Of a DNA stretch of 64,000 bases, positions 1 through 64,000 are shown in pieces. The notes under the pieces were generated by a model that was not told the DNA's origin, searched no databases, and worked only from the letters and a program-made list of their open reading frames with translations. Numbering within the stretch: position 1 is the stretch's first letter; every line of letters starts with the position of its first letter. Origin of the DNA: Setoptus koraiensis (Eukaryota > Animalia > Arthropoda); contig CM106585.1 of the NCBI GenBank assembly GCA_048013815.1, forward strand, positions 21,204,001 through 21,268,000. The letters are read 5' to 3'. The position numbers were made by a program, and so were the translations under genes.

Positions 1-844
1 CAATGCTGGTGCAAATCAATTATGCAACTAATATGCATATTAGTGATGGACACAACACACCGATACGCGCTCTTGTCCAGCGATTAATTGTCCAGCGATC
101 AGTAATCGATTGATAGCTTGACAACACTGGCCTATAATGAGCAATCAGCCGGTAGCTGGCTTGACCGTGCAGCCATGACACAGTACACGGTGCACGGTGC
201 ATCATGTTCAAAGTGGTGTAGTGCATGACCAGTTGCACCAGTTGCACCAGTGGCACCAGCAGCGCTCGCAGCGGCGGCAAGAGACAACAACGAGCAGATT
301 TGTAGAGTGCAACAGCATGTTGTGACTCACAGCCATTGCGAGGGGGGCTCGTGGCCGGCAAGTGCCAGCTGTTTCCGATATAGTGTTACCTGGACTGGCC
401 TGAAGGCGGTTTGGTGTGGCGCATGCGCCCCGCGAGCGGCTACTGTGTTGAGTCTTTTCGTTTTTGTTTTTTTTTTTTGTTTTTCATTTTGCTGGATTTT
501 GTTCGACGGGCGAGCGAACTTCTCGAATGGCCAATCCAGTGGCAAGTTGTTTGAGAGCGAGCATGCGCGTTAACAACAGTTCGACGCTCACATTTGCGCT
601 CACATGCTCAAACGCGACGCGTCGCTTCGATTCGATCAAATTCGGTTAAAGTCGATCAAATCCGATAAAATTCGATAAAATTCGATAAAATTCGATAAAA
701 TTCGATTAAACTGACCATTTGGTGTAACGTTCGACTCGTCCAGTCCAATCGTTTCGACGGACAATTGTGAATCAATTAATTAATTAATCAACGGTCAATA
801 TTGCATCAGCGGCATCAGCAGCAGCAGCAACAACAACAACAGCA

Positions 845-940
845 ACAACCAACAACCAACAACCAACAACCAACAACCAACAACCAACAACCAACAACCA
901 ACAACCAACAACCAACAATCAACAACCAACAACCAACAAC
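845..940. repeat. (AACAACC)n 7-mer array, preceded by CAG/CAA runs, upstream of the Serrate start
   Basis: Read directly from the sequence. Confidence 0.92.
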
Positions 941-1144
941 CAGCAACAGCAACCTCATCGGCAACAACAAGTGCAACAACGACAACGACAAATGAGCAAA
1001 CAGAGCCACCCAATGAATTGGCTCAATTTACTGTTTAGGCGAGGTTGCCAGCGCAACGAGAGAGCCAAACAGAGCAGCAACAATCCTGGTGCCAACACTC
1101 ATTCAATCAGCACTAAATCAGCGACTGAAACGACATCACCAATA

Positions 1145-1537
1145 ATGGCAAATGCGGTGCACGCGCCGCCCTCACTAATAACAATAGTGACATTGGCAGC
1201 AGTAGTAATGTCCATGTTAGTGTCACGTGTTAGCTCGTCGGGAATGGTAGAGTTTGAATTCACCCATTTGGAGCAGCTCGATGTGAGCGGTCAGCATGCG
1301 AACGGATCGCGAACGAACAATCCCTCAATTAAGCTGACCATTTGTCTAAAAGAGGCCTTTGCCAGTCATTTGGGCCAGCCGTGTGCCTATGGCAACTCCA
1401 CCATAACATTGGCCAGACATCAGCACAATTCACCATTCAATCAGACACAATCAGACAATGCAAGCACCAGGCACAACAACAAACGCCAGCCTATATTGTC
1501 GAACCTGGTGAGAATTCCCTTCACATTCAGATGGATG
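1145..1537 (+). CDS. Ser: Serrate/Jagged-type Notch ligand, exon 1 (signal peptide and start of the MNNL/C2 domain); in-frame upstream ATGs at 992 and 1013 are alternative starts
   Basis: Hydrophobic signal-like segment LITIVTLAAVVMSMLVSRVSSS, then SGMVEFEF, ICLKE, CAYG and RIPFTFRWM, matching the DSL-ligand N-terminal pattern. GTGAGT donor at 1538, phase 0. Confidence 0.8.
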
Positions 1538-3867
1538 GTGAGTACAATAATACATCTATTTTCGCTCAAAATTCCATTATTTCCTGTGAAATGAATTATC
1601 CCTGTGCCAACGAGCGGCCTGTGGTGACACTTGCTCAACTGTGCCCACTTTCACTTGTTGCGCAACCAACCACTGCCTCGTTTGTAGCAGATTGAATGAA
1701 ATCATCGAAGCCAACTATGAGTTTGCTCGTGCATAACTCACCTGTGAGCTTCTGGCCATTACTTCATCATGAATTCATTATGGCAACGCAGTCATTCATT
1801 AGAAGCTGTGTTTGCGGCATTCACAATGCCGATATTCACTGTCGGCAATCGGATTCACAATCGCACAGCAGCATTCATTTGCCAGTGCAGCCTTGGGTCG
1901 ATGAAGCTGGCACTCGATGAAGCGGGCACTCGATAAACCTACGATAACAAGTGTTGGGTTTCATCCAAACATCATGAAATAATCTTGAAATATCTGGATG
2001 GAATCATGGCAAATGTAAGATAAATGAATGGCCGATGTTACAGTGATTGTGAGCGAGTCTTCCGTTTCGCATCGCCTTTGTATCATAGGCAATGTATGTA
2101 ATTGTGTAATATGCATTCATTTTATCATGCATAATCACAAGCATTTTATCTGTCGGCACAGGCCATGTTATGATACTGGTATTTGATTATCGAAATGATA
2201 ATTGTCGATGATGTTTGCGCGCCCGCATCATTATTGGCTCATTACATCATGAGAATGATCTTGAAAATTACAAATATTACGAGCACAAGTCGGCAGTGTC
2301 CAGCATTCTGGCTACCGTATTATTTTTGTTGTTGTTGTTGTTTTTCATAATTTTTGCCGCTCGCAAGCATATTGCCTGGATATCTGGCGTTTTGCCGATA
2401 TCTGGCATATTTAGCGGCAAAGCGCCAGATATGGGCAATGTCTGGCTTGAGACAGGCGGCACAGTTGGAATTGGTCAATATCAATCTAGTTACATCATCG
2501 GTGGTGGCTTTTGATGTTGGAAGCGGCTCGCATGATAGCATGCGAGCGGCAAGTTATCATGATGGTAGCTGCAACAGTAGCCACAACGGCAACAAGCAAA
2601 CGTTGCGTAGAAAGTGACCATCGCCATCACCATCAACAGGTGATTCTCGCTATCCAACTCGGCATCGTTGGCCGCGAATTCATCGTTGGCCGCGGGTTCA
2701 TCAGTGGCACCGAATTCATCAGCGGCAGCGGATTCATCATGATTCGAGCGAGCCCTGGCGGCACAATCGGGCGGCACAATCGGGCGACCAAGTTCAAGGT
2801 GACCGGCGAGGGGCAGGTGATTTTTGTGTTGTGCTGTCATTGCTGTTATTTTGCACAATTGTCGAGCACGGCACCTGAGATCGCTGATTGCAAAGAGCTG
2901 TTATGAGTGGCTTTGCGGCAACAACTGGCAGTCATAACAGTAACAGTCATGACAACAGTGACAGACAGTGGCAGCAGATGGACGCGACGAGCGCAAGTTT
3001 TTATTCTTAATTTGCACAATCATGATCCGCAATCAAAGCTGCCAAGAAAGAAGCGTCTTGTCGGTTTGTTGTTGTCGTCGGTGTCGGTGTTGCTACTGCT
3101 GCTGCTGCTGTTGCGACAACGACTGCACGACCGAGCAACGAGCGCCAATTGACGTGAGGCGTCTTGTTGCGCATTGTCACTGTCGACATAACACGACTAC
3201 CGGTCATGTAAGCGCCGGACAACGTGAATTCAACATTCACAACGAAAAGCAGAGGAGCGTGCGAGTGTCACGTAGCGCAATCGCGACTCGAGCAGCCGTT
3301 GCGAGTCTTGAGTTGTGATTCTTTAGTTGTGAGTTGTGATTCGTTAGTTGTGAGCTGGATTCGTTAGTTGTGAGTCTTGAGTGTGTTGGTTTTATTGGAA
3401 CACGACGGAGGGAATTCTCGCGAAAACCAATTAAAGCATCAGCTGCCAAGCGTCGCGTTTACGTTACCAAACACAACATTGCTCGGCCGATCCGCTGCTG
3501 GCGCTGACGACGATGACGATGCTGACGATGCTGACGATGATGAGGATGATGCTTTTCTTAAGAATGGCATTGTTTTTCGCAAACGATGCAAACCGCTCAA
3601 CGACAACCCCGCCAACGACGACCCCGCCAACAACCGCCACAACCACTGCCGCAACAACCACAACAATGCTTGTGCGTGCTTTGCATATCTCGCGCCGCAT
3701 GTTTCGGCTAATACCTGGCGATAAACATGATAATATCAACCTGAGGGGGCTACTGTTGCCATTTTTCGAGCTCGCACCAGCAGTACATAACGTGTATCAC
3801 AGCGCCAGCACAATGCGAACGTTTCCCGTTGCAAGTCGCCGTTGTCGTTGGCGTCGCCGTTGTCGCC

Positions 3868-3953
3868 ACAACAGCAACAACAACAGCAACAACAACAGCA
3901 ACAACAACAGCAACAACAACAGCAACAACAACAGCAACAACAACAGCAACAGC
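3868..3953. repeat. (AACAACAACAGC)n 12-mer array in Serrate intron 1
   Basis: Read directly from the sequence. Confidence 0.92.
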
Positions 3954-5062
3954 ACGGGCAAAGGGTCCCCTGGATGCAGAGGCGCGGTGCAGAGAAAAGC
4001 TGCACAGTCGGGTAAAGTCAGGTGAATATTATATATTATGAATAGTCCGCCGGAGAGTGTGCCCATGCGCCAGAGAGTGGCGCAGCAATCACAGCCTCGC
4101 TGACAATGCGAACGGCGATTTGCCGTTTTGCCCATATGTGCCCATGCAAAGTGCAACGTGGACGCGCCACTGCTCACTGCCTAAACTAACTAATTATCGC
4201 TCTCTTTACCTGTCCGCTTCACCTGTCCGCTGTGTGAGTGCGCGAAAACTCGAGATAAATGAAGTGGAAAAGTTCATTAACAATGTCCACTGCAATACAA
4301 CTGCTGCTGCCACTGGCCAGACAGCGCATGAGTGGCCGTTGTTTGTAATCACCTAAAATGTAAAATTAAGGGTATAGTTCTGGGTATTAGAATATACACT
4401 TATGCAACTTGTGCGTAGCTTATGTTTGCTTATTGGACGGGGGCAGTTTCAGTTTTTGGCGCGCTGTTGCCCCGGGCTAAAACTATTGGCACTTGATGGT
4501 CGGTTGCTGTGTGAGCGGCTCATTGCCTAGCCATCGTCTAGTCGTGGCCACTTTTCCACACAGGCCAACAACGACAACAGCGGCAACAACAACAGCAACA
4601 GCAGCAACAACATCGCCAGCCGGTAGCAACAAGTGTGCGCCGGCCAAAGCGGCATAAATTAGATTATGATGATGCATAATTTTAAACTTTTTTATCATCG
4701 GCATGCAATCTTTTTGTGTCTGCTCGTTGTTGTTGGTTGTTGGCCGGCGTTGTTGGCCGGCGTTGTTGCAGCCTCGCAACAGCGCTTGTAACAGCGCTTG
4801 TAACAGACTGTCGGTGCTGCCAACAGCGACAGCCAACAACCAACAACAAGCGCCAACAACGACAACCGCCGGCACACTTGACTGATCGCCAGTCATGCTC
4901 GCATGAGCAATATGCCGCCCGGCCGACAGCAACTTTCTCAATCTTTGTTTGCAGCTCGTGCAACAGGTGAGCGTCGTCGCTCGGACACACACTGTTATCG
5001 CGCCACATCTGGTCAGTACTGTCGACTGTTGTTGTCGTTGCCGTCGTTGTGTCGCTGTTGTC

Positions 5063-5156
5063 GTTGCTGTTGTTGCTGTTGTTGCTGTTGTTGCTGTTGT
5101 TGCTGTTGTTGCTGTTGTTGCTGTTGTTGCTGTTGTTGCTGTTGTTGCTGTTGTTG
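5063..5156. repeat. (GCTGTTGTT)n 9-mer array in Serrate intron 1
   Basis: Read directly from the sequence. Confidence 0.92.
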
Positions 5157-8100
5157 TGTCGTGTCGTTGCTGTCGCTGTTGTCGTCGTGTCGGTGTGCTC
5201 GTTGTCGTTGTCGGTGTGTCGCTGCCGAGTCAGCGGTCGCATAGCCAACAATGAATGAACCAATGAATGGGTGTGTGTTCCGCGGGCCAGGTGAATGAGA
5301 GTTTGTGAATGAGTGTGAGAGCGATCATTATCTTGCTCTGTGATTCTAATTATAATCTTGAGTCGCTCTCAGCTGTTGCTACTCTCATGCAACCAGATTG
5401 TTTATGTGTCACAAGTGGCCATGATAACACTAACCGTGACAATACAAGCTGCTGCTGCTGCCTCTGCTGGCCAAACCATGAAAACAACAATAACAATAAA
5501 ACTATGAAATTCATAAAACTGTCCTCTGTCGACACAGGCGTCGCCTATAGCGACCCCAGCTCGAGCCACAGCTAAATGATGCGATGACATTAATTGAATT
5601 AATTGTATTAATTGTATTAATGAACTCAGCGCCACCGCCACAAAACGGCCCACGCAGCACCTATACTAAATATAGGTTAGCTGCAAGCTCGCGTAAGACG
5701 CTTGAGATTCTCAAGTTGAGAGATAAGAGAGCGATGAGACCATTGGACGCGATTCTCAGGCTCGGCCGATTCGCCTTCATCCGGGCACCTTTTACGACCG
5801 CACGGCCCATTGTTTGTTTGTTGGTCGCACTCCGACGTTTGACTCGCACTCCGACGTTTGACTCGCAATCTGACATTCGAGCCGCACTCTGAGACTCGTC
5901 GCGAGATGAGGCCGACTGATTAGCTTGTGTCCACTATTATAAATTATGGCCACTGCGCGGCCATTTGTTTGTTATGTTTGTTTATGTGTCCACTAGTCCA
6001 TGGAGTGTTACGCAATAAACAGCTGATCAACAGCGGCCAATCAACAGGTGAACTTGATCAACTGGCTGGCCGTGCTACTGATGCTGACGTAAATGCAAAT
6101 GAGCACTCGGTGCAACGGCAGCAGCACACATTGTTGGCCAACTTGCAAATTGTCCTACTAATAAACAAAACTCATCCGATATGCTGCCGCTACTCACCGG
6201 CTCTCGGGTGTAATATCTGCCTGTTATCTGGCCATCTTGCTCTGTGCGCCGGTTTATCTGGCCGCCGGTTCATCTGGCCGGCTCGCCAAGGGCCGGCTTG
6301 TAATGGGCCGACAAATGGGCCGCCAAATGAGCCGGCCAGCGCCGCTTAATTGGCTGGCGCGTCTCGTTGGCTTGTACGTTCGAAATGCTGCGACCGGCGA
6401 AAGGCGATAGGCGATTCGCTTCGAGTGCCTCGGGCCGAATTCGAGCAACGACGAATGGGCAGCATCGCATATCGCATAATTGTGCAAGCTTCTTTTCATC
6501 TGTTCGTCTAAAATCGTGATATCACACATTATTTGTTGTTGTGTCTTGTGCTGCCTACCGGCTACTGCTCTCAATGAACAATTTAACCAATATTACATAT
6601 AATATATTGCCTATGGTATGGGCAGTGGTAGCTCGTGCGACCACTGCCTCCGTAATGCCATAATGCAGATCCATGGCCATACAATGGACTCCATTGAATG
6701 GAGTATGGTCACCAAATTGGAGCCCGACCGGCCGCAACCTGGCTACAGCGCATACATTAATTGTGAATACGTCCAGTGGGATCATACTCGCCAATGGCAA
6801 CCAGCTCAACGACGAGGCCAATGATGGTGGCTAAATTGTTAATTAGCAAGTGCGAACGAAAGGGGAGTCCGATCACGATTGTGTGTCGATAACATAATAT
6901 ACGTAATATGACAACATGGCAATGATGTAATCGCGCGTTGTATCGTAAATCGTGTTGTTTTATCGCCATGGTATTATCCTGCTCACTCCTACAATGAACC
7001 CACTGTTTCTCACTCCTCCAACTAAAATTGTCTGAACACCGATACTCAGCGATACTCACAAGCGATACACAACCACGGAGAAGCGTTTCGAGTCTCGCCG
7101 AGTATACGCCGACGCCGCGAATTCTCGATTCGCGATTTCAGTTCATTTATCAGCATTCGGGCCGCTTGTTTCATCGATTCGACGACGGCCGTTGCTGTTC
7201 ATTGAGCGCCAGATAACATTAAATTAATATTACCAGCATGTTAACAACAACTGTGCCACAATTAATTGTTGTTCAACCTAATGGTAATTAATATCACTTT
7301 GTCCACTATTATTGCGCGCCACGCTGGCCGGCCATTCAAGACGCCACAGCGCTGCCAAAACAAACAACTAATGACGATATTAGCATTTAAATTGAATCTA
7401 ATCTCTCTCGCTGCCGTCGAGTCTGGGCCATTTCGGCGCCTCAGCCGTTTCACTTTGTGTCCGTTTCACTGTGAGTTTGTTTCACTGTGAGTTTGTTTCA
7501 CTTTGTGTCCGTTGTGCTGAAACTAAAGCCGTCCTACCAGCCAACAACTAGACGACGAGATACCAGCGCAGATATAACGCGACGCAAGCCACTAAAATAA
7601 ACAAGCGCTTGTGTGTAATATGATTTTTTTGCCGATCTTCATGTTGCTGGCTCGCAATGGAGCTGCCTCGAACACTCGAGAACTCGGGAACTCGAGAACT
7701 CGAGCGCTTCTGAGCCGCCGATTGGCCACCATATGCGCTCGTCACGGCCTCAAAAAACTGCAGTTAACTGCATTAGCCACAGAGAAGCGCGACAAAAACA
7801 ACATAAAGCAGCATCTCGCACCAGATATTCAAGTATGTTATTCAAGTTATTTGCATAGTTGTTCAAATCGCGGCATCGTCGTATCAAACAGGCAGCTTCG
7901 TGCTCGTCACTGCTGGATATAACTGACTGGATATTCGCAATTGGAAATTTGTCAATTTGTTGGCCTGGCCACAATGCTTGTTATTGTTGCGCTTGCTTTT
8001 TTGTTGGCTTCTCCGCAAATCCAAATTGATTTCCATAAATGATTTAATCTTGGCCGGCGCGACGGCCAGCGCCTGTGCATGTGTCGTGGTTGCATATATA

Positions 8101-9000
8101 ATCCAATGAATATGTACCAACGAGCATCGCGTGACACACGTCGGGCCTTGACAGCTTACTCGCTTTTACATCATGTCGCGTTTTGCCTGCCAAAAACCAC
8201 ACATCGTCTCAAATTATCCACCGACACATATCAAGATGTTCGAACATCGCGAGATGCGCTATTTATACATATTGTTGTTGCAATCTTTTGATCGTCACAT
8301 GCACAATTTTAGACAATTCCTCGGACCACCATGGGTCAGTCATGTCCAGTCATTGGCGGACGTGACTCAATTTTGTTGGCCATCGCGGCCAACAGACGAC
8401 AAGATCTCATCTCGTGAGCCTGTGGGTGGTATGCACGACGCCAACAGACGATGCCAATCGTTCATTCTTTGCGATTATTTGTGTGTGTCAATGAAAATTC
8501 TCTGTCCGCTTTTGGTGCTTTTGGCGTATCTGCATTGTTTATCGAATTCGCTCCCTCAACCATGAGTGCACACCAATACCAATGGCGGTTGTAATTGCAA
8601 ACACTAATTACAAATTATAAATTATGAATTATAAAATATGAATTATAAATTATGAATCATCAATAGCGCTGACAGTTGAAGCGCTCGATTGGCAGCCGTA
8701 TTGAGAAAAGAATTTTGCCCGAGAATGAATGACAACAAACCGACTGGCAGCGTCATTTGTTGGCTACTTGCATCCGTCTCTAGCTGTCAGTGGTGCTCGT
8801 TCAAGTCTAAGTGACATCGATCGAAATCAATCAGTTCTACTAGAGTGCTTCTACTATGACACTGGCGCATTAGTTGCACCGGTTGACCATTAACTGGCCA
8901 ATTTCCGATTCTAGGTCCATTCAGATAATATTCATGAATGAGTAATCAGCAATTATCTTCTTTTCTCTATTTAATTGCCTCATTTTTTTGTTGTATGCAG

Positions 9001-9338
9001 AAATCATTTACGCTCATAGTGACTGTTGAAAATCAGCAAACAACGGCCAATCCGTCATCTGTCATCACCACCAGACACACACCATCAAATCGGCTCAACG
9101 TGAACATTTTCAATCAACAAGTCAATCAAAGTAGCCAACATGCTACAATATCAGTCCATTCGTACAGCATCAAACAAACTAACACCACCGACCCAAATTC
9201 AATGCCAGAGAGATATGTGTTCACTGAGAATGAGGTGCTACCTATACAAGACCAGTCCAGTGGTAGTATTAACAGTTGGACTGAAAGGACCCAACGGAGC
9301 TCTAGAAATTTCAAATCATCATTGAATTACAGATTCAG
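9001..9338 (+). CDS. Ser: Serrate-type ligand, exon 2 (rest of C2 domain, with an S/T/N/Q-rich insert)
   Basis: Pyrimidine tract and CAG acceptor at 8998-9000. The join gives RWM|KSFTLIVTVE, the FxWP-xFSLIVE motif, and the exon ends SLNYRFR. GTAAGC donor at 9339, phase 2. Confidence 0.85.
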
Positions 9339-9453
9339 GTAAGCCTACTGAGGAATGCCACTATAACAACCACTATAAATCTACTTTGTTCATTGTGATG
9401 GAGCAATCAATTATAACTATCTACAATCATAACTATTGTTCATATTCAAATAG

Positions 9454-9890
9454 GATCTATTGTTCGCCGCACTATTATGGCGATGATTGCGCAACATTTT
9501 GTCGCGATCGCAGCGACAATTTTGGCCACTATAACTGTAGCCCGGCTGGACAAAAGATTTGCCACGAAGGTTGGAAGGGCGCAGATTGTGACATTGCCAA
9601 ATGTCGTCAAGATTGTAACGAGATGCACGGATTTTGTGACACACCTAACACGTGCTCGTGCCGGCCAGGCTGGACTGGTCCAAGATGCGATCAATGCATA
9701 CCCTATCCAGGCTGCAAGAACGGATATTGTTTATCTCCCTGGCAATGTCTATGCAACAAAAATTGGGGCGGCATTTTGTGCGATGGAGATCTAAACTATT
9801 GCGGAACCCATGAACCTTGTCTCAACAATGCATCATGCCAGAATGTTGCGCCTGATCGCTATAAATGCAATTGTTTGCCCGGATATACTG
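9454..9890 (+). CDS. Ser: Serrate-type ligand, exon 3 (DSL domain and EGF1-3)
   Basis: TAG acceptor at 9451-9453. DSL domain YCSPHYYGDDCATFCRDRSDNFGHYNC...CHEGWKGADC. EGF3 DLNYCGTHEPC...APDRYKCNC resembles Serrate/Jagged rather than Delta. GTAAGT donor at 9891, phase 1. Confidence 0.93.
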
Positions 9891-10031
9891 GTAAGTGAAA
9901 CAAAGTAAAAGTAGCCTGACTCGGCTTGATTACCTGCGAGCAACCCATTTTCGGCACTTATAAGAACAGTAATATAAAATTTATATTTTCAAACGACAAC
10001 CCATTCCATTGCCGTCTCTGTATCCGCTTAG

Positions 10032-10459
10032 GTGAAAATTGTGGAGTCAAAGATACGGCTTGCGCAACAAATCCATGCCAGAACGGCGGTCACTGTGTCT
10101 TAAAACGAAATCGCACGAATGTCAATGAAGTGTTCAATCAAACTGTAGACACAATTATAAGACAACAATCAAAAAAGACTCACTTAGAGCCTTCATTCAT
10201 CTGCAGTTGTCCGTCTGGCCTCACTGGACAATTTTGTGAGGTAGCCATCATTTCTAGTCCGATTTACCCCGTCATAAACGCAACAACAACAACAGCAACA
10301 GCGACAACAACGACAATGGAAACAAAATCTAGCAACAGAAGCTCTTGTGCTGAGGAAATTCCATGCTCTGCCAACTCTAACGAATTGCTTAAATGTCAAG
10401 TTTCGTTTTTCAAATATTACAGTGAGATCATCCGAGATAGAGGAACCATGTTTAGATGG
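10032..10459 (+). CDS. Ser: Serrate-type ligand, exon 4 (EGF4 with a long loop insertion, then a Thr-rich stalk)
   Basis: TAG acceptor ends at 10031, frame-consistent join YTG|ENC. CATNPCQNGGHC...CSCPSGLTGQFC. GTAAGT donor at 10460, phase 0. Confidence 0.85.
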
Positions 10460-10563
10460 GTAAGTGAATCATCCATCCAATCACTCGCAATCTATTCCCC
10501 TACATGAACGCCAATCAACAATAATTAATTAATAAATTCCATTGTTTCTCGCCCAAATTACAG

Positions 10564-10950
10564 ATCACAATACTAGCCTTAATAAACATAGTTGCTGGTC
10601 TTATCTTCATCACGCTAATCTCACCTAGGGAGCGAGCACTCGAGGCAAGACTAATCAGTATCATAGGAGATGTAAGAAATAGTTACAATTGGCCCCTCGT
10701 AGGCAATCCCACTTTGCCCAAGGACGATCCACCTGAGTACAGTCCCCCTCAGATATCAATTGATGACATGTTAGAAACTAAGTATGATGCGACCAAAAAA
10801 TACCACTCATCTAATAAGACCACAAAGCCCGGCTGGCCATGCCCTGTCCATGATGTCGAAAAACAAGATTACACAACAACTCTGAATTCTAAACTTGTTG
10901 ACGAACCGCCACTATTTGTGAAAAAAGGGCAAGGAGAAATCTGGATATAA
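10564..10950 (+). CDS. Ser: Serrate-type ligand, exon 5 (transmembrane helix and intracellular tail)
   Basis: CAG acceptor at 10561-10563. Translates ITILALINIVAGLIFITLI (TM) and is in frame with track ORF 10714..10950, ending GEIWI*. The five exons from ATG 1145 total 1983 nt (660 aa). Confidence 0.8.
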   Translation: MTILALINIVAGLIFITLISPRERALEARLISIIGDVRNSYNWPLVGNPTLPKDDPPEYSPPQISIDDMLETKYDATKKYHSSNKTTKPGWPCPVHDVEKQDYTTTLNSKLVDEPPLFVKKGQGEIWI

Positions 10951-11269
10951 CACTTCTGCAACACAGTTGAGAACCTTTGTTATCTTTTTTTACTGTAATA
11001 TATAAAAAGTATGTGTTTATACTACTGTACTATTATTATGTTGTTTATGAAAATGTATCCCATCAATACTATCATAGTTCGCCTCATCATAGGTCGAGCA
11101 TGATCATGTACTATAAACTAGGACTATTTACTAGGAAAGTAGATGTCCACACGTGTTCATTAAAATGAATAATCGATTGCTTGATTGAATTTAATTAAAC
11201 TTTTATCGTTTGATTGACAGCGCATTTTACTCAAAATATATTGCACATGTGATGTTTTTTAAATATAAA

Positions 11270-12932
11270 TTATACTCTCATTGTGGACAAATTCTCACTT
11301 ACAGTAAACGTACATCCGGTTGATTGTTTTATTTCATCAACAGAAACACCTTCGGCAATCTCCGTTAGTGTCAGGCCTTGATTGGGCAAAAATCTAAAGA
11401 CCGCCTTCTCTGTTATTATTGTATCGACACAACTTGATCCAGTCAAGGGTAAATCACATTTTTCCACTATTTTAGGTTTTCCATCTTTACTACAGTGTTC
11501 CATAACAACTACTAATCTAGTTCCTGAAACACTTGCAGCAGCCAAATCGGCGGCTCCGCCAAAACCCTTGATTAATTTGCCAGGAACCATCCAGTTAGCC
11601 AGGTCTGCAGATTTCGAAACTTGCATACCACCAAGAATAGTGACATCTAAATGACCGCCTCTTATCATAGCGAAAGATTCATCGCTTGGAAAAAATGAGG
11701 CGCCTGGTAAGACGGATACAGTCTCTTTAGCGGCATTGACAAGATCCGCATCTACATCTTTCTCGTCAGGATATGGTCCCATTGCGAGTAGACCATTTTC
11801 GCTGTGGAATGTAACGTTGACACCAGAGGGAAGAAAATTGGCAGTTAGCACGGGCATGCCGATACCAAGATTGACATTCATACCATCTTTCAACTCAAGA
11901 GCGGCTCTCTTGGCTATTCTTTCTCTTGTTAGTTGTGCCCTAGACTTTGTTGATTCATCCTTGGGGGTCATATTCTGTCTTGTGGTGACTTTTTCAATTC
12001 TCTTCTCGTAATTATGTCCTCTAATAATACGATCCACATAAATAGCAGGAATATGCACTTCATCTGGCTTCAATACACCCACATCGACTATCTCCTCGAC
12101 TTCAGCAATTGTCACTTTTGCGGCCTTGCACATGGTCGCATTGAAATTCCTGGCACTCAATCTAAAAATTAAGTTACCTGCCTTATCGGCTTTGTAAGCT
12201 TTCACAAGAGCAAAATCGGCCTTGATGGCCTCCTCCAAAATATAATGTTTACCATTATGTTCAATAGAGGGTTTGGCTTTACTATGCATGACAACATTAC
12301 CATTATTGTCGTATTTGATTGGGGCACCTCCGTGATGAACCAACGTATTATATCCAGTGGGTGTGTAGAACAGAGGGATGCCAGCACCCCCCGCACGTAT
12401 TTTTTCAGCAAGGGTACCCTGGGGCACAAATTCTAGTTCCAGATCTCCGCGTAGATATTGGGCTTCAAAGAGTTTGTTTTCGCCTACATAAGATGATATC
12501 ATGCGTTTGACTTGATTTTGCCTCAGCAGAAGTCCAACTCCGAAGTCGCTAACTCCCACATTATTGCTTACAACAGTGAGTTTATTGATTTCCTTTTTGG
12601 CTGCAAGTGCCGCTATCAAGTGTTCTGTGATAATGTTATATGGGAATGTTTGCGATGATTGGTTGACATGGTGTGACAACTACGATCTGTGACGTTAGTG
12701 ACGAGTGGGAAGAAAGTACAACGGACTCACCTGGTATTCCGCACAATCCAAATCCGCCTGACAATATGAGAGAGTTTGATTTGATGTCGTGAATGGCATC
12801 CTCTGCCTTGTCGAAAATTTTCGCATTGTTGACAGCCGTTACCCTTAGGCCACGCTGAACTGTAGCGAATAGAAGATGTTTTGCGGAATATCCAGTTGAT
12901 GCAGGCGACAGTAACAACGCCAGCGAATTCAT
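11270..12932 (-). CDS. OXCT1: Mitochondrial succinyl-CoA:3-ketoacid CoA transferase (SCOT), ~518 aa; exons 12932-12731 and 12624-11270
   Basis: GGFGLCGIP|EHLI across a 106-nt GT-AG intron (12730-12625). Motifs SYVGEN, PQGTLAE, NLGIGMP, catalytic SENG and MIRGGHLD. Basic amphipathic presequence. Confidence 0.96.
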
Positions 12933-13155
12933 CTTATTCTCACTACCGTCGTCTATTCAAACAGTGGATGATGCAAGATGTTACAAGAGGTAATATAATA
13001 ATGATAATAGTGATAATAACAGCAACTTGTTTGCTGGTTGGACAGAATTCCAATGGACATTGTTTGCCACATTGTTAGATGCGGTTTACTGTTTATATTC
13101 TGACCATTATTTTCTCGTCTTCCACGCCTACTCTCAGTAGCGCCCTCTTGGATGA
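12778..13155. repeat. Duplicated block A, copy 1 (SCOT first 52 codons and upstream region); paralog at ~16443-16817
   Basis: Manual alignment. 13026-13128 is identical over 103 nt to 16688-16790; the coding part is more diverged. Confidence 0.95.
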
Positions 13156-13924
13156 TTCGAAGAGACTAACATTGTGACCAATATAATAACGTTCACCATG
13201 GCTGTGATGCATTAGATTCTACAAGATTGTTGTTGTTGTTGTTGTTGCTGTTACATAATATCTCATCGCAACAGCAACACACAAATTCATCATTGTTGTT
13301 GGATTAGAGAATGAAAGGGTGCGTGTTACCATGTCCAACTATCATCATTATATAATGGATCATAATGTGTGTTGCATAGCCCAAGCCTATTTGACATTTT
13401 CAATAGAGCACCCAACAAAGCTTCATAGCCCCATTTCGTGAGATCACCTGAAGACCTAAAGGGCGACACATGAAACTCGATATGATCGCATAAAATTGAT
13501 TAAATCTCACCATAGCGTCTATTATTTGATAGGTAAAAGCGAAATTTTCATTTCGTAGCATAAACAGACATATAGACTGGTGATAAGTTCAACTACTAAA
13601 CTCCCACGCGTAGCTCGATAACAAGTTGGCCTCACGACAAGCACCGAGCAACGATTTTGGCCATTGTTGCATGACGCAACTTTAATGGTATGCATGAGAG
13701 AATAATGGTAGCTTTACCATTACAAAGATGTGGGATCGCCATCATTGTTGATACCATCTATTTATAAATACATGTTCATCACATATCTCACATTGGAGCT
13801 TCTTCTCGATACATTTCTATATGCCGTAGACATGGGCTGCAAGGTTAACCCTATCTGCTAAAGCTGCATGGGATCTCCCTGTGGTGTACGCTCTGCCGTG
13901 TGCGCTTGGGGTGGGCATTTGTCA

Positions 13925-13929
13925 GTGTG

Positions 13930-14021
<92 letters not shown>
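13925..14021. repeat. (TG)n microsatellite, ~48 units with two interruptions
   Basis: Read directly from the sequence. Confidence 0.97.
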
Positions 14022-14022
<1 letters not shown>

Positions 14023-14681
14023 CACGAAGAAGTGTTCGCTATGTTTCGTGGTCTCTTTCTCTCTGACTCTTTCCATCCCTTATTGATGGCATCAAACTAG
14101 CACCACCGACACTTACGACACACCATGAGAACATAGTGCTAGGCAAGATATTGGTATAGTTGTTGATGTTATCACATTCACTTACAAGTTGGCCATTATT
14201 TGTTTGCCTATTGGTTGCTGCTGTTGGTTGTTGTCAAGCTACAGATCAGATTGGAATCCGCTATCGTTTAATCATTGCCAGCATCGTTATTCATCGTTGC
14301 TACATTATTAATGTAATTCTAGACCTCAAACAGCTCAAAGTAGAATAATTCACATAATATTACCGTACATGTAATAGTATTAGTGATACTAACAATAATA
14401 ATAAATACAGCAAGAGGCGTAGGCAGTGTATTAATCTCAGGAAAGAGTGAACAGCAACAACAAACACGAACGAACGACAACAACAAATACCTCACTAGCA
14501 ATCGAGTGGCATTGAATTGGGCGAGTTATACAGAGCGAAAAGGAGCCAATATAACAACGACAACAGCGCCTCTGGCAAGAACTAGTAAACAACACACACA
14601 CACACGAACACGAAACAACGCTAATGCTTGCTCACTAGGATTAGATGGATTACCAATTGAGGCATATAATTGAGTGATTTC

Positions 14682-14965
14682 ATATATCATTCAATCAAAA
14701 TATAAATACCAAGCTGTGTATCATCCGATGTATCATTTTGATGATCACCAGTATTGATAGCAGCCAATCACAATTGATGCAAACGTATTGATACTCGTCT
14801 ACATATCTACCTGACCATATTTGGATTCATTTACATATATATATATATAAATAACATAATATCTCTATATACTTACATATATATAATACAAAATTCAGTA
14901 ATTATCATTATTATTTATATAAAAAGAATCGTCATTATCTAGCGTCACCATGTCTGGAGAATCAT
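14682..14965. repeat. Duplicated block B, copy 1 (PIP4K2 upstream region and first codons MSGES); paralog at ~17053-17329
   Basis: Manual alignment shows high identity, including CAGCCAATCACAATTGATGC (CCAAT box), ACTCGTCTACATATCTACCTGACCATA and TCACCATGTCTGGAGAATCA. Confidence 0.93.
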
Positions 14966-16167
14966 CAACAATCACTTCCATCAGTAGGTCAATGTCGACC
15001 AAATGCAAGAAGAAACATTTCAAGCCAAAACATCAAAAATCAAAGCTATTTAGAGCAAATGAGCCATTATTATCTGTCTTTATGTGGGGTGTCAACCATA
15101 CAGTAAGCGAATTAAATCATGTCAACATACCAATCATGCTAATGCCCGACGATTTTAAGGCATTCACTAAGGTGCGAGTGGACAATCATTTATATCAAAA
15201 AGATATAATGCCTTCTCATTTTAAAATCAAAGAATATTGCCCTCTTGTATTTCGTAATTTACGAGAACGCTTCTCAATAGATGACAATGATTATCTCAAA
15301 TCATTAACAAAATTTCAACCAGTGGCTGATGATAGTCGCTCCGGCAGGCCAGCGAAATTCTATTCATCATATGATAAACAACTAATTCTAAAGACATTAT
15401 CAGCTGAAGAAGTTGAAAATATGCATCATCTACTAAAAGAATATCATCCCTACATTGTCGAACGTTTTGGTAAGACATTATTGCCGCAATATCTAGGAAT
15501 GTATAGGTTGACTGTGGAAGGCCAAGAAACTTATATAGTGGTTATGCGTAACATATTTAGCTCGCGTTTACCCATACACAAAAAATATGATCTCAAAGGT
15601 TCAAATTTGGATCGCGAAGCTAGCGAAAAGGAACGTGGCAAAGATTTGCCATGCTTTAAAGATAACGACTTCTTGAAAGATGGTGTAAAATTATATTTAG
15701 ATCTTGATAGCAAAGAGAAATTAATTAGTACACTAGAGGCTGATACAACGTTCCTAGCGCGAGAAAATTTAATGGACTATTCCCTATGTCTAGGTATACA
15801 CGATTGTGAAAAATTCCAACAAGAGCAAGCCGACATAAACTCACCAAAATCTACCAGCTCAAATGAGGACGACGAAGAAGCTGATTCTAGTGGCGGAGGT
15901 GGTGGCGGTATAGCGGGGCCAGACACTCCAAATATGAAAAGTCAAGATGGAGATGATACAATGATCGGCGATGTCGGAACCACTGGTAGTATTGGTGTTA
16001 TGAAATCTAGTGTTGCAAATACAAGCGAAAAGCAGATTTATTTCATGGGGCTAGTAGACGTATTAACGCAGTTTGGATTGAGAAAGAGAATAGTCACTGT
16101 TCATCCAGAGCAATACAGAAAAAGGTTTATGGAGTTCATCGCTAAGGCTATCAATATTTCTGGGTAA
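14950..16167 (+). CDS. PIP4K2: Phosphatidylinositol 5-phosphate 4-kinase (type II PIPK), intronless, 405 aa
   Basis: KKKHF...KLFRANEPLLSVFMWGVNH N-terminus, KEYCPLVFRNLRERF, KYDLKGS, LMDYSL and YFMGLVDVLT...PEQY..RF. Confidence 0.95.
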   Translation: MSGESSTITSISRSMSTKCKKKHFKPKHQKSKLFRANEPLLSVFMWGVNHTVSELNHVNIPIMLMPDDFKAFTKVRVDNHLYQKDIMPSHFKIKEYCPLVFRNLRERFSIDDNDYLKSLTKFQPVADDSRSGRPAKFYSSYDKQLILKTLSAEEVENMHHLLKEYHPYIVERFGKTLLPQYLGMYRLTVEGQETYIVVMRNIFSSRLPIHKKYDLKGSNLDREASEKERGKDLPCFKDNDFLKDGVKLYLDLDSKEKLISTLEADTTFLARENLMDYSLCLGIHDCEKFQQEQADINSPKSTSSNEDDEEADSSGGGGGGIAGPDTPNMKSQDGDDTMIGDVGTTGSIGVMKSSVANTSEKQIYFMGLVDVLTQFGLRKRIVTVHPEQYRKRFMEFIAKAINISG

Positions 16168-16594
16168 TTGTAGAGCGAGCATTTTGAACTGCATCAGTGT
16201 TATGCGTTCCATCGCACAAAGGCTTGTTTTTCGTATGCTTACAATTACAAAACCAATAAATTTTGTCTTCATGAGATTCAAACCTGACCGGCCTATTCTT
16301 GATTTTCATCTTGGCATCTTTGTGTGTCCCATCACAGAATGGTTGATTTCGACTGAAGCCACAAGAGCACCACATATAGACTTTTTTGGCCTTGCATTCA
16401 AACTTAAACGGTCTTTTTGCATAAATGTGACCGTCTCGATCAGATTTGATGTCTTCAACGGCATCCTCTGCCTTGTTGGAGAATATAGAACTTTTGATGG
16501 TCGTTATCCTCAAGCAACGCTGAGCTGTTGTGAATATCAGATGTCTTGCGGGATTTGCGGTCGACGGAGAGAGCAACAACGCCAGTGAATTCAT
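16151..16594 (-). CDS. CISD3: CDGSH iron-sulfur domain protein 3 (MiNT-like) with a SCOT-derived N-terminus, 147 aa
   Basis: Two tandem CDGSH motifs, WCSCGFSRNQPFCDGTH and FCNCKHTKNKPLCDGTH, with no TM helix. Confidence 0.92.
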   Translation of the reverse strand: MNSLALLLSPSTANPARHLIFTTAQRCLRITTIKSSIFSNKAEDAVEDIKSDRDGHIYAKRPFKFECKAKKVYMWCSCGFSRNQPFCDGTHKDAKMKIKNRPVRFESHEDKIYWFCNCKHTKNKPLCDGTHNTDAVQNARSTITQKY

Positions 16595-16817
16595 CTTGTT
16601 CTCAACCCCGTCGCCTATTCAAACAGTGGATGACACAAGATGTAACAAGAGGTAGTATAGTAATAATAATAATGATAGTAACAGCAGCTTGTTTGCTGGT
16701 TGGACAGAATTCCAATGGACATTGTTTGCCACATTGTTAGATGCGGTTTACTGTTTATATTCTGACCATTATTTTCTCGTCTTCCACGCCCACTTTCAGT
16801 AGCGCCCTCTCAATGAT
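16443..16817. repeat. Duplicated block A, copy 2 (CISD3 N-terminus and upstream region)
   Basis: Paralog of 12778-13155. Confidence 0.95.
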
Positions 16818-17052
16818 CACATAATACTACCGTGCCATGTGGAAATCTGCCAATGTCTCTGGCTTTAGTTCAGGGAAAAACCGCTCGAGGTCGCTTTTTG
16901 TACAAGCATTTTCCGTGCGTGAGATTCAGTGAGCATCCGAAAAACAAATCAGCAAGAAAAAAAGAAGAAAAAACGCAACATTTATCGAGACACTTCAGGT
17001 TTTCCGATCCATTTTTTGGCTGATGCGAGCGCCCCTCGCGTCTTTTTCTTTT

Positions 17053-17329
17053 ATACATCATTCAATCAAAATATAAATACTAACCTGTGTATCATCAAAT
17101 GTATCATTTTGATGATCACTAGCGCTGATAGCAGCCAATCACAATTGATGCAAACATATTGATACTCGTCTACATATCTACCTGACCATACTTGGATTCA
17201 TTTACATCTACATATAAAGAACATAATATCTCCATATACTTGCACATATAATACAAAATTTAGTAATTATAATTATCATTTATATAAAAGAATCGTCAGT
17301 ATCTAGCCTCACCATGTCTGGAGAATCAC
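17053..17329. repeat. Duplicated block B, copy 2 (CARS1 upstream region and first codons)
   Basis: Paralog of 14682-14965. Confidence 0.93.
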
Positions 17330-19536
17330 CAATCAGAATATTGAACTCCTTCAGTCGAGCCCTCGAATCTCTCGTTCCGATCCAGAGCAAAAGCATCAGG
17401 TGGTATACTTGTGGGCCAACTGTCTACGCTCCCTCTCATCTCGGCCATGCAAGGTGTTACATGACTTTCGACATTATACGTAGGATATTATTGGATTATT
17501 TTGGTTACCAAGTTCAATATGTTATGAATATCACTGATATAGATGATAAAATAATTAAGACAGCCAGATGTGACTACTTGTACGATCAATACAAGACTAA
17601 AGTTTTGGATAGCGTGGCAAACAATTCCTTTGATCCGACGAAATTCAACAATGACCTCGAAGAGGCTCTATCAGCATATAGACAAAAAACTGAAAAGGAA
17701 AATGACGTTAACAAAAGAAGGATGTACCAAGAAAACGTGGAAAAATTTCTTGCCGACTTGGAGCGTTTTCGAGGGAGCTCACTAAAAGAAGTAAAGGAAC
17801 TACTGCCTGACAGACTGGACACGAGGCATCTCAGGGATATAATCTCTGACCAACTCGACTCTCAATACGGTGAAACTGTCATTGATCACGCTATATTCAA
17901 GAAATTGACATTGGAATATGAGCAGAAATTTCATGAAGATATGAGAAGGCTCAATATTCTTGAGCCAAGTACATTGACTAGAGTAAGCGCACATATTGAA
18001 AATATTGATAAATATATTCAACAAATTGAGTCGAACGGATTCGCCTATAAATCTAACGGTTCGGTATATTTTGACACGAACAAATTTGCCAAAGATCAAA
18101 AACACACCTACGCAAAACTTTCTAATCGAAGTATTGAAGCAGCCAGTAGCCGAAGACAAGATCTAGATGAGGCAGATGGTGAATTATCTAATCTCTCCGA
18201 CAAAAGGTGCCCGGAGGACTTTGCTCTATGGAAAAAGTCAAAACCTGGCGAACCGAGTTGGAAATCTACCACCTATGATGACGGACGCCCTGGTTGGCAC
18301 ATTGAATGTTCCGTCATGGCAAGCCATATCCTCGGAAATCAATTCGATTTGCATTCTGGGGGTTGTGACCTCAAGTTTCCTCATCATGATAACGAGATTG
18401 CCCAAGCTGAAGCAAAAATAAATACCGGACACAATTGGGTCAACTATTTTATCCACTCTGGTCACCTTCATATTGCAGGATGCAAGATGTCAAAATCTCT
18501 AAAAAACTTCGTAACAATAGCTGAAGCTTTGGAGAAATACTCCGCATTACAGTTGAGGCTTCTTTTTCTGAGTCATAACTGGACGGAAACTTTAGACTAT
18601 TCTGACGACACTATGAAGCGTGCACTGAGTATAGAAAAACGAGTGAATGATTTCTTTCTCATAGTAAAGGATCGATTAAGAGATCCCCATGCTGGAGGGG
18701 ACGCAGCAAACCCTTCCATAGAAACTATTTTCGTTGAGTGGACACAGAGTGACATAGAAATGAATCAAGAATTTTTAAACACAACACAATTGATAGATGA
18801 GTCGTTACGTGATAATTTCAATACCAAGCGGGCTGTTGATCTCACGCTGGAGCTCATCGCAAAAGTCTACAAGAAAGAGTCGTGCAACTTGATTCTATTG
18901 AGAGATATAGCCGCATTCATTCATAAATTATTTAGAATATTCGGTGCAAATTTTAATAGTTTTCAACCAAGGACGCACATTGTGGAAATTCCTGATCAGG
19001 CCCCTCAAGAGAATTTTGAAAATGGTCAATCCACTGAAGTCCTTTATAGTTATATGGATACCTTGGCCAGTTTTCGATCCAAAGTTAGAGAGGTGGCTAA
19101 GAAAGGACAGACTCCGTCTGATTTTGTCGACATTCTCAAACTATGTGATGAACTTCGCGACACGATCTTGCCGGAGATGGGTGTTCGTCTGCAGGATAAA
19201 GAAGATGTGAAAGGTAAACCCTATGTGCTCGAACTGGTTGATAAAGAAACCATGATGAGAGAGAAAGCCTTGGCAGAAAAGTTGAAGTATGAAAAAATGA
19301 ATGAAAAATTGAAGCAACTAGAATTACAAAAACAAAAAGATGACCAAAAGAAGATACCACCAAGTGAAATGTTCAAAGATCAAAAGGACAGATTCTCTCA
19401 ATTCGACGCTGAAGGTTTACCTACCCACGATGCCGAGGGTCAAGTATTGCCCAAGTCCCAAGTTAGCAAGCTGAAAAGGTTACAGAAGGACCAAGAGAAA
19501 AAGTACAAGAAGTACTTGGAGTCTATCAAGCAATAA
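17314..19536 (+). CDS. CARS1: Cytosolic cysteinyl-tRNA synthetase, intronless, 740 aa
   Basis: WYTCGPTVY, HIGH-type HLGH, ITDIDDKII, DFALWK, GRPGWHIECS, DLKFPHHDNE and KMSKSLKNF, with a eukaryotic C-terminal extension. Confidence 0.98.
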   Translation: MSGESPIRILNSFSRALESLVPIQSKSIRWYTCGPTVYAPSHLGHARCYMTFDIIRRILLDYFGYQVQYVMNITDIDDKIIKTARCDYLYDQYKTKVLDSVANNSFDPTKFNNDLEEALSAYRQKTEKENDVNKRRMYQENVEKFLADLERFRGSSLKEVKELLPDRLDTRHLRDIISDQLDSQYGETVIDHAIFKKLTLEYEQKFHEDMRRLNILEPSTLTRVSAHIENIDKYIQQIESNGFAYKSNGSVYFDTNKFAKDQKHTYAKLSNRSIEAASSRRQDLDEADGELSNLSDKRCPEDFALWKKSKPGEPSWKSTTYDDGRPGWHIECSVMASHILGNQFDLHSGGCDLKFPHHDNEIAQAEAKINTGHNWVNYFIHSGHLHIAGCKMSKSLKNFVTIAEALEKYSALQLRLLFLSHNWTETLDYSDDTMKRALSIEKRVNDFFLIVKDRLRDPHAGGDAANPSIETIFVEWTQSDIEMNQEFLNTTQLIDESLRDNFNTKRAVDLTLELIAKVYKKESCNLILLRDIAAFIHKLFRIFGANFNSFQPRTHIVEIPDQAPQENFENGQSTEVLYSYMDTLASFRSKVREVAKKGQTPSDFVDILKLCDELRDTILPEMGVRLQDKEDVKGKPYVLELVDKETMMREKALAEKLKYEKMNEKLKQLELQKQKDDQKKIPPSEMFKDQKDRFSQFDAEGLPTHDAEGQVLPKSQVSKLKRLQKDQEKKYKKYLESIKQ

Positions 19537-20236
19537 ATGATCTGAATTAATTTATTATTTTTGGTTGCATTTCCGTGTTGCAGTGATTAGATTTGTTTCT
19601 TTTTTTCTTCATTTTGCAAACTTCTTGTTGACCCAGACTCAATGCCTAATCGACGGCTACGATGCTACTGCTTGATTTACTATCATTTCGCCTCTTTGCG
19701 TTTGTCCACTAGAGGCTACTCTTGTGAGTGGCAGTTACTAGCGTAACTAGACGAATGACGCATTATCTGCAGGGCAAGCAACGATCTGTGCGCTTGGGCA
19801 TTACTGATTTTAGCCTCTCATCCCACCGTGATATCGTTACGTCGGGAACTGTAACAATGAGGAGTAGATCAATCAAGAAAAAAGAAGAATAGAAGTTACA
19901 ATTATCGAGACACTATTACGCTTTGACGTGTGCACTCTAGCGCCTCTCGTGGCTGCTTCTCGCATCTTTTGATTTATCAGAGCAATTGACCACACTGTAG
20001 GCTATCTATCTTCAGTACAATATCGATGCTACGCAAAATGGCACGATGAACATAATTCTCGAAATGCCAGTCTATATCAATTTTATTTCCTATCAATATT
20101 ATCATCCTATACTACTGATCTATTTCTCATTTTACACTCAACGTATATAAATGATAGAATCAACGCTCACCATCATCATACCATTGATAAACAAACAAAT
20201 AAACCAAAGGATTATTACATAGTCAATCAACCAGTC

Positions 20237-23200
20237 ATGGATTCCAATCTTATGTCGGCGACTCCATCGTCGTCCTCAGCCTCAATTACAGAGACACCAA
20301 CTGTCAGGCCGACACTGACCGCAGCTGCTGTAGATAATGTCATTGTTCAATTAGAGACTCTAACCCATATTTTCTATTCTAATACGGGCAACCAAGATAT
20401 CAATCAATGGAATGAGGCTCAATCTAAATTGCTACAATTTCAACAGATGGCTGACCCATTCAATATGTGTCGTGCTATTATTCAAAAATCACAAAATAGT
20501 CTTGTATTATTTCAAGCAGCAATGTGCCTCAAAAATGCCATATCTAAAGATTGGCGAAAAATGGAACCAGACGAAATAAGCGATTTGTTTCAATTTCTCA
20601 GTGAATTCTTATGCGCCAAATCATTAGATTACGATTATTCACTCAGTGAAACTGTATCACTTGTTTGCGCCATGCTTTTGAAAAAATTAGCCATGTGCCG
20701 ATACCGAGATGAGGTATCCAAAAAAGTGGAGCAAGTCATATCAACACTGTGCTCAAGGGTTGAAGATAACAATGAGGCTCTAAATAGACGTTATGGTTGT
20801 ATATTGATGCTCAACTCACTACTGATAGAATGTCAAGCGTCCAAGCGATCAACAAGCCTAGGCTTACAGATTTGGCGACACTATTCAGCGCGAAAAATGA
20901 TTGAAACCCACCTTAAAGCTATAGCTGAGGCATGTTTAAAAACAATCAACTGGTCTATTTCCTCGAACTTGCTCATAACAACTAATCCCATATCAAGAGA
21001 GACCTTGGCAGTGTGCAACTTTACCAAATCATGTATAGAAGCTGTTGAACATGCTCTGTCCTGGAATTCATTAGATGTATCATGCGCTGGCGCAGGTGAC
21101 AGAATTCTACGTATTTTTCAAAATCGACAGATAGGCACCATCACCCAAGCCGCCGAGCATGATAAGAGATTAAAAGCCATCCAATCTTGGTATGAACTAA
21201 TTATGAATCCCGAAGTGGTTAAGTTCTTGTTTGATCTCTACAGCAAGATAAAGTCATTGGTAGACCCAAGTTCCAACTGGAACTGGCCATCATCTACTCT
21301 TAGAATTTGTATGAACTGTCTTTATCATCTAGCTGATAGTCAAAATATAGTGATGGCGGACAAGGATGATTTGCGTGCACGTTTTGTGGAAAATCTCATG
21401 CGTGGTGCTATCAATTTGATGACTTCTATTGTTGAGAAGGTGGATGATTGTTATGAAATAGCCAACCTACTCACCGCTATCGTTTTGCATTTAGAGACTC
21501 GTCGGATGTTGGTTGTATATGACAAAAGTGTGCTCAACTCATTTATAGAAGTGACTGCGCAATTTACATGTAAAGTTTTCGTATACACTGCCAGTCAACC
21601 CAGCAGTATTTTTAATGAAGAAGAAGAGAAGTCTGTTGATTCCTTGATGGATGTCTGGAATATTGTTGTGAGAACATTGGACGCGTACTCAAAATTGGAG
21701 GCAGAATTAGAATTGTCGTCTTCGATCCCAATAGATATCAGCTCTTGTGCTCGCTCAATTACAGAATGCTATCTCAGATGTCATTTGAACAAACCTCTTG
21801 GAATATTGGAGCCAAGTGAAGATCAAGAAGAAGTTGACATAGATAATATTGAGGATTATGATGATGGAGTTGTGCATAGTATGCAACTAGATTCGTTTGG
21901 ATTTATTGCAAGAGTTGATGCAGCTCATACATGTAGATTACTGATAGACTTACTGGGTACGAGAGTCCAACAGTTTGAAGCTCTACTTGCACACTCTATA
22001 CCAACTAGAAACGGTCCAGAGGGCATGAAGGAATGGGAAACAATAAATGATGACTTGCATTGGCTGCTCCTTATAACATCAAACTTTTTAACTCAAGTTG
22101 GTTACGGAGATATCGGATTGATGTGCAACGAAATCATCAGACTATCGATTGATGCCAAAGCAGACGTGGATAGAACTGTGGCAGCGTTAGGTAACTTCGA
22201 TTACTCTAGCAACGACACAGATCCTATCATAAGATTGGTTATTATAGTGCTGAAATTGTGTCAGATAGAAAAAAGTGTTTGCCAAAGTGGAAAAAGACTC
22301 TGGTTGAGCGGTCAAACTAGCTCAACTTTGACTACTTTCATGTCCAAGTTCTGTTTGACCTACATTTACCCATTAGAATCTGAATATCCGACGATTGCTC
22401 CAGCTCTGAATTATTGTTTTGGTCAAGATTCACAAACAGCAGAGAAAATGATAGAATTTGTCCTCGATCATGCCTGTTGCAAAATATTATTCATGAAAGA
22501 TGAACAACAAGTAGTTATGAGATGTGTCGAACTATTTATACAACTATTGAGATATCTGCCTAAGCCATTCATTAATGATAAACTTCCGGAAATTATTCAA
22601 CGAAGTGAGATGATTAAATTATTCACCATGCAGCTGAATCCTGACAATATGCAGACATTTCTACCCAAAACTGCAAAAACTTTATTCAAGTTGGCAACGA
22701 AGTTACTCCGAAAGGAAACAGAATGGACAAATCTTGTCAGTTTCCTTCAATCTAGGTGGACTCAAATTACAGCCACTTTATCTGGACAGTTGCAGCCTCA
22801 AGTTGTGAATTCGGATATTGTTCTCAATAAGTTTTTAGAATTCTGTGACTATGCCAGTGGAGTATGCGAAGCAAGTGACGACGATAACATAGAGCGTATT
22901 TTTGAGCAGCTTCTTCTACCTCTTGTTAAAGAATTACCTGCTATAATGATGGCTTTTCGAAATTTCGAATCGGCTGTGACAGCCATCTTCGATCTTCTAT
23001 ATTTGATAGTCAAAGTCCCTCTAGCATGCATGGGCATCTGGGAAGGCCCACCTATTGAGACTTTCTATAGCTCCTGCACCGATGTCTTGAAGGCCTATGC
23101 GCATATAAGCTCGGGACGTATTTCAAAAAGTGATGATGAAGAATCTTGCGATGACCTATTAGCGTGTTTGCAGTTCATGACTGAAGCTATGAAGAAAGAC

Positions 23201-23839
23201 TGGGGAAGCAACGTTTGGGCGTGTTGTAACATGATTGTCACAGGGATGGAATTGATTGGACCAATAATTAAGCCAGATTATTTACAGTTACCCAAAATTC
23301 GTCAACTTTATTACAGGTTATTATTATATTTGTGCGATGAGGAGGAACGACTTGAGCACCTTTCCAATGATCTGATACAGAATGTGATCTCCAAAGTGTT
23401 ACTATCATTTAGATCAAACTTTGATAAAGAAACTGACACACACTGCATGTCAACAGTTTGTATTATGTGCCGATACATTTTTAAAGAAAGAGGAAATAGC
23501 AAATCAGAGAGGATGGCTGCATTCGTGCAACCTTGCCTAAGTGCTCTATTTGAAACTATGACCAATAGGAATCTTCTCTCATCGGGGGGTGACTATTGCG
23601 AAAACATGTCATCTGCATTCTTCTCGTTGCGAGTTTGTTTCCCGGATTTGTACAATGCCCATGTGGAACAACTCATTCAACGCCAGGATGACCCATATGT
23701 TCAACAACAAATACGAAACCTATTTATAAAACTAGAGGATAAACTGAACCTCACAGTGACTCGTGTATCATGTAGAGAGTTCAGCACGAGATTTGAGCCA
23801 TTTCTTGCCGAGTTACATCAATACATTGGATTCAAATAG
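20237..23839 (+). CDS. XPO4: Exportin-4-like karyopherin, intronless, 1200 aa
   Basis: Helical HEAT-like 1200-aa ORF. LFQAAMCLKNAISKDW, STSLGLQIWRH, DDLHWLLLITSNFL and DPIIRLV match XPO4 family segments as recalled. Confidence 0.8.
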   Translation: MDSNLMSATPSSSSASITETPTVRPTLTAAAVDNVIVQLETLTHIFYSNTGNQDINQWNEAQSKLLQFQQMADPFNMCRAIIQKSQNSLVLFQAAMCLKNAISKDWRKMEPDEISDLFQFLSEFLCAKSLDYDYSLSETVSLVCAMLLKKLAMCRYRDEVSKKVEQVISTLCSRVEDNNEALNRRYGCILMLNSLLIECQASKRSTSLGLQIWRHYSARKMIETHLKAIAEACLKTINWSISSNLLITTNPISRETLAVCNFTKSCIEAVEHALSWNSLDVSCAGAGDRILRIFQNRQIGTITQAAEHDKRLKAIQSWYELIMNPEVVKFLFDLYSKIKSLVDPSSNWNWPSSTLRICMNCLYHLADSQNIVMADKDDLRARFVENLMRGAINLMTSIVEKVDDCYEIANLLTAIVLHLETRRMLVVYDKSVLNSFIEVTAQFTCKVFVYTASQPSSIFNEEEEKSVDSLMDVWNIVVRTLDAYSKLEAELELSSSIPIDISSCARSITECYLRCHLNKPLGILEPSEDQEEVDIDNIEDYDDGVVHSMQLDSFGFIARVDAAHTCRLLIDLLGTRVQQFEALLAHSIPTRNGPEGMKEWETINDDLHWLLLITSNFLTQVGYGDIGLMCNEIIRLSIDAKADVDRTVAALGNFDYSSNDTDPIIRLVIIVLKLCQIEKSVCQSGKRLWLSGQTSSTLTTFMSKFCLTYIYPLESEYPTIAPALNYCFGQDSQTAEKMIEFVLDHACCKILFMKDEQQVVMRCVELFIQLLRYLPKPFINDKLPEIIQRSEMIKLFTMQLNPDNMQTFLPKTAKTLFKLATKLLRKETEWTNLVSFLQSRWTQITATLSGQLQPQVVNSDIVLNKFLEFCDYASGVCEASDDDNIERIFEQLLLPLVKELPAIMMAFRNFESAVTAIFDLLYLIVKVPLACMGIWEGPPIETFYSSCTDVLKAYAHISSGRISKSDDEESCDDLLACLQFMTEAMKKDWGSNVWACCNMIVTGMELIGPIIKPDYLQLPKIRQLYYRLLLYLCDEEERLEHLSNDLIQNVISKVLLSFRSNFDKETDTHCMSTVCIMCRYIFKERGNSKSERMAAFVQPCLSALFETMTNRNLLSSGGDYCENMSSAFFSLRVCFPDLYNAHVEQLIQRQDDPYVQQQIRNLFIKLEDKLNLTVTRVSCREFSTRFEPFLAELHQYIGFK

Positions 23840-24268
23840 TATATCTCATCGAATATAATGGATCAATACTCCCCCCAACCTTGGCCCTCAAAACTTGGAT
23901 AATCAATGAATGAAAAACTATTCAAAACACCTTCACATACCTTCTCCTTCAATCAGGTGTTTTATATATACATATACAATTAAATCTATATATCTAAGAA
24001 AACGATAAATAAAGCAAATATTTTGAATATCATCCTTCTCTAACTCGGCTAGTAGACTGATAGACTGAAATAGTTTGCTAAAACATCAAAGTACATCGGC
24101 GAATCTGGGGCGCCACCTATGAGGATATGACTCCTCTAATCAAATATACACACATGGCTTGTTTATCAAGCTGATCACAGATCTGGATTCCGAGGAAGTT
24201 TTTTCAAAAGCATATCGTTTATTTCATAATTTTTCGAAAACTCTTATCGTCAATCAACCTCACCACCC

Positions 24269-24670
24269 ATGCCAAGGCCGCCTCCCCCAAAAGGAATAAC
24301 CGGTGTAATCTCCAGGTTCAAAACTATACTACACGGCAAAGATTCCCGAATTCGTGAAAGCTCAGATAGTTGGCAGAGGTCAGCCTTTCAACAAAAAAAA
24401 CGCAACAAACCATCGTTATTTACGCGCTACTTTGATATGAACACACCTGATGGGTTTAATCTAGTACTGGTTTTCGCCTGTGTGATAATTGCCGGACCCA
24501 GCATATATGCTGGTTTCCAGAACGACAAGAAGGCAGGGAACCGTGAGAAATTTATTAATCTTATAATCAGAGATAAAACTAGAGATTATCCTTGGTTGGA
24601 TAAAGAGATTGACCCAAATGAAGATCTCGAAGACGATCAAACTGAGAAAGATGATATCAATTACCGCTAA
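24269..24670 (+). CDS. Hypothetical single-pass membrane protein, 133 aa
   Basis: ATG-initiated, non-repetitive ORF inside the gene-dense cluster. Basic N-terminus, one hydrophobic segment (FNLVLVFACVIIAGPSIYAGF) and an acidic tail. Family not recognised. Confidence 0.6.
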   Translation: MPRPPPPKGITGVISRFKTILHGKDSRIRESSDSWQRSAFQQKKRNKPSLFTRYFDMNTPDGFNLVLVFACVIIAGPSIYAGFQNDKKAGNREKFINLIIRDKTRDYPWLDKEIDPNEDLEDDQTEKDDINYR

Positions 24671-24887
24671 CTACAATCGACTTACGACAACCAAATGTCA
24701 GTAACACCGAGAGAGAATGATATCTCTCAAGACATCATGGCATGGACATATCTATTGTTACTCTTGTAAACAGTTATAAAATTATATAAAATGTGTAGCA
24801 CAAACAATACTATTAGGCACAAATACAATTGATCTTGATTCCCTTTCTGTTTCTAGAATTTGAACTTCATATTCTATGGTGTATAGA

Positions 24888-25709
24888 TTAGCATATTTTG
24901 AATTTTCCCGTACGCCGACTAGTTTTACTGAGAGGATTGGGGTATAATCTGATGTTGCTTTGAGCCTCTTTGGCTTTTTTCTCTGCTTGTATTTGTTGAG
25001 CTTTTGTCTTGAGCATGCTCTTTGTGATCTTGACAAAGACTTCCTCCACATTTATATCATCCTTTGCGCTCGTTTCTACCAAATCTATATTGTAAGAATG
25101 TGCTAAGCTTCTCGCTTCATCTGTACTGACAACTTTCTTTGTCATATTATCATTTTTATTACCAACAAGTATCTTATTTACTGTTTCGCAATACTGCTCT
25201 ATCTCAAGCAACCATCTCTGTATACTTTTGAAAGAATTTGCGTTTGTTACATCATACACCACCACTACACCATGAGTTCCACGATAGTAGGTCGATGTTA
25301 TGGTCCTGAACCTTTCCTGACCGGCTGTATCCCTTTATGAGAGGAGATAGGAAATTTAGAATATGATAAAAGTTAGTAGGAATCTGTTGCCATAAAAGTA
25401 TAACAAACTTTGATGAAAGGGCTCTATTTCTATTTACCATATCTGAAGCTTCACTTTCTGATTATCGATGGTCATAGTTCTAATTTTGAAGTCTACTCCT
25501 ATAGTTGTAATAAAATTGCCAGTGTATGAATTGTCGGCGAAGCGAAGTAATAGACTACTCTTTCCAACGCCACTGTCACCGATAAGTAGCAGTTTGAATA
25601 GGTGGCTGTAATCATTTTTCATGCCAACAAGCTTGTTGGTTTCCGTTTGCGTGTTTGAAGGCCCTGTCGAATAGGCTGACGAGAATGCAGATCTAGAATT
25701 GTAATTCAT
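24888..25709 (-). CDS. RAB35: Rab35 GTPase; exons 25709-25438 and 25332-24888
   Basis: [32 protein letters not shown]|[21 protein letters not shown] across a 105-nt GT-AG intron, GNKND and [13 protein letters not shown] is Rab35-like rather than Rab1-like (YYRGAHG). Confidence 0.92.
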
Positions 25710-26303
25710 TTTTGATTTTTTTTTTCTTAAGCTATCCTAATCTATAAATGTAGATGGAATATATTTCTCGCGGTATTGTTGAATCCTGTCAAGATTTAAC
25801 GATACAATCACAATAAAGATTGATAACATGCATCGTAATATTAAGAAAACAATAATAACTAAAAGAGGAATCCTTGTGTATTTGTAGGTTCGATTAAGAA
25901 CCACTCATCAATTTTACAAGTGCCATTGTTATTGGAATTTAACTAACAACAAAACCTACGCGTCTAGAATCGACATTACAAAACAGGGTTTTTTCTCTTT
26001 TTAAACTTGTTTTAGCCCTAGAATCGTCAACATGTGTTGCTGTACTTTCGGGAATATTAGCTTCAAGATCAGGTGTGATCATTTGTTTGTTGATCTTTCA
26101 TGCACGCAATCAAATGTGTCCATTTGTTTGTATATGCTTATTTATTTATTTATACCTCAACAACAATCATCTAGATATCAACATGTACCCTCATTTAGGA
26201 TAGATGACCAACGCCCAATTGATCCCTATTATTATGTCAAACACATGATATCCAACAAGTAATATCAAAATAGTTAAAATTTCCTCCATTCCACGTTAAT
26301 TAG

Positions 26304-27794
26304 ATGGCAACATTCATAGAACCAAGCATCTTACAGGCTAAGAGTTTGAGCGAGTATCTTTCTACTCTTTCAGTTGCTACCAGAGAGGATTTATACAGTC
26401 ACTCAGCAAATTGTCTTGCAGTGTTTCGGGACCTACCTCAACTAGCGAGGTTTTATGTGTTGCGACTCTTATTTGTAGAAGGTGTCATACCTCAGACACA
26501 TGTATCCACCTGGTCAAAATGTCTAACGTGAGTAAATTTTGCATGATCTTATTAATGTCATGCCGACTATCTCTTCCAAATAAGAAATATCAATCAACTA
26601 ACTCGAACCACTCTATCGAATCGATTCTCCATGTGTAGCGAGCATGAACAAGCTTGTGCAGCCCTAACCGGATTAAAAATTTGGTCCCATGCAAGTTTAC
26701 CAGGACTATCCGGACTACCTGGATGGTCCATGAATGATCTTTTTCGCAAGAATCTCAGAATCGCATTGAATGGCGGAGGACCGAAATGGGCCGTCCGGGC
26801 AATGCTGGATAAGGACAAACACGCGGTAGATGAGAAATTTCTCGATGCTTATTCCTTGAAAAGATGGGAAGGTATACTTCATTTTATGGTAGGATCCCAA
26901 GTGAATTTTGATGGTATCTCAACCGAAACTAGACAAGCACTTCTACATGCCGGATTGATCCGATTTGAAGCAAATGACTCCATGCCATGCATCACAGCAG
27001 ATGGATTTCAATTTCTTCTAATGGATACTAAATCTCAAATATGGTTATTTGTTCTCAAAATGCTCGAGCTGATAGACAGTAAAACATCCAACCTAGTCGA
27101 GTGCTTAACTTTTCTCATGCAACTCAATTTTTCTACTCTTGGCAGAGATTATTCCGCCGAGGGACTCACAGACACCATATTAAGCTTTTTACAACAATTG
27201 AGAGAAATAGGTCTCATGTATCAAAGGAAGCGCAAGGACGGACGTTTTTATCCTACCCGGCTAGTCATAGATTTAGCAAGTGGTTTGCGAGATGTCAAAA
27301 TCGATATACATAGGAAAGGATTTATCGTTGTTGAAAGCAATTATCGATTGTACGCTTACACAGATTCCCCTCTTCAAATTGCTTTGATAGCTTTATTTTG
27401 CGAAGTCCATTACCGTTTTCCAAACATTATCATCGGCCTTATAACAAGAGATAGTGTGAGACAAGCTCTAAAGAGTGGTATCTCGGCGAAACAGATTATC
27501 AACTATCTATTAATGCATGTGCATCCCATTGTCAAAGATAATGAACATGCTATACCTCCGACTGTTCTGGATCAGATAAATCTCTGGGAAAAGGAAAGGG
27601 ATAAATTCTTATTTAAAGAAGGAGTTCTGTACAGTCAGTTCAATTCACAAAGTGACTTTGAACTGCTGCGCAAGTATGCCAACGAGCTCGGTTGTCTGAT
27701 ATTTGATAACCCATCTAAGAGAGTGATGGTTGTTAGTAATGAGGGCCACGATGAAGTTAGACGATTTTGGAAGAAGCATAAGAAGGATCACTAG
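26304..27794 (+). CDS. GTF2H4: TFIIH subunit p52/Tfb2, ~459 aa; exons 26304-26527 and 26639-27794
   Basis: CLAVFRDLP, ITADGFQFLL, GRFYPTRL, IVVESNYRLYAYT and DQINLWEKERDK. 111-nt GTGAGT..TAG intron with a consistent phase 2 join. Confidence 0.96.
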
Positions 27795-28040
27795 ATATCA
27801 AGCCTACTAGCAAAAAAAAAAAAAAATAATAACTCGTACCTTTTGTGTATATAGAAATAAATGTATCTATAAATACAAAAATTTATTTCAGTTGTAAGAA
27901 TATGCACACTAGAACTTTTGGTGATAATTTGATGATATTGACGACAAGAGTGATATATTGGCAGTCAATCAACAAGTTGGTTTGATCTTTCTTTTAAAAT
28001 TTGTACACGAGTAGATTCGAATTTGAGTGAGAAGGCCCTC

Positions 28041-28760
28041 TCACTGCTGCTGATAGACTTTTATTGGTCGTTTGTTCCTCAGGTATTTTGTGAAAAAAGG
28101 GATGGCGCTTGATGTGGGGTCGCACACGGCCACTCTGGACCTTGGGATGAGTCTCTTTTTGTATAGATTGGCACGGGCAATGTCGGTTAACCAGGTTCCA
28201 ACCATTTGAAGACGATGTGTGGGATGAACCCATAGATATGTGACACCACAATCCGCTGGTACAGGATCAGTTTCGAGTTGGGATTTTTCATAATCGATAA
28301 GACAGTAGGCCTGTTTGATTGGTTCGGTGCAAATGTAACCGATCATGTGATGTGAGGAGTTGATGTAAACAAGAAAGAGCATATCTTGGGATTTAAGAAT
28401 TTTACAAATGTCATCCTCGACGCTCATATCATTCTCTGACATCTTGAGAACTCGGTTGACGGCATCTAGCACTGGTTTTGGGTCATTAGCTTTGATTGCA
28501 ACAATGCGGCTTCCGTCATCGAAATATTTCATCGGCCTCTCCATTCTTGAGGTCCATTTGATGCCCTCATCATAGGCTGCATGATATCTGGCGTGTTGTT
28601 TTTCGTCACTTTCCTCGCCAACAACATAGATCATTCCACAGACTTCACATCTTATTGGATCAAAGTTCTTCTGACCAAAATCTAGACAATATTGTTCGGA
28701 GGCCTTCATAAGGGGCACCCGTCTTCGATTTGAGCGGCGTTGTGGTGTTAGCTTCTTCAT
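28041..28760 (-). CDS. ESCO: Eco1/ESCO cohesin acetyltransferase, minimal form, 239 aa
   Basis: QYCLDFGQK PIP-box-like motif, C2H2 finger CEVC...QHARYH, and the acetyltransferase core CGVTYLWV...RVAVCDPT...FFTKY. Confidence 0.88.
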   Translation of the reverse strand: MKKLTPQRRSNRRRVPLMKASEQYCLDFGQKNFDPIRCEVCGMIYVVGEESDEKQHARYHAAYDEGIKWTSRMERPMKYFDDGSRIVAIKANDPKPVLDAVNRVLKMSENDMSVEDDICKILKSQDMLFLVYINSSHHMIGYICTEPIKQAYCLIDYEKSQLETDPVPADCGVTYLWVHPTHRLQMVGTWLTDIARANLYKKRLIPRSRVAVCDPTSSAIPFFTKYLRNKRPIKVYQQQ

Positions 28761-29230
28761 TTTGTATTGTTAGTTAATCGCTTTAGTTTGTTGAAATATT
28801 CCAATTAAGTGACGACAATAACAATGGTTTTATTAATATTTATATCCGTCGATTGAGATACTTGTTGATGATGTTTATTATTGGGTGCAATAGGACCTGT
28901 GTCCTCAACGGCACGCGCAAACGGACATCTTTGTGCGTGTGCCCTATCTACATATTCGGCACACAATGCTCATTCGTGCAATTACGTTCGTGCTTGCAAC
29001 CGTGCTTGGCTCTTACAGCATAACCAAGCAGTAAAAATTATCGATTAATTATCAGTCGCCACCATATCGAAGACAGACCTTGCTGTTTCAAATTATATAT
29101 AATTCAATAGATTGTTTGTATCATTTACAAAGAAAAAAACAACTTGGATTGCTTCGAAAACAATGCAATGTCCCTTCAACACGAACCCAAGGCAAGCACG
29201 TGGCATTGTGTGTGTTTTTTCGCGCTCACG

Positions 29231-29279
29231 GAAAGGACGACAAGAGAACTCATTGAATGAGTCCTCTTGTCGTCCTTTC
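29231..29279. repeat. Near-perfect inverted repeat (24-bp arms, 1 mismatch, 1-nt centre)
   Basis: GAAAGGACGACAAGAGAACTCATT-G-AATGAGTCCTCTTGTCGTCCTTTC, checked base by base. Confidence 0.95.
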
Positions 29280-30914
29280 GCGCACAACGCGCACACCAGT
29301 GCGCCCGTACCGGAGGGGGGCGTTCTTGTGCGGGATTCACTGTAGATTTGAGTGTACTTTTCGGGTGCACATGAGCCCCTCGATGCACAAAATGCGTCTG
29401 TGCAATCGAGACCTGAAGAATGTTTTGGTCGGAGTGACCCCAAACAAAAACACCTGAGGAACCGTGTTGTTGAACAAGAGAACAAGACCGACATGATGGG
29501 GCCAAGATGAAGGACGACACGATAAGCAAAAGTTGGGCACCTAGAGTGTGGAGCAAAGCTGATGTTAACCAGTTCCGAGATGGGTCAGTCTCAGAATGGA
29601 CAAGTGAGGCCGGAAATGCACAATTGTTGCAGTGGAAATCGCCCCCGTTACCATGGTGCATTGAGCCCGGCGCGAACACAATTCTTTCGGAGGGGCCAAA
29701 TCACAGATTGCGGAAATATTTGGTAACACGGGTGACAAACAGATCGGAACAAGTGAGCGAATAAAGAAATTCCAATGAAAGTAACTAGTATGACTGGCGT
29801 ACATCCAATTTCATGTGAGACCCGCTGAGGAATGCGAAAAATCCTTCGCTCGCCGACCTGAGTCCGAGCGTCTCAACTGGGTGTCGTAGTTGCAGAGTTG
29901 TATCCCGCTGCAAGCAACAACAATATTGTATAGCGCCCAGTTACATGAAATAGACGATGACACAGCAAAATAAAGCATGTAATGATGCTCTCTGGTCATC
30001 TCGGCGGCTTAATCTATTGCCATCAGTCTGCATTTAGACATTATTGGACTAAATATGTATGTACATGTGTCGTGATAGAACCTATTAATTTAACTTACAT
30101 CAGGTATATAAACCAATTATTCTCTCTCCATATGTGCTTGATCGACTGGACACCATCGAATAGTTTGGCATGGCGGCGTATGTGGCAAGCGTAGTGTTGT
30201 TATGTTAGCTATTCATAGATTATTCAAAAGTTCACAAGATGAAGCTGATGCGGACATTATGTTCACGATGATGATCGTCATGGGTAATCATCATCATTAA
30301 CGCCAACAAAAACCGGCTTTTACTGCTAACATTCAACTAGCAGCATTGATTTGCTACAAGTACTTGTAATTTAGATTAGATATTAGACGTCATTTAAAGT
30401 GAATATAGGATTAACTATAGTGAAGCCGACGCTCACCTCGCGTCATTGCTAATCTACCGAATTACTAGATTAGCAATGACATTTTCGATTATTCTCCCTG
30501 AGCTCGATTTTTTGGAACCCGAGCTATCTTGATTTATCTCCAGCTGACACACAAGCCAATAAATAGTAAACATAGACATGCACATACACAGTGAGTCAAT
30601 CAAGAACTATTAGGAGAATTTTGTATTTGTCACCTTCAGCAGATGTCATGTTCGATTTGATTTATTTTGCGCAAAAATAAATAATTCACTACAGAAATGG
30701 CTACTATTTATTCTGATTAGCAGTGGTAGTTGTGACCAATAGCTAATGGCCCATCAAGCCCGGTCGTTTGCATAGGCACCTGTTTCTTTTTTTGGCACAC
30801 AACACGGCTCACACCATGACACATTGAAACAACAAAAATCACACAGGTAAGTTTAACTGATCGTCAATCGTTTCCTTTGCGCCAACAGTATTGACCTGTA
30901 TTTGCTAGTCTTTC

Positions 30915-30946
<32 letters not shown>

Positions 30947-33448
30947 GTCCATGTCCAGTGGTTACATTGACTACCGCATAAACTAATCGTTATATTCTAG
31001 GCTAAATCAAGACGCGACACACATGCGATAGATAGACGACGACTTGCTGTTGGCTGCTAGTGGCAAGTTTTGGACAACAAGCAAGTTCAAGCAACTTGTA
31101 GACTGACCCGACTACTGTTCACTTATGTAACTTGTGTCTCGTTTGCATAGGGATCATTAATTTTCAGCTCAATCTCACACGTCAACCAAAGCGTAATAAT
31201 AATAATAATAATAACCACCAGCCAATTATGTGTGCATGGTAGTGGCAGTAGTGGCAGTCGGCAATTGATAATGGGAACACAATAATAGTAATCGAGGTAA
31301 TTTGAATTTAGATGTTTCGATTGCATTAGATGAGTTTATAAATGATGAAATGCTTTTATATCTTTGCCGCGACTATATGCGTGACTTGAAAGCGTTTCTC
31401 ACAATTACAGTACACACACACCAATGAGGAATTTTCGGGAGAGATGCAAATTATCGTTTGTTTAGTGGAGAAAAAGAAAACAAAATTTATGTAACAAGAC
31501 TTGCGAGCACATGAGCACATTGATGGGATTGGCATAGGCATATCTCGCGCTTGACCCAACGAAACTAATGAAAACAACAACAAAAAATATGCATCTATAG
31601 CTTATTCAATTAACCGTGCACTTATCAAACGGCAAAGACAAAACAAATGATTGATCTATCTGTTGTTTGTTGGTGACAATAACATATCAGTTTTGCAAAT
31701 ACTGCTAAAATACTGCTAAAATACTGCTACCTGTATCGGTTGTCTGGTTGAGCCTGGTTGTAAGTGTATCAGCGAGTTATCAGTGGTCGTTATCTGACAA
31801 TGGCCAACGAAACACCTCAATGGAGACAGAGGAAGCGAGACAGGTCAAACTTGTCTAGTCAAAGTGACACAAGTGACACACAGATAGATTGACAGTAGTC
31901 ATGGACTGGTTATAATGGCGTATTTGGTGTATATGCCATATATGTATGTATGGCTTGCGTATGCCAGCCAGTCACAAAGCCAGCCAGTCTGTAAGTGTTT
32001 ATGTAATATACTGAATAATAGAAGTATGATTGATGGTAACTAGTAACTAATAAGGTCAAATATTCTTGATGAGTACAGACAAGACAGTGAGGGAGATTTA
32101 TCTATCAGTTCAGTGATCCAAGACATTCAACTAAACTATGATAACTATCTAATGTCGTTAACGCAACGACCAGTCTTGTTGCTCATTCTTCTTTGAATAT
32201 TCAAACTGAATACGCCGCTGACCATCCATACCCATGAATCATATTTAAGATTGTTGTCGCTACACCTACACACACATACACACACATTATCAGCAGACTA
32301 TCCAAGGTCCGATTCAATGGATACAACGACGACACTAATGAATGACTATTACTACAGCATTGCCTAATCATAACACTTGACAGGTGGTAGATCATTAGGT
32401 AACTATGTTGAGAGAGCGACAACGACAACGACGACAGCAGCAACATTATTACATTAGCCATTAGAAAGTCACAATGCTCGACAGCGGCAACATGGCCAAT
32501 CTCAGATTGGCCATTCTTTCTTTTTTGCTCACGTTTACCTGTGTGTGTGTACGCTTACCTGAGGTGATTTCATATCCGATGTTGGCTGGCTGACTGACTG
32601 GCTGGCTGGCTGGCATGCCTGTTCACTGGTTCCTATGGTTGCCTGTCAACATGCTCATACATGACATATGATTTGAGGGTTTGATCATTTATGGCGCTTC
32701 GAAGCAGCAACGACAATGATGATGATAATCGCCAAGCGACAACAAACGTCATCTAAATTTAGCTAGTGGCGCATTAGCATGCATAATTTATGTATTCGTT
32801 GCTACAGGAAACTCACTTGCTCACAACGATAAAATGATCAATTAAACTACACACACACTGACAGTTCATAGTAGTCGAGAACAATTTTTTTCCTTTTTCC
32901 ACCTCTCAAATGAATAAATTGTAAACGATGCAGAGTTACATCATCACTGAGTTGACAATCTCTCTCCCTCTTTATGTTTGTCATGATTCTATACGTGCCT
33001 ACATTTGTACATTTGTCATTCGGAATACATCATCATCGTCTTCATCTCATTCGAGCTAGTGATTAACAAGCATCCGTGCATCTGATTTGAATATTTGTGA
33101 CAGATAAGCAGCCAGTCAGTCGAGCAAATTAGATGGATGGATAGATAGATTGGCCCAAGGCTATGTGGCGCCATCAAAATCAACATGCATCAGCAGCAGC
33201 AGTGATAGAAGAAAAAAGACCGTCGAGCCGAAAGATATATCTATTCGCACAACATATGTGTATCATTGGAATATGCTCAATTTTTCATCGTCATACGTTT
33301 TTATTATTATCGTCACCGTCATCATGGCTGGTTTTGTTTGACCAAAAGAGTTGGCAATTTCAATGATTTTCGCTCTTTATTACGCTTCTGATAACACTCA
33401 TTAATACTTCTCTCCGAATTGAGTTCAATCTTGCGCCGATGATTGAAG

Positions 33449-33449
<1 letters not shown>

Positions 33450-33487
<38 letters not shown>

Positions 33488-33543
33488 GTTTGACCCTTAA
33501 ATAACCACTGCATCCATCATTATCATTGCCAATATCGATTCGA

Positions 33544-33583
<40 letters not shown>
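33450..33583. repeat. Adjacent (CT)n and (TG)n microsatellites
   Basis: Read directly at ~33450-33483 and ~33545-33583. Confidence 0.92.
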
Positions 33584-33586
<3 letters not shown>

Positions 33587-36500
33587 TGCAGTTTATTTAA
33601 AGCCTCTGGCAAATTAATTATTCAACTACAGCCAGCGAGCGACCGATCAAATCTGCTCTGATCCGATCCGATCCCATCTGATCTCATCTAATCTTTTATC
33701 ATTTACTCGACTACTATTGATGGCATTGCCGCTTGGTTGGCCAGTCAACCATTGATTGGTCCTTGGTATTAGGTAACACAACTTACTCGCTAATAGATAG
33801 TCTAAATGTGTCTGACTGTGTGACTAGACAAAACAAGTGTCACAATGATTTATAATCCATGCAGTCACATGTATGAGACTCAACTAATCAATAAATTGGA
33901 TAGGATTGAGATCACTATGGATAGACAGGTGTGTCAAAATTTAACTTTGATAATAATAATAATAATAAAGTTGCTCAGTGAGTGGACTGGCACCAATTAA
34001 CTGTTCAATTGTATCAGGTTGGTATCGGAGGCTAACTAGTTGGCAATGAGCGCTGTACACAATATCATATTAGTAATATCCGCAAGTCGCTAAAAAGTAT
34101 CCATCTGAGCATATAATTATGAGAGCGAGTATCGCAATGAAAATATGAGGAATATTTATCTACTCATTATAGTGTAGATCAAAAAGCAAGACTAGCAAAC
34201 TCATTTGACATTTGTGTGTGTGTGTGTGTCTAACTTTTGTTGTTGTCTAGAGAATTTCGAATCAACTAACAAGGAGATTTATCACTTTGGACATCATTTG
34301 TTGACGCTGTTTGTGAGAATTGACAAAATGAAAAAAGAAGCGGCTTCGTTTCTGGCTGGCTGGCTGGCTGACTGACTGTCTTGTTGTGTCGCTGTCTAGA
34401 TGGCTGGCATCAGTCAGATATACGCTGTCACATATGAAATGGTAGTAGCAAGTTAGCTTTGGTAAATGATGACCGCTGACTGGCTGAGACGGTGTGTTTA
34501 TAAATCATTCACCGCTAATGGAAATAACAGAAGCCGATTAGTAGATGAGCTTGTGCGATTATTGGCAGCAAAAATATTTAATAAAACATGGTGTGGTCTT
34601 TGGTTGTTGTTACGTCAACCGATAGGGGCGAGCAACTTTGCAGGCCACTTCGTCAATTAATCAACGTTGGCGTTGCCTTGAGTGAGAGCTGTATCAGCTC
34701 GCAAAAAGATAAGAGGAGAGCTTCTACTTTGTGTCACAGTCTGACGCGTCGTTCTTCATTCCAATTGAAACAGTAGCAGCGGCGACATATTGCGATGGGC
34801 CGACGGATCAATTTCATATCTCTCTCTCTCTCTCTTGCCTGCCATACCACCAGCGTTCTTGAGAAGCGCTCTCGAATGCAATGCATGAGAAGATCATCAA
34901 TATTTAACAGTGCAACAAGAAGAAGCAAACGTAAGATAATTTCGCGCCGAATCGTATGTGTGCAACTGCGAGCAGATGATTGATTTTTACAGGTAGCAGC
35001 TATCAACTAATTAACAGGTTACCATACACACTGATCATCGTGTGAGTTTTCGTAAGTGACTAAACAAAATTGACTGTCAAATTTTGGTTGGCTGCAAGTA
35101 AATCGAAGCAGTCAAGTTGTTGGCATTCACTCATCTAGTCAATCAATCTTTGTGATGGATAGTGCGAGATTGCCAGCGAGTTGCCAGTGTGTCAGACTCT
35201 GACAGTCAGAGGCGAGCGGCCGGCCGGCCGGCTCGCATTCACCTGTCGTCGGCGGTGCAAACTGTCTCTTGCGAGCCCGTTCTAGTCGACTAGTTTGCTG
35301 CTCTTTTGCTTTTTTTGTATATTTATATATACACACACAATTTGTGTATATATAAATATCTCTGCGAGCGCACTTGTGAGTCTCCGCTTCTCGCTGGCCT
35401 GTTGTGTCCAATTGTGGCTCGCCTGACTAGCGACACTTAATTACACTCCGTCCGACATGGATCGTGGTTCTTTGGTTTTCCTGTGAATGGTGCGTGTTGC
35501 GAATTGCCCCGAGATGGCGCCCCGATTGCGTGCGGCCCAGACGCCACACCGGCCCACTATCATGCTGATTGGATTCTAAAATTGTGTCATTACGTCACTA
35601 TAAGTGGCAGTAGTAGCAAAAAAGTGCTGAATAGGTTCAATTAGATGGTTATAGTTGGAAGTTGCACACAACGTGCAACACAGAGAGAAGAACTAATTTA
35701 AATTCTCTGCTAGATCATCTAGTTGTAGGGCCATTAAAAAGTTTAATATTCATTTATCTCTTTGAATTACCACATTAGTTGTATACTAGTTGTCGTTGCT
35801 TTGGTTGCCGCTCTGGCCGTTGTTGGCCCGGTTGTTGGTGGCGTCGTCATTTGTATATTTATGCCAGCTATAATTTATAATTTGCAGCATTATCGCCGCA
35901 GCACCGAGTGAGAGAGAGAGAGAGAGGCTTGATCACGTGCAATCACGTGCACCGACTCACCGCTGTGGAGCGGTGAGTCAGCCAGCTTTGGCTGTTAGAT
36001 GTCGCTCGCCAGTCATTCACAAAAGTCATTGATCTGTCTATTTTAAGCGTGCCCACTGCCGTTGATCCGCTCGCGGGCCGATTATTTCTGGCAAAGGCTG
36101 ACAAGGCAAAGCGTTTCGCGACGCGCAACCAGCCCGGCTCAGCCAAAAATGGGCCCAAGCCGGCGCAAATTGTCATCGGCGGCGCTGGGGCCCCGTCAGC
36201 GCGTTTCAAGCGGCGAGCCGGCGTCTGATCGCAACCCGGTGATAATCTCATCAGCGAGCGCGGCATGTTAAACTTTGACAAACTAAAACAGTTATTAGAG
36301 TTAGAGAGGGCCACTGGTATTTATGTGTGAATACTGTTTATGTGCTGGCGTTGCAGACTCGAAAGCGCCAGTCAAAATTGAGCGGCTCGGTTGCCGGGCC
36401 GGGCCGGGCCGGGCCGGCTCGGCCAAGCAAACAACATGACATTAATGACAATTGTCAACTTGCGCTGACGTTAGGTCGTCGACGTCGACGTCGACGACAA

Positions 36501-39500
36501 TGCATACAGCTGATTACGATTATTTTGCCTACTTGCCTAATGTCGTCGCATGGCCGTCACTGCTAACGGGGCACTAACTCGGTGTTGGCGCAACCCAATT
36601 AGTTTGTTAGATCATAAATTATCAGGCCCCAACTCGGTGCGTCTGTCACTGCTTTGTCTATAACTGGCGGGTCTAAATATTTTGCATGCGGCACGACGAT
36701 GCATGCAAAATATTTAGCATGGCTCGTCATTTGCAGCCCATGCAGTCGGTGGGCCGCAACGCCAAAAGTCCCGCCGGCCGACCGAGCCAGCCGAGCGCCA
36801 TCGACAAGCGGGCCGGCTTGTTGCGTGCCCCATCACAATTTGTTACAATGTCCGTCCGTGTTATTTCACTGTGTGTGTTTGTGTGTTTGCGTGGGCGGTC
36901 GGGCGCATTTGTCCGCGTTAGTCCGCGTTTATCCGTGTTAGTCCGCGTTTGTCCGCGTTAGTCCGCGTTTGTGCTTGCTGTCGAGCGGGGCACCGCTCGA
37001 CGCAAACAACCGCGGCCCGCCGGCGACCGGCCGAGGCACCGCAAACAAATTGCGATCGGGTTTGTTTAAAATACAAGTCGGCTTTGAGTTTGCGCACTCC
37101 ATCAGCGATAAGATCGGCCCTGACATGGGAACTATGTGTTTTCGCGACCAGTTAGCTGCCACAGAGGCCACAGAGGCCATAGAGGCCGCCATAACTGGAA
37201 TTTATTTTTGCAAATTAACATCAGCACACACACACACACACACACATTAAAAACAATTACTATCATCGCCAGTGCCATTATCATCAATTTGGCCCCACAA
37301 TAATAATAATAATTCCCACAATAATTTCGCCCGACTGCCGACTGCAAACATCGCCTAACTGCCGAGCACAAGCTCATGAGCCCCAAATAGCTTGCGACCG
37401 TGAGCGCTTGTCGTCCCGTTGCCCGCCGTCGCCGTTCACTGACTTCCGTTTGCCTCTATCCCGTGTACACTGTGTGTACGGTACACATCGGGTGCCGGCC
37501 CGCTACCGGTATCGGGTAACATAGACAGAGTGGTATTTGGCTATATTTGGCCGCTATATTGGGCATGGCCGGCGCTGTTGAGCGGGCCGGCGCATTATTT
37601 GTGGCAAGTTGTCACAACTGGCTGGCATGACAACAAGCTCGCATTGGCAATTGAAATTGTTGCGACCCAAGACGCGCGCGCTACGTGACGCAATCGACTG
37701 ACGCAACCGCCCTACGGTGTGTGTCTGCGTATGTCAACGGGGGGATAATTAATTATCTGTGTGTGTGTGTGTGTGTGTGTTTGTTTGCAGTTGTGCAGTT
37801 TGCTGCGAGGGGCGCACACAATAAACAATACGATTAGAACAAGGTGCACCAGTGAATATTAATGAACTTTTTCCAATCAAATCGTCCGCGCCGCCGCCCG
37901 TCATCTTGGCGGGGCCGCGCGCTGGCGCGGGCCCGTCATTGTTGCGTCATATCACCCAAAGTGACTCTTGTATCCACTACTTGTCAGCGCTGTCGCTGCC
38001 ACCAGGGGCACCGCTGGCCCCGCCGGCCCCACTGGCTCCCGCGGTTCGCGCGGCTCGCGTGGCTCGCGTGGCGCAAGTGCGCCTGTCGAGCCAACGATGA
38101 CGACATGATTAAAAAAGTGACGCTTGATCTAGATTGATGGGCGACTTGTGCACCTTGGCCACTGGCGCCCCATAATTGCCTGCACCTCGCGCTGCCGGCC
38201 GCTGTCAATGGCCAGCAGCAGAGCTGTGGCCGGCAGCAAGACCATTGTTGTTATTGGCCTACGTGATTTGTATCTCATCGCGGCCGTCGCTGGCCTCTTG
38301 TGGGGCCCGCGATGTAGGCCACAAGCGTCGGCCGGCAAACAAATGGACGAAGCGTCGGATAAAGTGTCTCAAATGGCCTCTGTGTCCGAGTCGCTGCAAC
38401 TGTCGCTGTCCGAGTCGCCGCAACTGTCGCTGTTTGAGTTGCTGCAACTGTCGCTGGCTGGCTGGCTCGGTGTGCCGTTGGGCCGCGCGACCGGGACTGG
38501 CCCGCTCGCCGACAGGGGCACGGCGATCGAGGGCGCAACAAAAGTTGAACGAAAAATCAATGTTTGTCCCGCGCATCAAATTAATACGTGGCACTCGCAC
38601 TTGACAAGACCAGATCATGACGAGAACGATGCGCTCGAATGGCAGTCGGCGGGTATCGGCCAACGAGCTCGTAACTATTGCCTGTCAAAAGTCGTTATGT
38701 CATATGGTTATTTCACAGATCGGATCGGATCAGTTCAGTTGGGATCGGACAGAATCGGATCGGCGGCCAGCGACAACAAAAAATAAACATACCAACAGTT
38801 TAGTTGTATTATCATTGTAGATGACGCTACAGTGCCCATTATGTCAAGCAGGCCTGACAATATTATCGCCATCAGCGGGCACCGGCCAACAACAACAAAC
38901 GACCGGCACAAATTATATGTATGCGGCGCATTGCGTGACGCGTGCAAACTGAAACGGAACAACAACAACAACGACAGCAGCAACAACTCGAAACTACATT
39001 TTGTCTTTGCTGGCTGGCACGCCATCAAGTGCGTTCAGTTGATTCAAGTGCGCCGCCAATCACAGCCACCAGTTCAGATTTCTGGCAACTGGCGCCTCTG
39101 TCGGACGGGGCGCAATTTATGACGGCGCCCACAGCGCCGTCTCTGTGGCCATAACATTTGCGGGCCCCAGCCGAGACGCTGGCCGCCGAGAAGCTGGCCG
39201 CCGAGAAGCTGGCTGCCAAGAAGCTGGCAAGCCGCCGATAACGGGCCGGGCATAAAACGGGCAAATGTATGCACAATTTGATATTCACGTTCGCTGACCA
39301 CTCTCCGCCGAGCGCTGCCGAAATGGCCCGGGTGTTGCTGGCGACGAGCAGTTGCGGCTGTGTGACCGGGCCCCGCCAATCAATCAATCAATGCGTCGAT
39401 TGAAATTTGAACTTGGCGCCGGCTCGTCGCCCCTTTTTTGTCGTCACGGTTATTATTATTATTATTGTTCTCGCGGGCCGCCTCGGGCCGCCTTGGGCCG

Positions 39501-39622
39501 CTGCTCGGGCCGGTCTTGGGCCGGTCTTGAGGCGTCCGGAGTGACTCATGACCATTATAAAGTGGCGCATTGATGTGTGTCATTATGTACGTAACGTTAC
39601 GTAACATTACACAGTTGGCACA

Positions 39623-39653
<31 letters not shown>

Positions 39654-42265
39654 GTCTACATGTTACACAAGACTGGCCGCGCCATGTGATGCGATCCAGC
39701 AAACCGGCGATCCAGCGGGGGCCCCATTCCCGGCGTGTGCGATCCGGCGGGCCCCACTCTCGGTGCGCGGCGCGATCTAGTGGGGCCCCATTCTGCAAGC
39801 GCGCGATCCAGTGGGCGCCACAGTGTCAGTGTGAGCGCACCAATAATAATGTTTTATTTGGCGTATGACGTCGCCGCTGCCAATGTGGTGCGTCTGTCCT
39901 CACTGGCGCTGGCGCTGTTGCGATACAGCGACTTGCAACGATGATAACGTTAATGGACAGTGATTTGTAAAAAAGTCGAGCTATATCTGCTGACGCTGGC
40001 ATTGCCGCCATTTGCGGCACACACTGATACCCGAGAGCGCACTGACGCGCCATTTGCAACGGGCCCCAATGCGTTATATCCGCGCCGATTTGTGTGTGCG
40101 TGTCTCATTGTGTCCGACGAGCGCGTGCTGGCTCGGACTTGGTATTCCGACGGTATTGTGCTGGCCGACAGTGAAGGCAACTTGGACAGTGTGCGGGCGA
40201 CGCCAAAAAGAGGCTGCCACCGGGCCATTTGTCAGTGGTGTCAGTAGTGTCAGTGGTGTCAGTAGTGTCAGTGGTGTGTCAGTGGACAGCGGATAGCGGA
40301 GACTAAAAGAAACATTAAATTAATGATTTTATTTACTTGATTAGATTCAAATCAATTCGAACATCAATCAAGTATGAGCGCTCGCTTAATGATTGACATG
40401 TCCGACGCCTACGACCGCTCGGCCCGCTGTCTTATCTGTCTTATCCGCCGGCCGAGTGACTGACTGACTGACAGACTGTTACACCGTTACTGGCCCACTG
40501 ACGGGCCCGCCGACCGGCCCAGCGACCGGCCCAGCGACCGACAGCGAATGACCCAACAACTGACCGTGTAACTGTCTCACTGGCCGCTATTAGGCTCCAC
40601 TGACTTCAACTCGATGCTTGCGAACGCACCAAACAACAGTAATGATAGAAAGAGTAAAATGAGGCCCCATTCACGGCTCAATAAGTCACACACACACACA
40701 CACGCACATAGTGGCACGTACACAAGTTGCAATCATCGTGGCAGCAGATATCATCTGTATCTGGCTGTGACTGTGACTTTGACTTTGAATCGCTATCTGC
40801 CACTCGATGCGCGTTCAATGGCCATTCCTGTGGCACTCGCACTGGGCCATTCGCCAGCACTTTTGCGCCCCAATTCGCCACTGAACTCAGTGACTTTGCT
40901 CGTCAACTCACTCACTTTACTGCCCACTACAACCGGCAACAACCGGCAACAACCGGCAACAACCGGCAACAACCGGCAACAACCGGCAACAAAGATTACG
41001 CAACAACACTCTCTGACTGACATTAAACGGCTGCAAACAATTTGCCATCGGTCGTTGTTTGCAGACGCGCACCAATTCAACTAGCGGATAGATTGCATAA
41101 CAGCACACAACAGTTTTATTGTCATACTCTATATATCGTCGCACACTCTAGCGGGACATACATGTATTTATATCGGTCCGTCTCTGTTGCATTGAGAGTT
41201 ACATTGAGTTACATCGAGAGTTGCAGCGAGTTACATCGAGAGTTGCAGTGAGTTACTTCGAGAGTTGCATTGAGAGAGCCGCTTGGCCTCCAGTTACAGT
41301 TGTAGCCGGCTAGTGACAGTTACGCCCACCAGGAGCGCCCACCGTTCATTAAGTTTACGATGGTGCGCCATATGAGTTAGTTACGTAATATCTGCCGGCC
41401 CATCCGACAAACCGACTGACCGATGACTCAAGGCCGGCGCACCTGTTATTAGCCGTGGCCGTCGGACGTAGTGACGTAATCCGGTCACAACTGCAACTAG
41501 TGATGACTCTGATTTTCACTCTCACAGTGTGAGCGCCTCACTGTGCGGGCCTCTCACTGTGCGAGCCTCACTTTGCGAGCCTCACATGATGTGACTCACG
41601 TCACATTGGACAGTAGAGAATGTGTGTGACGTAATCATGTGACAGCCACTAAAGAGCGGCCCATTGTTGAGATTGTTGCGAGCTCTGGCGGGCCCACGCC
41701 AACACTAAGCCAGCGCCACGAGATACCAACAACAGCAGTATATTGTATTGTACATTGTGTAACACTGTTTGTGATACTGGCGCGCCAGAGAGCCCCCTGG
41801 CGAGTGACTCCACTGACGGTGCCCTGTCATGCTTAACCTGTCATTAGCGTCATCGATGATGAATTGATTTCGCCGTGCTCCTTTTTGCAACTTTTTTGCC
41901 AATGACAGCACACACTGTTCACTGCGCTGTGATTCTGGCTATTGCATCATTGCATCATTGCACCATTGCGCAATCCCGGCCCACCACTCAACTCACCTGA
42001 CGGCTGACCAACACTGACACTGTTACGCAAGACAACAACTTGCATGCGGTGAGGCCAGCGGCTCACACACACACACAATTAAACCCGAACACAACAATGT
42101 TTACAGGTAACGCCTACGACACGCGCTTGGGGCCCACTTCCGGGTTGCAGTTATAATCTGTGCCGCCTGTGTGGGCTCCTCTTTTATGATTGAGCGTCGC
42201 GACGGGCCATTGTGTCGCTGCTAATGATGCTGCAACGTGACATTTTTTCGCTCGCTCCGGCTCGC

Positions 42266-42412
42266 CAATATATGCCGGGTATATGGGCAATATATGCCGG
42301 GTATATGGGCAATATATGCCGGGTATATGGGCAATATACGGCGGGTATATTGGCAATATACGGCGGGTATGACGGCAATGAATGCTGGGTATATTGGCGA
42401 TACATTGCCGGG
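42266..42412. repeat. 22-bp minisatellite (CAATATATGCCGGGTATATGGG), ~6.7 progressively diverging copies
   Basis: Units start at 42266, 42288, 42310, 42332, 42354, 42376 and 42398. Confidence 0.93.
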
Positions 42413-42518
42413 CACTCGTCGTTCGTCGTCTTCGGACATGGCGCCGGCCCGCTAAGCGCACATGCCGCAACGTAGCCAAGCGGGACCAATTGTGTTTCTT
42501 CGTTGGCTCATCGCTGGC

Positions 42519-42622
42519 GAGCCCTTTTCGATATTCTTTGCTGGAGCCCTTTTCGGGGATCTTTGCTGGAGCCCATTTTCGATATTATTTGCTGGAGCCG
42601 TTTGCGGGATCTTTGCTGGAGC
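42519..42622. repeat. ~25-bp minisatellite, 4 copies in A-B-A-B arrangement
   Basis: GAGCCCTTTTCGATATTCTTTGCTG alternates with GAGCCCTTTTCGGGGATCTTTGCTG variants. Confidence 0.85.
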
Positions 42623-45600
42623 GCGGGCAGTGCGCATGGCCGAACAACGGCATACCGGCGTATATTGTTTTTGGCGGTCGTTGTATCGCGGGTTCGTTTG
42701 CGGGAGGGGCGCATATTTATGCTGCGCCCCCTCGCTCTGCCCGGGATCCCGCTCGGTGGCGAGCGATGGCCGAGCGTCGGCACTCGGGGCCCGCGAAATG
42801 CCCACACGATCGCTCGCGGGGGCAGACATGTCAGCAGTGGGCGCCGGGCGGATATAAGGCGGCATAAGACGATGTTGCCAATATAGAGGATCCTGTCCGT
42901 TCTCTCTCTCTCTCTCGCTGCATTTTATCAGCGACCAAGACAATGATTTACATTTGCTCCGGCAGAGGCACTGCGTTCGATGGCACGTCGCGCCTAATCC
43001 CATCGTTACAAATCTTGGAAATGGCAAGACGATGGGCCAAAAGCGATGGACGCGCGGCGCCTAATCGATGCGATTAAAGCAGCGGCGGCGGCGGCGGCAG
43101 CAACGATTCTCTGGCTATTGCCGCCGTTAATCCCGAATCATTCAAGATTAGCCGAGAGTTGCCTTCTCGGCTGGTGATAACGGGCGCCCTCGCCAAGGGC
43201 CCGCCATGCATATCCGCCGCTTGATAGGCCCGACAGGCTCGGTAAGCCGGCGTAAAGGTAGGCGGCAGGTATTATTGCGCGTGATACTTGGCTTGTGGTT
43301 TACCTGTGCGTGGGTGCCGGTCTGGCGAGTGCCGATGATACAATTGCGCGCGCGTTTATATCGGATATATCGCTCGATATCGACGTTTATATCGGGCGAT
43401 ATATCCGATCCGGCGAAATAACCGTATCCAAGTCGTTACACGTGTTTAATATCTTTTTGTTGTTGTTGTTGTTGTTGCTGTGAGCGAGACAACGACGGGC
43501 CGCATATAAGCGGCTTACTCGCAGTCGCTTGTACGGATATTTATATACGTATAGCCGCTCTAGTTGATATATATACATATAAATTTATCGCCCGAACAAA
43601 TATATTGATCCAAGCCAGCGAGAACGTCATGATCGACGTTAAATTGAATGAATGACTCAAACTGGCACTCAAACTGGGGCCCGGCCGCTCGCTAGATGAC
43701 GCTACATGACGCAACATGACGATGACCAGCGCCGCTGCTGTTGCGGCAACGCGGCTGATGACCGCGCCGCGCCACGGCTATCACGGGTAACGAGTTGCGT
43801 AATAATCGTAACTCACTTTTAATGGAGCTATATACTCTTTTTGCCACTGTATATATAATACATTTGCGCTCTGGCGTCGTCTTATTTTTATTTTTATTCT
43901 GTCCTGTGCGCGCTGTCGATCTCACCAACCGGCCAACTTGACCACTGTCGCTGTTGTCGCTGTTGTTGTCGTTGTTGTTGTTGTTGTTGTCGTTGTTGTT
44001 GTTGCTGTTGTTGTTGTTGTTGCTGTTGTTGTTGTTGTTGCGCGGACAAGAGCGGCGGTCAGCTGGAAAGAGGCGCACAAGCGGGCGCTGTGAGCACATA
44101 AATATCTGCCTACGGTGATGTTTCTCGTGTGTCCGTGGCCGGTCACTCGCTCGCTTGTTTATTTGGCCGCTGTCCTGTTAGCCTCAATGGAGCGCCGCTG
44201 TCAGACACTCAAGTATTATTGCATAACGTCGAACATAAATCATGTTGACGATGACCAATGGTCATCATCATTATAACACACATCACAGAGTCAGTTTCAA
44301 ATTGGACAACAACAATAACAACTGTCTATCCATGCCAAACTGTGCCCATGTTCGTGTCAGTGCCAGTGCCAGTGCCAGTGTGTGTGTGTGTGCAAAAGTT
44401 AATGAGCAAAAATATTGATGACAATCATTACTTTTGCCGTGTAACGCGCTGCGTAGCGCCCGACCGGCCGGCCGCCGGACGACCGGCCCACATATTGAAA
44501 CTAACACAAATTATGGTTTGCTCGTTTGTGTTGTTTTTTCTTTTTAAATGAATCTCACGTCCCTCTGTCTGCGTGTGCGTCCCCACTAGGGGCTCTCCGG
44601 CCGTGGCACTGTGGCCGGCAATTGTATAAATGTGGATATATCTATGTATGCCGTCACGCGGTGGCCCGGCCGCCTGCCCAAACTCATTCTTCATAGGCAG
44701 CCTTCATAGGCGGGCGGCCCGAGCGGCTCGGGCCGCTGCCACAAAGTGATAGTTGCAGCCAACAGATCGGGCCTCTATCCCATTGCGTAACTCGTTGCGT
44801 AACTCGTTGCGTAGCTCGTTGCGTAACTCGTTGCGTAGCTCGTTGCGTAACTCAGGTGACTCACAGCAACAAACTGCCCACTTGGCCGGTCCTGTCGTCC
44901 GGTGATGGCTGAAAAATGGGCCAAACTGCACGCTCTGCGCCTCGCGAGCCCGGCCCGACGAGCCCGAGTCCGAGGCAAGGTAACAATTATGTCGACGAGC
45001 GGCTTCGATTGCGCCAGCGGCACGAGCCATCGGGCGCCCGTTTGTTGGCGCGTCCAACAGGCAACAAGGTTACATGCTGTCGTTGTTGTTGCTGTCGTTG
45101 TCGTTGTCGCTGCTGTTGCGTAATTATAGTTGTTGTGTTTGATTTGTGTGTGTTAACGTTTAATACAGTAATTAATGGCCTCTGTGTTGCCGTCAAACAA
45201 GAGCGAAATCCGGCAACAACAAAATCAGCGCAACCGCTGGTCAGCACGACGCTGACCAGTGCCCACTGTGTGAGATATGGCTCGAATTAATTCATGATTG
45301 GCCCGCCGTTGGGGCCCACAAGCAGCGCCTTGTCAATATATATCACGAGTCACATTTATATATAAATATCAGATATATAAACAGTGTACATGTGACTTGT
45401 GACTCACAACTTGTGAGTGCTGACGAGAAAATTGTGCCGATAATGCACAATTTGCACATGCCGGGCATCTGCTGTGCGTTATTTGTTGTCAGTGTTGTCA
45501 TGTGTTGTCGCTCACAAAACGTTGAGCCAGCCAAACACAACATCATATAGCACCGCTTGACCGGTTGATGGCACGCTTATTGTATGCAGCGGTAATGGTT

Positions 45601-48600
45601 GCGCAACAAATCAAACTGGTCACTGGCCCGCTCGTGCCACTCACTTGTATCCACATGTCGGCCGCCTATCCATATGCCGCGCGTGTCCACACATAAATCC
45701 ACATCAACGTTATCGTAAATATCTGCTATTCACACACAAATACGTCGACGTTGTCACAAATATCTACTGTCCGCATACAATGACGCCATCATTAATATCT
45801 GCTATCCACATGTAAATACATCGACGTTGTCATAAATATCAACGAATTATATTTACACATAAATATAATTCGACAGCGATATAACAATGCATTGTCATAG
45901 ACATTATAGAGCGGAGCGATTTTTAATTAACTCGCAATTGTTTCGCCACTATTGCGGCATCGGTCAGTTGGCGGCCGCGACGCTTCACATTATATGACGC
46001 AACTTATTATTGGCTGGCTTGTTATTGACAAATTTGACAACTAGTGCCAAGTGCAAACAGCAGTGACAGCGGCAACAGTGACAGCGGCGGCGCCAGTTTG
46101 TGCCAGCTCATCACAACTGGCTAGATTGTCTCGCTGGTTGTGTGATAATAACTAGTCAGCTGATTGATCATCAGCCATGTCATCATTATGACTGGCGCTG
46201 TCTGTCTGTCGGACATTGGCTCCGATCAGCTGTTTGTGCGGGATATATGGCAGCCAGTGGGGCCAGCGCACGCACAGTTGTGCCACGAAATGGGGCCCCG
46301 GATCGAGATTATCTGGGCGTCTCATCTCGCACTGGAGCTGCTCACTTGCAGTAGTCGGCACGAGTTGTCATGATGGCGAACCAAACAAATCGATGGCGCG
46401 ACAGGGTATGCGCCAATTGACAGATTGCAGACAGAATCGCATCTGCGCACGTTGATTGCGATGAAACGAAATGAGCCAACGCGACACATATCTCACAACA
46501 ACCATTCTCATCGGGGCCCCAGTCTGTCCGTCTGTCTGTCCGTCTGTCTGTCCGTCTGTCTGTCCGTCTGTGTGTGTGTGTGTGTGTGCAGCACAGGCCG
46601 CTGTCAGTGGCTGTCGCCGGCGTTCCCTCGGAGCGTCTCGCTGGCTGTCGACTGGCGGTTTGTCTCGTTTGTGGGCGCTTTTGGGGCCCCCACACACAAG
46701 CGCCACGAGCAACATGACGGCCGACATAGCGGGCGACATAACGGGCAACATGGCGGCACAGCGGGCACGCTGACAAGTGGCAGTCGGCGGAGCTGGCGCT
46801 CGTCAACGTCGCCAGCGCCGCCACTAAGCGGCGACCAGCTACGTGATTTGTTCTGACAGTTCGGGGGCCCGTCGCCACGCGCCCCACAAAGATGATGCGG
46901 CCGGGTGCGGGCAACGGGCAACAAGCCAAAGGCTTGCCTGTGCAGGCGCATGTTTATCGTGCCGCCAGCTTGATGTGCGAACCACAACTGACTGGTGATT
47001 GTCAAATGGCGGCCGGCCCAGCGAAATTGGCCCCATCTTTGTTGTTGCTGTTTGTGCGTCATTGTTGACCGCGCGCCATCGACCGAGGCGCGCACCACGA
47101 GCAATATGTGAGCACGAGCAAATTTACTCGGTTGGCGGCTGGTGACAAATTTGATATGACATGAACAAATCAAAAATCGGCGCCCACATATGTCAGTCAG
47201 GGGGCCCAGTGGGCATTGTTGGCCAGCGGTCTGGCTGTTCACGGTGGCTGTCAGCGCGACTGGCGGCCGTCTCAAGCAATATCGACATTAAGCAGTCGCG
47301 CCAGTGTGACCGCTCGCCGGACAGCCCATGACAGCGGATAGTTGCGTAATGTGTGTACATTGCGTCACACTGGCGACAGTGGCCGAAATGGGGGCCGCTG
47401 TCAGGGCGCCTAGCGATCGGTTTGCCAGGCAAAGTGTGTTTGAGTTGAAGAGTTAAAAGGTGCAGCGCACCAGAGAGACAGACAGACAGACAGACAGAGT
47501 AAACAAACTGCAGTTTGACGGTGTCAAATAATAAACTGGACGCACTCACTTAAACTGCCGGCTCCACGGATAAGTTTGGCCGGCGGATAATAACAGCGGC
47601 GGCGGCGGCAGCGGCACGCAGCGACAATGGGGCCCGATTTGAAAAATTTAATAATTTTTAGCCAGTGGCTATGCAATGTGGCGCCCATAAAAGCGCGATA
47701 TGTGTGCGTGGGGCACACAATTTATTGTCACGATCAAATGGCATATCGCACATCAATCTAGCCGCTCTAAATATATCAACTTGGCGCGCCAAACCAAACA
47801 TTTATGTTAGATATCGTACGATATTTGGGCCGCCGATTGGCCGGCCGGCCGATCGCGGCTCGGCTCGGCGATCGGCGGTTGTCACCACGACAAACACCGC
47901 ACTCGAGATATTCCGTTATGTAACTGACCGGCGCCACTTGCCCACGGCCCGCTGGTCGCTGTGTTCGCGGCGCGTAAGTGCCGCTAATAATGGCCGGGCT
48001 GGCCGCTTGTTGGGGGCCCGGGCGCCGTCCAACAGAGACGCGCGGACAGACGGACGGCGAGAGAGAGACAGAGATATCATTGGCCGGCCGCGCCGACATA
48101 AGGAAGCCATAAATTTTGTTTCATTTGCTAGGTGGCAAAATTTATGTCTCCTAGTGACGGGCGCCAGTCTTGAAATTGCCATAAAACACACGTCGATGTC
48201 GCCGACATCACTGTTGACGTCGGCTCCCGCGCCCGCTATTGCGTCGTTGCGGCCGTCGACGGGCCCGCGCGCGTATTCCGAGCCGCTGTCGGCTCGTGCC
48301 TAAATGGGACCCGCCGTCCCGCTGGTAGCCGGCTAACGGTGCCGCACGGTGCGACCGCAAACGTTAGTTAGCTGCGCCAATGCACAAATTTGCAGGTAAG
48401 AGCGGCGGCGGCCGCGGCGGACAGCCGGCGTCGGGCCGGACCGAGTGACAGACCGAGCGCCATTTAGGCCGTAATAAATTCCTGGCGCTGTTGTCATAAA
48501 GAATAAACAGGGGCCAAGATGAAGAATATAGCGTCGCCGCTAATCTCCGCCAGGGGCCTGCCACACGCGCACATTAATGGGGGCAGGGGGGCTAGATGGG

Positions 48601-50375
48601 GCCCCGTTAATGTGCTTGAGCCGAGCCAATGTCGAGCCAATAAATTTTTGCCATGCTCGTGCGTGTGTCAGCCAAACTGATACAAACAAGTGGTCGTGGG
48701 CGCCCCTAACGAGCTGCCCATTTTGAGTTATCTCGGCGCACACAAATTAATAGTAATATATGGCCGTCTCTGTCGGCGCTGAGCCGCCGATAAACTCCGG
48801 CCGGCGTGCCCATAACTCGTCGTATCGTCGTTATATACGGCGTTATACGGCGTTATACGGCGGCCAGCGCCACAGCGATTTACCTGGCCGGGCGGCCGCG
48901 CGGGCCGGCAGCCCGCCAGTAATGCCATCAATAACTAATGCCTCAATCCATCTTATCTGCTGGGCGCCGTTCGTTAACCTATTAATGATCAGTGTGTGCG
49001 TTAGTGTTAAATTTATTAACACCGCCGACTACTTGTTGTGCCGAGGGCGCTTATCAGCGGCCCGGCGTCACAGTGTCACCGGCGGCCGGCGCAACCAGGG
49101 CACGGCTTGTGCCACGGCGAGGCACACCTAGCAACGCCAATCTGGCAATCTGCTGCTTTATCGGGGCCCGTTTTAAAGCGCCCCCTTGGCCCGTGCGCGA
49201 ACATCACTCACGAATATCGCTCGCGAACGTCACAAGCGAATATCGCCCGCCAATATAGCTCGCGCGGATATGAGCGGTCTAGGCGCAGCAATTGCCGGCG
49301 CGCCAGCAGCCGGCCAAGATCGCTTATGGTGACAGGACAAAAAGAGTGAGGAGTCATTACGCTGATGAGTTATTATCATTTGTCGGCGCTGACGGGCGCC
49401 CGTGCCCGCGCCCGCGCCAACTGCGACACTGGGCGGCCGAACCTGGACGGAACAGTTTGGGGGCGACAGTTTGCAAGAGTTGAATGATGATTATACGCGC
49501 CGCGCCATCATTATGGCGGGCGCAGTAGCGATCGTTTGCGACCGCCATCAGCCAGTGGGCCGATCCAGCCGCCAGCGAACGAGCAATATTCAGAGAAATC
49601 TCGTATGGACAGTCAGCTGATTTATATGTGTGTAGTTTATGGTGGCGTGTGGGGTGCATGGGGCCCACGATGCACGGACCCGGTTCGGGCCCGATGCGTT
49701 TTTACATTGAAAAAATGAGCCAGAGCCGGCGTGCTGATGTGTGTGTGTGTGTGTGTGTGTGAGCGCCTTCATTAGTCATCTCTTTTTATCTCATCATTTC
49801 TTGTCATAATTACGTCATATTTGTTCTAATGATATATGGGCCAACTTCATGCAACAATCAACTGTGTATGCATGCGTGCCTCCCTCTCTGTCGCTGCTGC
49901 TGCACAACCATGCAATAGTTGCCGCCACCAGATATTGTTACCAGGCTGGGCCGCGTTGGGGCCCACTTGCAAACAGTTATATATCAGGCTGTGTGGCTGG
50001 TATTTTTAGCTGGATATGAGCCAAATGAGAGCACTTGCGCACTTGTGACCTTATCGCCGGCTCGCCGAACGCAATCGACAACAGCAACAGCCACGACAGC
50101 AACAACAACAGCAACAGCCACGACAGCAACAACAACAACAACAATGATTATACACTACTACTAATCGTCGGCACTATAACGGTCTATTCATAGCGGCTAG
50201 ATGGCTGACAGGCGTGTGTGCGTCAAAAGTCACCACCGCTGACGGCGCCGGCCCCAGGGTGGCGCTGCGAGCGCCGCCAAGTGACAGCCCCTGTCCAGTT
50301 ATAATTGTGGAGCGCGGGGCGCATGCGCGCCCACTCGCGCCCGCCCGTCTATCTAATTTATGATGGCTGCCAAAC

Positions 50376-50376
<1 letters not shown>

Positions 50377-50432
<56 letters not shown>
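50377..50432. repeat. (CA)n microsatellite
   Basis: Read directly from the sequence. Confidence 0.97.
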
Positions 50433-50434
<2 letters not shown>

Positions 50435-51534
50435 CAGCCTGAATATTATTATCGTCCACGTATCTGCTTCTCGTCTCGCCCCCTCGCGCGCGCGGGTCCC
50501 CCTGTCGCTGTCCGACTGCCGGACTGACGATTGTGAGACACAGTCGGTGGCCGGTTGCGCAAGCGGCCGCCAGAGCCACTCTGTCCTTTCCCCTTCTTCT
50601 TGCCTATCGCTCTCAACTGGCTCGCTCTCGACTGGCTCGCTCGCTGGCGATCATGATGACTCCTCCGGGGCATCGGGCCCGACACATCAATACCGTCATC
50701 ATCAATACCGTCGTCGTCAATGCAGCGGCGGCGGCAGCGCCACTGTGCGCTCGTGTGATGCAACTGACTTGCACATTGTCTGTCCACCATCAATCATCGC
50801 CTCATCGTTACCATTGGCCGCCCATCACTCTGCCAGGCCCGCACTGTTGTGCGCACACCCGCACACACACAAATATCTTTGGGCTGCGGATATTTGTCTA
50901 GGTGGCGCCCCAGCTGGAGCTGGCCGGACAAATGGCGCCCCTCTGGCCAGCGTCGGCTATCATAAATGGTGGCTCGCTGCCACCGCTGTGCTCCGCCAGC
51001 ACAGTTACTGGGGAGCAGAGCACAGTGACCAGAGCACAGTTGCCAGCACAGTGACCAGAGCACAGTTGCCAGAGCACAGAAATGACTCAAATAGTGCCGC
51101 CGCTACACTCGCTCGGCAGTGTTTGCGCTGCGCGTTGCGTCAGCTGGGCGCGGCACGCGCTCCTGCCTTCACAACGTTGTCAGCGTTAGCGGCCCGCTTG
51201 GCCGCCCGGGTGCACAGGTGCGCGACCCCTGCGCCACCGCCAAGACTGTGCCGAGAGCGGACATTGCGCCAAGCCCGTTCGTTGGGCACACGGGGCCAAC
51301 ACCGCTCTACGGTCAAGCCGGTCTTACCTGTGCCCGGCGGCACGCCCACGCGACAATCTCGCCACATCGTGCACGTTTTGCACATTTTGCACATTTTGTA
51401 CGTTTTGTACATTTTGTACATTTGGCGCGCCTCCGACGAGCCAAGCACTTGGTACGCGTGCATTTTGTATACGAGGTATATTACACGGTGTATGTGGGCG
51501 CTTGGTGGCACCAAGTTGTTGTGTTGGCGCGAGG

Positions 51535-52034
51535 NNNNNNNNNNNNNNNNNNNNNNNNNNNNNNNNNNNNNNNNNNNNNNNNNNNNNNNNNNNNNNNNNN
51601 NNNNNNNNNNNNNNNNNNNNNNNNNNNNNNNNNNNNNNNNNNNNNNNNNNNNNNNNNNNNNNNNNNNNNNNNNNNNNNNNNNNNNNNNNNNNNNNNNNNN
51701 NNNNNNNNNNNNNNNNNNNNNNNNNNNNNNNNNNNNNNNNNNNNNNNNNNNNNNNNNNNNNNNNNNNNNNNNNNNNNNNNNNNNNNNNNNNNNNNNNNNN
51801 NNNNNNNNNNNNNNNNNNNNNNNNNNNNNNNNNNNNNNNNNNNNNNNNNNNNNNNNNNNNNNNNNNNNNNNNNNNNNNNNNNNNNNNNNNNNNNNNNNNN
51901 NNNNNNNNNNNNNNNNNNNNNNNNNNNNNNNNNNNNNNNNNNNNNNNNNNNNNNNNNNNNNNNNNNNNNNNNNNNNNNNNNNNNNNNNNNNNNNNNNNNN
52001 NNNNNNNNNNNNNNNNNNNNNNNNNNNNNNNNNN
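51535..52034. other. Assembly gap (500 N)
   Basis: Run of N. It hides the end of the retrotransposon ORF and the expected PPT and 3' LTR. Confidence 0.99.
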
Positions 52035-53532
52035 ATACCACTGTTGGAAAACACTTGTGTTTGATCACCAAACCGATCAGGAATAGGCATACTGCAATAG
52101 CGACGTATGCACCTATCATCTCTATAAACCATTTGATGCCCCTGAAGACTGGCACCAGGAAGAATTCTTTCCTGGTCAGAGCCTCAGTCCTTTCTCTGTG
52201 GGCCTCTTCGTTCGCCTCCTTTTTCAATGTTTCGATCTCGTCTGCCGTGAGGCCGCTGAATTCCGTGTTCGATACTCCCAACATTAAGTTCAATTGCGTC
52301 GGGATCGAGTAGTCTACAGGTGGGGCTTTTACACTCGAGGCCTCGTGTGTAAATTCGATATAACCCTCGATGCTGAATGCTTGACTTTGGTGCAGCGAGA
52401 AAATGTTGTTGGGACATGCCCTCTTTTTGCCCTCAACCACAATGTAATGGCCTTGGCAATTCATGTGTATGGTCTGGCCCAGATGTTTCACTTGTGGCTT
52501 TGGCGCAGTCAATTCCGTCTTCTTTAGGCCTCTACAGTTGTCTTTGTAATATCTTCTGGAATCCTGATATATTCTCCGATTCATACAGCTATCGGTGAAT
52601 ACCACATCGCCCTGGACTTCGCCCACATCTAGTGCGCGGGCGCAGTTGGCTGTTTTGTTATACATCATGTACATGGGACCGGAGTAAATGTATTTGCAAA
52701 TCTGGTCGTCTTCAACTGATGTATAATGAAAAGGATCAGCCATCAGGATCTCCACATTCTCTGATGGTTTTAACATGGCAAGTTGTACCTTCACTCGATT
52801 TTCTTCCACTAGCTCGCAATTTATGATTGAAGAATGCTTGAGCGAGGCTTTCTCAGCCAGTTCGTCTAGGTTGAACAGTTGCAGGAGCTTAGCAGGTACG
52901 TTTTCTCCGGATTTCAATTTCTTACGGAGTGCTTTTAGGATGTCCTTCACTTCTTCAAACTTTATATAAGCTTGGAGTTGAGCATCTGCGATCTCTGGTT
53001 GAATGCTCTGTGTTGCCAGAAGAATGTCTATTTCCTTTTCTATGTCGGAGATTTTGCTGCTTACTCTTGAATTCAACGATGCCACTATCTTCATGGTATT
53101 CAATAATTTTTGGTCCAGTTCAATGGTCAATTGTTTCAACACCATCATATCGCGTTGACTGTGTTTGTGGTCCACTTCTTTCATAACGCGATGGGCTGTT
53201 AATACAACCGCAGACACAGCAGCAACCACTGTGCTCAGCCCCATGTCTCGCTCTACGATTTTTCTTTCTTCACACAGTTTTCTAACATTTTCCGTTATTG
53301 ATGCATTAAATCTAGTGTTACACACTCTAACCAGGTCTTTGTTTAGCTTGGGAAACGCAGTCAAATTTCCGAATAATTGCCTGCAAGGGTTGTGAAACAG
53401 CAGGTCCAATTCCAGATCCAATTGTCCCTGTATATGGCTAATTTTTGTTGGTCGCCACACTACCAGGTCATCCACCCCAAAGTCCGTTGTGGTTAAAACT
53501 TGAATGAATAGACATGTGAACAAGAGGCTGGC
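52035..53532 (-). other. Env-like type I membrane glycoprotein domain fused downstream of RNase H (~500 aa)
   Basis: Signal-like hydrophobic stretch, second apolar peptide, heptad-like region, 10 ectodomain Cys, 3 N-glycosylation sequons and a C-terminal TM segment at ~52131-52063. Confidence 0.7.
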
Positions 53533-56500
53533 CAAGCCTATCTTCCTTAGCGCAGATGCATGAGTTCGCGGCGGTAGGCCCTTGGTCATTATGTCGGCTA
53601 ATTGATGGCTTGACGGTACGTATTCCACCTCTATTTCTTTGTTCTTAACTTTCTCTTTTATGTGATGGAACTTGATGTCTATGTGTCTTGTTAGTTTAGA
53701 TGGTGCACTGTTGTTGATTAACTTTATAGTTGACTGATTGTCGATTCGCAGTAACACCGGACCAACGGTGGGTACTTCTATCTCTTGTAGGAGTGACTTG
53801 ACCCAGATCAGTTCTTTTACTGCTGCGCTCGCTGCAATATATTCGCTCTCAGTTGAGGACAACGCCACAGTTGATTGCAGTTTACTGCGGTACATAACGG
53901 GGGAGTCATTTATCAGCACCATCGTGCCACTGGTGGAGCGTCTGGTTTTGATGTCGCCCCCCCAGTCAGCATCAGAATAGCCGATAAGACTCAAAACTCC
54001 ACCCCGTTTGAACTGAAGACCGTGGTTCATCGTTCCCTTCAGATACCGCAAACAATATTTAGCCGCTTCCCAGTGTTTTGCACGAGGTGCATTGTTGTAC
54101 TTCGATAGCACGCTCACAGCATATGTAAGGTCAGGGCGGGTGAGACAGGATGCATAGTTTAAGCTGCCCACGAGTTCCCTGTATGGGACGCTTACTATCT
54201 CATCCGTGTCATCAAGCTGGCTCAGATGATCCACATCTCTGATAGGTGTGCTTGTTGTCTTAGCGTCTTTCATATTGAATGCCTCTACAATATTTTCTAT
54301 GTAGTGTTGTTGATGCAGTACAATTGATGTGTTTGTTTTGGATATTTCAAACCCGACAAACACGTCTGTCTCGATGACCTTGACATTTACAACCTTGTCA
54401 ATAGCCCTAATAAGGTCGTTTAGCGCTTTGACGTCAGTGGCTGCCGCAATCCCGTCATCTACATAGACCATTATTATTATCTTGATGCCATTGTATTTGC
54501 CAATATACAGACATGGGTCTGCATGGGTTGCAACAAAACCCAGTCTGATTAGCATCTCATCTAGTTTGGTCTTCCAACATAAGGGTGCTTGTTTAAGACC
54601 GTACAAGCTTTTGTGCAACCGTAGTACTTTTCCCTCGGGGCAAGTCACGCCTTCGGGTGGAATCATATAAATTTCCTCGTTCAGGGCTCCGTTCAAGAAA
54701 GCAGTTTGAATATCGAACTGTACAAATTTCAAGTCAAAGTGAGCAATCACTGCAAACAGAGTTCTAATTGTTTCATAGGTTACCACGGGAGAGTACGTGA
54801 ACTCATAGTCTATGCCGTACTGCTGCAGGAACCCTCGGGCTACCAACCTAGCTTTGTACCGATCGACTTGACCGTCAACTAGCTTTTTCTTGCAGAATAC
54901 CCAGCGAGCCGTCAACGGTCGTTTGCCGTTTGGAAGATCCGCTATAGTCCAGGTGCCATGTCTTTCGTGTGCAGAGAGCTCCTCGTTCACAGCTCCTTTC
55001 CACAGTTCGCGTTCATTTGTTGACATCACATCAGCATATGAACGAGGTCGCACGTAGGCACTCTTTAAATGAAAAAAGCCAGATATGCCTCCTTTTGTTT
55101 GCTTTTGGATCTTATCGTACTTCGGGGTGTCTTCAAGAGACTTTAGGAAAGTGCTGTTTGTAGGTCGATCAATTGACCGGTTGTGGTACTCGAGAAGCGT
55201 CTCGAAAGGCGGTACATGTATACTTTCTGGATCAGGTTGTGTGGTCTGAAGGTCGTTATTCGCTTCCTCTGCAGACTTGGACGTTTGACCTTGAGGTTCA
55301 AGTGGTCGGTCCTGGAAGTTTTCATCACATGATACCTCGGGACTTGCAAGTCTCGCAGGTTCGATCATAGGATTGTCTGTAGGCGCTGCATCATATATCT
55401 CAGTGCTATCAGTGTTGACAGTGGTGTCGTGTTCATTTCCATTGTCATTTTGCTGAAGGTCAATAGTTTGTTGTGGTCGTGATGGAATGTTTTCATCTTC
55501 AACAACTAGAGAGTCATATGTCTCGTCCAACAGTTTGTGGTGATTTACAAACATAACGTCACAACTTAGTCTAACTTCATTTGTAGAGGGAATGTACACC
55601 CGGTAGGTGTTGCTTCTGGAATCAAAACCGACTAGGTGAGCATTCAAGGTCTTGCTAGACCATTTCGGGTTCCTTCTGGTGGTCTCCAGTATCTGGATTT
55701 CGCGGCCAAATTCGTGGATATGGGCGATAGATGGCTTGCGGTTCGTCCAGACCTCGAATGGAGTTTGCTTTGGATCAGGGGAGCAAGAGGTCCGGTTGAG
55801 GATGAAAACTACAGTGTTGACTGCTTCGGACCACAAGGTCTTGGGCAACTCTGTCGCATTCAGGATCGTCCGTGCAAGCTGTATAACGGTCCTATTGGAC
55901 CGTTCAGCTGCACCGTTTTGTTCCGGTGTATATGGCGTGCTAGTAACGAGTTTTACATGTTCCAGAGCGAGAAGACAACGAACTTTCTCGTTTAGGAATT
56001 CGCTTCCTTGGTCGGTACACATTTCTCTGATTTTTCGTCCGGTTTCGCTTTCCGTCGATGCTATAAACTGGCCCATCTTTTCGCAGACTTCAGTCTTGGA
56101 GCTTATACAGTAGACGGCGCGGTAGTTAGAGCCCTCGTCGGTGAACAGGATGAAGTAGTTACTTCCACCCAGGCTTGTTGGATTGATCGGGCCCACCAAA
56201 TCAATATGTACTCTCTGTCCGACTTTGTTTGCTCTCTCTCGCTGTGAAGTAGGATGAGAGGATCGCAGTCCCTTGCCGGTTGGACAGGAGCTACACTTCG
56301 TATACTCGCCCTTTGGAACTAGCGATATACCATTAACAATGTTTTGCTTGGCCAGCTGTTGAATTCTTCTTATATTGATGTGAGCTAAGCTCTTATGCCA
56401 GTCCTCTATGGTGCGATTTTTCTTGATGAGAAAGGCTGTCTTTCGGATTGGACGAATATCCATCTTGACCAGTTCAACCGTTTCGTCCAGTAGGCCGTAG

Positions 56501-57672
56501 GCAACCTTGTCACCATTCATTTCAAAACTGCATTCGTGCAATTGGTCGAACACAACTCTTACTCCTTTCTTCATTGCTTGCACTATAGACAACAAGTTGC
56601 TGTCTATGCCAGGTACGTGTAGTACGTTGGTAACTTGAATTTGTTTGACGTCTCCGTTTTTTAGGCGGCTTTGAAATATAATAGTACCCATTCCAGCCAC
56701 CGGGAGGGCGGTTCCGTCACCAACCGTCACGGTCATTTCATCATCTACTTTATCATAGTGTGTAAAGTAATCTCGGTGTTTTGCAACGTGTGCTGATGCG
56801 CCCGAATCGGCCCACCAGTCGTGTTCGGAAGTATCACTGTGGATTTTAACCATGAATGATATGTTGTTCCTGGGTTCCTGGTTCCTTCTCTTATCCTGGT
56901 TTTCTGCAGGCCTTTTCAATTCATTTTTACAGTCTTTGGCCCAATGGCCTTTTTGTTGGCACCTCATGCATGTAGATTTGCTCATCATTTCAGCAAAATC
57001 TTCAGGCGATAAGCGCTTCTTCTGCTGCTTGTTGTGTTTCTGCGGTTTGCCACTGGTCTGTTGAGCGATCAGTGCCTGGTTCTTCGGGTTCGATTCTGAG
57101 TGTTGCATTTGATTTTCTTCCTGAAACAACATTTCAATGAGCTTTCTATAATCTTTCTCCACTGTCTGATTCCAGACTCTTCTAAAGTTTGCATATCTGC
57201 GGTTTAAACCACCTAGCAGTATGGCTCGCTTGAGTTTCTCGTTGAGCGGTTCACCCAGCGTAGCCATCCTATCGACGTTTTCTTCGTATTGGGCGATATA
57301 ATTACTAATACTTTCGGACTCACCCTGCTTAGTCGTTGCCCATTTTATAATACACGTTTCCAAGTGAGCGTCACCATCTTGTTCGTACTCAAGACGGAGT
57401 CGATTCCAGATATCGCGGGCACTAGTACATGTCAATATCTTGCTAACTATGTGTGGCTCCAAAGAGCTGGTTAGAAGATCTCCAGCTTCTTCTTCTTTGT
57501 CGATGATTTGTTGTGGGTCAAGGTCGGTGCTATCTTCATACACTACTGCTTGAAGTTTTCTGTAGGTCAATTTCTTCTTTATCGAATACTTCCATACTGG
57601 ATAGTTCTTTCCATTCAGTTTTAGTATGGAGGTGGTGCTTTTGCTTGAGGTGCTAGGTATGGCGACTTCCAT
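52035..57672 (-). CDS. Copia Gag-Pol-(Env-like) polyprotein, at least 1879 aa, no stop before the gap
   Basis: LNGKNYPVWK (gag). Zn knuckle CMRCQQKGHWAKDC at 56970-56929. Protease WWADSGAS at 56817-56794. WHKSLAH...C..C pre-integrase. Integrase VHIDLVGP at 56211-56188, TDQGSEF and PEQNGAAER. RT YVDD at 54465-54454. RNase H YSDADW at 53979-53962, ESEYIA, IDNQS and QLADIMTK. Confidence 0.96.
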
Positions 57673-57717
57673 ACTAGGTAGTTCTTTTTGGGGTTCGACG
57701 TTCGATAGCTTCAGCCT

Positions 57718-57732
57718 GTTTGGCTGTTAACC
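57718..57732 (-). promoter_or_regulatory. Primer-binding site GGTTAACAGCCAAAC, complementary to the tRNA-Asn(GUU) anticodon arm
   Basis: Directly abuts the LTR end (TTCAACA|GGTT). The plus strand reads GTTTGGCTGTTAACC versus GTTCGGCTGTTAACC in metazoan tRNA-Asn as recalled. Confidence 0.78.
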
Positions 57733-57938
57733 TGTTGAAGCTATTTTAACGTTTTTGTTGTATTTTATTATAGTATATTGTAGTATATTGTAGTATATGA
57801 AAAGTAAAGTGTAAGTAAAAATTAAGCTGCACAGAGCTTTTATATCGGTGGTCCACCCTGGACAATCCAGAGTGCACCATAAAGTAGGACAGCAATTTTT
57901 CCATAGGAGGCGGGCGTGCGCCGGTTGCTACTCCAACA
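57733..57938 (-). repeat. 5' LTR, 206 bp
   Basis: Minus strand starts TGTTGGAG and ends CTTCAACA (7/8 inverted termini). TATAAAAG at 57844-57837, AATAAA at 57769-57764, and three tandem TAGTATATTG-like units. Confidence 0.88.
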
Positions 57939-60900
57939 GGGTGGCGCACGGTCTCAACAGCGCACGCTGCGCCAAAATTGCCGAAATGGGCGCCCCAGCA
58001 TGCGGCACAGGCGAGCGAGTCGCTCAGAGCGAGTGAGTGAGTGATGGACGAAATAGAGCAGACAGACGGACAAACATAAAATATTCGATGCGACTGTCGA
58101 GCCGGTCGAACGGATGACGACCCAGCGACTGTGACGAGCATGAGCAGCGCCGTGACGTTGATGATGATGGTTTGATATCGAGCGCGGTCCGTCGGACGAC
58201 AACGGCAGCGGCAACAGCGACAACAACGACAACAGCAGCAACGACAACAACAGCAGCACCAACGACGGCCAAGTTAAACTTGTTAATAGACGTCGCTGCA
58301 ACTAATGGCCGCTTCGTCTGGCGTGCCATTTTGACGAGGCGCCTCCCCCGTCGGCCCAGCGCGGGTTGCGGGCCGAAAAATGTTCGCCGCACTAATGCAA
58401 CTACAATGCCCGTGCGTGCGTGTGCGTGTGTGCCTGAGCGTGTGCGTGTACGTGGACACAAGTGTGCGTGTGTGCGCGCGCGTAACAAGCGCTCGCTCGT
58501 TTGTGCTGTGTGTGTGTTTGTCGCTCGGTTTGTCAGCCTGACAACAACAACAGCGACGGCAACAACAGCGACGGCAACAGCGACGGCAACAACAGCATCT
58601 CCTCAGTGTCTATCATGATCAATAGTCGTCGTCGCTGTTACGGCCAACAAGCGAGCGCTGGCAATAAAATTCTTTGCCTCTCGCTCTATCTCGGCCATCG
58701 CCAGCTCACTGGCGAACTCACTGGCGAACTCACTGGCAAACTCACCAGTCGGCACACACAGCAGCCACCGGAGCACATCAAACGAGCTCGCAGAGGCGCA
58801 TCCTTTGTGAGCCGCTGCTGCTGCTGCGTGCGTTTGATTGAATGGCTCACAAAAATTAACCATTTATCAAAGATGACATTTCATCAATCATTAACATTCA
58901 TTATTTGCTACCCAAATCAATTTCAACCATCAATCAATTGGAGCTGCGCGCATCGCCGACAGCCCCTTTCTCTTTGCTCTCCCTCTGCACTGAGAGTCTG
59001 TGCCTCTGTACTACAGAGTCTGTAGTAGAGGGTCGGCACTGAGAGTCGCTCTGTCTCGGCTGCAAAGTGCGTTTCCTATTCCAGCGCGGCCCGCCGACCA
59101 CCGTGGGCACCGCTCGCGCCGTTCGGGGCACACATCGGGTACCCCTCTGACAGGCGCGACAGCAGCACACAACAAATCCGGGCGGCAAATGATGCGCACA
59201 ACGTGTGCGCCACTGTCACACTCAACTCTTGGTCTGAGGGGGGGGGGGCCAAGGAGGCTTGCGCACCGAATGTGCGCCTGTTTTGTTGCGCAACGCGCTC
59301 GCATTGTGCAATCACAAATGTGTGTGCACAATGCGACGTTGCTTAGTTGCCAGTGCGTCCGCTCACTTGTCAGTGCGCTGCCAGCGACTGTTCGGCGGCC
59401 ACTGTTTGGCGGTGACTGTTCGGCAGTGACTGTTCGGCGGCCACTGGCCAACGGTGACTGGCCAACAGCGCGTGCATCAGCTGTGTGCGGCAAGGGTTAA
59501 GTGGGCGACTGTCAGCTGATCGCAACTGTCAGACGGGGCGGCGGCGCATGCGCGTGGCCCCGCGGCCTGGCCTGGCGAAATTAGCTGTGTCCAGTGTGTG
59601 CGCGAGCGAAGTGTGCGGATGACAACAGTGCATTCACAGTTGTCAGTGTGCTCAGCTGTGTACAGGGTGTGCGCAAAAGACGGTCGCTGGGGGCCCGCGC
59701 AAATTTGTGACGGCGCGCGGCCAGACCGGGCCGGCCGGTGCGAGCGCCGGCTAGGTAATCAGTTGTTGTTGTTGCTGTTGGCTGCTGTTGTCATGATTTG
59801 GTTTGATGTTGTCATTAATCAATCAAGCAAACCAAACATGAGAGCCAGCAGCCTAAAACAAACAAACAAACGGACAAACAAAGCTGCTGGCTCAATGCGC
59901 TGTCAGAGCGCATTGTGTCCTGTTGTGAGTGCCCATTGCGAGTGTCTCAAGCGTGTGCACTCGTAGTGGCCAGTGTTTGTCCACTTTCGGGCCGTCGTCT
60001 CGTCTGTCCGCTCGTCCGTCTGTCCGCTCGCCCGTCTGTCCGCTCGCCCGTCTGTCCGCTCGCCCGTCTTGTCGTCCGGCCGCCGCGCCGCCATGAGTCA
60101 TGGTCGGCGGCGGCCAACAAGCGCGCACTGGCCAACGCGCCGCAAGGCGCAGCGCCCCCCAAACGAGAGATAAAAAAAGATATAAATTAGACGGCGAGAG
60201 AGTGGCCAATTTTCAAGTCTCCAGTGACATAGAATAATTATTGTTGTAGGCAAGCGCGCATGCAGTGGATAACTTTTGCAATGTCAAATGACGATGATTT
60301 AATGCTCTGCCGTCTGGGCCGGCCGCTGGCCGGCGCATGGCATCGCATCGCGGCGCATGGCATCGCAACGGCGCTCCGATCGACCGATGACGCCGAGATG
60401 ATGCATCACCGATGCGCTCGTCACGTTGACGCGCCTCCGTCGGGCTGTCGCGACTCGCGAGCATGCCCGCACTTGTGCGCAGCGGCGCCCGTTGGCCGGC
60501 CTGTCCGCGGGCCCGCCGTGTGACAATGCGCGTATGGGCGAGCTGCCGAGTGCGGGCCAAGGTGCGCCCGGCCGCCGAGAGCCGGTGACGGCGATCAGGG
60601 CCAAGGATGGCGCGCGGTGACGGCGCGCACAGCAGCGCCGGCCAGCCCCAGCCCCGCGCCGCGCCGCACCGCAACCACAGCGACGGCAATGACAAACAAC
60701 AGGCGCCGCCATTGGGCCGCGGCGGCGCTGCGCGCCGGCCATCAATCTAAGCCAACTCTTTGTCGGGCGGCCGCCGGGCCGTGCGGCCGGCGCCCTGGGA
60801 GCCGCCGCGTCCGGCCCGCTCTGTTAGCGCTCTGTCAGTGCGCCCGGTAAGCGCATCTCGGCGGCGCCCGGCCCGCTCTGTTAGTGGCAAGGCGGCGCTC

Positions 60901-63900
60901 ACCTGGCCCGGCCGAGCCGGTGCGGGCCGGCGCGGCGCGCCGACCGGTCGAGTGATCACTCAGCGAGCGGCCATTATTATGGGCACAGTGTGCGCGCGCG
61001 ATATCAACTTTTGCCGGCCACAATGGGCGCGCTGGCACATTATTGATGATGTTAATTCTAATTGATGATTGTGTTATGTGTCATGAGCACGACGAGCAAG
61101 GGTTGTGTCCATATATCACACAATGCAGCGGCGCTATTATTATCAGGCGCGCCGGCAGCGAGCACTGATAAGCGGTTGCTGGCGGCGGCGGCCAGTTGTG
61201 ACGGTGGCGCGGTCTAACTGGGCCGCGATTGTGTTGCGCGCATCGGCCATCAATCGGCCACCGATCGGGCGCGCCAAATATGACGCAAGCCACAATGGCC
61301 GTTGCGTCGCTGGCCAGTGGCGGGCCGGCCAGCGGCGGCCCGGCGACACAACGGCCGATGATTATAAAACTAAACGCACACAAAGAAGTGGGCACCGTGA
61401 TGGCGCCGCTGACACCAACACTTGTCGCCGTTGTCATGTTGCGCGGTTTGTCGCGGCAGCGCGCACACGTTGCTAACGGGCTTCGTCTGCCACACGCACT
61501 CGCTCGCCGCCGCCGCCGCTGCTGCTGTAACGTGTGTGACGCAACTCTCGCTTGTGTGTGTGTTATATTGTGTGTGCAAGTTACGCAATTGTTGGCCACT
61601 CGGCCGGCACTGCAAACAACCGATAGCGGCCGCTCTGCTGGCTGCAGTGGCTGGCGGCGGCTGGCGGCGGCTGGCGGTAGCCCCTGCTGGCGGGGCCCCG
61701 CTTGGCAGCGGCAGCAGCCAAAAGAAGATTTGTGTCAATATCAGGCGCGCGCGTTGTGTGCGTGTGTGTGTGTGTGCGTGCGGTGACGGAATGACAACGA
61801 GCGGCGATGCCCATCAACACTTTAATACTGGCTGTCACATTGGCCTGACAGTGGGCCAGTGCGCACGCTCGCGCCCGGCCGGGCACCACGGCCGCTCCGT
61901 TGGGCACGGCGGCGGCCGGCAGCGCGCAATTTGCTGGCAACGCGGCCGCACGAGCAAATTGCGCTCGCCGCGAACCGCACGGGGCCGCGTGCAGCTTGGG
62001 GGCCCGGCGGCCAGCGATTGGGCGGCCTCTGAGACTCAGAGTCTCAGTCAGTGGCACTGACTCAGTGCGAGTGGCGGGCCAACAGCCGACACTGCTGACT
62101 GACACCGGCGAGCGGCGCGGCCATGCTAATTGAGAGCCGGCAGCAGCGCCCAGCCAGTCTGGCAGCCCAGTTGCCACTCTGTCAAGCCGTTCAGCTGTCA
62201 GACAACAAACACAAAACAGCTGACTGCGTCGGTTATTATTCAATGTCTGCGAATGACAACACCAGCACCAGCCGCATCACTACAGCCAGTCAGCTGGCGG
62301 CGCAGCGCCGGCCCAGTCGGCGGGCCGGGCCGCCCGGCAAGTCGCGGAATTAATAAGCGGAGCCAAGTGCATGACATTTGTTCATCACTCAATGTCTTGG
62401 CGCTATCATCATCGCCATCAACGCCATCAGTAGCTGCGCGTGTGTGTGTGTGTGTGTGTGTGTGCAGCGCCAGTATTAACAACAACAACAACAACTACAA
62501 ATGCAATCACTAATAGGGACAACACGTACCATATAGCACCAGTTCCGCGCGTTGCAGCGCGGTTCCAGTTTGCCCGCGCTCGGCGGCTCTCGGCGGCGCT
62601 CGCCAGTCCTCGCGGCAGTTGCGCCCGAGCGCCGAGCTGGCGAGATAATCATTTACCACCGACGCACAATCATAATAAATACGCTGCGTGCACGCTCTCG
62701 ACGCCAGCGACTCGGGCAGCGGCAAGCACTGGCCAGGCCGCATTCTCGCTTGTCGGGCCGACGCGACCCGGCGCGGCCGCCCAACCAGCGCAAACAAATG
62801 AACGAACAAACAAACAAACAATGGTGATTACATAAGAACTTAATGGCTAGAACGGTGCCAGCCAGCAACATAACAGGCTCTGCCTGGTGTCATTAACATG
62901 CCCCGTGCGCGCGTCCGTCTGTCTGTACCATTGGCCGTGTCGATGTTTCATCACAACAATGATCGCACGTCACTAGCCGGGCGCCCCCCCCCCCGCCCGC
63001 TCACTCCGTTGCTGCAATGCTGCCGAAAACGATAGGTGCGTATGACACTGACGCTAACGATGCTTGATTTATCTAACTGACTGGATCTTTGCATTGTCGC
63101 CACTGTGCCACCGACAGGCGGCCCAAAACGCCAAACGACGTCTTTTGCCTGTCGACGGTGTCGACTGTCGGCTGCTGGCTGCCTACTGCCGGCTGGCTAA
63201 GCCCGCTGAGCGGCGACAGTCATCACGACAGTCGGCAGAACAGCCGGCCAGTATCCGAACGAGCAGCGAGCCCAACTGCGAGCCGAGCCACTCAACGAGC
63301 CGCTTGCCAGCGCACAGCGACGCAACGAAGATCAAGTCTGACATAAATTGACGCAAAAGAAGAGTTACAGTTATCAGGCGAGCGGGCGCCCATGCTAATA
63401 CGACGACGACTACTACTACTACTAATACTCGCCTGCCTGATCCCATTACGTCTAACGGGGCCCAGCCATCGGTGGCAGGCGCGCCAGTCTGGTCGCCAGC
63501 AAATACTACCTACGTCTACTTTCTCTGGCCCCATCAACTTCCGATCTCGTCAATGTCACTCAACGGGGATGACATTTACGCTGTCACTCACTCAGTTGAA
63601 CTTTCTCTCTCTCTCTCGCTGGCTCGTATTTCCCCTCGCTCTCTCTCTCTCTCTCTCTCTCCGTCTCTAATGTTTCCCGGTGGCTGGCACCCAAAACAAC
63701 CAGCCAGCAGCCATCACACACACACACACACGACAGTATGCAGATTCATCGTCGCTTATTTCGTTGTTTGCATTCTCTGTCGCTCTCTCTCTCTCTCTCG
63801 GCACACTGTTATGCAACTACTAAACTGCGGCACCGCATTATAAGCTGTCCGTCTATTTGCTGAGCTATACGCACGCATCCCAAGAATGTAAACTCTCTCT

Positions 63901-64000
63901 CTCTCGCTGGATCTTTCTAAACGCGCCAGCACTCTGTGCGAGGCCCCCAGAATACCCCTGCCCATTGAATAGACAGCTCATAGAAAGTGCCACGCGGGCG

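Follow-up and report, generated by a model that had tools for sequence, protein, structure and literature searches.

Within the window (the whole 64,000-nt stretch of DNA from the gall mite Setoptus koraiensis that was analysed), two separate 5' modules probably reached unrelated neighbours by copying of DNA, module A passing from SCOT to CISD3 and module B from CARS1 to PIP4K2. We demonstrate the paralogy of the modules, the identities of the donors, the expression of a chimeric CISD3 message and a mosaic of ages. As a sequence-only reading of the window had proposed, two pairs of unrelated genes have in common a promoter and 5'UTR together with the start codon and the N-terminal codons.

Gene neighbourhood

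The four genes lie in the order SCOT (minus strand), PIP4K2 (plus), CISD3 (minus) and CARS1 (plus), with SCOT and CARS1 as the outer pair and PIP4K2 and CISD3 as an inner, tail-to-tail pair. The genome is intron-poor, and almost every gene in the window lacks introns. SCOT (succinyl-CoA:3-ketoacid CoA transferase) was identified by Pfam CoA_trans and by homologs of that name. Its exon 2, including the stop codon, is an open reading frame at 11270-12627 (minus strand; CoA_trans E = 1.5e-104), and the coding part of exon 1, with the presequence and, from residue 41 on, the beginning of the CoA_trans domain, is at 12731-12932 (minus strand). Residues 41-67 align with positions 2-29 of the Pfam profile. 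The 103-nt minus-strand intron (12628-12730), found in relative L003 too, was defined by RNA contigs of run X7 (12271-12627 and 12731-12997) whose loose ends match each other's exon; the exon 2 contig stops at 12627 and its loose letters match 12731 onward.

The PIP4K2 coding sequence (14950-16167, plus strand, 405 aa; Pfam PIP5K E = 7e-65; RNA contig 14931-16661) begins on an ATG derived from block B. That of CISD3 (16151-16594, minus strand, 147 aa; RNA contigs 14931-16661 and 16632-16717) was identified by Pfam zf-CDGSH and by homologs named CISD3. The 3' ends of the two genes overlap by 17 nt, and the same tail-to-tail overlap was found in relative L001. CARS1 (17314-19536, plus strand, 740 aa), whose homologs are named cytoplasmic cysteine--tRNA ligase, is intronless here, whereas in relative L005 codon 13 of CARS1 is followed by an intron. 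The ATGs of the head-to-head genes CISD3 and CARS1 are separated by 719 bp, and CCAAT boxes occur in both blocks.

The two duplicated blocks

The duplication of both blocks, in the same order and orientation at both loci, was confirmed by blastn and by a repeat search. Block A1 (12778-13148) matched A2 (16443-16810) at 85.7% over 371 columns (E = 4e-111), and B1 (14678-14968) matched B2 (17049-17332) at 89.3% over 291 columns (E = 3e-102). No third copy of either block was found by blastn in the 64-kb window. The minus-strand frames (SCOT, CISD3) share their first 10 residues, the plus-strand frames (PIP4K2, CARS1) both open with MSGES, and the middles measure 1529 bp with a (TG)n microsatellite versus 238 bp, all as previously described. 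The earlier account of block A needs a small correction, in that the paralogy runs on, decayed, for about 35 bp past 13148 and 16810; the SCOT intron is likewise an addition to the earlier description.

Block A1 (minus strand) is the native SCOT module, with 52 codons, 5'UTR and core promoter, and is orthologous to the same region of L003 (E = 9e-19). Its perfect core at 13026-13128 (minus strand) is identical over 103 nt to 16688-16790 (minus strand) in A2, and the unitig of exactly this span has about twice the depth. The core carries a CCAAT/ATTGG motif and a TATA-like TATAAA at 13093-13098 (minus strand), with the A2 counterpart of this box at 16755-16760. A distal conserved motif of the putative promoter, AGAGGGCGCTA..GGGCGTGG, occurs at 13122-13148 and 16784-16810 (both minus strand), its only two matches in the window, and this stretch of about 30 nt is kept at the same position in L003 and L001. 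Block A2 (minus strand) is the captured SCOT module on CISD3.

Middle 1 (13149-14677) is a single-copy spacer at baseline depth in runs X1 and X2; its first 35 bp or so are the decayed continuation of A, its microsatellite lies at about 13915-14030, and no RNA was found over it in run X7. Block B1 (plus strand) holds promoter, 5'UTR, the ATG at 14950 and 6-7 codons, and is the captured CARS1 module on PIP4K2; B2 (plus strand), the native CARS1 module, holds 5'UTR, the ATG at 17314 and 6 codons, is orthologous to the DNA upstream of CARS1 in L005, and an RNA contig runs from 17265. CCAAT boxes lie at 14764-14768 and 17135-17139, and a conserved 20-mer at 14778-14797 and 17149-17168. Most of the 238-bp middle 2, between A2 and B2, is a copy of a dispersed repeat (16862-17045) with a depth of 20-40x baseline and many variant contigs with diverging flanks; this repeat showed no other full copy in the window, no Rfam match and no significant fold.

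The junctions between gene bodies and blocks were spanned independently by Logan contigs of three DNA-like runs: SCOT body to A1 (12200-12946/12997), B1 through PIP4K2 and CISD3 to A2 (14861-16661), and B2 to CARS1 (17161-17900). The identical-core unitig (16688-16790, 103 nt) had a depth of 144.7 against 74-101 in the flanking unique contigs. The blocks are thus neither an assembly artefact nor, because the core depth fits two copies, a dispersed repeat, the two outcomes that would have undone the sequence-only reading.

Origin of block A

On the evidence of orthologs and domain boundaries, SCOT is the donor of block A and CISD3 the recipient, in agreement with the earlier proposal of SCOT as donor. 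The motif A-x-[ED]-A-[IV]-x-D-[IV]-K-S was present in all of the some 40 SCOT orthologs compared. CISD3 in the window has KAEDAVEDIKS, while CISD3 proteins of other arthropods are without it. CISD3 is a chimera that carries the SCOT presequence and, behind it, some 11 residues from the beginning of the CoA-transferase domain, its residues 41-51 (about 16443-16474) corresponding to the SCOT CoA_trans start. The sole Met ahead of the CDGSH domains is the A-derived one. The presequence has no acidic residue before position 43, and its first 35 residues include 4 Arg/Lys and are 54% S/T/A/L; CISD3 may be imported into mitochondria by this borrowed presequence. RNA contigs 14931-16661 and 16632-16717 showed that the chimeric CISD3 message is made and transcribed through A2. 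RNA contigs were also found at 12731-12997 (SCOT) and 17265-17432 (CARS1).

Identity between A1 and A2 was uneven: 73.5% in coding sequence, 85% in the 5'UTR and 88% in noncoding sequence, plus the 103-nt perfect run. The ortholog comparison of A1 with L003 gave only 61% in noncoding sequence. Differences affected 8/16 4-fold sites versus 14/93 5'UTR sites (p = 0.004), and 0/103 sites of the perfect core versus the same 14/93 of the adjacent 5'UTR (Fisher p = 2e-5). Upstream of CISD3 in L001, a match to A1 was found at 13067-13184 (E = 4e-8), and the L001 CISD3 presequence scored 39-44 against SCOT presequences, with shuffles at 20-21 ± 4. By these matches an A-type upstream region and presequence, both decayed, are already present at CISD3 in the nearest relative, where L001 comes from another data set than L003 and L005, and similar silent-site divergence is the only ground for placing it in the same species or one equally distant. 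We read block A as an old paralogy that short tracts of gene conversion have renewed repeatedly. Strong selection could in principle account for part of the perfect core in place of conversion, although the core is not conserved in the orthologs.

Origin of block B

Comparison with relatives indicates that block B is native to CARS1 and foreign to PIP4K2. When the whole window was searched, the region upstream of CARS1 in L005, the nearest relative, matched only B2 (90% over 31 nt, E = 4e-5) and B1 (E = 1e-4), and the L005 coding sequence opens with ATGTCT. The PIP4K2 ATG of the more distant relatives L007 and L008 aligns with an ATC at 14971-14973 (plus strand) in the window, 2-3 nt past the end of B1. 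No B similarity was found upstream of PIP4K2 in L007 and L008, and none of SCOT, CISD3 and CARS1 was found within 6 kb of PIP4K2 in these relatives. CARS1 has kept its own promoter and is the donor. The earlier claim that the promoter of this essential gene had been replaced is reversed by this result, with B-like sequence upstream of CARS1 in the nearest relative.

Alternative histories

A single founding event would be more parsimonious than two independent captures in adjacent genes. In such an event, the PIP4K2-CISD3 pair could have been inserted into an ancestral bidirectional intergenic region between SCOT and CARS1, with the A+B target (~0.5 kb) duplicated on both sides. Both chimeras would then have been born together, and the present layout would reflect subsequent insertion of 1.5 kb on the left and of the dispersed repeat on the right, as well as gene conversion. 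This history, which we hold to be unlikely but worth weighing, predicts the donors as found, with native outer genes and recipient inner genes. With the dispersed repeat removed, A2 and its decayed flank directly adjoin B2, and substitution levels, 15% for the 5'UTR of A and 8.5% for B, were not significantly different (p = 0.075). The cluster is also derived, PIP4K2, SCOT and CARS1 being unlinked in more distant relatives. However, SCOT was head-to-head with CARS1 in no outgroup examined; it faces a coiled-coil gene in L004 and follows a kinase gene in tandem in L028, and nothing SCOT- or CISD3-like was found within 10 kb upstream of CARS1 in L030. One founding event also needs two in-frame junctions at once, and no trace of B was found beside A1 or of A beside B1.

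It is very improbable that a whole bidirectional cassette from a single donor locus overwrote the 5' ends of both genes at the other locus, CARS1 included. The overall identities of the blocks are similar, and the shared order and orientation noted by the sequence-only reading was observed; it is not evidence for a single event, since the directions in which the four genes run already impose it. Nor was there one cassette with one donor, because A is native to SCOT and B to CARS1, at different loci: A moved from locus 1 (SCOT-PIP4K2) to locus 2 (CISD3-CARS1), and B went the opposite way. At locus 1 a distance of 1.5 kb separates the blocks, which makes them two promoters and not one bidirectional unit as had been supposed. 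The mosaic of ages in block A, with A-type sequence at CISD3 already in the sister species, implies several steps with gene conversion in place of the single replacement first envisaged. The CARS1 upstream region of the relative and the PIP4K2 start of the outgroups contradict the cassette as well.

There is similarly little to recommend RNA-mediated leader capture, in which reverse transcriptase switches templates between mRNAs and the chimeric cDNA recombines into the genome, so that the blocks are leaders and the promoters are native. This same process is invoked for massive intron loss in these mites. The genome is indeed poor in introns, CARS1 has lost an intron that the relative retains, and both blocks stop just past the start codon region. 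However, RNA contigs, from whose assembled ends the transcription start sites were inferred, have ends that fall short of the block limits by about 90 nt in A2 and >200 nt in B2. Since RNA starts well inside the blocks and is preceded by a TATA-like box and the conserved distal motif, promoter DNA that is not transcribed appears to be part of the blocks. Least probable of all is that the blocks are transposable element or other dispersed repeat copies or a misassembly: the segment 16862-17045 between them is truly high-copy, but block-specific contigs are at single-copy depth and the core unitig at about twofold, not many-fold, every junction is supported in three runs and RNA, no further copies occur in the window, and the blocks hold functional coding starts orthologous to those of relatives.

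Proposed history

Under two separate captures, the reading we prefer, each module would comprise core promoter, 5'UTR, start codon and first codons, and the outer genes would donate to the inner pair in two transfers of opposite direction, with SCOT and CARS1 retaining their own control regions. From the copy of module A, CISD3 would draw promoter and leader as well as its mitochondrial presequence and the one ATG that it can use, and the ~11 residues of the SCOT enzyme fold may act as a linker. The copy of module B would have replaced everything upstream of the old PIP4K2 start (now ATC), adding 7 codons. The A paralogy probably predates the split from the nearest sequenced relative, and in this lineage gene conversion in short tracts, with its centre on the core promoter and 5'UTR, would have made the A copies alike again several times. 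The copying may have proceeded by non-homologous partial duplication or template switching, followed by conversion, and each donor-recipient pair is presumably co-regulated.

Comparison with known systems

Drosophila chimeric genes (jingwei and those of the Rogers and Hartl surveys) are said to have formed by partial duplication ignoring gene boundaries. As in these genes, a copied 5' segment of promoter, UTR and first codons is fused in frame to an unrelated neighbour, which would inherit donor regulation. In contrast, the recipient here is the sole copy of an old housekeeping gene with its own 5' end replaced, and there are two adjacent captures with opposite donor directions and modules still being homogenised. 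In plants, rps11 (with presequences of atp2 and coxVb) and similar cases covered in reviews by Adams and Palmer reportedly acquired mitochondrial presequences from pre-existing nuclear genes. Similarly, the matrix protein CISD3 would owe its targeting peptide to a copied 5' end from the gene of another mitochondrial protein. However, CISD3 is an animal gene that already needed and had a presequence (orthologs are annotated as mitochondrial) and is not newly transferred from the organelle, and the copied segment extends to the promoter and to part of the donor mature domain.

The A blocks resemble products of interlocus (ectopic) gene conversion and concerted evolution, with paralogs at 88-100% within the species versus orthologs at 61%, and a mosaic with a perfect tract. 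The tract differs from the usual case in being the promoter and leader of two non-homologous genes 3.7 kb apart, with no gene family. The CISD3-CARS1 region, with its 719 bp and CCAAT boxes, is like the bidirectional promoters of head-to-head pairs, but would consist of two independently derived unidirectional modules and a repeat insertion, and the same modules are 1.5 kb apart at the other locus. We regard the four genes as a clear case in which genes have taken over finished 5' ends from other genes, and not as a case of one duplicated two-way promoter, with the A copy pair, as we read it, still being kept alike by gene conversion.

Paired upstream blocks at two head-to-head loci

Self-comparison of the region recovered two pairs of paralogous blocks, in the same order and orientation, as the sequence-only reading had described them. 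Block A occurs at SCOT (A1, 12778-13148) and at CISD3 (A2, 16443-16810) and showed 85.7% identity over 371 columns (E 4e-111), and block B occurs at PIP4K2 (B1, 14678-14968) and at CARS1 (B2, 17049-17332) and showed 89.3% identity over 291 columns (E 3e-102). The two pairs form collinear direct repeats, and a separate repeat search recovered the same pairs. Self-comparison showed no third copy of either block in the 64-kb window.

The gene order is SCOT (minus strand), PIP4K2 (plus strand), CISD3 (minus strand) and CARS1 (plus strand). SCOT was delimited from its open reading frame and RNA contigs (exon 2, 11270-12627; intron, 12628-12730; exon 1 up to the ATG at 12932), and PIP4K2 (14950-16167), CISD3 (16151-16594) and CARS1 (17314-19536) were delimited from their open reading frames. 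The identities are backed by Pfam and by named homologs, the nearest of which are from chelicerates and insects. Exact-protein look-up returned no database record for the window's CISD3, CARS1 and PIP4K2 proteins. The genome is compact and almost without introns, and sequence traces occur in phyllosphere and air metagenomes.

Each block spans upstream DNA, the 5'UTR, the start codon and the first codons, with 216 nt upstream of the ATG and 52 codons in block A, and 272 nt upstream of the ATG and 6-7 codons in block B. The predicted open reading frames agreed with the previously claimed shared protein starts: SCOT and CISD3 open with an identical 10-letter sequence, and PIP4K2 and CARS1 both open with MSGES.

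The middles were also as unlike as had been claimed (about 1.5 kb with a TG microsatellite versus about 0.24 kb), with a spacing of 1529 bp between A1 and B1 (locus 1) versus 238 bp between A2 and B2 (locus 2). The long (TG)n microsatellite of locus 1 lies at 13915-14030 with adjacent (CAA)n-like tracts, and contigs of every run break here. Between A2 and B2, the interval 16862-17045 showed 20-40x baseline depth in three runs, with many variants, and represents one copy of a repeat, about 185 bp long, that is dispersed in the genome. The centre of this repeat is rich in A and its end bears a GC hairpin that precedes a T-run (17022-17052), and elsewhere in the genome the unit is bordered by the inverted 10-mers AATAGCTTGA and TCAAGCTATT. 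The fold of 16862-17045 was not above shuffles (z = +1.5). An Rfam scan of 12000-18000 gave no credible match, so neither this middle repeat nor the perfect A1/A2 tract described below is a known RNA.

Direction of transfer of block A

Protein and DNA comparisons support a transfer of block A from SCOT to CISD3. The CoA_trans domain begins at SCOT residue 41 (Pfam), and every one of about forty SCOT orthologs, ranging from near relatives out to ticks and spiders, has the motif A-x-[ED]-A-[IV]-x-D-[IV]-K-S with GGFGLCGIP after it. The window CISD3 carries KAEDAVEDIKS immediately before its own DGHIYAKRPFKF, and a segment of this type was absent from the CISD3 proteins of other arthropods. The position of the domain, the universality of the motif in SCOTs and its lack in other CISD3s uphold SCOT as the likely donor, as first proposed. 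The segment has a weak likeness to the insect CISD3 motif I-P-x-N-x-x-E-D, but a native CISD3 origin was rejected because the SCOT-like stretch is identical to SCOT at 27/30 DNA positions.

The sole methionine ahead of the CDGSH domains of CISD3 is derived from block A, and the frame is open across the junction. Residues 1-35 contain four R+K, no D+E and 54% S/T/A/L, and the first acidic residue is at position 43. This composition resembles that of a matrix-targeting presequence, and such targeting is predicted for the borrowed N-terminus.

At the edge of block A (12775-12815), 38 nt at the end of SCOT exon 1, encoding a 13-letter stretch, were identical to the SCOT contig of a near relative (L003). 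They had no silent change versus about 39% of 4-fold sites different elsewhere, which suggests either constraint at the nucleotide level or a hotspot of conversion.

Direction of transfer of block B

Block B was compared with the nearest relative (the species of Logan run SRR33593474), in which CARS1 is 87% and SCOT 94% identical to the window, with a 4-fold-site identity of about 61%. In its CARS1 contig (L005) the downstream XPO7-like gene is kept and the CDS opens with ATGTCT. The 226 bp upstream of this CARS1 matched B2 and B1 only in the whole window, with 90% identity over 31 nt at 17138-17168 in B2 (E 4e-5) and a match to B1 at E 1e-4. A short intron follows codon 13 of this CARS1 (L005 227-342) and none is present at window 17314-17360, reflecting either recent loss in the window lineage or gain in the relative.

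In two JGI metagenome contigs of farther relatives (L007 and L008), PIP4K2 is intronless and 76-77% identical, and its start codon aligns to the window ATC at 14971-14973, 2-3 nt past the end of B1. No B similarity was detected upstream of PIP4K2 in these two contigs. In the window, the first ATG of PIP4K2 is derived from block B, the ancestral ATG position is now ATC, and the frame is open across the junction. These comparisons support block B as native to CARS1 and foreign to PIP4K2, where it has taken the place of all sequence ahead of the former start codon and contributed seven codons. It had been proposed that the promoter of CARS1 was replaced; the B-like upstream region of the relative's CARS1 instead identifies CARS1 as the donor. 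In a distant GC-rich relative (P0315/L006), the PIP4K2 protein starts with MSG, which is uninformative.

PIP4K2 has other neighbours in the farther relatives: L008 has a sirtuin-like gene head-to-head with it (2720-3631), and L007 has a transposase-like ORF on its upstream side (309-1967). SCOT, CISD3 and CARS1 were not found within 6 kb of PIP4K2 in either contig. Gene order is strongly reshuffled in these mites.

Age of block A and gene conversion

Divergence between A1 and A2 was heterogeneous along the block. The coding part showed 73.5% identity with 8/16 4-fold sites different, the proximal 5'UTR showed 85% with 14/93 sites different, and the core (13026-13128 = 16688-16790) showed 100% with 0/103 sites different; similarity in the distal flank past 13148 was weak. 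Fisher tests gave p 0.004 for 4-fold coding sites versus UTR and p 2e-5 for core versus UTR. Compared with the SCOT of the nearest relative (L003), A1 showed 81.5% identity in coding and 61% in noncoding sequence. Noncoding identity was 88% between the two copies within the species versus 61% between species, the relation expected of gene conversion, and since noncoding orthologs are only 61% identical, constraint cannot explain the perfect core.

A CISD3 contig from the nearest or an equally distant relative (L001), in which the tail-to-tail overlap with PIP4K2 is kept, carries a 5' end that is of A type already, though decayed. It shares with A1 and A2 a distal motif of about 30 nt, AGAGGGCGCTA..GGGCGTGG; allowing one mismatch, the motif occurred nowhere else in the 64 kb, which argues against a common promoter motif. 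Its upstream region matched A1 at 13067-13184 (E 4e-8), past the present A2 boundary, and its presequence scored 39-44 against SCOT presequences (shuffles, 20-21 ± 4). The motif, the match and the presequence together place the A paralogy before the species split.

From these comparisons we conclude that block A was refreshed at least twice in the window lineage. One refresh would have extended as far as the DIKS codons, and the most recent one would have been confined to the core. Short-tract gene conversion acting repeatedly would be the simplest mechanism.

Origin of the arrangement

Two separate captures followed by gene conversion probably account for the locus. The outer genes, SCOT and CARS1, would have donated and the inner tail-to-tail pair, CISD3 and PIP4K2, would have received, in transfers of opposite direction. 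As expected of promoter capture, the donor orthologs carry the segment and the recipient orthologs lack it, but the CISD3 of the nearest relative is already of decayed A type.

A single insertion of the PIP4K2-CISD3 pair into an ancestral head-to-head spacer of SCOT and CARS1, with duplication of the spacer on both sides, is rather unlikely. It predicts the observed donors as well as a direct abutment of A2 and B2, and when the dispersed repeat is taken out, A2 plus its decayed flank directly adjoins B2. SCOT and CARS1 were not adjacent in three outgroup contigs (L004, L028 and L030), but distance and rearrangement are too great in these for the result to overturn the insertion.

Duplication of one contiguous bidirectional promoter cassette, the interpretation of the sequence-only reading, is very unlikely. 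The shared blocks on which it was founded are real and SCOT stands as the donor of A, but A belongs originally to locus 1 and B to locus 2, the spacing between the blocks differs (1529 versus 238 bp), and the opposite directions of transfer contradict a single donor cassette as well as a replaced CARS1 promoter. Of that reading, the observation is confirmed and the interpretation is upheld in part.

Transcription and promoter content

Run X7 behaves as RNA, with the SCOT intron skipped. Its contigs covered SCOT exon 1 and leader (12731-12997), the bodies of PIP4K2 and CISD3 and on into B1 and A2 (14931-16661), the CISD3 leader into A2 (16632-16717), and the CARS1 leader and start (17265-17432). 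The chimeric CISD3 and PIP4K2 transcripts are expressed, with start sites estimated from the ends of RNA contigs. The CISD3 contig ends 30 nt inside the shared core, as contigs of a k=31 assembly graph do on reaching a repeat, and transcription must therefore begin at 16717 or a little past it. A TATA-like TATAAA is present at 16755-16760 in A2 and 13093-13098 in A1, and would place the CISD3 transcription start near 16730.

About 80 nt of A and about 200 nt of B lie upstream of the RNA, so the blocks hold promoter DNA and are more than leaders; RNA-mediated capture of leaders is hardly likely. The coding regions of PIP4K2 and CISD3 overlap tail-to-tail by 17 nt (16151-16167; also at L001 685-701), and both mRNAs must therefore be antisense at their 3' ends.

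In run X3, intergenic and promoter depth (12964-14682 and 16593-17165) was 4-8 times gene-body depth, and depth was flat in runs X1 and X2. X3 may derive from an open-chromatin library or one enriched in some other way, in which case both promoter regions and the A1-B1 spacer (13149-14677) would be accessible.

Assembly and copy number

Logan contigs from three DNA-like runs, whose assembly did not draw on the window, crossed every junction between gene body and block. The SCOT to A1 junction was crossed by contigs 12200-12946/12997, the path from B1 through PIP4K2 and CISD3 to A2 by contig 14861-16661, and the B2 to CARS1 junction by contig 17161-17900; further contigs tied A1 and B1 each to their unique middle. 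The core formed its own unitig, exactly 16688-16790 (103 nt), with a depth of 144.7 versus 74-101 in neighbouring unique contigs, as would suit two copies. Apparent contig joints from 13017 to 16657 were considered as a deletion allele and are read as assembly-graph cross-overs, their sides being just 21 nt inside an AT-rich microsatellite common to both copies.

With all junctions spanned, the core at about 2x, block-specific contigs at about 1x and two copies in the window, an assembly artefact or a dispersed repeat or transposable element is exceedingly improbable as the source of the blocks; the dispersal over many promoters that would have told against a local duplication was not seen in the depth of these contigs or in the window.

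Relation to known systems and significance

Chimeric genes arise when a partial duplication takes in the promoter and the first codons of a neighbour, and plant genes are known to borrow presequences. The former is the closest known kind, sharing the captured promoter and first codons with this locus; the latter is also close to the CISD3 case, and ectopic gene conversion matches the continuing similarity of A1 and A2. Unlike these known cases, the recipients here are sole copies of old housekeeping genes, the two captures are interlocked in opposite directions, and non-homologous genes have a common promoter under concerted evolution. Two published eriophyoid genome descriptions contain no mention of promoter duplication.

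Old single-copy housekeeping genes can thus swap an entire 5' control region and N-terminus for those of a neighbour, and copied promoters can afterwards co-evolve through gene conversion. One recipient is a mitochondrial iron-sulfur protein, to which the replacement brings a predicted mitochondrial targeting peptide. Cross-species data make the direction of each transfer readable here; for promoter duplications this can seldom be done.

A broader reading, which we offer tentatively and regard as somewhat doubtful, is that gall-mite 5' modules (core promoter, leader and start codon) are exchangeable cassettes, repeatedly copied onto unrelated neighbours by systematic promoter-centred break-repair or template switching and kept alike by conversion. 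If this is true, the locus would represent a reciprocal case involving two genes, with a history of several steps that can be dated, and a considerable fraction of the housekeeping genes of these streamlined genomes would depend on borrowed control regions. If capture proves widespread, it may give animals with extremely compact genomes a general way to rewire gene regulation.

What the first reader, a model, noticed from the sequence alone, without database searches (positions are those of the whole stretch)
16443..16594. CISD3 is a chimera carrying the SCOT mitochondrial presequence
SEEN: CISD3 residues 1-51 align to SCOT residues 1-52 with 29 identities ([10 protein letters not shown]...A.HL.F.T.QR.LR.T...KAEDA..DIKS). 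CISD3 then switches to CDGSH-family sequence (GHIYAKRPFKF). KNOWN: the [10 protein letters not shown] segment corresponds to the start of the mature CoA-transferase domain, just before the GGFGLCGIP motif, and CISD3/MiNT is a mitochondrial matrix protein. INFERENCE: the breakpoint lies inside mature SCOT, so SCOT donated its targeting peptide plus ~12 mature residues. This would be a local case of presequence piracy, better known from plant organelle-to-nucleus transfers.
Basis: partly seen in the sequence, partly recalled or inferred. Interest (0 to 1): 0.75.

Follow-up and report, generated by a model that had tools for sequence, protein, structure and literature searches.

The report
CISD3 with borrowed SCOT leader
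In this intron-poor, probably mite genome, the small mitochondrial iron-sulfur protein gene CISD3 starts with a copy of the promoter, mRNA leader and first 51 codons of its neighbour, the ketone-body enzyme SCOT: a real, transcribed hybrid gene, and one more example of a known way of acquiring an import signal.

Summary

- **The match.** The 147-aa two-CDGSH ORF (16151-16594, minus strand) shares 31 of 53 N-terminal residues with SCOT exon 1 (E 4e-18).
- **Extent.** The DNA homology runs 12778-13152 against 16443-16814. It covers promoter, TATA box, 5'UTR, ATG and 51 codons, and stops abruptly after the DIKS codons.
- **Direction.** SCOT is the donor. Residues 37/38-51 align with the first residues of crystallised mature pig SCOT and with a motif conserved in 30 related SCOTs. 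Other CISD3 proteins lack it.
- **Expression.** RNA-like contigs, which are spliced across the SCOT intron, run unbroken through the junction.
- **Age.** A related species (L001) keeps the same promoter motif, the same junction and a much-decayed SCOT-like leader, so the fusion probably predates the species split.
- **Later history.** In the window the two upstream copies are 92% identical (about 100 nt identical), against 64% between SCOT orthologs. This points to later gene conversion.
- **Not shown.** Import and cleavage were not tested.
- **Earlier findings.** The scan's notes report other "front-end captures" on other DNA of this genome, involving different genes. This is therefore one more member of a known kind, inside a possibly unusual genome-wide pattern.

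The parts
16151..16594 (-). Chimeric CISD3-like coding sequence, 147 aa, no intron
   Evidence: ORF list. Pfam zf-CDGSH, two stretches. Human CISD3 structure 6avj, E 5e-17. dN/dS of the mature part against L001 is 0.035/0.92.
16443..16594 (-). SCOT-derived segment: codons 1-51 (presequence plus about 14-15 mature SCOT residues, ending DIKS)
   Evidence: Scores 20.2 bits against a profile of 30 outgroup SCOT N-termini; 0 of 1000 shuffles reach that.
16151..16442 (-). Native CISD3 part, with two 3Cys-1His CDGSH motifs (at 16322-16369 and 16202-16249)
   Evidence: Motif scan. Alignment with 12 CISD3 proteins. AF2 pLDDT 65-88 over residues 61-140.
16595..16814 (-). Copy 2 of the SCOT upstream block: 5'UTR, TATAAA (16754-16759) and a conserved 31-nt motif (16781-16811)
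   Evidence: 92% identical to 12933-13152, with about 100 nt identical. RNA-like contigs reach 16717. The motif is found only at the two copies in the 64 kb window and in L001 and L002.
12731..12932 (-). SCOT exon 1, the donor. The donated coding part is 12778-12932.
   Evidence: The ortholog in L002 has the same exon.
12933..13152 (-). Copy 1 of the upstream block (SCOT promoter and 5'UTR; TATAAA at 13092-13097)
12625..12730 (-). SCOT intron (GT..AG, 106 nt)
   Evidence: Loose ends of X4 contigs join 12731 to the start of exon 2.
11270..12624 (-). SCOT exon 2 (CoA_trans domains, SENG active-site motif)
   Evidence: Pfam E 6e-105. SENG at residue 342.
14678..14968 (+). Block B copy 1: upstream region and first 6 codons (MSGES) of the PIP4K-like gene
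17049..17332 (+). Block B copy 2: upstream region and first 6 codons (MSGES) of cysteinyl-tRNA synthetase
   Evidence: The distal part is also present upstream of the relative's CysRS (L087).
14950..16167 (+). PIP4K-like gene. Its 3' end overlaps the CISD3 3' end by 17 nt, tail to tail.
   Evidence: Pfam PIP5K. The same tail-to-tail overlap is seen in L001.

Best explanation
A DNA segment holding the SCOT promoter (a conserved 31-nt motif plus a TATA box), its roughly 125-nt 5'UTR, the start codon and the first 51 codons was copied 3.66 kb away. It was joined in frame to the body of the CISD3 gene and replaced CISD3's own front end.

The captured codons encode the SCOT mitochondrial presequence, its processing region and about 14-15 residues of mature SCOT. 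CISD3 is therefore now transcribed from a SCOT-type promoter. It is most likely imported into the matrix, and cleaved, by means of the SCOT leader. The mature protein would keep a short SCOT-derived tail (about SIFSNKAEDAVEDIKS) ahead of the two CDGSH domains.

The copy was part of a larger duplication of the whole head-to-head intergenic cassette: block A on the SCOT/CISD3 side and block B on the PIP4K/CysRS side. The fusion probably arose before the split from the L001 species. In the window's lineage the two copies were later re-homogenised by gene conversion, most recently over the upstream block.

Shown here: the homology, its limits, its direction, colinear transcription and purifying selection on the gene. 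Inferred: import, the cleavage site, the age of the fusion and gene conversion. My confidence by step: chimera by DNA copy from SCOT about 0.95; working presequence about 0.8; shared ancestry with L001 plus later conversion about 0.65.
For: - **Homology.** Protein and DNA homology with sharp limits.
- **Donor polarity.** Pfam coordinates, mature pig SCOT chains starting at the residue aligned to SCOT 37/38, the motif conserved in 30 outgroup SCOTs, and its absence from other CISD3 proteins.
- **Transcription.** Runs X4 and X5 give contigs that skip the SCOT intron and leave the intergenic DNA uncovered. These contigs are colinear over 14931-16661 and 16632-16717 with no differences. They end about 40 nt downstream of the conserved TATAAA.
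- **Independent assembly.** Contigs from at least 3 studies span the junction.
- **Leader features.** No acidic residue before position 43, 5 Lys+Arg, 11 Ser+Thr, and an R-2-type site at R29, like SCOT. There is no TM-like segment. AF2 gives pLDDT below 50 for residues 1-58.
- **Selection.** Mature CISD3 dN 0.035 against dS 0.92 versus L001. Leader dN/dS is about 0.36, similar to the SCOT leader at 0.34.
- **Shared fusion.** L001 has the same upstream motif and the same PIP4K tail-to-tail neighbour. Its leader scores 39-44 against SCOT leaders, while 32 control CISD3 leaders average 19-20 with a maximum of 25-35.
- **Gene conversion.** Paralogous upstream blocks are 92% identical, against 64% for orthologous SCOT upstream regions (window versus L002). 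Coding codons 11-51 are 75% (paralogs) against 81% (orthologs).
Against: - No import, cleavage or localisation data exist, and no dedicated predictor (TargetP, MitoFates) was available.
- The RNA evidence consists of unstranded contigs. One of them also covers the convergent PIP4K gene, so it shows neither the strand nor the true 5' end.
- L001's similarity to SCOT covers only residues 1-37, not the mature SCOT part. A profile of outgroup SCOT leaders scores L001 (9.8 bits) no higher than one unrelated mosquito CISD3 leader (10.3 bits). The shared-ancestry claim therefore rests on pairwise scores, the promoter motif and the junction.
- dS values from 44-51 codons are noisy.
- A second CISD3 copy with a native leader elsewhere in the genome cannot be excluded from a 64-kb window.
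Confidence: 0.78

Rival explanations
1. A single recent capture in the window's lineage only. L001 keeps the original CISD3 leader, and its weak likeness to SCOT and the shared upstream motif reflect common regulation of mitochondrial genes and generic presequence features.
For: L001's leader is only 34-39% identical to the SCOT or window leaders. The profile test was not specific. The window's CISD3 leader is about as far from SCOT (dS 0.43-0.58) as the SCOT orthologs are from each other (0.47).
Against: L001's leader scores above all 32 control CISD3 leaders against both SCOT leaders. The 31-nt motif plus the TAAACAG and AATGTGG elements lie in the same order upstream of L001's CISD3. The motif occurs nowhere else in the window. 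The junction I-x-S/T-(D)-R-D...G-H reads the same in both species.
Confidence: 0.15
2. Reverse polarity: the leader belonged to CISD3 and SCOT took it.
For: For residues 1-36 alone, polarity cannot be read from the two window genes.
Against: Residues 37/38-51 are part of the mature CoA-transferase fold in all SCOTs, including solved structures. The region just before them (R.L..T...) also fits the outgroup SCOT consensus. Outgroup CISD3 leaders (P0002, L007, insects) are unrelated.
Confidence: 0.03
3. The SCOT-like stretch is not part of the protein: an untranslated leader, a downstream start, or a dying gene.
For: No protein-level data exist.
Against: The stretch is in frame with no stop. The next Met is residue 74, just before the first CDGSH motif. 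The leader's dN/dS is about 0.36, not about 1. The mature part is under strong constraint. RNA-like contigs are colinear.
Confidence: 0.04
4. Assembly artefact: two near-identical promoter blocks caused a false join.
For: Short-read contigs break at 12997 and 16661 inside the repeat.
Against: The junction at 16443 lies 220 nt inside single contigs from runs of at least 3 studies, with no differences. The coding copies differ by 25%. L001 shows the same gene layout in another species.
Confidence: 0.01

Closest known systems
Presequence or transit-peptide capture by organelle genes moved to the plant nucleus (for example rps14 in sdh2, rps11 with atp2/coxVb leaders, cytochrome c1/GapC; recalled from memory. 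Recent plant cases: PMC7488351, PMC8018952)
   Same: A targeting peptide is obtained by copying or joining the 5' end of another nuclear gene for an organelle protein. A few mature donor residues often come along.
   Different: Here the recipient is an old nuclear gene that already had a leader, so this is replacement and not first acquisition. It occurs in an animal. The promoter and 5'UTR came along. No intron or exon shuffling is involved.
Chimeric genes formed by partial duplication, where the 5' parent gives the promoter and N-terminus (surveys in rice, PMC3673630; Drosophila surveys recalled from memory)
   Same: The 5' parent supplies regulation and N-terminal codons, the 3' parent supplies the domain, and the parents lie close together.
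   Different: Here the chimera is not an extra young gene but apparently the working CISD3. It is shared by two species and was later homogenised with its donor.
Other front-end captures noted by this scan in the same genome (mt IleRS/MRPL14, AsnRS/CCT4, RNF113A/ABCF1, NOP2 and SLC30A9, eEF2/RpS24)
   Same: Promoter, leader and first codons are copied from a nearby gene onto an unrelated essential gene. One other case also involves a mitochondrial leader, and one also reports re-overwriting in a sister species.
   Different: Different genes and places. I did not test those notes.
GLUD2 targeting-sequence adaptation in hominoids (PMC2478720)
   Same: An animal example of change in a mitochondrial leader after duplication.
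   Different: GLUD2 changed by point substitutions in its own leader, not by capture of a foreign one.
CISD3/MiNT (human structure 6avj; PMC11145280, PMC7864470)
   Same: A single chain with two CDGSH 2Fe-2S motifs, soluble, and mitochondrial in human and C. elegans.
   Different: The N-terminal 51 residues are of SCOT origin.

Membership tests
CISD3/MiNT (two-CDGSH NEET protein) | Two CDGSH motifs C-x-C-x2-(S/T)-x3-P-x-C-D-G-(S/A/T)-H in one chain | tested here: met
   Residues 76-91 and 116-131. Pfam zf-CDGSH, 2 stretches, E 8e-19.
CISD3/MiNT (two-CDGSH NEET protein) | Sequence kinship with solved or annotated CISD3 | tested here: met
   6avj E 5e-17. Best named hits are annotated CISD3 of insects at 41-58% identity.
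CISD3/MiNT (two-CDGSH NEET protein) | No membrane anchor (unlike CISD1 and CISD2) | tested here: met
   The highest 19-residue Kyte-Doolittle mean is 0.75.
CISD3/MiNT (two-CDGSH NEET protein) | Mitochondrial matrix location through a cleaved presequence | not testable with these tools
   Only composition and motif features of a presequence are available. No predictor or experiment.
SCOT/OXCT1 (the donor gene) | Two CoA_trans domains, GGFGLCGIP near the mature N-terminus, SENG active-site motif | tested here: met
   Pfam E 6e-105. 518-aa spliced product with SENG at residue 342. 60-64% identity to named animal SCOTs.
Chimeric gene by 5'-module capture | DNA homology covers upstream region, ATG and N-terminal codons, and ends abruptly in frame | tested here: met
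   12778-13152 against 16443-16814. Identity falls from 87% to 35% within 30 nt past the DIKS codons.
Chimeric gene by 5'-module capture | The donor is identifiable from residues that belong to its conserved domain | tested here: met
Chimeric gene by 5'-module capture | The chimeric form is transcribed | tested here: met
   Spliced, exon-only contigs of runs X4 and X5 are colinear over the junction. Strand and 5' end are not shown.
Chimeric gene by 5'-module capture | The captured peptide is functional in targeting | not testable with these tools
   Needs an import assay or N-terminomics.
Concerted evolution (gene conversion) of the two cassettes | Paralogs are more alike than orthologs in the same region, with a tract boundary | tested here: met
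   Upstream 92% (paralogs) against 64% (orthologs). Codons 11-51 are 75% against 81%. Only one ortholog was available and no formal conversion test was run.

The most novel reading that the evidence does not exclude
This is not a one-off. In this lineage of tiny mites, whole gene front ends (promoter, leader, first codons) may be repeatedly copied between neighbouring genes and kept alike by gene conversion. Unrelated genes such as SCOT and CISD3 would then come under one regulatory module and one import signal. That would be a lineage-specific mode of gene and regulatory evolution, and I did not find it in the eriophyoid genome paper I searched.
Probability: 0.35. Interest if true: 0.7.

Novelty: new member of a known kind. 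Interest (0 to 1): 0.45.

Why it matters
This is a clean animal example in which the donor, the breakpoint and the direction of a mitochondrial presequence capture can all be read from the DNA. The promoter came along with the leader, and the two copies evolved in concert afterwards.

It shows that an essential matrix protein can exchange its import signal without harm. It also places SCOT and CISD3 under the same promoter type, which predicts that they are co-expressed.

Taken together with the scan's other notes on this genome, it supports testing whether front-end swapping is a general feature of streamlined mite genomes.

Tried and rejected
- **Metagenome scan with the single protein.** No relatives found. 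With an alignment it returned only distant, mostly bacterial CDGSH loci, plus one intron-poor eukaryote contig (L007) with an ordinary short leader and an ERO1 neighbour.
- **Rfam on the whole window.** No match.
- **Profile of outgroup SCOT leaders as a test of L001's leader.** Not specific, because an unrelated mosquito CISD3 leader scored as high. I replaced it with a comparison against real control leaders.
- **Cluster look-up to tie L001 to L002's sample.** No information.
- **AF2.** It says nothing about the leader beyond low confidence.
- **Polarity of block B (PIP4K or CysRS as owner of MSGES).** Unresolved. The relative's CysRS starts MSSDLRILNSF, followed by an intron, and the relative's PIP4K 5' end was not recovered.
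- **Synteny in more distant SCOT relatives (L003, L004).** Not conserved, so the ancestral gene order could not be read.
- **Formation model.** A simple tandem duplication ending at 16442/16443 would explain the CISD3 junction but needs a second deletion to explain the CysRS junction. I could not choose between that and a templated repair copy.

Full report
**What is there.**
The window is intron-poor eukaryotic DNA. On the minus strand, 16151-16594 is an unbroken 147-aa ORF with two CDGSH iron-sulfur motifs. It matches the human CISD3 structure 6avj (E 5e-17) and annotated insect CISD3 proteins.

About 3.7 kb away, also on the minus strand, lies succinyl-CoA:3-ketoacid CoA-transferase (SCOT). 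Its exon 1 is 12731-12932, a 106-nt intron is 12625-12730, and exon 2 is 11270-12624. The product is 518 aa and carries the SENG active-site motif.

The first 52 residues of the CISD3 ORF align with the first 53 of SCOT at 31 identities, E 4e-18. The alignment score is 143, against 20 +/- 4 for shuffles.

**Extent at DNA level.**
The likeness is a DNA duplication, not only a protein resemblance. Region 12778-13152 corresponds to 16443-16814.

- **Proximal limit.** It is sharp. Identity is 87-88% over the codons for KAEDA..DIKS and drops to 35% within 30 nt. From there SCOT continues with [15 protein letters not shown] and the other gene with DRDGHIYAKRPFKFE.
- **Distal limit.** It lies just upstream of a 31-nt motif (16781-16811 and its twin near 13118-13149).
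- **Content.** The copied unit holds this motif, a TATAAA box (16754-16759 and 13092-13097), a 5'UTR of about 125 nt, the ATG and 51 codons.
- **Motif frequency.** The motif occurs only at these two places in the 64 kb window.

**Direction.**
SCOT is the donor, on four lines of evidence.

- The Pfam CoA_trans profile starts at SCOT residue 41.
- Chains of crystallised mature pig SCOT (1m3e, 1ooz and others) begin at the residue aligned with SCOT residue 37/38.
- The motif I[YF]..A..A[IV].D[IV]K ahead of GGFGLCGIP is present in 30 unnamed related SCOTs and in spider, beetle, Daphnia and vertebrate SCOTs.
- A profile of the 30 outgroup N-termini scores the CISD3 leader at 20.2 bits over its whole length; 0 of 1000 shuffles reach that. 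No other CISD3 in the alignment has this segment.

The chimera therefore carries the SCOT presequence, its processing region and about 14-15 mature SCOT residues.

**Is it expressed as such?**
No run is on record as RNA. However, runs X4 and X5, which are labelled with a different organism from the best DNA holders, behave as RNA. Their contigs join SCOT exon 1 to exon 2 across the intron, and they leave both intergenic regions uncovered.

In these runs one contig covers 14931-16661 and another covers 16632-16717, with no differences from the window and no joints. Transcribed sequence is therefore colinear through the junction at 16443 and for at least 123 nt upstream of the ATG. It ends about 40 nt downstream of the TATA box.

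The contigs stop at 12997 and 16661 in all runs because of the repeat, not because a transcript ends there. They are unstranded and also cover the convergent PIP4K-like gene, so strand and exact 5' end remain unproven.

The next in-frame Met is residue 74, two residues before the first CDGSH motif, so no sensible downstream start exists. DNA contigs from at least three studies span the junction, which excludes a mis-assembly.

**Age and later history.**
A 918-nt metagenome contig (L001) from a related species encodes the closest CISD3.

- **Divergence.** The mature part is 91.5% identical, with dN 0.035 and dS 0.92.
- **Neighbour.** It has the same PIP4K gene overlapping tail to tail.
- **Upstream region.** It has the same 31-nt motif and the TAAACAG and AATGTGG elements in the same order.
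- **Leader.** It is much diverged but still scores 39-44 against the two SCOT leaders. Thirty-two control CISD3 leaders average 19-20, with a maximum of 25-35.
- **Junction.** It reads I-x-S/T-(D)-R-D...G-H in both species.

I therefore think the fusion predates the split of the two species. This rests on modest scores, and a profile test was not specific.

Within the window, the two upstream blocks are 92% identical, with about 100 nt identical. The orthologous SCOT upstream region of a close relative (L002; SCOT 93.6% aa identity, dS 0.79) is only 64% identical. In codons 11-51 the order is reversed: paralogs 75%, orthologs 81%. Constraint alone cannot make paralogs more alike than orthologs. 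This pattern points to gene conversion between the copies, most recently over the upstream block.

The window's CISD3 leader is as close to SCOT (dS 0.43-0.58) as the SCOT orthologs are to each other (0.47). It is far from L001's leader (dS about 1.8). That fits an earlier conversion over the coding part as well. These values come from about 50 codons and are rough.

**How it most likely works.**
The leader has the usual features of a matrix presequence:

- no acidic residue before position 43;
- five Lys+Arg and eleven Ser+Thr;
- an R-2-type site at R29 in the same place as in SCOT.

It has no membrane-like segment and is modelled without structure. Its dN/dS is about 0.36, the same as for the SCOT leader, so it is constrained.

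By homology with mature pig SCOT, cleavage should fall near residues 30-37. That would leave a short SCOT-derived tail on mature CISD3. Import and cleavage are inferred, not shown.

**Context.**
A second duplicated block (14678-14968 against 17049-17332, 91-94% identical) lies in front of the PIP4K-like gene and of cysteinyl-tRNA synthetase. Both genes start MSGES. The whole head-to-head intergenic cassette was therefore duplicated: SCOT and PIP4K flank one copy, CISD3 and CysRS flank the other.

In the relative, CysRS keeps the distal part of block B but starts MSSDLRILNSF, and it has an intron that the window lacks. The owner of block B is unresolved.

Several observations fit a streamlined mite: the best named SCOT hits are ticks, spiders and a trombidiform mite, the genes are nearly intron-free, and the transcripts turn up in runs labelled as another organism. 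The scan's earlier notes call it an eriophyoid mite, and published eriophyoid genomes have more than 80% intronless genes (PMC7738191). I did not verify the species.

Those notes also list other front-end captures elsewhere in this genome. I did not test them.

**Comparison and novelty.**
Capture of a targeting peptide from another gene is well known in plants for organelle genes moved to the nucleus. Chimeric genes whose 5' parent gives promoter and N-terminus are known in flies and rice (and my own knowledge).

This case differs in being an animal gene that already had a leader, in bringing the promoter along, and in showing concerted evolution with its donor. The eriophyoid genome paper I searched does not contain the terms promoter, bidirectional or gene conversion, and its one use of 'chimeric' refers to an assembly artefact.

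I rate it a new member of a known kind, of moderate interest on its own. The interest would be higher if the genome-wide pattern holds.

Noticed in passing
window 14678-14968 and 17049-17332: The PIP4K-like gene and cysteinyl-tRNA synthetase share about 280 nt of upstream DNA (91-94% identical, with a CCAAT box) and their first 6 codons (MSGES). The relative's CysRS (L087) starts MSSDLRILNSF instead.
   Followed up: partly
window 16781-16811 and about 13118-13149; L001 37-68; L002 56-85: A 31-nt motif (core AGAGGGCGCTA, then GGGCGTGG) sits about 20 nt upstream of the TATA box. It is conserved in both copies and in two related contigs. Its core resembles the CTCF-type consensus AGRKGGCRSY (from memory). 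It is absent from the rest of the window.
   Followed up: partly
window 16862-17045: Word depth in DNA runs is about 20-25 times that of the flanks. This indicates a dispersed short repeat inserted between the two promoter blocks of cassette copy 2. The window holds only one copy.
   Followed up: partly
window 16151-16167; L001 685-701: The PIP4K-like gene and CISD3 overlap tail to tail by 17 nt, including both stop codons. The overlap is conserved in the related species.
   Followed up: partly
L087 267-342 versus window 17314-17400: The relative's CysRS has an intron after codon 13 that the window's gene lacks. This is a recent intron loss or gain between close relatives.
   Followed up: no
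window 12625-12730; L002 about 499-595; L003 10001-11542: SCOT keeps one intron at the GIP|E position in the window and in its close relative. A more distant relative (L003) has an intronless SCOT.
   Followed up: no
L006 777-2637; L007 5959-7629: In two more distant intron-poor eukaryote contigs, CISD3 has an ordinary short leader and lies tail to tail with ERO1, not with PIP4K.
   Followed up: partly
window 13899-14035: A long (GT)n microsatellite lies inside the 1.5-kb middle part of cassette copy 1. Short-read contigs break there.
   Followed up: no

Follow-up and report, generated by a model that had tools for sequence, protein, structure and literature searches.

A 15-nt sequence in the genome of Setoptus koraiensis is likely to be the working primer-binding site (PBS) of a young Ty1/copia element of the hemivirus type that would be primed by a 5' fragment of tRNA-Asn. 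The element lies on the minus strand of the window, the whole stretch of 64,000 nucleotides analyzed in this study (contig CM106585.1, positions 21,204,001 to 21,268,000). A direct read of the plus strand revealed GTTTGGCTGTTAACC at 57718-57732 and TGTTG at 57733-57737; in the sense of the element, the LTR end ...GCTTCAACA is joined to GGTTAACAGCCAAAC with a spacer of 0 and no TGG. For the 15-mer with two or fewer mismatches, 0.12 chance occurrences are expected per window. The initial annotation had described this arrangement, namely an LTR that ends in CAACA and is followed without spacer and without TGG by the PBS, and the direct read bears it out. Because the LTR is not followed by TGG, a PBS of the tRNA 3'-end type was excluded, which also disposes of a better match to the 3' end of another tRNA, the alternative that the annotation had named.

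The features of the locus were as follows.

57939..57943, no strand assigned: candidate 5-bp target-site duplication GGGTG, adjoining the LTR edge, with the other flank inside the assembly gap.
57733..57938, minus strand: 5' LTR of 206 bp, TGTTG...CAACA, with its outer edge taken from contigs and its inner edge from a perfect 5-nt inverted repeat.
57837..57844, minus strand: candidate TATA box TATAAAAG in the putative U3, read from the sequence.
57764..57769, minus strand: candidate polyadenylation signal AATAAA, approximately 30 nt before the LTR end, read from the sequence.
57718..57732, minus strand: PBS GGTTAACAGCCAAAC, the complement of linear nt 27-41 (standard nt 26-40) of the host tRNA-Asn(GTT).
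57673..57717, minus strand: leader of 45 nt from the PBS to the gag ATG, containing GGCUGA.
52036..57672, minus strand: single open frame of 1879 codons with its ATG at 57672, without a stop and running into the N gap (open reading frame list and Pfam).
57094-57519, minus strand: gag (Retrotran_gag_2, Pfam).
56923-56973, minus strand: zf-CCHC (Pfam).
56560-56817, minus strand: beta-barrel of the protease region (Pol_BBD, Pfam).
55924-56448, minus strand: integrase (rve, Pfam).
55540-55746, minus strand: SH3 (SH3_retrovirus, Pfam).
54241-54954, minus strand: reverse transcriptase (RVT_2, Pfam).
51535..52034, no strand assigned: assembly gap of 500 N, hiding the end of the open frame, the polypurine tract, and the 3' LTR.

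The Pfam domains followed one another in a single frame in the order Retrotran_gag_2, zf-CCHC, Pol_BBD, gag_pre-integrs, rve, SH3_retrovirus, and RVT_2. This is the gag-protease-integrase-RT/RNase H order with the copia-type gag and RT that characterizes Pseudoviridae (Ty1-copia). Beyond RVT_2, the pol frame continued for approximately 735 codons without a stop to the N gap (52036-54240, minus strand), and Pfam named no domain in this part; the open frames of two sister families, L043 and L044, comprised 2116 and 2181 codons, respectively. The positions of TATAAAAG and AATAAA agree with those anticipated for U3/R signals. The LTR also contained three tandem 10-nt units, ATATACTACA, ATATACTACA, and ATATACTATA, at 57775-57804 (minus strand), which separate the TATA-like box from AATAAA.

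The LTR search detected no LTR repeat within the window, which is attributable to the 500-N gap rather than to a true absence of the second LTR. The edges of the 5' LTR were defined by other means. A 6671-nt contig of the public run X1 represented a circularly permuted form of the element, running from 55935 to 52400, then through 1102 letters that close the gap, and then from 57938 to 55906. Such a permutation is the product of an assembler that collapses two near-identical LTRs. It puts the outer LTR boundary at 57938; contigs broke exactly at this position in runs X1 and X2. On the plus strand, CAACA at 57934-57938 and TGTTG at 57733-57737 form a perfect 5-nt terminal inverted repeat. The inner edge of the window copy is thus placed by this inverted repeat and by analogy with sister families, and is to be read as probable. 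The LTR boundary proposed earlier was retained on these two grounds. With the 1102 letters of the X1 contig between 52400 and the start of the LTR, the internal part amounted to 6435 nt and the whole element to approximately 6847 nt.

The PBS was unchanged in the contigs of four public runs aligned over 52400-58399, which represent at most three separate samples. Runs X5 and X6 had identical pieces and are possibly a single data set submitted under two names, and the window itself may have been assembled from the sample of run X1, so that the contig evidence is not independent support. At the outer LTR edge, runs X1 and X2 also yielded a 1439-nt contig that fused 57938-58253 (with 7 mismatches) to 1123 letters foreign to the element. 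This junction contig was deeper than the element contig, and the assembly graph forked at 57938. The junction could, as an unconfirmed possibility, be an empty-site allele and hence mark a polymorphic insertion. When the assembly was searched at the DNA level, the LTR-PBS region matched only the window copy, and the internal region matched only two RT pieces, which were 83% identical.

We searched the assembly, which was covered in two pieces totalling 48.76 Mb, for the tRNA that might serve the element. A pattern search found the exact 15-mer four times, namely at the window site, in element L010, and in two tRNA-Asn(GTT) genes. Both genes were called by ARAGORN, measured 74 nt, and scored 70.1 bits against the Rfam tRNA model; they were located on separate contigs with unlike flanks and T-run terminators. 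In our judgement, the tRNAs of the host are metazoan in appearance. The PBS matched both at 15 of 15 positions, at linear nt 27-41. The anticodon occupied nt 35-37, and the match ended 4 nt past it. Because the D-loop of this tRNA comprises 9 nt instead of the standard 8, linear nt 41 corresponds to standard nt 40. The match therefore spans base 26, the 5' strand of the anticodon stem, the entire loop, and C39-C40, and the next tRNA base, A42, mismatches the last base of the LTR.

The initial annotation had counted 14 matches in 15 because it compared the site with a TTCGG/CCGAA stem. The anticodon stem of the host tRNA-Asn is TTTGG/CCAAA, and the PBS carries the same TTTGG variant and not TTCGG, which accounts for the complete match. 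The host tRNA thus possesses the arm that the proposal required. The copia-like register that had been claimed (GTT-AACC) also holds against the host genes, and elements with a site for half of the initiator tRNA (iMet-half elements) pair up to standard nt 40 as well: the iMet-half site of L056 matched the host tRNAi-Met genes over 14 nt and ended 4 nt after CAT, at standard nt 40. The arms of tRNA-Asn and iMet have 9 of 14 positions in common, including the 3'-terminal UAACC.

In the manner of the hemiviruses, the PBS directly follows the 5' LTR, is complementary to an internal anticodon stem-loop, and pairs up to nt 40. The element departs from that group in the identity of the putative primer, the partner being tRNA-Asn(GTT), whose arm agrees with that of iMet only at the 9 positions mentioned. 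The paired stretch of tRNA-Asn includes two modified nucleosides, queuosine (position 34) and t6A (position 37), which could hinder pairing. The tRNAi-Met likewise has t6A37, yet it serves copia.

On this basis, we propose that the primer would be a 41-nt 5' fragment of the host tRNA-Asn(GUU) with its 3'-OH on standard nt 40, produced by a putative cleavage of the tRNA after this nucleotide. This nucleotide is the second base on the 3' side of the anticodon stem. The last 14-15 nt of the fragment (the 5' strand of the stem, the anticodon loop, and C39-C40) would pair with the element RNA right after U5, and reverse transcriptase would extend the fragment through U5-R into strong-stop DNA. This would be the geometry in which tRNAi-Met serves Drosophila copia and yeast Ty5. 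Mispriming, with the primer then copied into the PBS, may account for the change from iMet to Asn, a route that the similarity of the two arms would permit. The earlier proposal that the PBS implies half of a tRNA-Asn as the primer is supported by the exact complementarity, the register, and the sites shared across the genome.

The spread of these sites was determined in the 48.8-Mb assembly. The 14-nt core GGTTAACAGCCAAA occurred 22 times, compared with approximately 0.4 expected occurrences, an approximately 50-fold excess. Two occurrences were the tRNA genes, and the remaining 20 were sites beside LTR ends, each placed directly after a sequence ending in ...CA or ...TA and surrounded by unrelated flanks. 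All of these sites were antisense to the tRNA and contained just 14-17 nt of it, and copia gag or pol was located downstream in 15 of the 20. The comparison across copies that the initial annotation had called for thus returned a core common to 20 genomic sites, in addition to the unchanged contigs of the public runs.

A check independent of the PBS used the gag protein of the window element as a query and retrieved 30 copia gag loci. The exact core was located 20-560 nt upstream of gag in 15 of them. Five loci (L051, L056, L058, L060, and L065) carried the iMet-half site GGTTATGGG(C/T)CC in the same register; the PBS of these lineages is of the classical type (GGTTATGGGCC...). One locus (L061) carried TGGTAGCAGAGC, which corresponds to the iMet 3' end and is of the GalEa/Ty1 type, and two (L066 and L070) exhibited CA followed by TGG(T/C)GTCAGAAGT, a tRNA 3'-end type. 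The remaining gag loci were truncated.

LTR pairs fixed the position of the site in two further families. In L019, the LTRs measured 197 bp and were 99% identical, and in L015, they measured 175 bp and were 100% identical; in both, the match to the 3' LTR ended on the base before GGTTAAC. No LTR pair was obtained through the search coordinates for L020 and L013, whose upstream flanks were other repeats, and none was found for L038 and L040. An LTR pair in L041 was assigned to a different, outer element. This other LTR element extends over L041:943-8173; its two LTRs of 647 bp share 97% identity and are separated by 6.6 kb, and the truncated 5' end of an Asn-type copia is nested in it at 5531-5544.

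Another composite arrangement was observed at L010:1490-1560, where two element 5' ends stand head to head with 22 nt between them. The first reads ...ATCAACA followed by GGTTAACAGCCAAACGC, which matches tRNA-Asn over 17 nt. The second, which is inverted, reads ...CCAACG followed by GGTTAACAGCCGAGC, and its stem part is nearer the TTCGG form of tRNA-Asn; a tRNA-Asn gene of the TTCGG form was not found in the assembly.

The families that carry the core are strongly diverged. Their gag identity to the window element ranged from 21% to 45%, and the terminal branches in a gag-PR-IN tree of the families of this genome measured 0.5-2 changes per site. The LTR ends and leaders could not be aligned among families, yet the 14-nt core was invariant. 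By analogy with retroviral replication, this invariance fits a PBS that would be recopied from its primer in each cycle. The tree contained two Asn-type clades: clade A, comprising the window element, L043, L044, L045, and L047 (support 100/99), and clade B, comprising L055, L057, and L062 (support 99/96). The iMet-half and 3'-end types fell between them, and clade A adjoined an iMet-half element with a support of 81/82 in this tree, which holds the families of this genome and no named references. The topology requires two changes for the Asn type; the AU test of a single Asn clade returned p = 0.058, a value that neither favors nor rejects one origin.

We further examined the leaders for additional complementarity to tRNA-Asn. 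Over the 30 nt that follow the PBS, the 4-mer TAGC occurred most often (in 9 of 17 independent leaders) and AGCC second most often (in 7 of 17), and a TAGC or AGCC(GA) box recurred in the leaders of L016, L025, L045, L047, L054, L055, L062, L068, and L071. A 5-mer complementary to nt 1-27 of tRNA-Asn was present in 12 of the 17 leaders; across 2000 shuffling trials, the number averaged 4.35 and never exceeded 11, and the host iMet control gave 3 of 17. The matches clustered on nt 13-23 of tRNA-Asn, that is, on the D-loop and the 3' strand of the D-stem, which belong to the 5' half of the molecule. In the window copy, GGCUGA could pair weakly with nt 16-21 through two G.U pairs, and pairing of its U5 or leader with nt 1-27 was not above that of shuffled sequences. 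The box would be an argument for tRNA-Asn that does not depend on the PBS, and it hints at a bipartite pairing of primer and template; it is offered as a lead because the motif was noticed before it was tested and the families are related.

Three other explanations of the site were weighed against priming by a tRNA-Asn fragment that ends at nt 40. The least credible is that the 15-mer has no function and resembles the tRNA by coincidence, or because part of a tRNA gene was picked up where the element inserted. The match is short, which is the one point in favor of this explanation, and we consider it extremely improbable given a 14-mer that is over-represented approximately 50-fold, that is invariably in antisense orientation to the tRNA, directly behind an LTR end and with copia gag downstream, and that brings with it 14-17 nt of the tRNA between otherwise unrelated flanks. 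A quite different possibility is that an intact tRNA-Asn or its precursor anneals to the element through its anticodon arm without being the primer. Its role would then be in packaging, dimerisation, or silencing, for instance through heterochromatin guided by tRNA or pre-tRNA, and DNA synthesis would start in some other way, self-priming being one example. Pairing between pre-tRNA and the PBS does silence Drosophila LTR elements, including copia (PMC13537249), and the primer molecule is deduced here from sequence. The position of the site nevertheless makes this explanation unlikely: in three families with defined LTR edges, it occupies exactly the place of a PBS, with no spacer after U5, and no alternative TGG... 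PBS follows the LTR. In every family, complementarity ends at nt 40, as it does in the experimentally proven cases of copia and Ty5 (as cited in PMC1181622 and PMC10886601), and strict invariance is what is expected of a PBS copied off its primer in every cycle.

A tRNA-Asn fragment might also prime with another end. The tRNA would be cut elsewhere and trimmed, or an unpaired 3' tail would be removed by RNase H or another nuclease, and the cleavage geometry shared with copia, as the initial annotation had put it, would then be merely apparent. Complementarity indeed marks the end of pairing and not the end of the RNA, and with A42 mismatching the last LTR base, pairing could extend no further in any case. 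A primer requires a paired 3'-OH, though, and the last paired base is the same at each of the 20 sites despite differing LTR ends, with the iMet-half lineages stopping at the same standard position. This variant was accordingly rated as very unlikely, and priming from nt 40 of a tRNA-Asn fragment is retained as the preferred reading.

Relatives were sought in other samples. A large protein search returned 1162 matches, the two closest of which were 44% and 42% identical, and the Asn-type PBS was not found outside this genome among the matches of the protein search, of which nine contigs were examined. Four relatives with long open reading frames from other samples (33-34% identity) exhibited ACA followed by TGGTAGCAGAG, which corresponds to the iMet 3' end. 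A Logan contig from another sample (L082:1-60), whose protein was 38% identical, had a leader nearly equal to that of the L016 family (ATAGCGAATAAGT...). At its PBS position, after ...TTCAACA, this contig carried CGTTATCAGCACGA, a different 14-mer, which looks like a swap of the PBS between relatives. L081 had no recognisable PBS, and the upstream sequence of L083 was too short for the PBS to be typed. Among metagenome contigs, a single-protein query recovered only relatives of 26-28% identity with uninformative PBSs.

Half-tRNA priming has been known since 1986; to our knowledge, the step that makes the fragment and the rules of tRNA choice are still unknown. The present genome holds comparable copia lineages with sites for iMet halves, Asn halves, and iMet 3' ends and thus provides a comparative set for primer switching. 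The two half-primers have identical five-base 3' termini, located at one and the same tRNA position, which narrows the recognition requirement of the cleaving activity. For annotation, a large share of the copia elements in this genome will escape PBS finders restricted to tRNA 3' ends or to the iMet half.

A wider reading of these results can be framed, which we regard as speculative and on balance rather improbable. One host activity would cut ANN-reading tRNAs after nt 40 and leave ...A37-A38-C39-C40-OH on every copia half-tRNA primer. The Asn lineages would descend from iMet-half ancestors through a switch in a single replication cycle, in which a tRNA-Asn fragment misprimed on the site that it matches at 9 of 14 positions and was copied into the PBS. 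The second box of the leader would later have stabilised the association by pairing with the D-loop of tRNA-Asn, giving a bipartite primer-template complex. If this reading were true, sister lineages with three primer types would constitute a natural system for finding the tRNA-cleaving step.

The initial annotation had suggested, as an unverified point, that an Asn half-primer might be new. This suggestion is weakened: tRNA-Asn-GTT has been inferred once as a primer among fungal Helenus elements (Kojima 2024, PMC10886601). Our literature search did not turn up Asn half-priming in any animal copia, a weak negative given that subscription journals and Repbase notes lay mostly beyond its coverage.

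[quoted passage not shown] The window element resembles copia and Ty5 in its Ty1/copia gene order, in a PBS that adjoins the LTR, in a complementarity of 14-15 nt to the anticodon arm that ends at standard nt 40, and in the 3'-terminal UAACC of the putative primer, and iMet-half relatives coexist with it in the same genome. It differs from both in pairing with tRNA-Asn(GUU) instead of iMet, with 5 of 14 PBS positions changed, and from classical copia in a single open frame that is far longer (at least 1879 codons).

Among plant lineages, Osser, Bryco, and Gymco-II use half of tRNA-Met and Bianca uses half of tRNA-Ile (Neumann 2019, PMC6317226). As in the present genome, half-tRNA priming in plants is confined to the copia superfamily and the type of primer is characteristic of the lineage; unlike here, the plant half-primers are only Met and Ile, and the listed tRNA-Asn is of the 3'-end type (PMC6317226). 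The fungal copia FunCo1 has a PBS complementary to an internal region of tRNA-Lys (Donnart 2017, PMC5445492) and thus shares with the window element an internal site of a tRNA other than Met, although the tRNA and the host kingdom are different.

In Puccinia Copia and fungal Helenus, most PBSs are of the anticodon-loop type and correspond to iMet, Tyr, Ile, and Asp (Kojima 2024, PMC10886601). The likeness to Helenus TRIMs and Puccinia Copia extends to the evidence, the primers having been deduced from sequence in those elements as well (PMC10886601). The Asn case of Helenus concerns a single non-autonomous lineage of a rust fungus and is not explicitly of the anticodon-loop type in the part of PMC10886601 available. 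Here, by comparison, the Asn-type site is used by many autonomous families in two well-supported clades of an animal genome. These findings suggest that the window element joins the known class of half-tRNA-primed copia elements, as an observation that is confirmed and with a predicted mechanism that is well supported by sequence evidence; what sets it apart is the abundance of the Asn type in this genome, the presence of iMet-half sisters in the same register, and a possible D-loop box.
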